From the human T2T-CHM13v2.0 reference genome, Homo sapiens: a DNA stretch of 64,000 nucleotides. Location of the stretch: assembly GCF_009914755.1 (NCBI RefSeq), contig NC_060926.1. One strand, 5' to 3'. Below are positions 1-64,000 of the stretch, piece after piece. The translations under genes were made by a program, and so were the position numbers. The notes beneath the pieces are model-generated. The model had not been told where the DNA came from and did not search any database. It was given only the letters and a program-made list of their open reading frames with translations. Within the stretch, counting starts at the first letter, position 1. Every line of letters starts with the position of its first letter.

Positions 1-639
1 AGGAATATATACAAATCCATTGGCTTAGCATCTAGTATATTGTACGTACCCAATAAGTGTTATTATTAAAGAGTCTGAGAAATTTTCTAAATGCACTGGT
101 CAATATTAGAAGAAGAAACTAACTCCCAAATATATCTGCCTATTAGGCATCATGGCAGCAGAACAAAAACTATGTTAAAATAATTAAATAAATGCAAGGC
201 AAGGGGTGAGAGAAAACACCATCTGGCAGCTCTCAGTGAGTCATTTAGGAGTGAGTTGGAAGATAATGAAGGCCATTGCATTCTGGTCATGGATGGGTCC
301 TTCTGCTTGGCTGGTGTTATAGCCTTTCTCCGAATAAAAATAGCCCATGCATCCTTTACTGCAGCTCAGTAAACACAGATTATGTGAATAAAAATAAAAG
401 AATGCACAACAAAATCTTTGGGGAGATTTGACACAGTTTATTTTGTTTCTTAGTGTACCCGTGAATTTCAGCACAATCAACAGTTTAATCTGAACAGCAA
501 GGAATTTGTTTTTTGGCTGTTTGAAGTAAGTTTTATACTGTTTTTCTAGCAGAACTGACCATATGAAATACTCATCAGAGCCAGGAAAACAATCTTCAGA
601 TTTAAAGCTGTATGGTGGCTGGAGTGCAGTACTACACAT

Positions 640-830
640 AGAATCATAACAAAAACTCTGATTTGGGTTTAGCCACTTACTACCTGGGAGGACATTGAGT
701 ATTCCCTAAGCCTTAGTTTCTCTTTAACAAAATGATTATGGTAAATAAATCTTGTAATACTTAAATGAGATCAGATGAGAAAGGAGTATAATGTTCTTTT
801 AAAAATGCTTTGTAAATATTAGTTTATTAT
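640..830 (+). mobile_element. MIR SINE remnant
   Basis: Degenerate MIR core: 'gccacttactacctggg...taagccttagtttctc...aaaatg...aaatgagat'. Boundaries approximate. Confidence 0.55.
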
Positions 831-979
831 GAGTAAAGGTAAAATGCTGCTTTTGAAGGACAGTTTCATCTTGTGATTTTAAGATTGAACTTAAAAAAAA
901 AAAAGACTAAACTGACTACCAGTTCCTAGCCAGGCAAAGTTACCTAAATTGGGGGAATTTATTTGGGGAAATAAATTTT

Positions 980-1125
980 GGTGCCTTGGCTTTCTTATCT
1001 GTATAACTGAGATGACAGTAATATATGACCTCACAGAGTTTTTGCTGAGATGCAGTGAGATGGTCTGGATCCAACACTTGAGTACAGTTCCTGCCACGGA
1101 ATGATGATTTGGCTGCTATTGTTAT
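980..1125 (+). mobile_element. MIR SINE remnant (3' part)
   Basis: 'tgccttggctttcttatctgtataa...acctcacagagtttttgctgagat...cacttgagtacagttcctgccac' resembles the MIR 3' half. Confidence 0.55.
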
Positions 1126-1552
1126 ATTTTAATACAAGGGTAAATAGGAGTCTTTCTTTTGTGTTTTGCACTGTTGGCGATTCTGGAATGGTTTACTAAT
1201 ATTTTTACTTTAATCCTGGAGTTATACAGTGATACCTTCTAACACACAGCTGGCACTTTGGAGAGATTACAATGACAAAAAATAAAAGATGGGGACAGAC
1301 CCTTGAAAAGGGAATGGAAGAATAGTTCTAGGTTTTATTTTGTCTTGTTTTAAAAGATATTTCTATTGCTAAATTAACTTTATTTTTAAAAGCATGGATT
1401 AAAGAAGTATTAGTAAACGATAAAAGAAAATGCACAGGTGTGAGGGTTATGAGCCTGAGCTCATAGTCTCCCCCCTGTCAAACATAACTGTCTATGGACA
1501 TTGAATAAATCATTTAATATCATTGGCTCCAAAAGAGATGGATAAACAAGAT

Positions 1553-1728
1553 TTGTGCTTCTCAAGCTTGACCACATATTAGAATAACCAGGAGTACTTT
1601 TGCAAAACAGTATATCTGGCTCCACCGGGTCCACCTCAGAGCAATTGAATTATAATTTCTCTGGTGAAGAACCAGTCTGCAAGCTCATCAGTTGTTTAGG
1701 GTACACAGTGAGGGTTATGGACCACCTG
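1553..1728. mobile_element. MER5-type hAT-Charlie non-autonomous DNA transposon
   Basis: Begins 'gtgcttctcaagcttg...attagaataaccaggag' and ends 'ggaccac', as in MER5A/B. It interrupts a MIR-like tract. Confidence 0.55.
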
Positions 1729-3304
1729 ACTGGGTGATCATTAGGGTCTCTTCCAGCTCTGAAATCTTGTATATCTGTACATATCTTTTTACTACAGTCA
1801 CATACATAAAAAGTACTTCTTAAAATGAAAACATATGTGGCATATTTAGAGAAGGTAAAGGAATTTGATTTAAGCTATTGGCTTCTGGAAATAAGCAAGT
1901 GATTTTCTTGAAGCTTATTGTAAACTATCAACCTCTCTTGCCTTAAGCGAGATGTAATGATTATACTTCAACCTACAGGCTGTATATTTGACTCAGCTAT
2001 CCCCTTTTCAGTTTATCTCTGTTTTTTATGTGAAGAGTTCTGCCATTTTAGTAGCATGGATCTAATGGAGGCAAAATTCTTAATGCGATATTTAAAAACC
2101 ATAAATAAGGCCTCACTTATGGACTACAGGAAGTGAGAAAATATTTCCAGAGAGGGATTTTCTCACCCACTGATCTTAGCATAAAGCATCAGCCTGAAAA
2201 AATGTTTTTTTAAATAGAAATATTCAATGATAAACACCAATAATTTCCATTTATATCATTAAAACGATGGAAGGAACATATGGCTACGATTAGAAGAATG
2301 AACGTTAGTTATGAGGCTGCATTTGCAAGAGACATTAATTAGAACTGAGAGTACCTCAAGTACTTGACTCAGGAAACAAATTGGTTTAATAAGCTGCATG
2401 GTCTGCAGATGCCCTTCCCTCTTCTTTTTCCGTGATTCCAAATAAAGCAGTTTTATCTGTGCAGAGCTAAGCACACTTGAGGAGTCACATGATTTTGTGC
2501 TTCACTTCATTTATGTTTGGAAGCAAGTTGACATGACCCTCATATGGGTAAGGTATCTCTTACAGCAATATACATCCAGGTGAGGGCATAGTCATGTTAA
2601 ATCAGGATCAGATTTTAAACTTTCTATTCAGAGACTTGCCCTTAAAGAGAACTCCATTCATTTGAATACTACAATTGAGTTGCTGATGTGCTGTCTCAAC
2701 TCCTGGAGACGCTCTGCTCTGGGGTGTACTTGAGTGGAGGACACTCCACATGCCCTGTCTTGTGCTTGTATCAGCTCCTGCTGCTTCCTTTGATCAGCAG
2801 TTGATAAAATCTCCCCTGAGGTTTGTGTAGCTGATGAAAGCCATGTATCTGGGATAAGCCTTTGGAATTTGATTTTTGGCATTATCATAATGTTAATATC
2901 CATTAGTACATTTTACAACATAAGCACAAGGCCTTAGATGCAGGGAATTCTCTGGTGAATACCAACTGGGGCAGCTGACATGTGGGTTATGTGGAACCCT
3001 CAAAAGCATATACTGTATCACTTTCTTAAGCTAAGAGAGCTGTAATGACTCTCTTGGGACAAATAAACATTTTGTGTGGAATCTCCACTTGCTTAATTGC
3101 TAGCCTTGAGTTTTAGAGTCCTTGCTACCCTAAGTAAACTTATTTTAATAAAAGTAAACATTTTCAGCTGTTTTTGGCTCTTGGTGAGGAGGCAAAGGTC
3201 AAATGGGAATTGAGGAAGAGCTTGATCACTCAGTAAGGCAACATTTGAAGAGTGAAATAGAAAGGTGGGACATGTAGAGAAGAAGACCAGGGTAAAAGCA
3301 AGGT

Positions 3305-3487
3305 TCTGGAGACAGGCTTCCTGGCTTTTAGCTTACTGCTTGCTTGCTGTAAATCTCAAGGAAGCTACTAAACTCTCTGTGCCTCAGTTTCCTCATCTAT
3401 AAAATGGGTTTAATGACCAAATGAGTTAATACTTGTGATTAGCATAGTGCCTGCACATCAGAAGCAGTCAATAAGTGTTACTGTTCA
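3305..3487 (+). mobile_element. MIR SINE
   Basis: Clear core 'ctctctgtgcctcagtttcctcatctataaaatggg' followed by 'ttagcatagtgcctgcacatcagaagcagtcaataagtgtta'. Confidence 0.8.
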
Positions 3488-5024
3488 TAAGCAGAGCCCT
3501 GTGCTCGTAGTACCTTTACTATCAAGTGGCTATCTTTCTTTAGAACCAGGTCAATTTTATGAGCCTAATTTAAGATTCTTTTACTTTCCTGAGGCTGGTG
3601 CCAAATGGTTTTGTGATGCTAGAGGAGTGTGAACCTCAAATACCAAACCGTCCTTGCTTATAAAGTGTAGAATAATTTAATGCCGCTTATAGGTATGTTG
3701 GAGAAAAAAATAAGGACACCCTTGTAAATATTTTCAGCTCCACTGGGTGCAGCAGAATCAGAAGGTGGTATGTATAATAATTCAGCTTATCAGTCAAAAC
3801 TTCAAAAAAAAATTAACTCCATGACGTGGGACATTTTCTAGTAGATAAATCTTTTACTGTTTAGATCTCCGAATCACAATAAGAAATGCTATTGAAGTAT
3901 AACTGATTCCCAGATTGTGTCAATACAAGTATTTAGTTTCCGCCATTTATTAAAAACAAAACAAAAACTCGTTCACTTATTTATTTTTAATATACCCCAC
4001 GTAGTTCCAGAAAGTATTTAATGCCACTGAAAAGCACTTGTTGAATAGGTTCAGAAAACAGGAGTTAGATACTTTTATCATCTTGTGGCTTTCAATATCA
4101 CCACTTGATAGAAGTCAATAATAGTCTTCTTCCAAGTTACACTTAAACACAGATCTTTGACTGCCACATGTATTACTCATTAAAATCCAATAGAAACAAA
4201 ATAAAAAACTGTCTAGGCCACTTGTTAGGGAGTTCAGGATTCAATATCCATATTATTTATTATTATATTATGAATGAACTATACATTGATACCACAGTGG
4301 TCATGTTATCATAGTTCTTGACACTTCTTGGAAGGCCCTTCTTTCTGACCCCACCCAATCTTCAGTTCCTCTAATGTGTTTGTGGTTACTTTTCTTATAG
4401 CCTAATTGGGTCCTAAAGTAAGAAATGAATGTGTGGTGGTCAGGGAGTTGTTTCCTTTGACACATACTAGGACTTTAGTAAGTGGTGGTGGTGGTGGTGG
4501 TCAATGTTCCTTTCATACAGAACATAATAAGCTTGAAGAAAATTGAAGGAGCCCAGGGAGCCTGGGGTATAGTGCTACCATTCAACTAACTGTAAGAACT
4601 TGGTCAAGATGCTTGATTCCCTTCAAACTCAGCTCTTAATCTACAAAATGAAGCGAATGAGCTAGTTCCATATTCTCCTTTCTAACTTGCAATTATCTTA
4701 AGATACTAGGCATCAGCATAATTGTAGACCTTTTAGCAGTTACAGTATGACCTAAAAAATTTCTTAAAATTGTGTTTAGTTTGCACGTATAACACAAAAC
4801 CAAAATATTGAGGTTGTAATATATACAGATACCTGACACAGATAATCAAAGCTTTTCATTCTTTTATATCATTTTACTGTCATATTATTATGTGTCCCTT
4901 GGCTTCTACCATTTTATTATTCTTGGAGGGAGGTTTATCTATGTATTTATTTACTGCATGAAATGCAGACATATAATTGAGAAGGAATATATTCTTGTCA
5001 GGCAAGTTGCTAACATTAACATAA

Positions 5025-5740
5025 ATTAATTCAAGAAATATTTATTCAGTCATCTAGTAAATAGGAATAAAACAATGAATAACACATGGGGCTTGCCCCA
5101 AGAAGCTTATGGTCTAATGGGAGTACTGAAAAGTAAATAGATAATTATAGAACTGTGTGACACAGATGATGACTGGGGAACGAGCAGAGTGCAAGATGAA
5201 CACAAGTGGAGACCTAATCCAACTGGGGAGATCAACACAGACTCCGCAGAAGACATGGTATCTAAGCAGATGACAACTGGGGTTATTTGGAATATAGGAT
5301 TATTTCAGGCAGGATAAGCAGCTCATGCAAGAGCCTGGAGGTGTGAGAGAATCATGCTTTTCCAGGAACTGAAAATAACTCACCATATGTATTGAGCAGG
5401 AGAGGAAAGGACATAGCAGTATGAAAAGGTGAGGATTTAGAGGTACACAAGGAGTTTGGGTTTCATCCTGAGGACAATGAGGAGACACTGGAGGGTTTTC
5501 ATAAGAAGGGTAACATACAATATTAACATTTAAGAACAAACAAAAAATGCAAGGGTGTGGCAAATGTTATGGAGTAGAGCAGAGCTGGAGACAAGGTGAT
5601 CAGTCAGAGCACTGTAACAATTAGATAGGCTAGAAGGGATAATGGGCTAAATCAAAGTAGAGGCAACAGGGAAAGAGAAAAGAAGACAGATTCGGGAAAT
5701 ATTAAGGAGACAGAATCAATAGGATTTGATGATTGGTTCA
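5025..5740 (-). mobile_element. L2 LINE fragment
   Basis: Reverse-complement L2 3' end ('ttcaagaaatatttatt...agcttatggtctaatgggag') followed by purine-rich L2 body ('gaatcaataggatttgatgattgg'). Confidence 0.7.
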
Positions 5741-5758
5741 TTCAAAAATATGTGTTGG

Positions 5759-6030
5759 GGCCGGGAGTGGTGGCTCACACCTGTAATCCCAGCACTTTGG
5801 GAGGCTGAGGAGGGTGGATCACAAGGTCAGGAGTTTGAGACCAGCCTGGCCAATATGGTGAAACCCCACCTCTACTAAAATCACAAAAATTAGCCGGGCG
5901 CGGTAGCAGGCGCTTATAGTCCCAGCTACTCTGGAGGCTGAGGGAAGAGAATCGCTTGAATCCAGGAGGATTCACACCACTGCACTCCAGCCTTTGTGAC
6001 AGAGGGAGATGCCATCTCAAAAAAAAAAAA
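5759..6030 (+). mobile_element. Alu (AluS, Sg-like) with ~22-bp deletion in the right arm
   Basis: GGCCGGG start, A-rich linker and poly(A) tail. 'ccaggagg|attcacaccactgcac' lacks the usual 'cggaggttgcagtgagccgag'. 'gtgttgg' is repeated on both flanks. Confidence 0.95.
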
Positions 6031-6039
6031 AGTGTTGGA

Positions 6040-6905
6040 TTTCTGTTTCTGGTCATTATGTGGTAGCTGGTATTGGACATATGCTCCCACTGTAAATAAC
6101 TATGAGGTCTGGACCAACTATTTAAAACACTATTTGTAGGCACTGGATAGCAGCTCAGTGCTGAGCTACAATCCTTGCAAAAAGGAAACATATAAGGTAA
6201 GCTACAGATTCACACAAAGTTTCTCTCATAGAGCATTTCTCAGGCCATAGTGTAGGGAGATAGACCCCAGTAGAGAGCATCAGTTTTGCCAAATGAAGGA
6301 TATAGAGATCAAGCTGTAGGATATAGCATGTGGCTACTAAGTTGGCTGAGATTTGGGACAAGAGCATCAAAAATAGGAAGCTGCAGAGAAAAAATCCAAA
6401 TAAACGGAAATCTAAGTGAAAATTCGTCTTAGGTATTTGGCTGACTCCTGGACTATGCAAGCACAAGAAGAGATTTCAGAAGGTTTGGAAGAGAGTCTCT
6501 TCTGAGAGGCTGAGGGCTAAGAAGACTGCCCTGTGCAGGAAAGATGTTGGAGTGCAAGCCCATCTGGAATGGAGAGACCTCGATGAAACACATAGGCAAT
6601 TAATTAGATCCCAGAAAGGCCACACTGTGCAAGTAAGTGCTATGTCTTAAGAGTAAAAACTAGAATGGGCCACCCTAACAAAGCCTAAAACCAAGACTTA
6701 ACAAGATAAGGTAAATTTTTAGTAATTTAACTGCTTGCTGTAATAAAACTCAACCTTCTTTAGAATAAGACAACATAATGTAGTGCTTCTACAATGTTTG
6801 TCTATAATGTTCACTATTCAACAAAAAGTTATCACACACTTGAAGAAGGAACAGTATCTGATAATCAAGTGATTAAAACTGTCAATAAAAGCAAACCTAG
6901 AGACA
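6040..6905 (+). mobile_element. Ancient L1 (L1M) 5'-region fragment
   Basis: Starts 'ttctgtttctggtcattatg...ctcccactgtaaataacta' and ends in an A-rich ORF1-proximal tract typical of old L1M 5' ends. Confidence 0.5.
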
Positions 6906-6909
6906 GCGC

Positions 6910-7740
6910 TAACAAGAATTTCCTATATGTAGAGCATTTCCTATGTGCAGATACTGTTTTAGCTGTCAACAAGGCAGAAAAATATCCCTGAGCTCACTGA
7001 GCTTATCTTCTTGAAAGAGAAAACAATGTATAAGATAAATAAGTAAAGTATTTGATATATTAGATGGTAGAAAATGTCATAGAGAAAGAGAAAGTACAGA
7101 AACAACATAGGGAATGTTAAGAGGGTGGGATTTTAATAGAGGACCAGGGAAAGACTAAATGTGTGGGGCTAATGAAGGGCAAAATGAAAAGATGACATCC
7201 ATGGTTTGAGCTTGTGCCTTTATACTGCTTTGAGACAGGCAATTTAAAAGGCGGAGGAGGCTTACTTTTTAAAGGATGATATTCAGAAAATGTTTACTGT
7301 GAGGTGCCTATGAGACTTTAATTGGAATTTCATAATAAGCAATTAGACACATTAATTTGGAGAGAAGAAGATATCTATTCTAGGGATGTTAATTTGGAAG
7401 TGATCAACATATGGTAAAAATTTTAACAGTACAAGAAGGGAAAACTCTGAAGTGCTTCAGGATTTAAAATACAGACCTGAGATATAGAAATAATAAGTGA
7501 TAAATAACTGGATAGATGGAATAATGCAATAGAATATGTCATCATAATAGTCAAGTGTTTTAGCAAGAGGAAGTGGTCAGCAATTCCAAATATTGAGAAA
7601 TCAAATGAGCACTAAAATCTTTTCTTGGATTAGTAAACAAAAAACTTGGTAAAAATTATTCTGATTACAGTATGGGGCAGAATTCAGATTGTACTGAGAT
7701 GAAGAGAAAATAAGATGTAATTCTGATAAGATATTGACAA
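6910..7740 (-). mobile_element. L2 LINE fragments
   Basis: 'agagcatttcctatgtgcagatactgttttag...ctcactgagcttatc' and 'tgaggtgcctatgagac...aagcaattagac' are L2 motifs. Confidence 0.6.
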
Positions 7741-7798
7741 TGGTAAATGTGGCCATAAGGGGCAGTATTTGAGAGCGTTTTCAGGTTACGGGAGTGGA

Positions 7799-7852
7799 GT
7801 GTGTGTGTGTGTGTGTGTGTGTGCATGTGTGTGTGAGTGTATGGGTGTGTGT
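7799..7852 (+). repeat. (GT)n microsatellite, interrupted
   Basis: Read directly from the sequence. Confidence 0.95.
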
Positions 7853-10236
7853 CTTTTCAGATGAAAGACTTAAACACATGAAGTGTACTTAAATACTTTT
7901 TGAAGGACTACTTAACTATGCAATCTAGATTGGAAACTAATGAGAGCATGATAATGTCTAGGTTAGGCACATAGTATTTTATTTTCTGGGATGATTCTTC
8001 ATTGCTACCTGAGGCACAGAGGAAACTGCTTTAGTGCTTGTTACACAGTCTCTCAGGTGATATTATTGTCAAATCTTGCACACCAGAAATTCTAGCTTTA
8101 TCTCAGATTCTTTTTCATTTAATATGATATAAGTAAATTTTTTCCATCCAAAATATTACAAGGAAAACAACTGGAAGACAACTTTACGACAATTTTTGTT
8201 CATGAGTTTACTTAACATTGGCTCAAGCAAAGTTTTGGCCTAGCACAATTTATATACATCTCATTACAAGAAACTTTTAAAATTACCACTATTACTATTT
8301 TTGAGATTGGAATCTAAAAATAGTTTTAAATGAATGACACTTTTCTCTGCATAATATTTCTTTGTGTTTATACACATTATTTCTTAAGGAGATGTTTATT
8401 ATAATCTAGCTTAACCACAGAGCCCACATTATAATAATTAATATCTTTGTTAGTAATTAAACACTGGCAAAAATTTTAAGGAAGAATTCTGTGCAAATAG
8501 AGTTTTTTCTGTTAATAGATGTATATGAACAAAGTGTAATTACTCTTAGAAGCCCATTATCTTCTTCATTCAGGATTAAACTAAGAAATATTCAAGATGA
8601 CCCTGATTAGATTTTCAGGAATAAAGTGATAAAAATATTAGAATATATTTGAGGACTTGTACCATAATATCCCAAGAAAAAATAAGGGGAAATTTTGAAG
8701 TGCATGTTTATGACAATAGAAATGAATTGTGACAAAAACATTATACCCATTGAATGTATTCGAATGTATGAGCTTGCTCTGATGAGAGAAAGACATCAAA
8801 ATTAATTAATTTATCAACTACCTTTTACTTTGAAGAGTGCAAAAAATATATACTTGAAATACATATTTTTCCGAGAATCACTCACTGATATTTGAGACAT
8901 TCAAATTTTCAGCTAATTTAGGACATTTTCCTGAGTTTTAATGCTTTCTGCAGACTCTTTGTTACTGAAATGTCATCTTGACATCTTTTGCATTAAAAAA
9001 CATCTAGTTATCCTAAAGTGTCTCTTTATTCATGAATAAATGCAGATCATAAAGAAAGATAAGCTATTTTAACAAGTCATTTTGAAAGATTAATTATTGT
9101 TTTATTATACTGCTAATGCTCAGAGTGATCATACGACACTTAAGCTATCTTGGTCCAGATAGATTTGAAAATAACCAAAGGAATTTAGTGGGAATAATGA
9201 CAGTGTATAGTGTTGCTGGAGGGAGTATATTGAACAGGATAACCTGCTGTGCTCCTCAAACCCAGGGGGAAAGATTATTCTTAACAGGGCATGAAACCAG
9301 ATACTGATCTGAGTTCAATTAGCAGCTCTGAAAGTCTGGCTGCATCTTGAAATACAATATCATTTAGTATGTGATTTATATTTAGTAAAGTTCATGTTTT
9401 AAATATGAATATGATTTGTTGTTTATTAAAGTCATATTTTCATTGCAGTAGACTAAAAGTAGCTTACAGAGATGGGCAATTCATATTTTACACACAGATA
9501 TTCTTTCTGAGGAAACTTACCTAAACTTCTGTGGTATAATGTGAGATTTGTGTTTGAGATTAGAAGCTGACTCTACATTGTTGGAGGCAGGAGGAGAAAT
9601 ATAAACGCCTTTTTCACCCTGTTCCCTGGTAGTTGTCCACCATCTGAAGTGTGGCTGTTTTCCATCCTCAGATGGTCTGGAATAAGGTCAAACAAACCAA
9701 GGCTACTCAAAAGAGAGCATTATCCTTGGCCTCCCTCCCTCCCTCTACTTTCTTGTCAAGGTCTAGAAATACTACAGAGTTCTTTGTTTCAAACTTTCAG
9801 CCCTTTTAGAGAACACTAAATAGCCAAGCACGCAGGCATTATGGATGTCTAATATCCATTCAAAGATTAACTCAGTTTTGGGAGTAGTCACTAAGGCTTT
9901 TCATCTGTCATTGGGAAGTGCTTTATACAAAGGCTGTTGGATTAAAATTTTCCCCTGTTGCTTAGAAGGGAAACCTGAGTGCTGTCACCTCACATGGCAA
10001 TTTGCATGAGTCTCTGGATTTTCCTGGATTTTGTGACAACACATTAAAGAATATTTACAGCTGTTAAAAACTCTTTCGTACACATGCAAGTGACCAATCC
10101 TTTTAAGTGTTGGTGAGTCCAAGAGAATGAGCCTACCAACTAGTCCTCCAGTCAGCCATCATCAGTGAAAAAGGAACCAAGAACTCGTTCTTGTGGTTTA
10201 AAGCCAAAACTGACATTAGTTAAAAAGATATTTCCT

Positions 10237-10457
10237 GGCTGGGTGCAGTGGCTCATACCTGTAGTCCTAGCACTTTGTGAGGCTGAGGTGGGAGGATCCT
10301 TTGAGCCCAAGTGTTCAACACCAGCCTGGGTATCATAGCCAGACCCTGTATTTCCCAGCTACTTGGGAGGCTGAGGTGGGAGGATCACTTGGGCTCAGGA
10401 GTTTGAGACCAGCCTAGGCAACATAGTGAGACTCTATCTCTACAGATAATAAAAAAT
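10237..10457 (+). mobile_element. Old Alu (AluJ/FLAM-like) made of two left-arm-like monomers
   Basis: Two consecutive 'gaggctgaggtgggaggatc...accagcct.gg' units with no A-rich linker. The second unit lacks the right-arm-specific insert. Confidence 0.85.
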
Positions 10458-10492
10458 GATAGACAGCTTCTGACCTAATCAGTGACCTTGCT

Positions 10493-10866
10493 TATGGTGG
10501 ATAATTTTATGTGACACTTTGGCTGGCCATGATGCTGATTTTTGTCAAACATTATTCTGAATGTTTCTGTAAAGGTGTTTTTGGATGAGATTAACAGTTA
10601 AATTGGTGGAGTAGAAAAGATTACGCTCCATAATGTGGGTGGGTCTCATCTAGTCAGTTGAAGGCTGTAAGAGACGAAGACTAAACTTCCTGAGCAAGAA
10701 GAAATTCTGCCAGCAGAGTGCCTGTGGGCTCAGACTGCTTCTTCCCCAGTCTCCAGCCTGCTTTCTTACCCCATTAGATTTTGCACTCACCAAGCCTCCA
10801 CAATTATGTGAGTCAAATTTTAAAAATAAATCTCTTTCTCTGTTACTGTCCCTCTCTCTCTCTCTC

Positions 10867-10903
<37 letters not shown>

Positions 10904-10983
10904 AGAGAGAGACATGTATATACAAATACATATGTATATACACACATATTGTTGATTCTGTTTTTCAGAATAACTGACTAATA
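10493..10983 (+). mobile_element. MLT2 (ERVL) solo LTR with internal (CT)n(CA)n(GA)n microsatellite
   Basis: 'tggtggataattttatgtgac...tttttggatgagattaaca...ccataatgtgggtgggtctcatc...tgactaat' matches MLT2. The microsatellite is at 10852-10911. Confidence 0.85.
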
Positions 10984-12649
10984 TGCTGCTTAAAAATACA
11001 ATTAATGCCTGACTCATGAAAAGAACCCTGAATTATTGAATGAGTCAATGAATAAAAATATATACCAGGAATTTTTTTTGTAAAAAATAGTTTAATAGTA
11101 AAATCTTTGGGGACAAAGAGTGGTTTTTAATACCTTTGAACCCAAAATAAATTGAAAGTAGGGTAAGGTGCAGTCTTCCTTAGTGAGTTGTAAAACTTGA
11201 AAGTTTAAAAATGAACTAGTTCAGGAAAAAAAAAAAAAGTCTGCATTCTAGCCTTGGCATTGCATATCATTAGCTTTGGAACCCTCGATCTCTCTAGGCC
11301 TCCAATTATTCAACTATAAAATGACAAATGTGGGTTAGTTGGTAGGTTATACAATCCCTTAATTCCATAATTCCCTCTAAAGACCTTTCCAGTATGGTCA
11401 TTCTGATTATATCACTAATCTAGAGGTATTTTACTAACCAGATCCCAATGCAATGATATTGTAGCACACATCAAGTCTTCATGGTTAAATGGTTAATGGG
11501 AAATTTAAAAAGTGTAGTCACTGGGTGCAAGAAGGTATTTGTTTTCCAGTAGGCACTGTAGAGGAAAGCTTAGAGATAACAGAAGTTTCTTGAATTTACA
11601 GTTGATAAATGAATGTTAAAATCCCCTTTGTACTGTTCTTTGAGAATGAAGGAATCAAGGCCTCATCACTAAATTGTATCATGAATAAAAGGTCTTTTAT
11701 TTACATTCATTGCTTTGCCTATGTAGGAACTTGGTTGTTTGCCAACAACTTAATGTCTTGAGAAAGCTATAGGTCATTTTGCAGCCCAGCATTTAATAGC
11801 ACCATCTCACAAATCTGATTAAATCTTTTCATTTTGTCACTAGTTTGGGAGGACAGTACAAGCTCCAAATAATAAAACTTGAATGACCCAAACAGCAGTT
11901 TATGTCTCATCTCCAAACATCTTTCTTTTATAGAAAATTCTATAAATTTTCTCTGCCATATTCATTGAATGAAGTGATTTTTCTAAGCTGAAAAATAAAA
12001 GATCATTGCAATTGTGAATCTTGTCAAAGAACAAAGGAATATATGTTCCTATAAAAATTTTTAAAAAGGATTCCTGATTTGGCAAATTATGACAATCTCC
12101 AGAGTTATTCCTCAGCCTGGTGTAGGTTTACTAACTATTTACATAGTCTCAGAATTAAAAAATAATTCTTCCAACTAAAAAAAAAAGAAAATGTGTGTGG
12201 TTTTTTTTTTTTTTTTGGATAAGGCATGAGTTACAGAGTGCTTGCTTTTATTGAATATTATAGGAAACAAATATCAGCATGATCAATATTAACTGGAATT
12301 CAGTTAAGGTTATTTTTTCCTAAAATAAAGTTGCTTTTTGTTGAAAACTCAATACTTGATATTAGAAAATAAAGACAAAAGAACATTTAAAATGATAAGA
12401 ATCCTGCCACCTAACAACCACTGTGCATAATGAAATACTATATATTCTTTCATATGGGTTTTTATAGATGCCTCTCCTAACTCCCTAGCTCGAAAAAACA
12501 AATACACACATAAACCAGATGTCTTCAATACTGACTAGTCTGTGAAGTCAAAATGAGGCCATATTTTCTTTGATGTTAAAATCATGATACTCCCAAGCCC
12601 CTGCATGCCTATAATTATGAAGCCTTGATTTTTCCTTGCCTTTTAGTGG

Positions 12650-12953
12650 TTTTATTGTTCGTTTGTTTTTGGAGATAGGCTCTCGCTCTGTCATCCAGGC
12701 TGGGATGTAATGGTGTGATAACAGCTCACTACAGCCTCAACCTCCTAGGCTCAAGAAATCTTCCTGCCTCAGCCTCCTGAGTAGCTGGGACTGCAGGTGA
12801 ACACCACCACACCCAGCTAATTTTTTTAATTTTTTGTAGAAATGGGGTCTCCCTATGGTGCCCAGGCTAGTCTCAAACTCCTGGTCTTGAGCATTTCTCC
12901 TCCTTCGACCTCCCAAAGTATTGGGATTATAGGCATGAGCCACTCTGCATGCC
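12650..12953 (-). mobile_element. AluJ
   Basis: Reverse-complement dimeric Alu with J-type diagnostics ('cagctcactacagcctcaacctcctaggctcaag'). Confidence 0.93.
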
Positions 12954-13757
12954 CCGCCCGCCCCCAACCCCCGCCCCTGGCCCTGCCCCTTAGTGTTTTC
13001 TATGGTGCAGGTGAGAATTTCATGGTTTCTAACTCAAGCCAGGGGACTCCTCTGGTATATTTCACCTTGATGCAGAGAGTGGACAACCTTTAGCATGCCC
13101 TGTTTGCCTCACTGTTTCCACTCCACACAGCAATTCTTTGGAGTACCAGAGAGGAGCAGCCTTCCCCAAGTGTTAAGTTCAGTGATTGACACACCTCTCA
13201 AACACATAAGCCCAGAGTTTGAGCTCTTAGTAGTCAGTTTTCAGTGCACATAGGGTCATTTTTTATTTTTCTCAAGGTACCTTTTTAAAAAAATTCAGGT
13301 ATACCCAGGTGGCTGGATCAGGCATTAGTTTTACACCATTCTCAAAACCAACACTTCTGATGGCCTAGATCTTGACACTAGTGCCAAGAGAAAGTCCACC
13401 AGTCAAGACTTGCTGGATGTGGTTGTGTAGGTTTTTTCCAGGTTCCAGTTGTGTTTTTCCTCCATTCAGCCTCAGCCAGGATCTCTCTGGTTCATCAGAC
13501 CTATTTGAATGTTTGAATCTCAAAAGAAATTGAATTTTGATTTTCATCCTATTTCTTCTAGAAATCATCTTGACTCCTACATGAATTTGTGGGTGTAGAT
13601 AAGTTGCTGGGGGAGGGTTACTATCTGGCTTCCTCCATCAAGAGCATCTACAAGACAGGCCTTGCCATGCCCAAACATATATAATTATCATTCTTTCCTC
13701 TCAGAAATCAACAAGTATTGGCCTTGCAGTGATCCTTCTACTAGGGAAGATCTACAT

Positions 13758-14012
13758 ACAGCATAATGGTTAAATAAACAACCTCTGGATTCGTGTGGCT
13801 AACATTTAAAGTTCTGACCTGTCATCTTCTGGTTGATGATCTTGTGAAATTTATTCAGTGGCTCTGTGGTTAATATGTCTTCATCAGTAAAACAGGGCAC
13901 ATAATAATCACACCTTTGTCATATATACTTCTAAGGATTAAATATATGAATACATAGTTAACAGTGTTCCTGGCACAAAGTTTGTGCTCAATTAACATCA
14001 GCCTTTATTACT
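13758..14012 (+). mobile_element. MIR SINE
   Basis: 'cagcataatggttaa...tcttcatcagtaaaacaggg...taaggattaaat...cctggcacaaagtttgtgctcaat'. Confidence 0.65.
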
Positions 14013-14095
14013 TTAGTGGTTCTAAACATGGTTCCTTCCAGAACAATGAAAGGAGAAATATCCTCATCACTAAAGGTAAAAATTGCTACTGAATT

Positions 14096-14373
14096 AATTT
14101 TTTTGTGTGTTTTGAGATGGAGTCTTGCTCTGTTGCCCAGGCCTCCGCCTCCTGGGTTCAAGCAATTCTCCTGCCTCGCCCTCCTGAGTAGCTGGGATTA
14201 CAGGCATGTGCCACCAGGCCCAGCTAATTTTTTTTTTTTTTTTTTTTTTTTTTTGTAGAGACAGGATTTCACCATGTTGGCCAGGCTGGTATCGCACTCC
14301 TCACCTCAAGTGATCTGTCTGCCTTGGCCTCCCAAAGTGGTGGGATGACAGGCATGAGCCACCATGCCTGGCC
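14096..14373 (-). mobile_element. AluSx-like, with ~35-bp right-arm deletion and expanded middle A-tract
   Basis: TSD tgctactgaatt at 14084-14095 and 14374-14385. The 'gcccagg|cctccgcc' junction removes 'ctggagtgcagtgg...actgcaa'. Confidence 0.95.
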
Positions 14374-14948
14374 TGCTACTGAATTTTAAATATCACTTCT
14401 CTATTACATAAAAAAGTCTAATTCAATTGGTACCCCATTTCGCATTACCTAAATCTATAGAGATATGATTTTAAATGTTTTTTTTTTGGAATCCATATTG
14501 TTTTGTAGCCAGCTCTCCATAGCAATACATTGTGAAACTCTTCCCCTTGTCAACAGCTGTACTTCCAAGGTGTTTAAATTTTTATTATCCTATTTATAAG
14601 AGAGCTATGTTTTACCAATCACTTTGTATTTTCATGTTTTCAATGTTATCAATGACGGGGAAAGAAGATCTCATAGCAACATGGTCATATGACTCCTTAA
14701 TTCTTTCCTCGGGACAAATATCACAAAAGGAATTTCAAAGCTTCTAAAATGTGTTGCTAAATTGCCCCAGAAACATTTACCTGTTTATATCAGTCAGCAT
14801 CTCTGTATCCTCACCAACAGAATATTTTTAAAAATGTTTAATAGTTTGGTATACAAAAAAGCATGTTCCTTTCATGACTATCCTTTTAATATTAGTGAAG
14901 CTGAATGATTTTTATTATGGAAGGTTTTGAATTTGTGTGTGCGTAGCC

Positions 14949-15251
<303 letters not shown>

Positions 15252-16329
15252 TTTTTTGGTTGTTTTTAAAGAGCTTTTTGTATATGTAAAAGAATCACAA
15301 ATTTCCTTACTGCTATCCAGAAAGAAAGGAAATTTTGCTTATTAATTTTCTGCAACTAGTCCAGTTTTTCTCATGAGCCCCTATCTGGAGAAGGCAGTTG
15401 GTGGAGGTAGCAGTGAGGAAGAACTTAAACTTATCGATGAAAGTATCTCAGATATTTTTAGTTTTAACGACTTTTGTTCCCCAGATAACTTAATCTCAAG
15501 TAAATGCTCAGGCTGAAGATATACTTTCCCTCTCCCTGCTCCTTCAAGTGATATCTGATTATATTTTTGTGTTGGTGGTGAGTACTTATGTGATTCCATG
15601 TAGTGGGAGGGGAGTATGTGGATAAATGGTACAAAGGCGTCTGTGTAATCATCTGCCAGGTTTATCGCCTATCTGGCTCTTTAACACTCTTGGAAGCTTC
15701 TACTGAAGCTGTAGCTGGTCTCTTGTCTTGTTCAGAGCCTGGAGCCCCCTTACCTGCCTCAGTTGCATCTCATCTGGAGCCCTGTCGCTGTCCATTTAGC
15801 TCTGGCTTAATCCCTCCAATCTTCAGGCTTGGAAACTTCTCAGCCTCAAACCAGAGTCAAGGGAAGGCTCTTAGCTCAGGGCTCTTTCTCTTTCTATCAC
15901 TTCAGGTGACCACTATTACTCCTTCATCTCTGTTTCAGAGTTTCAAATTGAGGGTGAGGCACAAGACTCTTCTGCTGTGGCTTTTCTCTCCACCTTTCTA
16001 AAACCCCACTCCTATCTGGGATTTTGGTTCAGGAGTGAAGAGCTAAGATAATTTTACCTGACGTTTTATTTCCCCACTTTTCCCTTTTCCACACTCTACT
16101 AGGATAGAATTGGCAGATTTTCTTCTTTCTCTTCTGGTCGGATTTGATCTCCTTTATGTCATATTCTGTTCCTAGGGACAGTAAGTGTCAAGGCATGGAA
16201 GAAACCCCCTGAACTTAATTGACTAGTCTTGGCGAGGTAGAATGGGTGCCTCAAGGCAACTACGAACCAGAGATTGCCCTATAGGGCAAAGATACATTGT
16301 GTCAATATTCCCCAGACATTGTTTGTTTT

Positions 16330-16990
16330 ATAAATATATATGTACATATAGATTCAGATGTTCAAATTAGACAGAAATGATATCTGTTATGTATGTTGCA
16401 AATGTTTATGTCCCTGTTTTTCCTTTTTTAAAAAAATGTATGATGTTCCTTGATGTAGACAAGTTTTACATTTTCATATTGTCAAATCTACCAATTACAT
16501 ACTTTATGGTGTCTAAATTTTGTAAATCTTAAAGAGTCCTTTCCCTCATCAAGAAAACATTATATTTACATCCATTTTCTCCAAATATTTTTATGGCTTT
16601 TAAAAACTTTACCTGGAGGCATTTTGTAGCTACATATACATATGTATGTGTATACATACATACACATACATGTATACATATATTTAATAACCAACCCTTG
16701 AGCTCAACATATTTTGTTGAATAATCCATTTTTTCCTCACTGATTTGAAGTGTTACTTTACCATATATTAAATTCTTATTGCTTGTCTTTTTTCTGATCT
16801 TTGTTTCATGTTCCATTGATATATCTGTTTATTCCTTTACTAGTTCAAAAATATATTTTTAAAAGCTAGCTTTGAAATATGTTAATATCTATTTGAACTA
16901 TTTCCCCCACTGCTTTTATTTATCAGCATTTTTTGGATCTTTTCATGAATTTTCCTCAGATGATTTCTGATTGGCATTTTCTTCATAGTA
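16330..16990 (-). mobile_element. Ancient L1 (L1ME/MC) ORF2-3' fragment
   Basis: T-rich antisense L1 motifs: 'tatgttgcaaat', 'tgtcaaatctaccaatt', 'gttccattgatatatctgtttattc'. Confidence 0.6.
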
Positions 16991-19823
16991 TATTAAAATT
17001 TAATATTAAATCAAGAGAAACTTTTAAAAAAACAAAAGACAATTCTATTTTTCTCCATAGAATTTGTTAACATTCATTCATTTGGAGAATGGAAATAATT
17101 ACCTCTATCTCCATCTTCCTCATCATCCAGTTCTGTTAGAAACAAAATGCAATTTAAAAATTGCAAAGTAGAATGAAATGTCAAGGCTTATCTAGATAAA
17201 AAAGCTAGAAAAATATTTGTGACTTCAATATTTGAGAATCAAACCAAAGAAGGTGAGGTTTTTTGCCTTATATTATCCAGAGAATATACATTTTATTTGT
17301 ACATGTATTAATTTCAGGATTTCTTTTCTCCTGATTTCAGAGTTTGTGGGTTTTTTTTTTTTTCTTTGCTATAATGATTAAGTTCCCAGACTTTAATGTG
17401 ACTTTTTCAGTCATTTTAATGATGGAAAAAAATATAGAAGTTGGCTATCAAATTTATCTTTGCTTCTCCTTTTTCCTTTATCTCTTTGATTATATCAAAA
17501 TTTCATTATTGTCCTCAAAATTACTGGGTTTCCCCCCAGTCAATACTTATTCTTTTAGGCCTAGATTTATAAAAATAATACCAAACTAATCAATTGATTC
17601 ATTTTCTCCTGTAATTACGTATGCATGTATGTATGTATTATGTATTCCTTTTGAACTTAATCTTTTCTCTTAAGAACTATCTGTGGTGTGTGACTTCAAA
17701 AGAAGATTAAATATTTATAGTTATTGGAGGGACTTGGGGGCCATGGATTTTGCAGTCTTCTCTAGTGATCTTCTGCACCACAAAGAGTCAAAGTCATTGC
17801 ATTGGCTACTTTTGTCACTCTCACTCTTCATGTCCTCCAAATATACAAGGGAGATAGTGCAGGGACCAATGATTTGGGTGGTGTATTGTAAAATCATCTG
17901 TAAGAACCAAAGAAGTTTATAATCTTTCAGCTTTGAGGTTACAAACAGAGTAAACGATCTAATTGCTTGATATATAGGCCCATTCCCTGCTGTGGATGAT
18001 CCTCCTGGCTCAGTTTTGGAAAATAAAGGAGCAGACCAAACTGAGCTAGAAGGGAGAAAAGATGATGAATGCCAAAGAATATCTTCACCTAAAGAGAATC
18101 AAAATTAGCTATGCCAACTTGAGATGCCATCAGTTAAGCAAGTAATTCATGTTATCCTCATCTATAAGGATTTCTGTGATATTTTTATCTAAAAGATTTT
18201 TTAAACTAATACTTATTGAGTTTTACCAAAAAAGACCATAATAAATAAAACGTAATATATTTTCATATAACTAATTATGTTCTGTAATTTTAGCACCTTA
18301 ACTCATGGCAATAAATTAGCAAAAACTGAGATTATTTGGTAGTATAACTACCCACATTGAGCACAGATGTTCAGCAAAAGATTTAGGAACTATTTTGGAA
18401 GCTCTCATTAGCTGAGGTAAATTAGCAGAATATTTATGGGTAATATTAAACTGTTCAGGTTCATATTTTCTTTCTTGATTGTTTTATCGAAGTCTCATAA
18501 ATAGCAACACCTGGCTTACTTGTCCTTTAGAAAGTTCTTGTAGATATCAGTAAGACTGAAGCCCAATATTTAACGGTTCTGAATATCAGAGCAGTGGCCT
18601 GGCCAGAGGTCACTCAAGCAAGCTCAATCCAGCTCCAGCTCTGCCCCCCAACCCCCACCCATGGGCCTCCTCTCATCTCCAAGACTTTGCTTTTTCCTAA
18701 AGTAGTTTATGGAATTGTTACAGTCCTAAGTTGTTTTTCAGAAGGGATCTAATTTGCTGTAGGTTATCTATCTCCTAGCCCAAAAATCCTCTAGGAGCCT
18801 AACTGATATCCAGAATACAAGGGATATATAGACTGAATATGTGAGAAGGGAATTAGAAGGCTTTATTATGTTTGCCATGGATTCTTCTAACCCAAACCAA
18901 TACCCTATATGCATGCCTCCTTCTTCATCTGATTCATTCAGAAGCCCAAAAGATTCAATAAAGGCCAGGACTAGATACTAAATTAACAAAACATTTGAAC
19001 TACCTTTAGAACTTGTAAACATTGAGTACAGTGTGAGAACTCAAAAGTCAACTGTATTGCTCAATGAATACAGTCAACTGTATTGCTCAATGATGGCTTT
19101 GGCGATCATCTTCCAGAGAAGTAAACCATAAATAGCCTAACTCCTGATATTCAGATGACCAGATGAGAGGCTTTACATGTTAGGAAGGAGTGATAACTAC
19201 CATTGGGAATGTATATTTTGACTGACTGTCAGGATCTTAAATGCCAATCTAAATTTGAACTCTCCTATAAGCAAGCGATATGAGACAAACAAAGCTTAAG
19301 ATCAAGAACTATGCAAATGATATTAAGGCTGATTAAACTTTAGATGGGGTCAATGAGAGTTGGGAAAACTTAGAGGCAGACAAACAGGTCCAGGCAATCC
19401 TCACAAAATCATCCAGGGAAGGTGAAGTGGGCCTGAGGTTGGCAGTAATGCTGAATGAAGAGAGGAATGCAGGGAACATTATGAAGATTAACTATTGGTG
19501 GCAACTGATTTCTTATAAGAATAATGATGAGAGTGGATTAGAATTATACTGTAGCATTTTGAGAACAGTAAAGATGGCAAAAATTCACTGAAAAAATATA
19601 GGCTAAGCTGGAAGGCTTCTGACTTTGGGGGATGCTATCATTTGCATGTTTGTCTTCTCCAAAACTCATATTGAAATTTAATTGCTTTTGTAACAGTATT
19701 AAGAGGTGAGACCTTTACCTTAACAGTATTAGGAGGTGGTTAGGCCACAAAGATTCCACCCTCATGGGTAGGATTGATGCCATGAGGCATCATGAGCCAT
19801 GAAGCTCATGAGGATGAGCTTAA

Positions 19824-19945
19824 GTCAGGCATGGTGGCTCACGCCTGTGATCCCAGCTACTTAGGAGACTGACATGGGAGGATCGCTTGAGGCCAGGAGT
19901 TCCAGCCTGGGCAACATAGTGAGACCCATCCCTCTTAAAAAAAGA
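19824..19945 (+). mobile_element. FLAM-type Alu monomer nested in the MST LTR
   Basis: Single ~120-bp Alu monomer with a short A tail. Confidence 0.85.
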
Positions 19946-20086
19946 GCAAGGTCAGTTTCCTCTTGCTCTCTTTTGCCTTTCTGCCTTCTGCCATGGAATT
20001 ATACAGCAAAAAGGCAATTGTTCAGCTGCTGACCCCTTGATCTTGGACTTTCCAGCCTCCAGAAATGTGAGCCAACTAATTTCTGG

Positions 20087-20384
20087 TTTTTTTTTTTTTT
20101 TTTGAGATCGAGTCTCTCTCTGTTGCCCAGGCTGGAGTGTAGTGGCGCGATCTCCGCTCACTGCAAGCTCCGCCTCCCGGGTTTACGCCATCTCCTGCCT
20201 CAGCCTCCGGAGTAGCTGGGACTACAGGCACCCGCCACCACGCCCGTCTAATATGTTTGTATTTTCAGTAGAGGCAGGGTTTCACTGTGTTAGCCAGGAT
20301 GGTCTCCATCTCCTGACCTCGTGATCCGCCCGCCTCGGCCTCCCAAAGTGCTGGGATTATAGGTGTGAGCCACCACGCCAGGCC
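20087..20384 (-). mobile_element. AluY nested in the MST LTR
   Basis: Y diagnostics ('ctgcaagctccgcctcccgggtttacgcca', 'ttagccaggatggtctc'), CpG-rich, TSD 'aatttctg' on both sides. Confidence 0.95.
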
Positions 20385-20772
20385 AATTTCTGTTTTTTAT
20401 AAATTACCCAGTTGTAGGTCTTCTATAGCAGCAAAAATAGATGAAGACAGAGGAAAATGATAATTTGAAGCAAATAATTCTGGGAAGGATTCCACAATAA
20501 GATATTGTCAGATATTAAGATAGTGGGTTCACTTTTGGATTACTTGCCAATGGTACTCTGAGAAGTCACATATTAGAAAAAGAGAAGGATGAGTCACTAG
20601 TACTTCTGCAAAATCTAATGATACTGCGAAACCACTGAAATACTGAAAGGAGGCACTGAAATAAGTTGTAGATGCAGCATGAAAGGCAGGAAATTTTGGA
20701 AAACAAAGTGCTTGCTTAACACTCAGGCAAGAAAACCCTACCCAACAGCATTTGGGTTAAATCATTGTTTAG

Positions 20773-21228
20773 TGTATCAGTCAGAGTCCAGGTGGGAAAT
20801 ATTCAATGTGAACATTTCAATCAGAGCGACTTTAATGCTGGACACTGTTTACACAGGTGATGTAAGAGCCAAGGAGCCAAACAGGAGATGGTGAACAAAC
20901 CCAGAGATTGGCAACAGCAGGAAATCACCATACACCTAGGACTAGAGGCCCACAGAATATGTGATGTGGTGTTACCAGAGCCCAGAAGCTGGTGCTATGG
21001 TCACCAGCACAAGATGCTTCTGGAGACACAGAGAAGGGAAAAATACCCTGTACTTGCTCTGTAGCCTGCTCATCAGTCTTCCATCGTTGCCTCCCATTGG
21101 CTGAGCCTACCTCCGTGCTAGAGGGCAAGGGAGCCTGGGAAGTGTGGTTTCCTGTAATGCTGGGCAGAGGAAGGACAGGGCTGGAGCAGATCTGTCTGAG
21201 CAAAAAGGGCATATAGTCAGCCTGTTAC
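20773..21228 (-). mobile_element. ERVL solo LTR, LTR33-like
   Basis: 'tgtatcagtcagagtccagg...acccagagattggcaacagcaggaa...cctcccattggctgagcct...caagggagcctgggaa' matches the recalled reverse LTR33 consensus. Confidence 0.7.
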
Positions 21229-22029
21229 ACGGTACCTAACACAGAGTAACTTGAGGTTTTGAGGGCAACTTCCTGAGAAACTTTTGGAAAATGAATACAA
21301 ATTAAAAAGTTGATATTTATTTCTCCTCTGTAACTGCAATCAGAACAACATTGTGACTTTCAAATGCTATTGAAAGCAGAGAATGTAACAGCCATCTAAA
21401 ATAGGGGCACATGAGTTTTCAGCTGCTGGACTAGCCTTCAGTCCACCCTTCCCCCTCCATTGCATTACCTTATTGACATCACCGTGTACTTCTTCTCTAG
21501 TTATCAAAACTGCGGAGCATCCACCAAAAAGAACAGTTCTGTCATTTAAAATGGAACAGATGAAAGTTTTCCATGATGCAAGAGTGGGATTTTAAAGATA
21601 ATCGTGTTTCTGCTCTTCTCTAATTAGGACTGGACTTTAGTTTGTATTCTGCAAATGATTTATGATCTCCTGGCTAGAAGAATGAAAAAGACTCATAGTT
21701 TTAGATGTGTTGCCTTTGGCCTACTATAGGTCTCTCTGCAAGTAACTGTGCTTACGTAGAAATAAAGAACACATGTGGTATGTGGTTGGGTCAGCATTTG
21801 CACCTTGCAGCTTGTCCTCAGAGCCCGTGCTATACCCATCATGTTGTGCAGTCAACCCTCTCAAGTAGTCCCGGATGTGGAGACAGAGAGGACAATTAGC
21901 GCAGACTTCTCTACAATTAGGAAGAATTTGATTTGGTGAGGCCCTTCTGAGGCTCTATTTGGACAAATATGCTTGACTGGCTCTCAACTGTGGGGGATGA
22001 AGAATTATCTCATGACCAAACGAGAGGCA

Positions 22030-22240
22030 AGAGAGTAGTGGCCAAGGATATGGAGTCTGGTCCATTTCACCTGGCTTCTTAGCTATTTTACTTGGATTTG
22101 GAGTGTTGGTTACTTCATCTATAAAATGATATTTTGTATCCACCTCATAGGGCAGTTTTAAGAATGAAATGAAATAATATATGTAAAGCACTTGTCACAT
22201 AGTGAGTAGTTCTCAACATATAGTGATTATATTATTATTA
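22030..22240 (+). mobile_element. MIR SINE
   Basis: 'cttcatctataaaatg...cacctcatagggcagttttaagaatgaaatgaaataatatatgtaaagcactt'. Confidence 0.75.
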
Positions 22241-25159
22241 TGATTGTTATTATGAATTTGGAACCCAGATTATATACTGTTTTACTATGATAAATCCTAA
22301 TTTACCCCGATACACTCCCCAAATCTATCTCTTCATGTAGGCATTTAACATTAATAAGCCCTTCCGAAGGCTATAGCTTTAAACTATGGTTTAGTTCTAA
22401 ATCTTCTGTCTTTGTTTAACAGCAAAATAAATGGGAATCAGCTCCCCACTGAAAACTTCCTCAAGATTAACAGAAACAGTAAAAAAAGAAAAAAAAAATC
22501 CTTAGAGCTTTCAAGCTCCTTCGATATTCACTATTGTGAATATTGTTACCAAGTAATGTCCTAATAGTGTCTCCCCTTGGTATACTCTTTGTATGCTAAG
22601 GTCCCAGTGCACCTAGGCTATATGATGGTCCACATAATTGTCCCATGCCTATGTCCCCTGGTCACGTGTTGTTCTTGTTTCCCATCTACCTAGAAAATCA
22701 CCCCCTTTCTCAACCTATTAAAAAGTTAGTCCATCTTACATGTTTATATTTCACAAGGCCTTTTCTTATCTTCTTAAATAAATGTGATTCTCCCTCTGAT
22801 CTCTGAACTTACAGTGCTTCTTTGTACCTATCCTACTGCAATCACTTACTACCTTGTATTATGATTGTGAACCTGTCTGAGCCTTCCTTGCTATGATAAA
22901 GATGTAGGAACTGATATTACATCTGGACATTCCTTGTCGCAGCTTTCATTGTGCCTTGCACAGAGTAGTCATTTTAAAATTATGCAGATAATTTAATGTA
23001 GAAAAATTTGGGAAGAATAATATTTTCAGTTCAGTCCCCTTAGCCTCTGGCTCTGTCCCTCAGCTCAGCCGTATTCTGGTTGGACACTTTGTTCTCTGAT
23101 TTTACATTAAACATTGTCTAAGTAAACTATGCATTGCAGAGATCATCTTTGAAAAATGATATTCAATGGGAAACATACTCCCATTTGTTTTACTGTTAAA
23201 TAAAGGCAAGAGAGTTTGGAATTAAAACCCAACCTACTACAGCCTTTGGAATAGTTCTTTAATTGACCGTTACATATGTACATGGGAATAAAAACTCTCT
23301 TTATTGAATTGAGGAATATACCACCAAACAATGCTTGCTTTCCCAGATACCAAGGAAATAAGCATGCTTTCAGTGAATCAAAATCTTCTGCACTAACTCT
23401 TTCCTTCTGCAGGAGACCCTGTTGTTTGAGAGGAGGCAGAACACCCAAAATTCATTGCTCAGAACACACATACACCCACACACCAAATTTTACTTTTAAA
23501 AAGTTGTCAATTCATAGACATTATAGAAATTGGCAAGTTGGACCCAAGGAGAAACATTCTGATTTTCTTATGTTTAAGTATATGTCATGATAAAGATGAA
23601 TGTGACTAGAAAAGCAAACACATTTTGAATCAACAGGCCATAAATACACTCTTTTATACATCATTTGGCATTGGAGTATTGCTGGTAGTATATAGTATGT
23701 GAGTATGTATTATTTAATGTGGTAAGAACCATCCTGTGGGAGAAAACAGAATGAAATAAAAGCCCCAGCTTTCTAGACTTGTTTCTGCTGAGGGGCTCTG
23801 TGACAGTGTGGCAACTGTCCAGGCTTTAAGCACTTGGCCATTGCATTTGGATTTTAAAAGAGCCCAACCCATAAATTCTGGTTGAAATTAGAGCTGGTGA
23901 AAAGAAATATACCCTAGGAGTTATTAATATGTAAATCTAGTAATCTGGGAAATTGAACGATCTCAGATTAGGGTTTCTGAATTTATGCAATCTAATTTTG
24001 ACTGAAATGACACAACACTTCAACAGTTCTGTATAAATTTGACAGCAAATTGCATAATGTTTCTTTAAAATTAGTACAGAGAAAGAATGCTTCAGCAGAG
24101 TATAAGGCAAGAACACACATAGCTACAATGCATCACACCAATGTTCCATGTACTCTGAACTCTCATTTCCAAAACAGCCAATGCCATATGGTATGGTAAA
24201 TTACAAAATCCAATAGTAAAGGGGTTCATGCCTTTATGAATGGGGCCAAATGGTTCCTTTAGTTTATCTTCGTCAGACTTAGAATGTTTTATCTCAGTTC
24301 TGGTACAAAGAACCAATTTTTCTTATCTCTGCCAATAGTACTGCCATTTAGAAGGATAGCACTGATAGCTGGAAATGTTTTTTGAAATTTCTCAACAGAC
24401 ACGCCTGTAGACACAGCTTTAATCAGTCGTGAAATGAGATACATGGTTAATCAGTTTACAATATGCACGTGAGTTTTCACTACTATTACTCTCTTTACAA
24501 ATACTTAAAACAGTCTCAGGTAACCCTAAATAATCAATTTGTTTTGAAACCAAGTCATATAGCTCTTTTGCCTGACTAGAATAATAAATTGGTATAGTTA
24601 GCAGGCTGCATTAATCATTTCATATCCCCCTAGTACTACAAACACCCGGGGCACTCCACATTCATTTTATCATGCTGAAATGTAGTTGAATCAAATATTG
24701 GTTCAGACCCAGATCCATCGAGTCCAATTACCTGTCTGACAGTCACATGAAGGGAAGATTTATGGGTAAGCACGGCTTTCTCAAAGTTAAGTATTGTGTT
24801 TATATATTTCTTTGCTTTACCTGCATACTGTAATCTGTTGTGGATGTGTTATATAAATGAATGTAATTGTTTAAATTAATTTTAAATTTAAAGTCTATTA
24901 TACTTGTACCTCTCTACAAAGATATCTCTTGCTTTTAAAAAATCAATCTAGTGAAAGCTCCAAGAGTGTCATCTAATTTGAATATTCAAGGATTTGTAAG
25001 TTCATTTGAGTAAGACTATTTGGAGAAAGAGCATTGATCTTAGAATAAGAGGACTTGGGTATGAATCTTTGCTCTCCTACTGATAAGTTAGCTGAATATG
25101 AGCAAACAATTTAAAATCCAAGCCTCATTTTGTTTTAAAACTTAGTAGTACCTGCCATA

Positions 25160-26620
25160 TTTTCATTCATTTTTTCATTTATCCAATATTTATTGAGCAT
25201 CTACTATATGTTAGGCACTTTACAATATTCTAGTTATACAAAGACTGAATAATAACTCAGTTCAACAGTCCAGGGATTCACCCATAAGTAGAAGGATGTT
25301 GTAAAAAAAAATAATTAGGCACCATTGTGAGGAGTATCATAACTGAGATATCTGGACCAATATGCCAGGAGATTAAAGAAGAAAGTACATTTATTTCTTT
25401 GTTTTGAGAGAAGATTTCAAAAAATAAATAATATTTAATTTGGTCCAAAGAACCAAGAAGAAAATGTACAGTATGGAAATATGAAAGGACATAGCTTAGA
25501 GAATCATGAAAAACATCGTGTGACTGGTGTATTAATAGAATGCGGGAGGTGGAGTGAGAGGGAGTGGACATTCCTTTGCCATAGAAGACTAACAATCATA
25601 TCCATTGGGTCCCACATCATTTCTGCTTATCTATCCTTTCGAAAAAAGGCCATTGGATTATACAGTCATTCATTTCCTTTAAAAACGTGATACCCCATTT
25701 TAATATTTTTTGTGCTTAAATGTTCAATAGTATTGCTTTTTATTAGAGATTTAATCAAACTTCTAGATGTTGGACACGACTCAACAATCTATTTTCCAGA
25801 GTCTTCTTGAGAAAGTATCTTTGGGTAGGGAGTTGTATTAGCCACTCATCATTCTTTTCTAACATGGTGGTCTGAACTGCAAACATACATCTTTTGGCCA
25901 ACAATTCTACAATTTCACTGCCTAGTCCTCATAATATTCTCAGGTAGATACCTTTAAGCCCCATCCTGTGAACATTAAGCTGGTAAAAAAGTTGTTCATA
26001 GCTGTGTAAACCCAGAAAGTTCTGTGGAGGACATAAGCTTTGACCTAGATCTTAAAAGACAATTAGAAAGAGAGTGGGCATTGCAGGCAGAGGAAATCTT
26101 ATAAATAAGGTACAGAGGCAGGGAAACTCAGGGCTTGGAGCATGAAGGAGGAGGCAGGAAATATCATGAACCCATTGAATGAGAAATCATGATTGCCTGC
26201 TTGCAGTTGGGCTTTATTAAATAGATAGTTCGGGGTAATCAAAGATTTTAGATCATAATAATATGAATTGTTCTCTAGGAAAATGAATCACAACTCAGAC
26301 TGTAGAGGGAGATTGAGGATAGGAATCCAGGTAGCTAATATTTAAAGAATAAATACATAGTAAAAAAGGAAGTCTTGAATTGTGGCTGCAGCATTGAAAA
26401 CAAACAGAAGGGAACGACTTGGAGATGTATTATACATGTAGAATCAATTGACAAGCAACTGATGGGGGAGGAAGGGATGGTGTTTAAGTGATTCCAAACT
26501 TTTGAACTGAGGTAATGCTAGTTCCATGAATAGAAAGTATAGGCACAGAAGGAGGAGGAAGAGAATGTTGCTGGGAAAATATAATGAGTTAATTAGCTAT
26601 ACATATGTAACGTAAGTAGA
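25160..26620 (-). mobile_element. L2 LINE fragments
   Basis: 'ttcattcatt...atatttattgagcatctactatatgttaggcac' (L2 3' end) plus purine-rich L2 body at 26000-26620. Confidence 0.6.
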
Positions 26621-28594
26621 GATAATAGACTACTTATAAAATTAGACATATGGGTCAGAGGAAATAAAGACTTTGCTAATTGTCTGACATCTGTGTCCAC
26701 TTGTCTTCTGGTTATAACTATAAAATACTAAAGTGAAAGGTGAATTATGATTACAAACCTATCCTTCCAAGTTTACTGGGAATTAAGTATACTATTGTTC
26801 TAATCTAACTATACCACACCCTCGTCAATGTGGTCCCTTTTCATACTAATATATCACCCGGGTCTTTAACTCAGTAGTCTCAATTAGATCGTAAGCAAAT
26901 AAAGAATCTCTATCTCTCCACTTTACTCCTATATGACGGCTGGAAAAGTTTATTGGTTCTGAACCCAGATAGCTTCTTTGTAAGTCTTTTCTCTTTCTAA
27001 ACTACTGTAATTAATCATTTCCAGACTGACAATAATTCTACTGTCTTCATTTCACAGACAAACTCATATGGTTTTGCAACACTTCAGATAACTTATTACT
27101 AGGTTAGAAAGGAATGAAGATACCCTTTCAGGCTTCTCCAGTTTTGCTATGTGCTGTCAGGTCAACATTCTCAACACAACTAAACAGGGACAGATGGTGC
27201 CCATTCCCTCAGTGACAGAATGATCCAGCAATGTCAAAGGCATTTACATCCTTGAGAGAGAGATGCTTTATGACTAAAAGTTTCCCACCGTGTGTACTCC
27301 AGAATACAGAAATAAAACTCCAGTAACAATTCATGTCCAATTATGTTAAACTTTAATTACATAAATCATTAGAAATAGACTCAGTTACTTTGTTCTATTA
27401 TCAGTTCTCCAAGGAGTCTTTCTAGAAGGGCATTTGTGAGCTTGACTTGAAGGTGTCTGCACTAATGATTATGTGAAATTCAAAGTTGGATACATGTTCT
27501 AAAATGAAGGCTGTGTATTTTAAACCGCTATAGTAAAATTGAAAAAGGAAGATGTTATTCAGGAACATGGCCATTAATTTGGATAACATAAATTGAATCT
27601 TGTTTATTTAAACAATTTTCTTAACCTTTATTTGATATATTATAAAATTGAATTTTATCTTTTCTTATTCTGTAAACCTGGCCATAAATAACTTATATAT
27701 TTGATAATTAAAAGATTTTAATGATGAATAGACTGTAATTATACAGTCCCATCCTGTCCATTTCCTCCTCTACTTTTAAGGGCACCCAGTATTCATTCTT
27801 AAAACTATAACTTAAAATTCTTAAAGAATCTGTTGACCTGAATTATAGTTTTAATTCTGGCATTAACTATTTATGTAATCTTTGCTAATAGTTTTATTTT
27901 TCTGAATCTCAGATTCCTCATATACAAAGGACAAAAGTTATTTAGCTAAGATTTCTTCCATCTTTGAAATTCTATTGTATGATTTGTTCAGATGAAAATA
28001 GTAAATAAATAATGATATAAATATAAAATAAGATTTGGCAACATGTAAACATTTATTTCTGTCATTGAAGTTATATTATTTTTATCTAAAAGTATAAAGT
28101 TTTAAAACCTATAAAGTTTTTTTGTCTTTGCCTTAGTTGAATATGACCATATTCTTATCTTGAAAATACCAGACCTGGGAGTACATCTCCATATCTTCTA
28201 CACTATTTTTACCTCTGGATATTTCCATCACAGAGGTTATATCCTCTAAAAATCCTCCATTGTACTACAATTATATGTACTATAATACATATGCATTACA
28301 TGTATTAATTCAGTTACCCTTTTTTATTGATTTCACTATAACAAGTATGTTTAAACTATTAAGGAGTGAAGAGGAACAAAACAGTGGCTCATTAAACCGA
28401 CAGACTTCAAGGAAAGTTAGCCAAAAGTGAGCTGTTGCTTATTCAATAGCAGATCTATGTTCCACTGTGTTGGAATAAACCACTGCTTTGCTCCATTCCC
28501 TCCAAGTCCCTCTGCCACTAAACGTCTATCTTGTGGTCTGACAGCTCGAAAAGTCACAGATCTCTTTGTGATGGTATTAGATCATATTCACATT

Positions 28595-29780
28595 ATAAAA
28601 TCTGTCAACACTAAGTTTTCCTTGAAGTACTTCTTTACTTGCATCCCATAAGTTTTTGGATATTGTGTCCTTATTTACATTTACCTCAAAGTATTTTCTA
28701 ATTTTCTGATTTCCTCTTTGACCCACTGATTACTTAGTCCTATGCTGTTTAATTTGCACATATTTATATATATCTATAGATGAGCTTTGAGAGAATTCTC
28801 ATCTTAATAAAATTGAACTTTCCAATTTATTAAGATGATATAGCTCTCCATTTATTTAGGTCTTTGATTTCTTCCATCAATACTTTGTACTTTTCAACAT
28901 ACAGCTCTTACACATATTTTGTAAGATTTATATCAAAGTATTTCATATTTTGGAGCTATTGTAAATTATACTTTTAATGTTAATATCCAGTTGCTCATTG
29001 CTAGTATATAAACTTGTCATTGATTTGGGGCTATTTAACCTGTATCCTACAGCTTTGCTAAACCTACCTAGTCATTATAATAGCTTTTTAATAGATTCTT
29101 TGAGATTTTTTATGTTCACAATCATGTCATCTAAAAAAGGAGACTTTTATTTATTTCTTTCAATTCTGGGTGCCTTTTATTATTACTTTATTGTGCTGGC
29201 TAAGACATGTATTGGGATTTTGAATAGAAATTGTGAAAGTAGATATCTTTGCTTTGTTCTTAATTTTAGGGGGAAACAGTCATTTGGTATGAAATACAAT
29301 GTTATGTATATGTTTCTTTTTAGATATTCTTTATCAGGTTGATGGAGATATCTTTTATTTCTAATTTGTGAAAGGTTTTTATTATAAACAGATGGTATAT
29401 GTTTTTAGACTTTTTCACTATCTGTTGAGTTGATCATGTGGTTTTTCTCTTTGATATGTCAATATAGTAAATTTTATTGATTAACTTTTGAGTATTGAAC
29501 CAGTCTTGCATTTGGGGAATAACCTTTACTTGGTCATGATATATTATTCTTTTTTATATTGTTGAATTAAATTTGGTATTATTTTTAAAGATTTCTGTGT
29601 CTATGAGGAATGTTGATCTATACTTTTCTAGTAATGTCTTTTCCAGTTTTGATGTCAGGGCAATTTTAGCTTCACAGAATGAATTTCAATTTTCTGAAGT
29701 AATTTGCAAAGAATAGATATTAATAGATATTATCTCTTCCTTGAATTTTTGGTAGAATTTACCAGTGAAGCCATGATAGA
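28595..29780 (-). mobile_element. Old L1 (L1M) ORF2 fragments
   Basis: Antisense ORF2 sequence. The ORF at 29686-29925 contains 'HGFTGKFYQKFKEEII', matching the L1 ORF2p motif 'DGFTAEFYQTFKEEL'. Confidence 0.85.
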
Positions 29781-31004
29781 TAGAACTAGCTTTTGGGTCA
29801 TTGAAAAGTATGCTTGAGATGCTAGAGAGAAAAGAAAATGGCCTTGCTGCAAATTTCCATAATTTCATGCTTAAGATATTAATGACATGTGAGAGGAATG
29901 ACCTGAAAGACAAGCTTCTGTTCACATTTTATCTATTTTAAGTCAATGATTTTAGCTTCTAAATTTAATATGGAGAAAAAATTGCATCATCTTATAATTA
30001 AAAAGCAAAGAGGTATCTATCTCCTTAAAAATAAACCCACATCATAATATGACCTTTTTAAGAAAATGTCTTGCTGAAAACCACAGCAATAAAACAAACC
30101 ACCTAAGGCCTTTTGTAAATCTTACTGCAAGTAATAGCTTTAAGAGGGAAAGGTTGATTTGTTATTTTAAAACTCCTCAGAATCAAATATGTTCCTATTG
30201 TTCAGGAGGCCATAGTCTCTTGTTATCTATTCTGTAAAAATATTATCATACAAAATACCTGCCATAATGTAGATTAGGGAACATAACCATAATTTTATAT
30301 AGGAGAATTTACAATTGAACTGTAACAATAGAAGAAATATTACAATCATACTTGTAAAACACATGCAAATTAATTATTTTGAATACAAAACAAATAGAGT
30401 CTCTTTTGTCTCAGGACAGAATAGAATCTGCAGCGTCTTTTTTGCCGAATCCTAAATTGAAGCAAATATTTTTTGTCTGACTCTTCTCCAGGTGGTTGGG
30501 AATAGATACCACATAATTGAGGCATTGGATGGAGAGGAGTACCCCAAATACTCTCTATGTGGAATAATTCAGTTACTTCTCTCTCAAAATAAACGTATAT
30601 CACATTGAAAATAAATAGCCCCTTTGCTTCACAGTCCTGAAGCTCCATACTATACGAGGACCTCAGGCTAAGTTTGGGGAATAATACAGTAACTAGAGCA
30701 GACAATTGCTAATTTCATGGTGGGATAATCATACTTCTAACATTTGGGCTAGTGGACTTCTAGGGAAGATGCACATTTATAACCTTGAGGCCAGTGAAGC
30801 CCATAGAAAAAATTATAAAATAGATGAATACATAAATAATATGAATAATTATAAAATAGATTGAACCATAGGAGAAAAAAATAGAGTTCTTTCGTCTGAG
30901 TCTGGGTGAGGCTATGACAAAGAGGGACTTGATGTTTTGTGACTTCAAAAACTTGGTCATAAAAAAGTCAACATTTTCCCTCATCTTTTTTCTCTTGGGA
31001 TGCA

Positions 31005-31350
31005 TACTTTAAGAACCCTGAGGTATCATGAAGAAATCCATATGCCCTGAAGTTACCATCCTAGAGACATCATTTGGAGAGACTACAGTGCACAGAAGTA
31101 GAGAGGCCCAGCTGTGCCTGTCCCCAACTGATGGAGTCTTCTCAGTGTCAGTCACCAGACATGTGAGTGAATGAGCCTTCAGATGATTATAGCCCCTCAT
31201 ACTTCAAACCAGAGGAAGTCAGACATAGTGAAGCAGAGGCAAGTAGTCCTTGCAGTTCCTAGCCCTCAATAATTAATAAGCATAAGTCACTGTTCTACAC
31301 CACTGTGGTTTTGGAGCAACTTGTGACATAGCAATGGACAGTTAAAATAG
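31005..31350 (+). mobile_element. MLT1 (G/H-like) MaLR LTR fragment
   Basis: 'caccagacatgtgagtgaatgagccttcagatgatt...ttttggagcaacttgtgacatagcaat'. Confidence 0.7.
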
Positions 31351-32077
31351 AGAGTCATCTGACCTGAGGACAGCCAAAGATAGAAAAAGGAGGTAATTTA
31401 CTATAGTGACTTTTTTCTGATAGAAACAATTAGATTTTTCTTTTTCTGAAATTTTGACTGGAATTCTAGAGAGAGAGAGAAAATCAGTTGTCAATGGGAA
31501 AAGGAGCAAAAAGATATTGATGGAGAAAAGTCAGTGGCAGAAGCTGTGAAGTATAACCTCCTAATAAATGAGTGTGTATAATACCCAGAGCAGAGGATGA
31601 GCTGGTTAGTTGGTAGTGACAAAAGACAGAGAAAAGTTAAATGACTATAATAATAGAAATAAATGGCTAAAATAATGGTTCTGGAGGTAGACTCCTATGT
31701 TCAAATCTTGACTCTGTGTATTGGGAAGTCACTTAAATTTTCTGTGCTTAATTTTCCTCCTCCTATGTACAAAGCATTTAGAATAATGCCTAGAACGTAG
31801 TATATGTTTAATATTATTATGGATATTGACACAACCCTTCTGCTGTGGCTGCAGTAAGTTAATTGAATAGAAAGATCCATCCTGTAAAACCGGTGACCTT
31901 CAAGTTCCTCATTTTTTTAGACTCTTGGGTCCTCATGAACCCCAGATGTCTGTGATTCATGATTTCTCTATTTTAAAATCTAGTTTTACTTTAAAGTACT
32001 ATTATTTAAAAGTTATTTTTAATTTTCACCAAAGGTGTTATTCCTAAGAGCAAGGCTCACAGGGTGTTTACAGTAAA

Positions 32078-32081
32078 GTGT

Positions 32082-32117
<36 letters not shown>
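32078..32117 (+). repeat. (GT)n microsatellite
   Basis: Read directly from the sequence. Confidence 0.95.
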
Positions 32118-32118
<1 letters not shown>

Positions 32119-33021
32119 GGCTAGATAGATGAATAGATAAGTAGAAAGATCTCCCTGTCTATATGCTTCAGGTTTCATTTTTCTCTTTTACAAAGCTCTG
32201 TGCACTTGAAATAATTGACAATTGCTTTTAAAATATATATATTGTTTGATGTCTCCCTGATTGATGAACTGTAAGTTCCATACGGGCAGTGGCTGTCTTT
32301 TGTTCACTGCTGCATTACCAGAAGCTAGCTGCAAGGAAAAGCTCTCAGGCAGGATTCATTTAACCTGCTAGGCATGGGAATGCCTGAGACCTTTGATTCA
32401 CTGAGTCTCACAGTAAATGCTTCAGGAATATAAAGGAGTGTTTTGTGTTGGTTATTTGACCTGGTGAGCAAGCAGGCATAGAGCCAGTCTTTCTAGGAGC
32501 AGTCCTGGGGGCAGAGATTTTATTTAAAAACTTGAGAATAGCAAAAGTAATCATTTCTAAGATCTGACAGACTCCTGAGTGGTATCTGTCATTATTTGGG
32601 TGTCTGAAGGTTATTGCTCCGCCACAAGCCTCCTACTATGTCCCCAGCTCTGGGGGCTATTTGCTCACAGGTGAGTTCTTGTATTCTTCACCTGTACCAT
32701 TTTGCTCTTGGCATCTTTTCTTCGGTTCCTATCACCCTGTGACAACATCCACTAGCATAGATGTGGATCCCTAAAACACATTCAATACATATTTGTGAAC
32801 TGACCAACTGCCAAGAAATTTCTTTACAACAAAACCACTGAGTTCTATAGAGAGTGTAGCTGAGGTTGAGTAAGCCTATCTTTCTATTCCTTTTTCCCTT
32901 GTCCATTTTCATGTGGTTGCAAAAATTCCTCATAGAAGGATGTATCCTTTGGATTTATCCAAGTGATTTGTTTTTTGGGGGGCAGAATAATATCCCATTG
33001 AGCTTATTAAAGAAAACTGCT

Positions 33022-33313
33022 GGCCGAGCATAGTGGCTCACACCTGTAATCCCAGCACTTTGGGAGGCCGAGGCGGGTGGATCACGAGGTCAGGAGATAG
33101 AGACCATCCTGGCCAACATAGTGAAACCCCGTGTCTACTAAAAATACAAAAAATTAGCCAGGCATGGTGGCAGGCACCTGTAGTCCCAGCTACTCGGGAG
33201 GCTGAGTCAGGAGAATGGCATGAACCCACAAGGCAGAGCTTGCGGTGAGCCAAGATCACGCCACTGCTATCCAGCCTGGGTGACAGAGCAAGACTCTGTC
33301 TCAAAAAATAGAA
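33022..33313 (+). mobile_element. Alu (AluY/AluSc8-like)
   Basis: Full-length dimer with TSD aaagaaaactgct (33009-33021 and 33314-33326) and 'gagaatggcatgaacc...gagcttgc'. Confidence 0.95.
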
Positions 33314-33461
33314 AAAGAAAACTGCTAAGCACATTTACAAACAAAACACCAGAATTAACATGTCACCAGCAAATTTACTCTTGGAGGTCAGCTCAGCAGG
33401 TTCAGTAAAGTGCTCTCTGTCAACTTCCAGGCTTGTCAATGGAAACAGAGCTCCAGTCTAG

Positions 33462-33848
33462 TGATAAAATTTGGCTCTGTGTCCCCATCCAAATATCATT
33501 TTGAATTGTAATCCCCTTGTGTCAGGGGAAGGGTCTGATGAGAGGGGATTGAATCATGGGGGAAGACTTCCCCCTTGCTGTTCTTGTGATAATGAGTGAG
33601 TTCTCAGGAGATCTGGTTGTTTGAAAGTGTGTAGCACTTCTCCCTTCATGTCTCTCGCCCTCCTGCTCTGCCATGGTAAGATGTGCTTGCTTCTCCTTTG
33701 CCTTCTGCCATGATTGTAAGGTTCCTGAGTCCTCCCACCCATGCTTCCTGTACAGCCTGCAAAACTGTGAGTCAATTAAACCTCTTTTCTTCAAAAATTA
33801 CCCAGTCTCAGGTAGTTCTTTATAGCAGTGTTAAAATGGACTAATACA
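33462..33848 (+). mobile_element. THE1D/MSTA-type MaLR solo LTR
   Basis: TG...CA termini ('tgataaaatttggctctgtgtcccc' ... 'ggactaataca') with a perfect 5-bp TSD, tctag. Confidence 0.93.
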
Positions 33849-35689
33849 TCTAGTTACCTCTACTACCCAGGCCTTACTCATGAATAGAAGAAGGCAAAAA
33901 TCATACTTCTTAGCATTTTATTACCACAAACTCTGTACACTTATGTTGTGTTGAATGGGAGATGCTACAGAATGAGAAGTCAAATGCAAACCTGGCCTTT
34001 ATGGCAGGAAAATCCCCTAGGGTAGGAATTCTGGATCATCTCACCAGGAGAAGCAGCCAGAGAAAAGGAGAAGCAGTGTGTGCTGTGACTTTAGGCAAGT
34101 ATCTTGGCTCCTCTGGACCTCAGTTTCATCTTCTGTTGAGAAAATGGTTGTTAAGTAGTACCTTATTTTAGACTTATTATGAAAATTTTCAAACACACAG
34201 AGAAGTAGAAAAAGGGTGCAATGGACATCCATATACACACCATCTGTGTTCCACAATTGCTAGCATTTTGCCATATTTGCTTCACTAATGCATGCATATC
34301 TATCTAAAATGTGCCAAGCCATTTTAAAGTGAATTTTAACTGTCAGGGCATTTCATCGTAAATACTTCAGCTTGTATATTCAGAAATTGAGGACATTTTT
34401 CCACATAACCATAGGGACATTCACAGGATGATTCTGGAGTCCTCCTATCTCTGGGTGTCTTAGACATCATTTTTATCAGACATATGTGAGGAGATAAATA
34501 GGAGCAGAGACAGATATACCATGAAGCATATGCAACTTTAACTTCAAGACTTCTCACTTATTGACAAGGAAAACGATCTTAGCCATAACTGGCTAAGACC
34601 ATTATCTCTTTTCAGTCTGGCTTCTCCTCCCTTACACCCCAACCTCCTATATACACACATCCCCATATCAGGCAACATAGGAAGGGCTTTGAACATTTTT
34701 GGGATTCCATATAAAGAGAGATTGGATAAATAATTTTTTTTGCCATCACTGCTGTGCATAGTGAGATTATGGTTAGCTCTTCAGAGGTACAAATGACTTC
34801 TAAGAATACTCTTACTATCCATGGCTAGAAGTCTTAAAACACCATCCTGCAGTGCCTGGTATCAGAAATGTGAGGAATGGAAGAAACACATAGATGGACA
34901 TGAATGGAACTGCAGTGAATCTGGGAAAAGACATCCAGTCAGTAGATATGTAAATTAGAAAGGTGACGGTTTTGTTGTCATGCATGCCTAATGAAAATGC
35001 AAGTTCTTTCCTGTCAGGAATATACTGGTTAACATAATGCATACAGTTAAATATGCACTATACATACTATTCGAGGAATTGCACAAAATATAGTTTATCA
35101 TAATAATCAGAAAACCTGTTGTTGTACTACACTGAATGCCTCTGAATGAGATGCTGCATGTTTTATACATCTAAACACGTTCTAGAGAATCTCACTCATT
35201 TTTACCTAAGGAAGTTTGGCAGCTTCAGAGAAAGTATGCAACATTTTCAGTGGCACTGTGAAATGTAAACATAATATGTTAATGAAGTAAATATGGCAAA
35301 ATGTTAACAATTGTTGAATCCAGGCAGTGGGCACATGGATGCATACTGTGCTATTGTTCCATATTTGAAAGTTTTCATCATGAAAAGTTAAAAACACCAC
35401 CCTGTAAAATCCATTTACTTTGTAGGAGAGGAAATGAGCACATACATCAATAAGTTGATATATATGGTAAAAAAGGAATTTGATTATACAGTCATACTGG
35501 CTCATACTACAGGGTGGCATTTCAAGAAAGCATTTGGTTTGCTATAGTGTATAACTTAATTTCCTCTTAATTTTGTATGTTTTTTATGATTGTTCATCAG
35601 CTCAACATTCAAATATGACTGAAATGAAGTATGTTGATGGAATCCAAAAAAACAAAGTAAAAGACAGAAGACTGGCAGAAGCTTCAAAA

Positions 35690-36120
35690 TGCCAAAAACT
35701 CACTTAGCATATTGTAATGAAATTTAGAAGCTCAGATGTCAAAATCAATTAAAAATTTTCTATGTTATCAACTAAAAAATAACCTTTTAGTCATACAAAA
35801 GCAAAGACTAAATCTACATTCTCTATAACATTGTAAAATCATTATCATATGGAGAAGCAATCAAAGAGTATGCAGCCAAAAAAAACTGGGGAAAATAAAG
35901 TTGTGTCAGGTGGTTAATTATTGAAATACATTTTCTTGAATTTTTGATATCTATGCTATTTTCTAACTTTTCAATTATGTAGCTTGCTGCATTTTTAACC
36001 TTTCAATTATGTAGCTTGTAGCGTTTTTCTCATTTAAATTAATATTTACCTTTGTAGTTTTGAATTTATAGTTTTGTAATCTTAAAGAGGGCTGAAAAAT
36101 TTTATACACTCAAGTTGCCA
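35690..36120 (+). mobile_element. hAT-Tip100 DNA transposon fragment (Zaphod/MER115-like)
   Basis: 'atcaaagagtatgcagccaaaaaa...gtgtcaggtggttaatta...cttaaagaggg' matches the recalled Zaphod/MER115 3' end. Confidence 0.55.
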
Positions 36121-36806
36121 AGATTGATCACTGGTTATCATCACTCTAGATTTCATACAAAATGCAAATAGAAAAATTCTGTTTTCTACTCTTCTCAAGC
36201 TTATTTTTTTCTAGTGGCAAATGTATAATATTAAAGCTAATATAATATTAGAAATTCAAATATTTTAATATTTTAGTGAGGAAACTAAAGCTCAAAAAAC
36301 TGACAACATTTTCCAAGTCAGATCAGTTGGCAGCAACACACAATAATCATGGTTCAGGGCTCCTGGTTCCTATCCCCCGTTCTTTTCATCATATTATGTG
36401 GTCACTCTTTAGTTAAAGAAATGTGTTATAAAAGAGAATGCTCAAAATATGGCATTGATGAGATGACTCTGTGAAGTTCTTACTATTAATTTACTCAACC
36501 ACTAACTTAACCATCAACCATTCAGTGAGCACTGGGCATTCACAGGTGGCTCCTGACCACATAGCCCCTGACCTTAAGCAGCTCAAAGGAGCAGACTAAT
36601 ATAGACTAGTAGACTAATATAGAAAAATGTTGTAAGATGCATAGTAATTGTACACCTTGGAAATCCACCAGGGAAAGAATGTGAATCTTCTGATCCATAA
36701 TATGATTTGTGCCCCTACATATTCCTTGGGGATATGTAGGAGGGCTGGTTCTGGCTCCATCTGCCACCACAGAAATAATCTCTCTATCGTATCTCACTGT
36801 CCTTCC

Positions 36807-36958
36807 CACCACACACACAGTCTATTTTTACTCTCATTCTTACTGTAATTCACCACACACACACTCTATTCTTACTCTAATTCTTACTGTAATTCACCAC
36901 ACACACACAGTCTATTCTTACTCTAATTCAGCACACACACACTCTATTGTTACTCTAA
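36807..36958 (+). repeat. Degenerate minisatellite (~30-46-bp units: CA-run + ctattcttactctaattc)
   Basis: About four imperfect copies of 'ccacacacac(ag)tctattcttactctaattc(ttactgtaattca)'. Confidence 0.8.
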
Positions 36959-36965
36959 GTGAAGA

Positions 36966-37395
36966 GTATTAGAAATAACTTTACTTCTCAATCCTCCACT
37001 ACACACACACACACACACACGCACAGAGACAGAGAGAGAGAGAGATTTATTAAATTGGATCACGCAATTCTGGAGTCTGAAGACTGATAACCAGGAGGGC
37101 CAATAGAGTACGTTCCAGTCCAAGTCCAACAAGTCCAAAGGCAGGAGAAGACCTGTGTCTCAACTCAAAGACCATCATGCAGAGAGAGTGGATTCTCTCT
37201 TTCTCAGTCTTTTGGTCTATTAATGCCTTCAAGATATTGGATGAGACCTACATTGGAAGAAAATATGCTTTACTCTGTCTATTAATTCAAATAGTAATCT
37301 CACCCAGAAACATTCTCATAGACACACTTAAATAATACTTAAATAACTGGGTACCTGTGGCTCGGTCAAATTTACACGTGAAATTAACCATTACA
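36966..37395 (-). mobile_element. MLT2 (ERVL) solo LTR with (CA)n(GA)n tract
   Basis: Ends 'ggtcaaatttacacgtgaaattaaccattaca', the reverse MLT2 5' end. Confidence 0.85.
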
Positions 37396-37436
37396 TCCAT
37401 CTTTCTTCTCTTCTTCTTGACCTCTTTCTTCATTGC

Positions 37437-37890
37437 TACCTTAGATTAGGGCTCTCCAGAAGCAGACTCTCAGATGAGAATTTGTGGAAAAGTAGGTTAC
37501 TAAGAAATATTCCCAGGGAAAAAAAGAAAAGGAACAGACAGTGGGACTGGGAAGGAGAGAAGGCCAAGCCAGGGTGGATTAAGCCAAGTTCTAGTGAGAT
37601 GAAGAAGCTCTGGAGGCATGCAGGCCATACCTCAGAGATCACCCTGGCAGGTGCTGGGTAAATGGGATATTTACACCCACACAAGTCCCATTAATGGTAA
37701 GGATGTAAGTTTTCAGCTACTCGCTGTTCTCTGTTCACAACAATCATAGGCTCTGGCAGCCAGAGAGTAGCCCTCTGAGGAGGTATCACAGGTATGGCTT
37801 TTGAAAATGGAAGCACCATATCCAGGCAGATCAAAAGAGATCTGAGAGAATTGGGAGGAACACAGGCAGCATGTGCTGCAGTCGTCATCC
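37437..37890 (-). mobile_element. Old ERVL-family LTR (subfamily uncertain)
   Basis: 'ttagggctctccagaagcagactctcagatgagaattt...gggaaggagagaaggccaag' resembles the reverse 3' ends of old ERVL LTRs. Confidence 0.5.
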
Positions 37891-38174
37891 TCTTAGTAAT
37901 AGCCACAATAATCTCAATGTCATCAAAGACTCTGCACGAGACCCTGGACTCCATATTTTCCATATATGATATTAGCAGTCAATCATCACATCAGATTTAT
38001 TATAATTAATACAATCTCCATTCTACAGAGGTGAGGAATGGGGCTCAAAGGAAGATAAGTGACCACAGGAACAGCCAGTGCTGATACAGTCTTTCCCACC
38101 CCCAGATGCTGCCAATTCCTTGTCCCATGTCACTGCCCAAAATTATCTGCTGAAAATACCATGTACTTGCCATG

Positions 38175-38536
38175 TGTATTAGTCTGTTCTCATGCTGCTA
38201 ATAAAGACATACCTGAGACTGGGTAATTTATAAAGGGAAGAAGTTTAATGGACTCATAGTTCCACATGGCTGGGAAGGCCTCACAATCATAGCAGAAGAG
38301 GAAGGGAGAGCAAAGAAACGTCTTACATGGTGGCAGCCAACAGGGCTTATGCAGGAGAAGTCCCCTTAATAAAATCATCAAATCTCATGAGACTTATTCA
38401 CTATCATGAGAACAGTACAGGAAAAACCCACCCACCCATGATTCAATTACTTCCCACCGGCTCCCTTCCGTGACAAGAGGGAATTATTGCAATTCAAGGT
38501 GAGATTTGGGTGGAGACACAGAGCTAAACCATATCA
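38175..38536 (-). mobile_element. THE1 (B/C-like) MaLR solo LTR
   Basis: 'tgtattagtctgttctcatgctgctaataaagacatacctgagactggg' ... 'aaaccatatca', TSD ccatg/tcatg. Confidence 0.93.
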
Positions 38537-40153
38537 TCATGTAAGATAATTGGATAGAATGCCAACATGTCCATATGTGGTAGAGAAAATGTTTCATTAC
38601 TTATAGTTGTGCTCACATATATTTTGTTAAGTGCCTAGGACATAACCCTGCATTCATTCAGAACCCTCCTGATATTGATGAAAAGTAATGCAGGTCTAAG
38701 CTGGCAAACAAAAACATCTGCAATTGCTCTAAAAGTTTATTTTTTAAAGCTACTTAAAAGATGCAATAGTTGGCTGTCATGGAACTTTTTACACCCAATT
38801 TTACACTCTGGGTTTCAGAAATTTGCTGAATATAAAACAAGTCTTTAGACTACCGAGTGTAGTGCTATTTTTTTAGTAGCAAGAAACAGTATTTCCAGAT
38901 TTAGCCATTCACTACTAAGTGTAAAGAACAAGTGGTGGAAAATTCTGTGTGTAAGCTATAAGTGCTAAGAATGTCCCACGGTGGGGAGTCATATAGCTTC
39001 ACCTCCTAAAGGCTCTCAAAGAGACAGCTGCATGTTTTTTAAACAAAATAAATGGATTTGTATACTCCACTACTCCAGAGTTAGCAATTACTTTGAGTTC
39101 TTCATTAAAAATGCATATAAGTGAAGACATAATTAGGAAGATTTAGAAATCTTTGTGTTTTCTGTAGTTATTTAATGTTTTGCAAAAGGAATACTGTCAA
39201 AAAAATTTACCGTTTCTCAATGTTAATTTTGAAAGTGGCTTAGTAAGGGATAGTTGAACCAAACCACGGCATTGTTTTAGGGTGGATATCAGGTTGTTTT
39301 TCTTGGTGAGTGATTTCCTCGCCTATCATAAATTAGTATTTTCAGCTTCTGAGATTTCTCAAAGAATTGGACAACAGAATATTTATTTAAAGTGATATCT
39401 TTCAAATTAGAGCTTTCTAATTATGTGGGGGAAACCAGAAATTTGATAAATGTGCACAATTGTACAATACTGAATATTTTTAAAAGATAGTCAGAATTCT
39501 TTCTTATTAATTTTCACCTTGCATTTTAACACATTTGGCTTCTTTTATTGTGGTGTCTAGCATTATCTTCCATAGAGAAATGCACTTCCAGGAATGCTTC
39601 AGCCTGTGTGGGTACATTTAAAGTTACCTGATAATGATGATGAGATGAATTCATGCAGTAATTAGAAGAAAGATAGCTTGAGGCACCTAAATTATGTGGC
39701 TCCAACTGGCCTTCTTTTGGAAAACAGCTAAAAAAGGTTATCATCTTCATTTTGTGAATGTTTTTCATTTAAAAGGAAAACAATGCTCATAAAAGTTTTA
39801 ATATTATAGACTAGAAGAAGAGCAAACTATTTAAATACAAGTTCCTTTAATTTTCAGGTATATTTATTTTGGTTTCCTTCTGGACACTGGTGAATGATGG
39901 TTATTGTTTTCACACAATGGTATCATATGTATGTGACTTCTGACCCTGGAGACAAACCCTCCCCACACACACACACACTAACAAGGGACCCACACAGTTT
40001 TTTTCTCCAATCCCAAGGAATCTCTCCTACCCCTCTTAGTCTTCTCAGAGCCATCTACCTCTTTCCTCCCCTCCCCATCACCCAGCAGAATCTTTAGGGA
40101 GAGAAGGAAAGGGTTTCAAGTATCTCTAAGCAAGGAATTTAGAAATCTGCTTA

Positions 40154-40458
<305 letters not shown>

Positions 40459-40508
40459 AGAAATCTGCTTAGCAGCTGAAAATCTGAGGGCAGAAGAAAG
40501 GAAAAATA

Positions 40509-41694
40509 CAGTCATGTGCTGCATATCAATGTTTCGGTCAACAACGAACTGCATATACAATGGCAGTCCCCTAAGATTATAATGGAGCTGAAACATTTCT
40601 ATCACTAGGGACATGGTAGCCTCATAGTACAACACATTACTCAAGTGTTTGTGGTGATGCTAGTGTAAACAAACTTATTGCCATACCAGTAGTATAAAAG
40701 TCTAGCACATTTAATTATGCATAGTATATAATACTTAATAATGATAATAAAATGTTAGGTTGTTGGCTTATGCATTTATTATGCTTTTTATCATTATTAG
40801 CATGTACTGCTTTTATTTATTTAAAAATAGTTAACTGTAAAACAGCCTCAGGCAGGTCCTTCAGGAGGCATTCCAGAAGAAGAAGGCATTGTTATCATAG
40901 GAGATGACAGCTCCATGCATGTTATTGCTCCTGAAGACCTTCCAGGGGGACAAGAGGTGGAGGTGGAAGATAGTGATATTGATGATCCTGACCCCATGTA
41001 GGCCTAGGCTAACGTGTTTGTTTTTGTCTTCATTTTAAATGAAAAGTTTAAAAGTATAAAGATGAAATTTTAAAAATTGAAAGAAGCTTATAGAAAAGAT
41101 ATAAATAAAATATTTTTGTATACCTATACAATGTATTTTGTTTTAAGTTATGTTATTACAAAAGAGTCAAAAGGTTTTAAAAATTACAGTTTATTTAAAA
41201 CTTAGGGTAAGCTGAGGTTCATTTATTAGTGAAGAAAGTTTTTAAAAATAATGTAGTGTAGCCTAAGTGCACAGTGTTTATTAGGTCTACAGTAGTGTAC
41301 AGTAATATCCTAGGCTTTTACATTCACTCATCACTCACTCTCTCACTCACCCAAAACAACTTCTAGTCCTGCAGGCTGCATTCAGGGGTAAGTGTCCTAT
41401 GCAGGCATACCATTTTTAAATCTTTCATATCATATTTTCACTGTACCTCTTCAATATTTAGCTATATTTAGATACATAAATACTTACCATTGTGTTAAAA
41501 TTGCCTACATTATTCAATACAGTAACATGCTGGACAAGTTTGCAGCCAAAGGAGCAATAGGCTATACTGCATAGTCTAGGTGTATATAGGCCATATCATC
41601 TAGGTTTGTCTAAGAATACTCTATGATATTTGCACAATGATGAAGTCACCTAACAATGCATTTCTCAGAACATATCCCCATGGCTGCCTGACTG
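40509..41694 (+). mobile_element. Tigger3b (MER7B) Tc1/mariner non-autonomous DNA transposon, near full length
   Basis: Termini cagtca.../...tgactg, TA target duplications at 40507-40508 and 41695-41696, ~1.19 kb long. Confidence 0.9.
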
Positions 41695-43053
41695 TATGTG
41701 AAAAAAAAAATGATTCAGTAAAATTTTTTAGAATATACTGTTCTCTTTTGTCCCCACCTATGATATTTTACTATGAAGTTTTCATCTTCTAATGCAGCAT
41801 ATCAGTAACAGCCTCTCAACCCATTTTCCCTCTTTCTTACCTTTTTGGGAGTTACAGGCTTCGGCTGGATGGAGTTCAGGGAGACAGAGCTCTGGCCAAC
41901 CCCCAAAGCAGAACCTATGCAGGAGGGTATGGTGTCCACATTGCCTCATCCGAGGCAAAACTACAGCTATGTCAGGAGGGCATGGTAACACCTCAGTAAT
42001 ACTTTATATCTTCCTCACCACCTTGCTAAAGAGAAGCCAGTTTTAGACACAGTGATATGTAAGTGCTTCTTTTTTATAATTTGGTGAGGATCACCTTACT
42101 AAAGTGAGGATTTACTCACTTTGGCAATGTAACACGTTTATTAATTTTTTAAGCACAGAAAACTAATTTAAAAAATTTTCTTACCTTTAAGAATACAGAT
42201 CAAGGTTTCAAAAACATTTTCAGTTGGAAATCTTTGGGTAGGAAAACTGCAGTAATGAGCAAAAGGGATAAAAATGTAAAACATGTGCAAAACAGATGTT
42301 GCACCTAATTTCATGCCAGAACAAATTAAAAATCAGAATCTTGCTTTGTGATTTAGACGATGGACAATCTATACAGATGTGTGTAGGCTGAAAAAAATTC
42401 TCCTTGTGAAACTGGACATTTTTAAATTATGAGAACCTACTTTCTAAAAGCAACTGGGATCAATTACTAAAACAGAAATCTCTTCTTTTGTTTGGAGATT
42501 GTCAACAGTATCCAAACCTTGACATTAGATCAGCACCACATGGAATGAAAATACTTTTGAGGTTCATGCATCAAATGTAAAAACATGATTTAAAAATTTG
42601 AGAACATTTTCATAAAGAGTAAGATCCATATAATATGTGGTAATTTAAAATGTATTAAAACACACGAATTGGGCATCAATTAAGTTAGAAAGAACTGTGT
42701 TAGAACACCAGGCAGGTGGTCAAAATGGTAATGAAAAGAAATAAAAACACAGACAGTATGGAAGAGGCAGCCTGTAAACACCAAAACGGTGTCAGAGTCA
42801 CAGAGTCACTGCCTGGTAGAGATGCTTGCAGGTTTTTTTTTTAATGTAATTTAAGTATTTCCACCCCCACGAGGAGATTTTAATGTAGTTATGATACATT
42901 TGAATTAATATCTTAGAGATTTCAAGTATCTTCTTCATAACGATCATCATTAGACAAGAATAGAAGTTTTTAGATTTGAGGTCTATTTGCTTTCCAGAGG
43001 ATCTGTAGATGGCTACAGAGGGTCTCTGACTCCTTTACAATTGTATGAAATCA

Positions 43054-43055
<2 letters not shown>

Positions 43056-43114
<59 letters not shown>
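43056..43114 (+). repeat. Compound microsatellite (TA)17(GA)12
   Basis: Read directly from the sequence. Confidence 0.97.
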
Positions 43115-43932
43115 TAAGTACATAACTTTCATACATTCTTATGAGGATTCCATGACTTCTCAAACATTAAGAAACTATTGGAAAAAGCAGAGCTCTACTA
43201 ACAGGAGACATGTCGATTTATCTTACATAAAAATGACCCGTACAACCCAGGAAAGCTTTGCAAACAGCCAAAATGTAAAACAAATTAAATGTTGTGTTTA
43301 TCCCTTCAGAATAGTGCAGCACAACAACTCCAGTCATACAGTTTTTATTTACATGAATATTTTAGAAATCCAGCTATTTGTCATTAGACACTCTCTCTTT
43401 ATAATTTGAAAAATTTCAAGAGCCATGGGAACTAACCATAGGTTATATTATGTTGTATATTACTGGCAAGTACTCAATAAAGAGCTGGCAAGAGACAGTA
43501 AATGAAAAATAAATATGTGGCTCAATCTGGTCAAGGGAAAATAACACAGATAACAAGGAGGGATTAGGTCAAGCCCATATTGTGGGTTGTAAAGCACCTG
43601 ATTTCATGTAATTCAACTTATCAATATTCATGAGCACTTATGGTATGCAAAACACTGTGTTTCTGGTGCGAAAAAAAAACTAAACTTGAAACTTAGTAAT
43701 GTTATAATTTTTCTTGTTTTAACCCAAGAATAATTTGTCAAATCAATGAGGAAGTTATGATTTGGGCTTTGTTGGTTTTTCACCAATAAGAGGATGATAG
43801 CAAGCAAGAACCACAGTGTGGTGGATATACATGATGTTGAGTTAACTAAGCTGGAAGGGTATTTCCCTCTATTCTTTGCCTGCGTACTTCTGGGTTAATG
43901 TAAGGTGCAAGAGACACAGTGCATAAGATGTG

Positions 43933-44001
43933 CACTAACCCTAACCCTAACCCTAACCCTAACCCTAACCCTAACCCTAACCCTAACCCTAACCCTAACC
44001 C
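43933..44001 (-). repeat. Interstitial telomeric sequence: CA(CTAACC)11C, i.e. (TTAGGG)n on the minus strand
   Basis: Eleven perfect vertebrate telomere hexamers at 43935-44000, flanked by a 41-bp direct repeat (43892-43932 and 44002-44042, one mismatch). Confidence 0.99.
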
Positions 44002-44110
44002 GGGTTAATGTGAGGTGCAAGAGACACAGTGCATAAGATGTGGTAGGTGGAAGTGAAGTAGAAAGCATATTCTTTTATGCTGGGAAGGTCACTTGAGGGC
44101 ACTGCTCTGT

Positions 44111-44267
44111 TTGCAGCCCTCTAGTGTTGCTGTTTGTCTGAGGGCTCACCTTATTGGTGCTGAGCAGTGGCGGGCCTGCAGCTCCTCCAGCTCCTGGCAA
44201 GGCCTGCAGCTTCTGATTCCCAAGTAAGGTGCATGTTGAGCTCTGTGATAATAAGCTCCAGCTTTTT
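44111..44267 (-). pseudogene. Decayed apolipoprotein A-IV-like coding fragment inside the LTR
   Basis: Manual minus-strand translation with two frameshifts gives KKLELIITELNMHLTWESE / QELEELQAR / NKVSPQTNSNTRGLQ. This is collinear with recalled APOA4 [19 protein letters not shown] / KELEELRAR / [15 protein letters not shown]. Confidence 0.7.
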
Positions 44268-44806
44268 CCACACTAGTTTATTAAAATTTATAATGCAGAA
44301 GGCATTTTTAAGTAGTTTGCTGCTTGTCTGAGCTTAGGGAGTAATCAGAAATAACACAAACTCTTATGAATCAGTTGCAGTTTCCATCACAGAACAGTCA
44401 CAGCATTGGAGAAGTTGGAGGTCATGAGAAGCTGGCCTCAGAACCAGTTTATCCTTGTCTTCCCCTCTCCATTGAGGTCCATCTTTCCTTACCGCTGCCT
44501 ACCCATTTTTTTTTTCTATGTCACTCATAATGGTTCTTTTCTAATTGATGTCATATACCAATGTATACCCAAATAACCTGACAGATATACATAGAAAAAG
44601 GATTTTAAATTAGGGGATCAATTGTTGATGTCAGAAGCAATATTTTTGCACTTTTTCAAACTCAATGCAACCTAAATCGTTCCCATGCTGGTGTATTAAA
44701 ATTTGTAATGCAAAAAAGCATTTTTAAGTAGTTTTGTACTCTCAGGGGCATAATAAATTATCAGAAATAACAAAAACTCTTATAAATCAATTGTAGTTTC
44801 CATCAC
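44266..44806 (+). repeat. Dispersed ~125-bp direct duplication (44266-44390 and ~44680-44806)
   Basis: Both copies share 'tattaaaattt...taatgca...gcatttttaagtagttt...atcagaaataaca.aaactcttat.aatca.ttg.agtttccatcac'. Confidence 0.9.
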
Positions 44807-45533
44807 TTTACATAATATATTCTTTCTAATAACAACTAGTAGAGCAAAAACGTACTTTCTGCAGAAAAAGTAGAGAAAGGGAAAATCCAGGATCTCACTG
44901 AACTCATTCTTTGGCTTCTTTTTATTTCTGGAATTTGACTAGAAAGAATATTGATCTTTTACAGTGAAAAAAAAAAAAAAAAGAAAAGAAAAAGAAAAAG
45001 AAAAAAAATCACATCACATTTTAAATGTATTTGGTGCCAAGCTATCATTTATGGAAATAGATAACTGTTTCATAGTTAGTGGAAGCCGCTTACCTACTTT
45101 TGCAAATAGTAGTAGTAGTTACTAGATACCACATTGGCCCAGTAAAAGAGAGTTTAGGGAAAGAATCCTGGACTGATTTGAGAGTCATTAGGTCTTATAG
45201 AAAGATATCTTACAAGAAAAAATCATCAACTCAAATTAGATTGAATTAAAGAGGAGAATTTATTGGGATGCATAATTTTTAAAATACAACCCAAGAGTAG
45301 AGATATAGCTCTTTATCTTTCTTTTTCTGTCTGAATCCCCACCCTCATCTTTGTCTCTCTCGCTCCTCTCTCTCTTACTCTCCCTGTCTCCTATCCACCC
45401 CTTTCTCCCTTTTTACCCCTCTCCTTCTCTGTTTCCCTCCCTTCCTCTATCTTTCTCTTGATAGTTCAGGGTGCATGTGGCACCCACTCCTAGCTTACAT
45501 AGCCTTCCAGCTTGAGTGCCACTGACCAACTAG

Positions 45534-46219
<686 letters not shown>

Positions 46220-46303
46220 TAAATATTAGTTATGGCCATTATAAGTCTTTTAATTTTTTTTTTGTCTTTAAGGTCCAATTATTTTTTAAAAAGTATTTGT
46301 TCT

Positions 46304-46598
46304 AGCCAGGCGCGGTGGCTCACACCTATAATCCTTGCACTTTAGGTGGCTGAGGAGGGCAGATTGCTTGGGCTCAGAAGTTGAAGACTAGCCTGGGCAA
46401 CCTGGCAAAACCCCATCTCCACAGAAAAATGCAAAACTTAGCCAGGCATGGTGGCACAAGCCCGTAGTCCCAGCTACCTGGGGGGTTGAGGCAGGAGGTC
46501 GCTTGAACCTGGGAGGTTGAGGCTGGAGTGAGCCTAGATGGAACCTCTGCATTTCAGCCTGGGGGACAAAGTGAGATCTCAAAAAAATGTATATATAT
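46304..46598 (+). mobile_element. AluJ
   Basis: Diverged dimer with TSD gtatttgttcta on both sides. Confidence 0.93.
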
Positions 46599-48499
46599 GT
46601 ATTTGTTCTAGATAACTGTTTGGTCTCCTTATCAGTCTGAAATAAGGGGTTCAGACTCCCATTCTCAAGGTATGATCGCGATAAAAATGTGACAATAATT
46701 TTGAGAGATCTTATGGTGTATGTCATCCCCCGGAGGTTGTGCTCTTCTTTCTGAATAAGAGGAAAATGTTATGTTCCCTGAATGTTTATGCAAATAAAAG
46801 ATTTATTTTAACATTGAACCATAAACAAAATAAATAAGACATTTCTGATATATGAAAAATATCACAGTGGGAGTGAGAAATTATGTACAAAAAGCAAAAT
46901 GAAATTGCAGAATGCTGTAAGTAGAAGGGGCTTTGGGGAGCATTTAGAGATTAAATGATCCAATCCAACCCTTTTAATTTCCAGGTTAAGAAATTGAAGG
47001 TTAGGGGAGATTAGGCAGCTTTCTAAAAATTAGTTTACATTTGAGCTAGGCCTCGGTCTTGTAATTCCAAATACAAGCCAAATAGCAAAATCTTGCCTTA
47101 AAAAGTAAATCGGGGAAATTAAAATCTTTCTCTATGTTCTCTTTCCTAGTTAGAAATTATTGTTCACCCAACAATTCATCAATATGACATCACTTAAGGA
47201 TGTAAGAGAGAGAAAATAGTTGAATCTTCTTTGTCTGTATGATTAAATTATTTTATTCATAGTAACTTTGTTTCTACCATAAAGTGCTGCATAGTATATG
47301 CTTTTTAATAAAATTAATTGAAACTTGTATTGTTAAGGATGCTCATAACATTTATTAAATAATTAATGATACCCTTGACTTTTACCAAACCAGAATTGGA
47401 GATTCAAGAGTGAAGAGAATGGTACAAGCCTTAGTTTCCATCACATTTGGCACTGAATATCAAGGGCAGAGATCACATATAATTTATTGTACATGTATAA
47501 AATATTGGGGAGGCCAGCAAGAACAGAAGAAAAGCAAAGAGAGATTTAAAGATTTCAGAAAGAAAGAATCATAATTCACTGTTTAAAACTTCCATGGGCC
47601 TGAAATATCGTTCTATGATGAGCCTTGTCAAAGGGTAACATGAAAAAGTTTTAAGGTTCAGAGTGAACGATACATAAACTTATAAGAGAAAATAGTTGCA
47701 TCCATATGACAGGGAGAAAAGGCAGGAGTTATTTTAACATGGAATCATATGCAATTGTTTGTATATTGCCGTTTTTTCCCCCTTGAGACATTCTGGCTGC
47801 CTTACCCTTGGTCAAGTCTCTTGACTCATTTGTAAAGTTAAATTTCATCCAGGGAAAGCCTTTCATGTCTCTTTATATCACATTCTACTTTCATTTGGTT
47901 TATTTAATGATTTATTAAATACATTAAGCATAGCACAATTTCCTATGAGAGTTGAAACATATGACTAAAATTATTTTAAAATTATGTTTATGTTGTGATT
48001 TATAAAATTGCAAATTGTCAAAGACATAAGGGATAACGGTAAAATAGCACACAGTTGCTTGAAGCCTACACATTACTCCAAGACCTCGCTTGAAAGCTGG
48101 TAATTCCCTTGAAATAGCCCATAGGGGAAGCATATGCAAGGCAACTGACAGCATGTGGTTTGAATAGATGTGCCTATATAGTGAAGGACCAGACTCGGAG
48201 AAGGTATTAATGAAGAATATGAATACAGGAGCAATTTCTTAACTTGGTACAGAGACTGACCCCATTTTTATCCAATTTTTATAATCTGTATTATTTAAGG
48301 GAGAAAAAAATTTTACTCAGGGCTGAACACTCAATACTTTAAGTGTGCTCTAATGGATGTATCATGTAGAGAGCAAGGCAATTGCTTACCTCTTTTATTA
48401 TTTGGTGGATTTATAAAGTGGCAAAAAATGGATTAGTAGCCATAGCAGCTTGTATTGATAGTGAACAAGTCACTTAACCTTTCTGTGTATCAATGTCTT

Positions 48500-48950
48500 A
48501 AAACAATTCAATCATTAATTCTACATACTGATTGTCAACTATATGCAAAGCATTTTGCGAATTCCTAGGATGAAGGAGTGGGAGTGAGTGATAGGAGATG
48601 AGGCTGGATGAGTAGTAGATACCAGATTTAAAATGGCCTTGTGTGACATAATAAGCAGTCAGGATTTATCCTTTATAGTCTTTTGGGTGTTATTAAAGGA
48701 TTCTAAACAACGGAGTGGCAAAATTGGCACTGACTCTTAGAAATAACACCCTGGTGGTAATGTGAGGCATAGATCAAAAGAGGATAAACTTGGCCCGGTT
48801 AGGACAACGGTAATTAATCAGACCAGAAATTATGGTTGCCTGAACAAAAGCCATGTCAGTGGTGATGAGGAGAAAAGGACGGGTTTGAGAAATTGTTAGG
48901 AAGTTTGCTTGTAATTGATTAGATTTGGAGGCCAAGAAAGAAGCCTGCTT
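48500..48950 (-). mobile_element. L2 LINE fragments
   Basis: 'ggagatgaggctgga...ggccttgtgtgac...ggatttatcc' are L2 motifs. Confidence 0.6.
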
Positions 48951-49999
48951 TGATAGTGATCTATATAATAATATTGATTTCTGACTTGTAAAATAAAGCA
49001 TATACAGAACCTTGCATAACTTCAATTTGCTTTTATAACAATAAAAGTAATTGTTAAAGATTATTAACTTTGTCTATCAAGTGATGCATGTAAATGAATA
49101 AAGTACATTTTTGGATTGTGTATGTAATACAGACAAGCTTAAACACTGTTTTTTGTTGTTTCACTTTTGCTAATAAATAAGTTGAGAAAGCTGGTCTAAT
49201 TTGACAGTCTTTATATTTAAAGGATAGCTTTCACTTCCCTATGGGAATGAGAAACAGCACTTATAGAAAATTCCATACAAAGCTTTGAGGTCTAACATGC
49301 CACGATTTGATAGACTAGGGCATCTGAATATTTAGTTCCTGACTCCAGAGAGCAAATGTTAGAAGATAGAATTGATGAATATTTGACTTAAACTAATTCC
49401 TTGAATATCTAGCCATGTATTTTATACCATCTATAACTGTGGTTTCTCAGCACTTAGAAATATGAGCGCTGAATAAAAATGTAGAAAACCACCTGTCTAC
49501 ATGGCAGTCTTCCAAGAATCTACAATCTAAATTATGCTTACCACTAGCAGGAAATGTAGGCAGCCACCTTCTACTTGTCATTCTCAGATCCATTTTTCAA
49601 AGGAAGACTATTGCAAGGAAACTACCTTTATGTTAAGACTGATATAATAGAGTACACTTCTTGTACATGGGGGCTTAGAATTAGGTGCTAGGATTTGAGG
49701 GAAATCAAGTGAGGCAGACACACAAAACATAACTTCTAACATATCTTTCAGGCATTTGATTTTGGAATCTAATGCAGTATGAGTTTGCTAGTGACCAAGG
49801 AAGCCAATAGTGAAGCAGAGTAGTATTAAGTTTCAGTCTCTAAGTTAAGTAACACAAGAATAGTTTCTTTATGTTTAATTGATAAGTTTTTGGTTGTTTT
49901 TGTTAAGTTAAAAACTTTTTGATAATTTTCTGCCTTATAACTGTGTATAAGCCCCTGAATTGTTATGGTGTGCGGTACAAAGATAGAAGGAATGGCCTC

Positions 50000-50433
50000 T
50001 GTATTAGGCTGTTCTTGCATTGCTATAAAGAAATACCTGAGACTGGCAATTTATAAGAAAAGAGGTTTAATTGGTTCATGGTTCTGCAGACTGTACAGGA
50101 AGCATACCACCAGCATCTGTTTGGCTTCTGGGGAGGCCTCAGAGAAATTTTACTCATGGTAGAAGGTAAAGTGGGAACAGATATGTCACATAATGAAAGC
50201 AGGAGCAAGAGTTGGGTGGAGCAGTGCCATATTTTATAACAACTAGATCTCATGAGAACTCACTCACTATCATGAGGACAGAATCAAGCCATGAAGGATC
50301 TGCCCCCATGACCCAAACCCATCCCACCAGGCCCCACCTCCAGCACTGGGTATTACATCTTAACATGAAATTTGGATGGGACATCCAAACTATTAGATTG
50401 GTGCAAAAGTATTTTGCTTAACCTAATATATCA
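50000..50433 (-). mobile_element. MSTA-type MaLR solo LTR
   Basis: 'tgtattaggctgttcttgcattgctataaagaaatacctgagactgg' ... 'tatca', TSD gcctc/gcctg. Confidence 0.93.
50393..50426. mobile_element. Internally deleted MADE1 (Hsmar1 MITE), 34 bp
   Basis: ttagattggtgcaaaagta...ttttgcttaacctaa matches the Hsmar1/MADE1 terminal inverted repeats and is flanked by TA on both sides. Confidence 0.85.
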
Positions 50434-51835
50434 GCCTGTAATCAACAGAGTGAGTATTAAGCTCTATTTGTGAGATACAAATATCACTAAAAATGGAAAA
50501 TAAAGATTGACACATAACAATGGTTCATGATTTCAAATCAGTATACTGTTAAAATTTCTATTAGATAATTTTTTTACTAATTTCTGTTAGAGAAATTAGT
50601 AAATTGTATGTTTGTTATTTATAACATTCCACAGTGGTTAAATATATAAGATTAAATTCGGACCTAAGACCTAGCTTCAAAACTTGAGTCTGACATTTAC
50701 TAGTGGTGACACTGTGAATCAGTTATTTAACCTCTTGAACTTTAATGACTTCATTTTTAATGGAGAAATAGTCCTAGCAATTGAGCTCAAAGTAATTCTC
50801 ATTAATAGTTGCTGGATATTATTAGTACTGACAGTAGTAGAAGTAGGAAATCCTTTTTTTGTCCCACAAAATAATTGAGGTGAATTATTTTTAAAACTTA
50901 AAAAAAATGATAGTAGAAAATAATCAGGATATTTTTCTTAGTATATAAGAGTTAAAAAAAGAAAAGACTAGAGTCAATATGTGTGAATTTATGTATATCT
51001 GTGTGAGTCAATATGAGAGAGAGGTATCTTTGTATATTTGAGCTTTCAAATTTAAGCTTCAAATTTGGCTTTAAGATTCATGGCAGCCAATTTAAAAGAA
51101 GAATATATTCAGTCATATCATTTCTCAGTATCTATATGGGAAAAGTATGCCAATTATTCAGATAAAGCAACATTTTTCTTAACAATAATTTCTTAATGGG
51201 ATTTCTTACAAGAGGATTTACAGAGAGCATATTACAATAAATACACATTATGGTTTCAACACTCGATTGCTGAAGCAAAAATATTAATGTATTGTTTTCT
51301 GTTTGATCTTTTGGAAAAGCCCATCTTACCACCAGTGGACAATTCAGTGATGCAAACTCCATGAAGGATAAAGTTCATGCAGTTCAACTATGTAGGTTTT
51401 TGTTAGTCCAGTTCTTTGATCCAAGGAAGAATTTAGAGCAACTTGAAAGATGGTTGGAATATGCAATTATGTTATTTAACACAACAGTTTAATTGGCTTT
51501 CTGATGACAGCTGGTGGAAGAAACTGTGAGCCCATCATCTGAGGTGAGGGTAGATTCATGCACTTTAGGAGCAAAGGAGCAACTGGGATGATTGGGATCC
51601 TAAGGGGACCAACAAAAATCCTCACTGGACTACTCAATATAAAATACTTCTAATAATCATGGATAAGAAGAATTATTTACATAGGGGAGGACTAGCCTTT
51701 TAAAAAGTTTCAAAATAGCAAAATATTGTTTTCTGAATTTGTTTCTAATATAAAGTCTGTTTTATTAAATTGAATGTGTACATGGCTTCAGAATCTCAAT
51801 ATGAGACAACAGGGATACTTCATTAAAAAAAAACT

Positions 51836-53738
<1,903 letters not shown>

Positions 53739-54180
53739 TAGCAAAGACATGAAATCAACCTAGGGGCCCATCAATGGTGGATTGGATAAAGAAAGTGTGA
53801 TACAAATATATTATGGAATAAAATGCAGCCAAAAAAAAAAGCAAATATATATCATTTACAGCAACATGGATAGAGCTGGAGGGCATCATCCTAAACAAAT
53901 TAACTCAGGAACAAAAATCAAATACCACATATTCTCACTTATAAATGGGAAATGGGAACAATAGACACTGGAGACTAATGGAGGAAGGAGCTGGGGAGCG
54001 GGGAAGGACTGAAAAAGTACCTAATGAGTACAATGCTCAGTCCCTGCGTGATGGAATCATTCATATCCCAAACCTCAGTGTCATGCAATATACCCATGTA
54101 ACAAACCTGCCATATGTACCCCCTGAATCTAGAATAAAAGTTGAAATTATAAAAAATAAATACATAAATAAGTTAATTTA
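53739..54180 (+). mobile_element. L1PB (PB3/PB4-like) 3' end, sense orientation
   Basis: 'tagcaaagacatgaaatcaaccta...caatatacccatgtaacaaacctgc...gtaccccctgaatcta.aataaaagttgaa' plus an A-rich tail. Confidence 0.9.
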
Positions 54181-54614
54181 AAAACCTGAAGGCCACTATA
54201 TGCTAATTATATAAGTAGCAGTGTTGCATGTTAAGAATTATTAAATTGTTGGTTTGGAGAAGATTTTGGAAAATGGAATAACGACTTGGGATGGGATAAC
54301 AAATGTATTTCTCTACTTATTTAAGTTAAAACACATCTTTATCAGATAATAACAGTATAAAACATGCTATGACTTACAGTAGTCCATTTTTCCTAACATC
54401 ATCACTGATAAAATTATAATAGTATATTATTTAAAGGAACACATGACATAAATTAATTTATTTTTGGCTTAATTTGTGCCCATTAAAGTAATGTGAAATC
54501 TGTTTTCTCTTAGATCTTGTTTAGTTGAATGAACATGGTTTTCTTTATTCAGCACTGAATGGTTAGTTATCAGGCTGTGTTGGTAAAGCGCAAGGTTGAG
54601 CAATTAAGATTAGG

Positions 54615-54800
54615 AAAGTGTTTGCCAAACCTATCTTATCATAAGACTAACTTGGGGTGCTCCTCAAAAATACAGATTATGGCACTACTCCAACCCTCCT
54701 GGATCATAATTTGGGCAAGGTGAACGTTATTGGAAATCTGTATTTTTAACAAGAGTGTAGGCGATTGTTTTATAATTAGAAAAGTCTTGAAATATTGAAC
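54615..54800. mobile_element. MER5-type DNA transposon
   Basis: 'agtgtttgccaaac...aaaaatacagatt...ggaaatctgtatttttaacaag' shows the internal inverted pattern of MER5. Confidence 0.55.
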
Positions 54801-56713
54801 TAAGCCAATTCTTCTCAGAAACATTCTGGAGATGATCTTTGCTTTTGAAGATCATTTCCTCTACTTCCCTACTCTTTCACCTTTCAGAACCAAAGAACAA
54901 TCCACATATTCTCCAACAACACATCACAACCAACACTTGGCCTTCTTTTTCCTCCTACATGCAGAGTTCATCAGATTACAGTCTGCATAGATCTCTGCTG
55001 TGTTTTGGAATAGCAAGACTTTTTAAGTATATTTTTTCACTAACAACTCCTGTGGTGAGGGGTTCATGTTGCTGAGGCCTCTGCTTAGCTTTAAGGAAAT
55101 ATAGAAGATTAAAATTTGGTTAATTCTGGCTTTACATTTAATACATTGGGATAGGCCTGCCATTTTCCCCTATAATAAATGGATAGAGGACATAAGTTGT
55201 TGGAATAATTTCCAAGCACTCATTTATACATTGTATTTTCAGGTAATACTCGATACCAGACACTTACTTCTTGGCTTCTAGTTCATTTTAGAACTTTTGC
55301 ACATTTTTAATTTTTTAACGTATGATAAGATTTTAATTTGATGTTTAAAAATTCACTATCAGACCTTTCACTTAGGGAAGCTAGCAACTCAATACGGTGT
55401 TTCTATAGGCTCTATGTTTTTCTTCAAAGTGATTTTTCTGCTAAAGATCCACCTTTAACTAATTTTAAATAACATTTGGGCATGCAAAAGCAAGACTTTA
55501 ATTTTTACAAAGTATCTACACAATGCCTTGCAAAAATAATGTCAGGAGAGCAAGATCTACCGCACATTTCTAACTCATAAGATCTTCTTTTAATGTAAGT
55601 ATGCTTAGTTCTTAATTGTTTTTTTCTCTACAGTAAAAATAAATTCATTCTTTTTGGAAACTTTTTTAGTACTAAGTAGCAGGGACTGCAGCTACTCATT
55701 TAGTTCATCAAAATCTTATGTTGCAACTCAGCAGTGTTTAGTGATGAAGAATTATTTTTATTTATATCTACTTAATACATGAATTCTGAATCAAAATAGC
55801 AGTTTTTTTAGGGCTAGAAGTTGACACATCTTGTAGCATGTAAGTACAACATATTCATAAAAAATAATTCATTTAGAAGCTGGACTCCCATATCCTTGAA
55901 TGCATAGCCACATTCATTTTAGCAGGCCATTCCTGGAAGATAGTACAGAAATTTACGAAGAAAACGTTACTGTTTGTTTTTTGACAAACACTTTCACACT
56001 AAGAGCACTGTGTTTAGGAGGGTGAATTGATGTCAAATGTTGAAACCTTCAATCTGCTGTATTTGTGATTTTTAAATCCACATATTTCTGTACATGACTT
56101 CAGTGCAATATTATATGACAGGTTTTGATATTTCTTTTCTAAAAATATTGGAGGCCTTAATCAAGAGGATCCTTGAAACATATCCACCTGACAGTTGGAG
56201 GACAATTCTATACCCCTAGAGGTGAGAACTTTTCATGTTATTTGATTTCATTTGATTAAATGGGATGATCTTTCCCTTTGGTGTTGAGGTGGTCATAGTT
56301 CATTACACCAACTGGCAGCAACAGATAGCAATACAGAAAAGCAGAAAGCCAAACTTTGAGTTATAAATGTTTCTATGGCAGTGACCCTTTGTGAATTTAA
56401 AAATTGAATTTAAGACCCCTTTTCGTCATTCTCCGTATTTTCAGTCTTGGTCAATAGGTCTGCCCCTAGAGTCAAAGTGTTTTATTACCCTACAAAGCTT
56501 TTAATTATGTGTTTGTGAGCCCAAATATATCCTAAAACAGCATGGTGGAAGCGATGGCCCAGTGCCTCTTTGTTGGAGGCATTCTTGTAAAACAAATTAT
56601 TTTTCTTATATGATCTTGGAATATATCCATTTCAGAATATATATGTTCAAGGTATCCAAAATATGTGTGTGTGTACATGCTTGTGTATAATATGTAGTAT
56701 AAACTACGATATG

Positions 56714-57720
56714 ATATAAATAAATAATATAAATATTAATTTATATTATTTATATAAATATTATATTTATATTATTTATATAAATATTATATTTATATTA
56801 TTTATATAAATATTATATTTATATTATTTATATAAATATTATATTTATATTATTTATATAAATATTATATTTATATTATTTATATAAATATTATATTTAT
56901 ATTATTTATATAAATATTATATTTATATTATTTATATAAATATTATATTTATATTATTTATATAAATATTATATTTATATTATTTATATAAATATTATAT
57001 TTATATTATTTATATAAATATTATATTTATATTATTTATATAAATATTATATTTATATTATTTATATAAATATTATATTTATATTATTTATATAAATATT
57101 ATATTTATATTATTTATATAAATATTATATTTATATTATTTATATAAATATTATATTTATATTATTTATATAAATATTATATTTATATTATTTATATAAA
57201 TATTATATTTATATTATTTATATAAATATTATATTTATATTATTTATATAAATATTATATTTATATTATTTATATAAATATTATATTTATATTATTTATA
57301 TAAATATTTATTTATATTATTTATATAAATATTATATTTATATTATTTATATAAATATTTATTTATATTATTTATATAAATATTATATTTATATTATTTA
57401 TATAAATATTTATTTATATTATTTATATAAATATTTATTTATATTTATATAAATAATATATAAATAAATATTTTATATGTATATAAATATTATTTATATT
57501 ATTTATTTAAATAAATAATATAAATTAATATAAATATTAATATTATTTATTTTATTATAAATAATATAAATATTATATTTATATTTATGATATTATAAAT
57601 ATTTATAATATGAAATATTTTATAAATATTATATTATTTATATAATTAAATAATATAAATATTTATTTATGCAATATAATATTTATATAATTTATATAAA
57701 TAAACAATATACATATATTT
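56714..57720. repeat. AT-only minisatellite with 26-bp unit TATATAAATATTATATTTATATTATT
   Basis: 21 perfect units at 56751-57296, then alternating 25/26-bp variants to ~57423, then degenerate AT-rich sequence. No G or C from 56714 to 57478. Confidence 0.98.
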
Positions 57721-58499
57721 ATGCAATATAATATGGCACTGAAGTCATGTACAGAAATATTTGAACTTGACTCCACTAAAGGCAGCAGAATAAATATTGT
57801 GTATATGTTTAAAATATTAAATATCCAAAGAGTTTTCATAAAAACTGAAACTGTGCTTTTGTATATTATTGAAAATAAGTATTTTATGAAGAAAAACATA
57901 TATTTTTAAAACTGCATATTTTTATAACATTAATTTCTTAACATAATGGAAACTAGAATCAACCTACAAAACCTTATCATTCCCAAAAGTATCTGATAAA
58001 AGTAACTTGTCATTCAATCGAGCCACCATGTATTAATAACTTTTCAAGTGAAAAATCTAAGATGAAATACCAAGACGAACAAGGCACTATTTTTGGTAAA
58101 GTGGCTCATATCAAAATTATAGTTAGTCTTGTGAAAATAATGAGTAATGTTTTTGGTGAACGAACAAAATATCACATATTTTTCTCGCTTTCTCTCAAAA
58201 CGGAAATATCTTGATCAATTTTTTCCTGATAACAAAGCAAATGTATGTCCATACTAAAAAAATTCAGACAATCCTGCTGAAACTTACTTCTTCTTGAACC
58301 TCCCTACCTCCCTACTTTCCTTCTCCACCCACCCTCTACTCCAGCTTTCCTATTTCACAAAGATAAAAATTGGATGTATATGTATACATGTATGTGTGGA
58401 TGTGTGCTTGCATATGTGTATGCTTGCATCTGTAGCACTTGGTATGTAGTTTAGTGCCTGGTACATGATAAGCACTAAATAGATGTAAGCTTAATTATA

Positions 58500-59500
58500 A
58501 TTTATAGGTGACTCGATTGCATATTTGGTCTTATAACTTTTTTGGTAACATGCCTTTTACTCTATACTGTGGCAGGGATTTTTTTTCACATATAATCATA
58601 TAGATCTCTCATGCATGTTGATGAATATTTTGCATTCATTTTATTGTTATATCTTAATTTGTTTTAACAAGTTCTGCTAGATGGTCATTTCATGGTTTAA
58701 ATTTATTTTTGCAAAAATGACAATGTTAAAATAAACATTGCCCTCCAAAAATATTGAACAAATTTATACTACCAAAACCAATAAATATGAGAAAACTGAT
58801 TTCTTTCTACTCTCATCAGTACTTGGCATTACTCGTACTTTCTCATCTTTGCTACTCTGAGGAATGACAGATGATATCACATGATTGAACTAACTGGCAT
58901 TTTTGTCAATTGTCTTTGATGTGATTATTAGTCATTGGTTTTCTTTGAGATTGCCTTTCCATGTCATGTAACCATTTCTTTTTGTGAAATTTTTATATGC
59001 TTTCAGTATGTGCTATTTCTTTACATATTATGAATATAAACTCCATTTCTCTCACATAGGTTGTAAGTTTTTTTCTTCAATTTATCACTTGTCTTTTGAT
59101 TTTTTATATTATATGGTATATTCTTCCATGCAGATATGTGTCAACTCTCTTTTTCTTTATGCTTTATAACCTTTGATGTCAAATTAGAAAGCTTTCTACT
59201 TCAAGACTTAGATAATACTTACTCTTATGGTTTTCCCATTACTTTTACAACTTTATTTTTTTATGCTAAAATCTCACCCATCTGTTTCATCTGAGAACTA
59301 TGCCCATGCATTTATGCCTTCAGATAAAATAACCATTTTCGGTTTTTGGTCAAAATATTGAATATCTATGAATTAATTTTGAGACAATTAATATCTTATC
59401 AATTCTGAATCTTCCTACCCATAACAAATATGCTATGCCTTTTCATGTATTTAACTTTTCCTTTATGTCCTTTTAGATATCTTTCTAATTCTTTGTATGG
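58500..59500 (-). mobile_element. Ancient L1 (L1ME) fragments
   Basis: Antisense L1 motifs such as 'aatttatactaccaaaacc', 'aattctgaatcttcctacccataacaaata'. Confidence 0.55.
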
Positions 59501-61639
59501 TTTTTGAATATTTCTGAAATTATATCTCTGCAGATATCCCTGCCAAAACTCTTGGAAAAGATCGGCTTTGGTTACTTTCCTCCCCTCTGAACAAATCTTC
59601 ATGGCAAAGGGAAAGAAGCATTCTATTTGGCTAGGTCCAGTGTGGCCCTTGAGTTAGGCCAGGGAAAAGGAGGGCATACAGGTTGGCGCCAACCCAATCC
59701 AAACCACCGGTCTGAGCAGGAATGCTGTGGGTGGGGTTTGAGTTTTAAACGAAGAGATGCTAGGTAGAAAAAGTAAGAGAATTTTATTTATACTAAATTC
59801 TTCTTTCTTTCCCTAAACTATGATTCATCTAAAGCACTAGCTCATCCCCATCGATGCTCTTTAAACCAGACACCGTCCCTCTTCTCTCCACTTTGGTATT
59901 CATGACTTCTGCCTCCACAATCTCATCAAAAATTAGCAAATTGGAATTAACAAACCTAGAATGTCACAACAAATCTTTGTCTTCACAAAGTTTTATATCA
60001 AATTGAGATTGTTTTTGAAAATGCTTCTATTTTTATTTCCATTTACTTAATGTTAATTTTTGCTCTACTTTTTCTTTCTTTCTTTCTTTCTTTTTTTTGC
60101 TTGGCTTGGCTTGGTAAACACAAGAAAATAAAGATTTTCAGATTTCTTCTTTATCTTGCTCTGAAATAAGATCTCTTTTTTTGTTCTTTGCGTGACACTG
60201 CTTGGAAACTTTCTTGGGGCTGTATTTTAATTATAGGATTCAAATCTATTATAATTTGGGGGTTGTAAATATGTGTCCAGAGACCTAGGATAAAGGGTAA
60301 AATTAAATCCATGTTCCCATTTTGATCCTGGGTTAGGCATAGCAATGAAAAGAACTAAACGTTCTAAATGGTTACAGTTCCAAACTAGGTAATTATTAAT
60401 GATTAATTGCTTCTCCATGTAAATAAAAATGATGAAGTTTAATCTATACATTGATTTCTACAGACCTGGAGTGATAATGGATTTTTTAAATAGTTTCTGA
60501 AATGTTTTTATTGTCCTTAACAATAAAATAGTCACCTAAAGCAAGTCGCAATTTACAGAAGAAAACCATTAACTAACATAGATTGGTTTATATGGCTACC
60601 TGTTTGTATACTTCAAGGGATATAGATTGATGAATATTTAATTTTCAGTACATTTATAAGTGATAAAAGAATCTATTACTTACCAGTGTTTGTTTTAAGG
60701 TGTGCTACCTCAAAGCACAAAAGAGATATAGAAATACTCTACCCTAAGATAAAAGGAGATGTTGCAAAATATTTAGAAACCAATGAAGATATTCCCTAAA
60801 AACCAATTATCATAGGATGTCCAATATTTGGAAGTGATGCCCCGATACCATTTTATGATAATAGATTATCTAACAAAGTTGAAAGTATAAATAATTATAA
60901 TAGCAAACAATGTTGTATGTGAATAAACTAGAACTTTTTTGTTTGGGTTTTGCAAAAAATAACACAGAGCTACAGACATTGTATATTATAATTAAGTAAA
61001 TGAAAATATTGGTTTTGATTTTGGAAAACTTTTCCTGCCACTTCCAATTTCTGTTATATTAATTTTAGTTATTATTTTAATCTTGCAGATTTATTCTTCA
61101 GCCATGCCAAGTTTATTATTCAGCTTTTACTATTTAAAAAATTTGATAGTCATATTTTCAGATTTCAAAATGCAGTAACTCCTGAATGTTTACACATATA
61201 TTAACACTTATATTTCCAATTTCTTCTCCTTATTATGTAATCTCTGACTCCATCGTTTCATCTCCAAATTTAGAGCTCTTGGGAGCTCCATGGGTTAGAA
61301 TTACTCACGTCTTTGGTGTAACTTGCTCAGGTACATTTTCCAGGATAAAGTTCCTCTGTGGCTTGTACATCGATATGAACCCATTTGCTTTCAGATTTCC
61401 ACATAGTTTAGGAAGCTGCTGTTTGTTGATGACACACTCACTCTTATTTTCAGCACTATCTACAGATTTGTTCTTTTTAGTATATCTTCACTGTCACTGA
61501 ATAGCATCATTGGAAAGAAGTGAAATACACCTGGGTGTTCAGTAGACCGTTTTGAACCAAAAGTCCAGTTCCCTTTTAACAACAAAGAATAGGAAAAAAA
61601 AAACCTACTTTCAGAAATATTTTTTATTTAAATTCATAT

Positions 61640-61895
61640 TTTTTCTGTCATTTTTGAGAGCTTTACTATGAACTATACTGAATGATAAATGTTTTATATG
61701 CATTTTCTCATTTAATCTTCATGTCACCCTCAAAGGTGCAGATTACGTTCCCCTTCTTATAAGGAAGAAAACTAAAGTTCAAAAAAGCTAAATAATTTGC
61801 CCAAATCATACAGGTAGAAAATAACAGATTTGAGAACTAAACCTATAGTTAGTTGTTGCCAGAAGCTATACTCTAATCACTCTACATACTGCCTT
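61640..61895 (-). mobile_element. MIR SINE
   Basis: 'ttctcatttaatcttca...ggaagaaaactaaagttcaaaaaagctaaataatttgcccaaatcataca'. Confidence 0.75.
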
Positions 61896-62049
61896 TCTAT
61901 AGTAGACCATTTGGTCTACTATTTCTAGTACACTTAGCTGCAAACACTTCTTATTGCCTATTATAAACTCAGTAGTTTCCTAGATGTTGTATTTGTAAAG
62001 ATGAATAAGGCAGTCTAGGTATACATCCTAATTCTTGAAGAATTTCAAA

Positions 62050-64000
62050 GGAAGGAGAGCAAGATGGCAGAATAAAAGTCTCCACTGATCGCCCTACTCC
62101 AGACAAGGACACCAATTTGACAACTATTTACACAGAAAAAACACCTTTATAAGAACCAAAAATCAGGTGAGCACTCATAGCACCTGGCTGGAACTTCATA
62201 TCACTGAAAGAGGCACTAACGAGGTAAACAAACAAACACAAAAAGTCCTGAATCGCTGATGCTACCTTTTCCCCAACCGCAGCAGCAGCGATGTGGTGCA
62301 GGTAGTATATCTGGGCACTGGAGGAAGGAGAGGACAGCAATTGTGAGGCATTGAACTCAGCACTGTCCCATTAAGGCACAAAGGAAAACAGGACCTAACT
62401 CAGCTGCCACCTGCCCATGGAGGGAACATTTAAACCAGCACTAGCCAGAGGGGAATTGCCAATCCCAGTGGTCTGAACTTGAGTTCCCACAAACCTCACC
62501 ACTGCGAGCTATAGTGCTCTGTCTCCAAGTAAACTTGAAAAGCAGCCTAAGCCATAAAGACTGCAATTCTCATGCGAGTCTAGGGCTGAACTGGGCCCAG
62601 AGACAGTGGACTGGGTGGGGTAGGGGGCCACAGGACATACTGAGACATCAGTTGGGATGGCTAAGGGAGCGCTGGCATCACCCCTCCTCTAACACCAGGT
62701 TGCACAGCGGCTCCAAAAGAGACCTCTTTATTCCTTTCTTCTGCTTGAGGAGAGGAACAGAAAGTGTAGAGAGGGCTTTGTCTTGCCTCTTGGAGACCAG
62801 CTCAGCCACTGCAAGACAGGGTATCGGTTAGAGTCATGAGGCCTCCATTCCAGGCCCTAGCTTTCAGACGACATTTCTAGACACACCCTGGGCCAGAAGG
62901 GAACCTGCTGCCTTGAAGGAAAGGGCCCAGTGCTGGCAGTATTTATCACCTGCTAACCGAAGAGCCTTTGGGACCTGAACAAGCAGCAGTGACACCCAGG
63001 TGCTACACCAACGGCATTAGATGAGCCTCTGAGACTTACTGGCTTTAGATGAGACTTGGCACATTACAAGCTGTGGTGGCTATGGGGCAAAACTCTTTCT
63101 GTTTGAGAAAAGCAGAGGGAAAAAGTAAAGGGGACTTTGTCTTACATCTTAGGTATCAGCATGGGCCACAGTGGGGTAAGCACCAAGTGGGATCTTAGGT
63201 CCCTGATTCCAGGTCTTGACTCTTGGATGGCATTTCTGGACCTGCCCTGGGCCAGAGGGTGCCCACTGCCATGAAGTGTGAGTCCTAGGTCAGGCAGCAT
63301 TCACCACAAGCTGACTTAAGAGCCCTGGGGCCTTAAGGTAATTTTGGAGGTAATCTGGCAGTAGTCCTCATGGCCTGGGTGGTGGTGGCTAAGGGTTGAG
63401 GCTCCTCTGCCTTTGGAAAGGGGAGAGAAGAGTAAAAGGACTACATCTTGTGGTTTGAGTGCCAGCTCAGCTGCAGTACTATAGAATACCAGGTAGACTT
63501 CTAAGGTTTTTGACTCTAGTCCCTGACTCCCAAAGAGCACCTCTGGACCCAGGGAAGAATGCAGACATGGATGGCTTTGCCACCTGCTGAGTGTAGAGCC
63601 TCAGGGCCTAGAGGGAACATAGGCAGTAGCCAGGGAGTGACTACAGCAGGCCTTGAGTGAAACTCAGCACTGTGCTTGCTTCAGGTCTGACCCAGTGCAG
63701 CCACAGTGGTCATGGCCACAAAGATGCTTCTGTCACTTCACTCCTAGCTTTAGGTGACTCAGAGCAGAGAGAGGGCCTCTGTTTGGGAGAAAGTATGGGA
63801 AGACAACAAGATTCTCTGCTTGGTAATCCCGAGAATTCTCCTAGATCTTGCTCAAGACCATCAAAGCGGTACCTCTACGAGTCTGCAAGAACCTCAGCGT
63901 TACTGAGGGTAGGGTGCCCTTTAAAGCAGTTACAGCTTAGATTAAAACACCTAAGTCTTTTTAAATATCTGTAAAGCCTTCCCAAGAAGGATGGGTACAT
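62050..64000 (+). mobile_element. 5' end (long 5'UTR) of an L1M1/L1MA-type LINE-1, running off the window
   Basis: Begins 'ggagagcaagatggcagaata' (canonical L1 start with YY1-like AAGATGGC). GC-richer UTR with recurring 'ccctgggccaga.ggg...ctgcc.tgaag' modules (~62887 and ~63245). Confidence 0.85.

What the first reader, a model, noticed from the sequence alone, without database searches (positions are those of the whole stretch)
43930..44007. Both junctions of the telomeric insert are palindromes, suggesting fold-back priming created the telomerase seed
Seen: the right junction reads TAACCC|GGGTTA (43996-44007, a perfect 12-bp palindrome). The left junction reads GTG|CAC (43930-43935), where the two non-telomeric bases CA complete the palindrome. 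The target site itself begins with GGGTTA, a telomere hexamer in the opposite orientation to the insert. Established: telomerase extends 3' ends complementary to its CUAACCCUAAC template, and a minus-strand end ...TAACCC-3' is not such a primer. Inference: the broken end may first have copied itself by snap-back or template switching to give GGGTTA-3'. That end could then be extended by telomerase and rejoined using another short inverted microhomology. The junction does not match TERC template-flanking sequence (TTTTGT-CTAACC), so there is no sign of TERC read-through.
Basis: partly seen in the sequence, partly recalled or inferred. Interest (0 to 1): 0.7.

Follow-up and report, generated by a model that had tools for sequence, protein, structure and literature searches.

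The report
Known telomere scar, partly folded junction
This is a catalogued short stretch of telomere repeats inside human chromosome 2, likely left by telomerase at an ancient DNA break; its two palindromic edges are real, but a fold-back step likely helped reseal the break rather than start the repeats.

Summary
Both palindromes are present as described. The locus is the known 2q31 interstitial telomeric sequence (ITS): a 69-nt insert between 41-nt direct repeats. A published table lists it with a 43-bp duplication and 2 nt in register with the repeats, shared with chimpanzee. On the sequence, 43 fits a 2-nt leftward extension. The broken end would then read ...GG-3', which telomerase could extend directly, and the palindrome centre would not be the junction. 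In-cis snap-back did not reproduce the right junction at any of three break positions. The left 6-bp palindrome is ordinary, with only one off-register base. Across 113 other human ITSs, zero-spacer junction palindromes were not enriched (0/113 per side). Opposite-orientation telomeric 5-mers within 15 nt of the repeat-start side were enriched (12/113 vs about 4 expected, p about 0.0002-0.002). That excess was not replicated in 18 weaker loci (0/18), and the side asymmetry is not significant (p 0.15). Verdict: known element, fold-back seeding unlikely here, one modest new lead.

The parts
43892..43932 (+). Left copy of the target-site duplication (41 nt)
   Evidence: family D2
43890..43891 (+). 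2-nt leftward extension of the duplication (CT here, CC in the right copy) that gives the published 43 nt; T inferred to be CpG decay
   Evidence: 43 nt, 2 mismatches; 43 bp, 2 in register; ancestral state inferred, not seen
43892..43897 (+). Opposite-orientation telomeric hexamer GGGTTA in the left copy; present in both copies, so older than the insertion
43918..43936 (+). Looped inverted repeat (6 Watson-Crick pairs plus a G.T pair, 5-nt loop) spanning the left junction; candidate snap-back that copies 43933-43936
   Evidence: predicted hairpin; 4 nt copied, 2-bp primer; 1.0% of 9135 null positions, 2.1% with direct slips
43930..43935 (.).
43933..44001 (-). Telomeric insert, 69 nt with 1 mismatch; exact array 43935-44001 (67 nt); G-rich strand on minus, ending in the GGTTAG register
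   Evidence: published as HSA2q31 69(1) and as 67(0) in hg19 (row 26)
43996..44007 (.). 12-bp perfect palindrome TAACCC|GGGTTA; 6 of its bases (41-nt reading) or 8 (43-nt reading) are ancestral target site
   Evidence: (the 25-nt junction is unique in the genome)
44000..44042 (+). Right copy of the duplication (44002-44042) with the 2 in-register bases at 44000-44001

Best explanation
This is the known 2q31 interstitial telomeric insert between two copies of a 41-43-nt target site, likely made when telomerase directly extended the GG-3' end of a staggered break and a small snap-back hairpin at the other end likely supplied the microhomology for rejoining. Steps: (1) Shown: insert, duplication, register, shared with chimpanzee. 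(2) Inferred: staggered nicks about 43 nt apart left two complementary 3' overhangs. (3) Inferred from the published 43-bp, 2-in-register entry: the minus-strand end read ...TAACCCGG-3' and was extended in register; the left copy later lost this CpG. (4) Inferred: the plus-strand end ...GTG-3' folded onto 43922-43924, copied 4 nt, and its last 2 nt annealed to the ...TTAG-3' end of the new repeats. Fill-in then made the duplication. The 12-bp palindrome is then a by-product of a target site that already held GGGTTA in the opposite orientation. Such a site may have favoured the event without acting as its primer.
For: Anatomy. Published entry for this locus; identity supported and by this being the only interstitial chr2 row. 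43-nt alignment. CpG depletion makes C-to-T decay ordinary here (CpG o/e 0.17; 22 CCGG vs 488 CTGG/CCAG). In-register bases are the rule at ITS break ends: 75-80% in mouse, rat and human and 67% in chimpanzee, and 31/40 in horse. Germline neotelomeres even occur without microhomology in 2 patients (legend S1). In-cis snap-back fails at the right junction. Left hairpin. Short fold-back insertions joined by end-joining are documented in yeast.
Against: I never saw an empty ape or monkey allele; the CC ancestral state rests on two numbers in a table plus a one-base match. The right palindrome is rare by chance (0.10 expected per 131 loci), so calling it a by-product has a cost. Opposite-orientation seeds are in excess on this side of ITSs (12/113 vs 3.7-4.9), which direct extension alone does not predict. 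The left hairpin rests on one diagnostic base, was found post hoc, has a modest folding z-score (-1.1 and -1.8), and is not enriched at this junction type elsewhere (3/113 vs 2.5). The GGTTAG end register occurs at 20/113 arrays, about 1 in 6, so it does not point to telomerase.
Confidence: 0.55

Rival explanations
1. One reading: the broken end folds back on itself, copies TAACCC into GGGTTA-3', and telomerase extends that new end.
For: Perfect 12-bp palindrome, rare by chance. Seed excess on this side. Snap-back-compatible starts copying 5 or more array bases at 2/113 loci vs 0.35 expected, p 0.04 (L031, L038).
Against: No spacer is left for a loop. The model copied 0 insert bases at all three break positions with a 2-bp primer, and 0-2 with a 1-bp primer. 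Zero-spacer palindromes at exact junctions: 0/113 on each side. At 4 or more copied bases the excess is not significant (4/113 vs 1.75, p 0.08). Whether the seeds at L031 and L038 are ancestral is unknown.
Confidence: 0.06
2. Template switch in trans: two copies of the minus-strand end (sister chromatids) anneal through their self-complementary CCGG, each copies the other to give ...GGGTTA-3', they separate, and telomerase continues.
For: By my hand alignment this gives exactly the observed letters with no loop, using the same ancestral CC as the best model (inference). It explains the zero spacer rather than leaving it to chance.
Against: Its product is identical to direct extension, so the extra step is not needed. 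It requires both sisters broken alike, and copying must stop at the seed. Perfect palindromes with arms of 5 or more at this junction type are not in excess (1/131 vs 0.44).
Confidence: 0.12
3. No telomerase at the break: a telomeric DNA fragment or TERRA-derived cDNA was captured by end-joining, and both palindromes are chance or join-promoting structures.
For: Proposed as an alternative by the authors who described these loci. Some ITSs hold inverted telomeric units (L048, L031), which fit captured or rearranged fragments.
Against: In-register bases at break ends favour telomerase in general, and 2 are reported here.
Confidence: 0.17
4. The opposite-orientation seed mattered, but not as a primer: it docked telomere-binding proteins or the TERC template at the break, or let the new G-rich tail fold back and cap the end until rejoining.
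For: The seed excess holds under a conditional null, in the subset selected from the other side (9/71 vs 2.0), and against 9 permuted motifs. It also holds without the loci carrying inverted units (9/109 vs 3.7, p 0.01). The new tail is predicted to pair with the seed.
Against: 0/18 in the replication set (0.66 expected). Right-versus-left difference p 0.15. In arrays with exact runs of 23 nt or more both sides are raised equally (5/47 each). Window and k-mer size were chosen after seeing the data. A 5-6-nt site is short for protein binding (recalled, not tested).
Confidence: 0.25

Closest known systems
Short interstitial telomeric sequences, duplication class (Nergadze et al. 2007, PMC2246262; Santagostino et al. 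2020, PMC7215372)
   Same: This is the listed locus HSA2q31: 69 nt with 1 mismatch, chimpanzee 57 nt with 1 mismatch, 43-bp duplication, 2 nt in register.
   Different: In the parts I read the junction palindromes, the left hairpin and opposite-orientation seeds are not discussed. 'palindrom' has 0 hits in the main text of PMC2246262 and PMC8537989.
Fold-back templated insertions at breaks (yeast, PMC11724301; SD-MMEJ/polymerase-theta snap-back, name recalled)
   Same: Left junction: a resected 3' end pairs with a nearby inverted repeat, copies a few bases and is joined to the other end.
   Different: The yeast case uses a 10-bp imperfect microhomology and a 41-nt loop, and notes that 1-4-bp insertions are hard to assign. 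Here the primer is 2 bp plus a wobble and only one copied base is diagnostic.
TERC-ITS loci (PMC2246262, PMC8537989)
   Same: Opposite-orientation sequence placed upstream of the G-rich repeats (36 of 41 loci), the same side as the seed excess I measured.
   Different: Here the seed lies in the duplicated target site and the flanks match TERC for at most 6 nt, so this is not a TERC-ITS.
Telomere-fusion ITS at 2q13 (PMC7215372 introduction)
   Same: Telomeric units in two orientations meet at a palindromic centre.
   Different: Here a single hexamer of flank faces the array, C-rich then G-rich, and it is duplicated target DNA rather than a second telomere.

Membership tests
Short ITS, duplication class | At least 4 near-exact TTAGGG units at an internal site | tested here: met
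   11.2 exact units
Short ITS, duplication class | Direct repeat of the target site on both sides | tested here: met
   41 nt, 98% identical; 43 nt with 2 mismatches
Short ITS, duplication class | Empty orthologous site in an outgroup | not testable with these tools
   No ape or monkey genomes held; no paralog of the flank; published as mechanism-defined; the 2004 source paper is not held
Telomerase-primed ITS | Break 3' end in register with the repeats | tested here: inconclusive
   2 nt, consistent; 0 nt on the 41-nt reading; ancestral bases not seen
TERC-ITS | Non-template TERC sequence next to the repeats | tested here: not met
   Longest match 6 nt, no read-through at either junction
Snap-back templated junction (right junction) | Primer pairing with a loop of 3 nt or more that copies the first inserted bases | tested here: not met
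   0 bases copied with a 2-bp primer at three break positions
Snap-back templated junction (left junction) | Primer pairing with a loop of 3 nt or more that copies the first inserted bases | tested here: met
   4 bases copied with a 2-bp primer; 1.0-2.1% of null positions; only one base is off telomeric register
Snap-back templated junction (left junction) | Dependence on a repair polymerase such as POLQ | not testable with these tools
   Needs an experiment

The most novel reading that the evidence does not exclude
A minority (about 5-8%) of human ITSs arose where the break end carried a short telomeric motif in the opposite orientation within about 15 nt, and that motif helped the event: by fold-back or in-trans copying into a telomerase primer, by docking telomerase or shelterin, or by capping the new tail. 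This would widen the rule that telomerase needs in-register microhomology, and 2q31 would be the cleanest case because its seed is provably older than the insert.
Probability: 0.3. Interest if true: 0.65.

Novelty: already known. Interest (0 to 1): 0.33.

Why it matters
The element is catalogued and its insertion class published, so the locus itself adds little. Two details could matter. The left junction suggests how a telomerase-extended end gets resealed into the chromosome rather than becoming a new telomere. The excess of opposite-orientation seeds, if it replicates at empty orthologous sites, would give a testable sequence rule for where telomerase acts on breaks, relevant to germline terminal deletions and tumour neotelomeres.

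Tried and rejected
Paralogs of the flank to infer the ancestral base: none. TERC read-through: rejected. GTG|CAC as a meaningful palindrome: rejected, common. Direct-repeat slip for the left junction: copies only 2 bases, and 27% of null positions reach 2 by slip or snap, so uninformative. Enrichment of zero-spacer junction palindromes: none. Selection bias as the cause of the seed excess: tested and not supported. Independent replication: 0/18, underpowered; the reversed-pattern control gave 8 matches against 23, so many of these 15-mers may be chance. My duplication scan missed L048's 15-bp duplication because of its inverted array, so it is not a complete list. Literature searches with no direct precedent: 0 papers; 0 papers; 2 unrelated; 1 review; listings, none on ITS junction palindromes. 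Nergadze 2004 and Simonet 2011 are not held. Figures and .eps supplements holding the ape alignments (Additional files 1 and 7 of PMC2246262) could not be seen and may already show the ancestral bases. Earlier scan findings were not available.

Full report
Observation. The window shows an exact (CTAACC)11.2 array at 43935-44001 between 41-nt direct repeats at 43892-43932 and 44002-44042 with one mismatch. TAACCC|GGGTTA (43996-44007) and GTG|CAC (43930-43935) are present. The 25-nt right junction occurs once in the genome. The flank has no paralog.

Identity. Supplementary Table S1 of PMC7215372 lists one 67-nt, 0-mismatch ITS on chr2 (hg19 182140519-182140585). In this genome ours is the only interstitial chr2 match to four exact units ending in that register. 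Table S8C of PMC2246262 lists HSA2q31 as 69 nt (1 mismatch), chimpanzee 57 nt (1 mismatch), 43-bp duplication, 2 nt in register, citing Nergadze 2004. I matched these entries by length, mismatch count and position order, not by liftover.

Right junction. Extending the repeat 2 nt to the left gives 43 nt with 2 mismatches: CT in the left copy, CC in the right. Extension to the right does not match. I infer that the published 43 and 2 mean an ancestral CC, a minus-strand end ...GG-3' in register, and later CpG decay in the left copy (CpG o/e 0.17 in the window). The palindrome then holds 8 ancestral and 4 inserted bases, and its centre is not the junction. In-register bases are typical of ITS break ends, and 2 patients' neotelomeres lack microhomology altogether. 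A snap-back model with a loop of 3-30 nt copied 0 insert bases with a 2-bp primer at break positions 44002, 44001 and 44000, and 0, 1 and 2 with a 1-bp primer. In-trans annealing of two CCGG ends would give the observed letters, but so does direct extension; the sequence cannot tell them apart.

Left junction. Only A43934 is off telomeric register. Palindromes with arms of 3 or more at this junction type occur at 10/131 loci, with 8.9 expected. Folding shows a better structure: 43919-43924 pairs with 43930-43935 around a 5-nt loop. A 3' end at 43932 primed there copies 4 insert bases. Of 9135 window positions tested, 1.0% do as well, or 2.1% counting direct slips. The last 2 copied bases could anneal to a repeat end ...TTAG-3', giving the observed join (inference). 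Against this: one diagnostic base, post hoc discovery, z-scores of -1.1 and -1.8, and no excess at this junction type elsewhere (3/113 vs 2.5). Neither junction continues into the genome's own TERC.

ITSs with about 17 or more exact bases were listed by pattern. I skipped by eye rows in telomeres, subtelomeric arrays and some duplicate copies, and some rows were not listed (334, 19, 70; later covered the last set). I fetched 120 loci (junctions). Seven were dropped: this locus, 2 paralogs and 4 degenerate arrays, leaving 113. Nulls came from distal flanks of the same loci, not from empty orthologous alleles.

Results. Zero-spacer palindromes with arms of 3 or more at the exact junction: 0/113 on each side (1.7 and 2.4 expected). 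With the centre within 3 nt and arms of 6 or more: 1/131 on the start side (0.10 expected) and 1/131 on the end side (0.17). Opposite-orientation telomeric 5-mers within 15 nt: 12/113 on the side where the G-rich strand starts (3.7 expected, p 0.0002-0.0005) and 6/113 on the other side (4.4-4.7 expected). The start-side excess holds under a null conditioned on my selection pattern (4.1 expected), in the 71 loci that meet the other-side pattern (9 vs 2.0), and against 9 permuted hexamers (lowest p 0.019 among 18 control tests). It also holds with a nearer null (4.9 expected, p 0.002) and without 4 loci carrying inverted units (9/109 vs 3.7, p 0.01).

Results against it. 0/18 in a second set (0.66 expected), pooled 12/131 vs 4.4 (p 0.001). 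The direct side comparison is 9 vs 3 discordant loci, p 0.15. Both sides are equally raised in the 47 longest exact arrays (5 each vs 1.7). Three windows, three k-mer sizes and two sides were tried. For most loci I cannot say whether the seed is ancestral or inserted. It is ancestral here and, by its duplication, at L048.

Mechanism. Most likely: a staggered break, direct telomerase extension of a GG-3' end, snap-back at the other end creating 2-nt microhomology, then fill-in making the duplication (0.55). Rivals are in-trans copying (0.12), in-cis fold-back (0.06) and fragment capture (0.17). A non-priming role of the seed (0.25) is compatible with the main model.

Papers seen. PMC2246262: text parts 1-3 of 7, passages, supplement S6 whole, searched rows of S4 and S5. 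PMC7215372: parts 1-4 of 9, supplement part 1 of 3. PMC8537989: part 2 and passages. PMC6410037, PMC11724301 and bioRxiv 10.1101/2022.10.31.514589: passages only. Others: search listings only. Nergadze 2004 and Simonet 2011 were not available, and figures with ape alignments could not be seen. Searches found no paper on palindromic ITS junctions or opposite-orientation seeds; subscription journals were not searched. The names SD-MMEJ and polymerase-theta snap-back are recalled.

Verdict. A real, known element. The fold-back-seed idea is unlikely at this junction as stated. The left hairpin and the seed excess are modest, testable leads. Interest 0.33.

Noticed in passing
L048 (G000:C9:140361079-140361679): ITS with a G-rich run directly followed by a C-rich run (fusion-like, 17-bp arms) inside a 15-bp duplication; likely the human-specific 9q34 locus. 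Would fit telomerase extending both broken ends.
   Followed up: partly
L031 (G000:C1:10982831-10983431): Array end followed by a 2-nt spacer and a 9-nt inverted telomeric unit; the best fold-back-shaped junction in the set.
   Followed up: partly
L039 (G000:C5:104592253-104592853): 14-bp perfect palindrome across the repeat-start junction, the closest analogue of this finding.
   Followed up: partly
L038 (G000:C3:50800404-50801004): 5 nt of TERC 5'-of-template sequence abut the array, and an opposite-orientation unit nearby matches TERC for 12 nt; a possible TERC read-through ITS, not checked against published human TERC-ITS coordinates.
   Followed up: partly
L035 (G000:C2:222548256-222548856): Array ends in template register and continues for 5 nt as TERC does 3' of its template.
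   Followed up: partly
L043 (G000:C7:274241-274841): Apparent 5-bp duplication that starts with a 4-nt opposite-orientation seed, a miniature of this locus.
   Followed up: no
window 43056-43114: (TA)17(AG)13 microsatellite about 780 nt upstream of the duplication; TA runs can be fragile (recalled), link to the break untested.
   Followed up: no
window 56727-57702: AT-rich minisatellite, 26-nt unit, about 37 copies.
   Followed up: no
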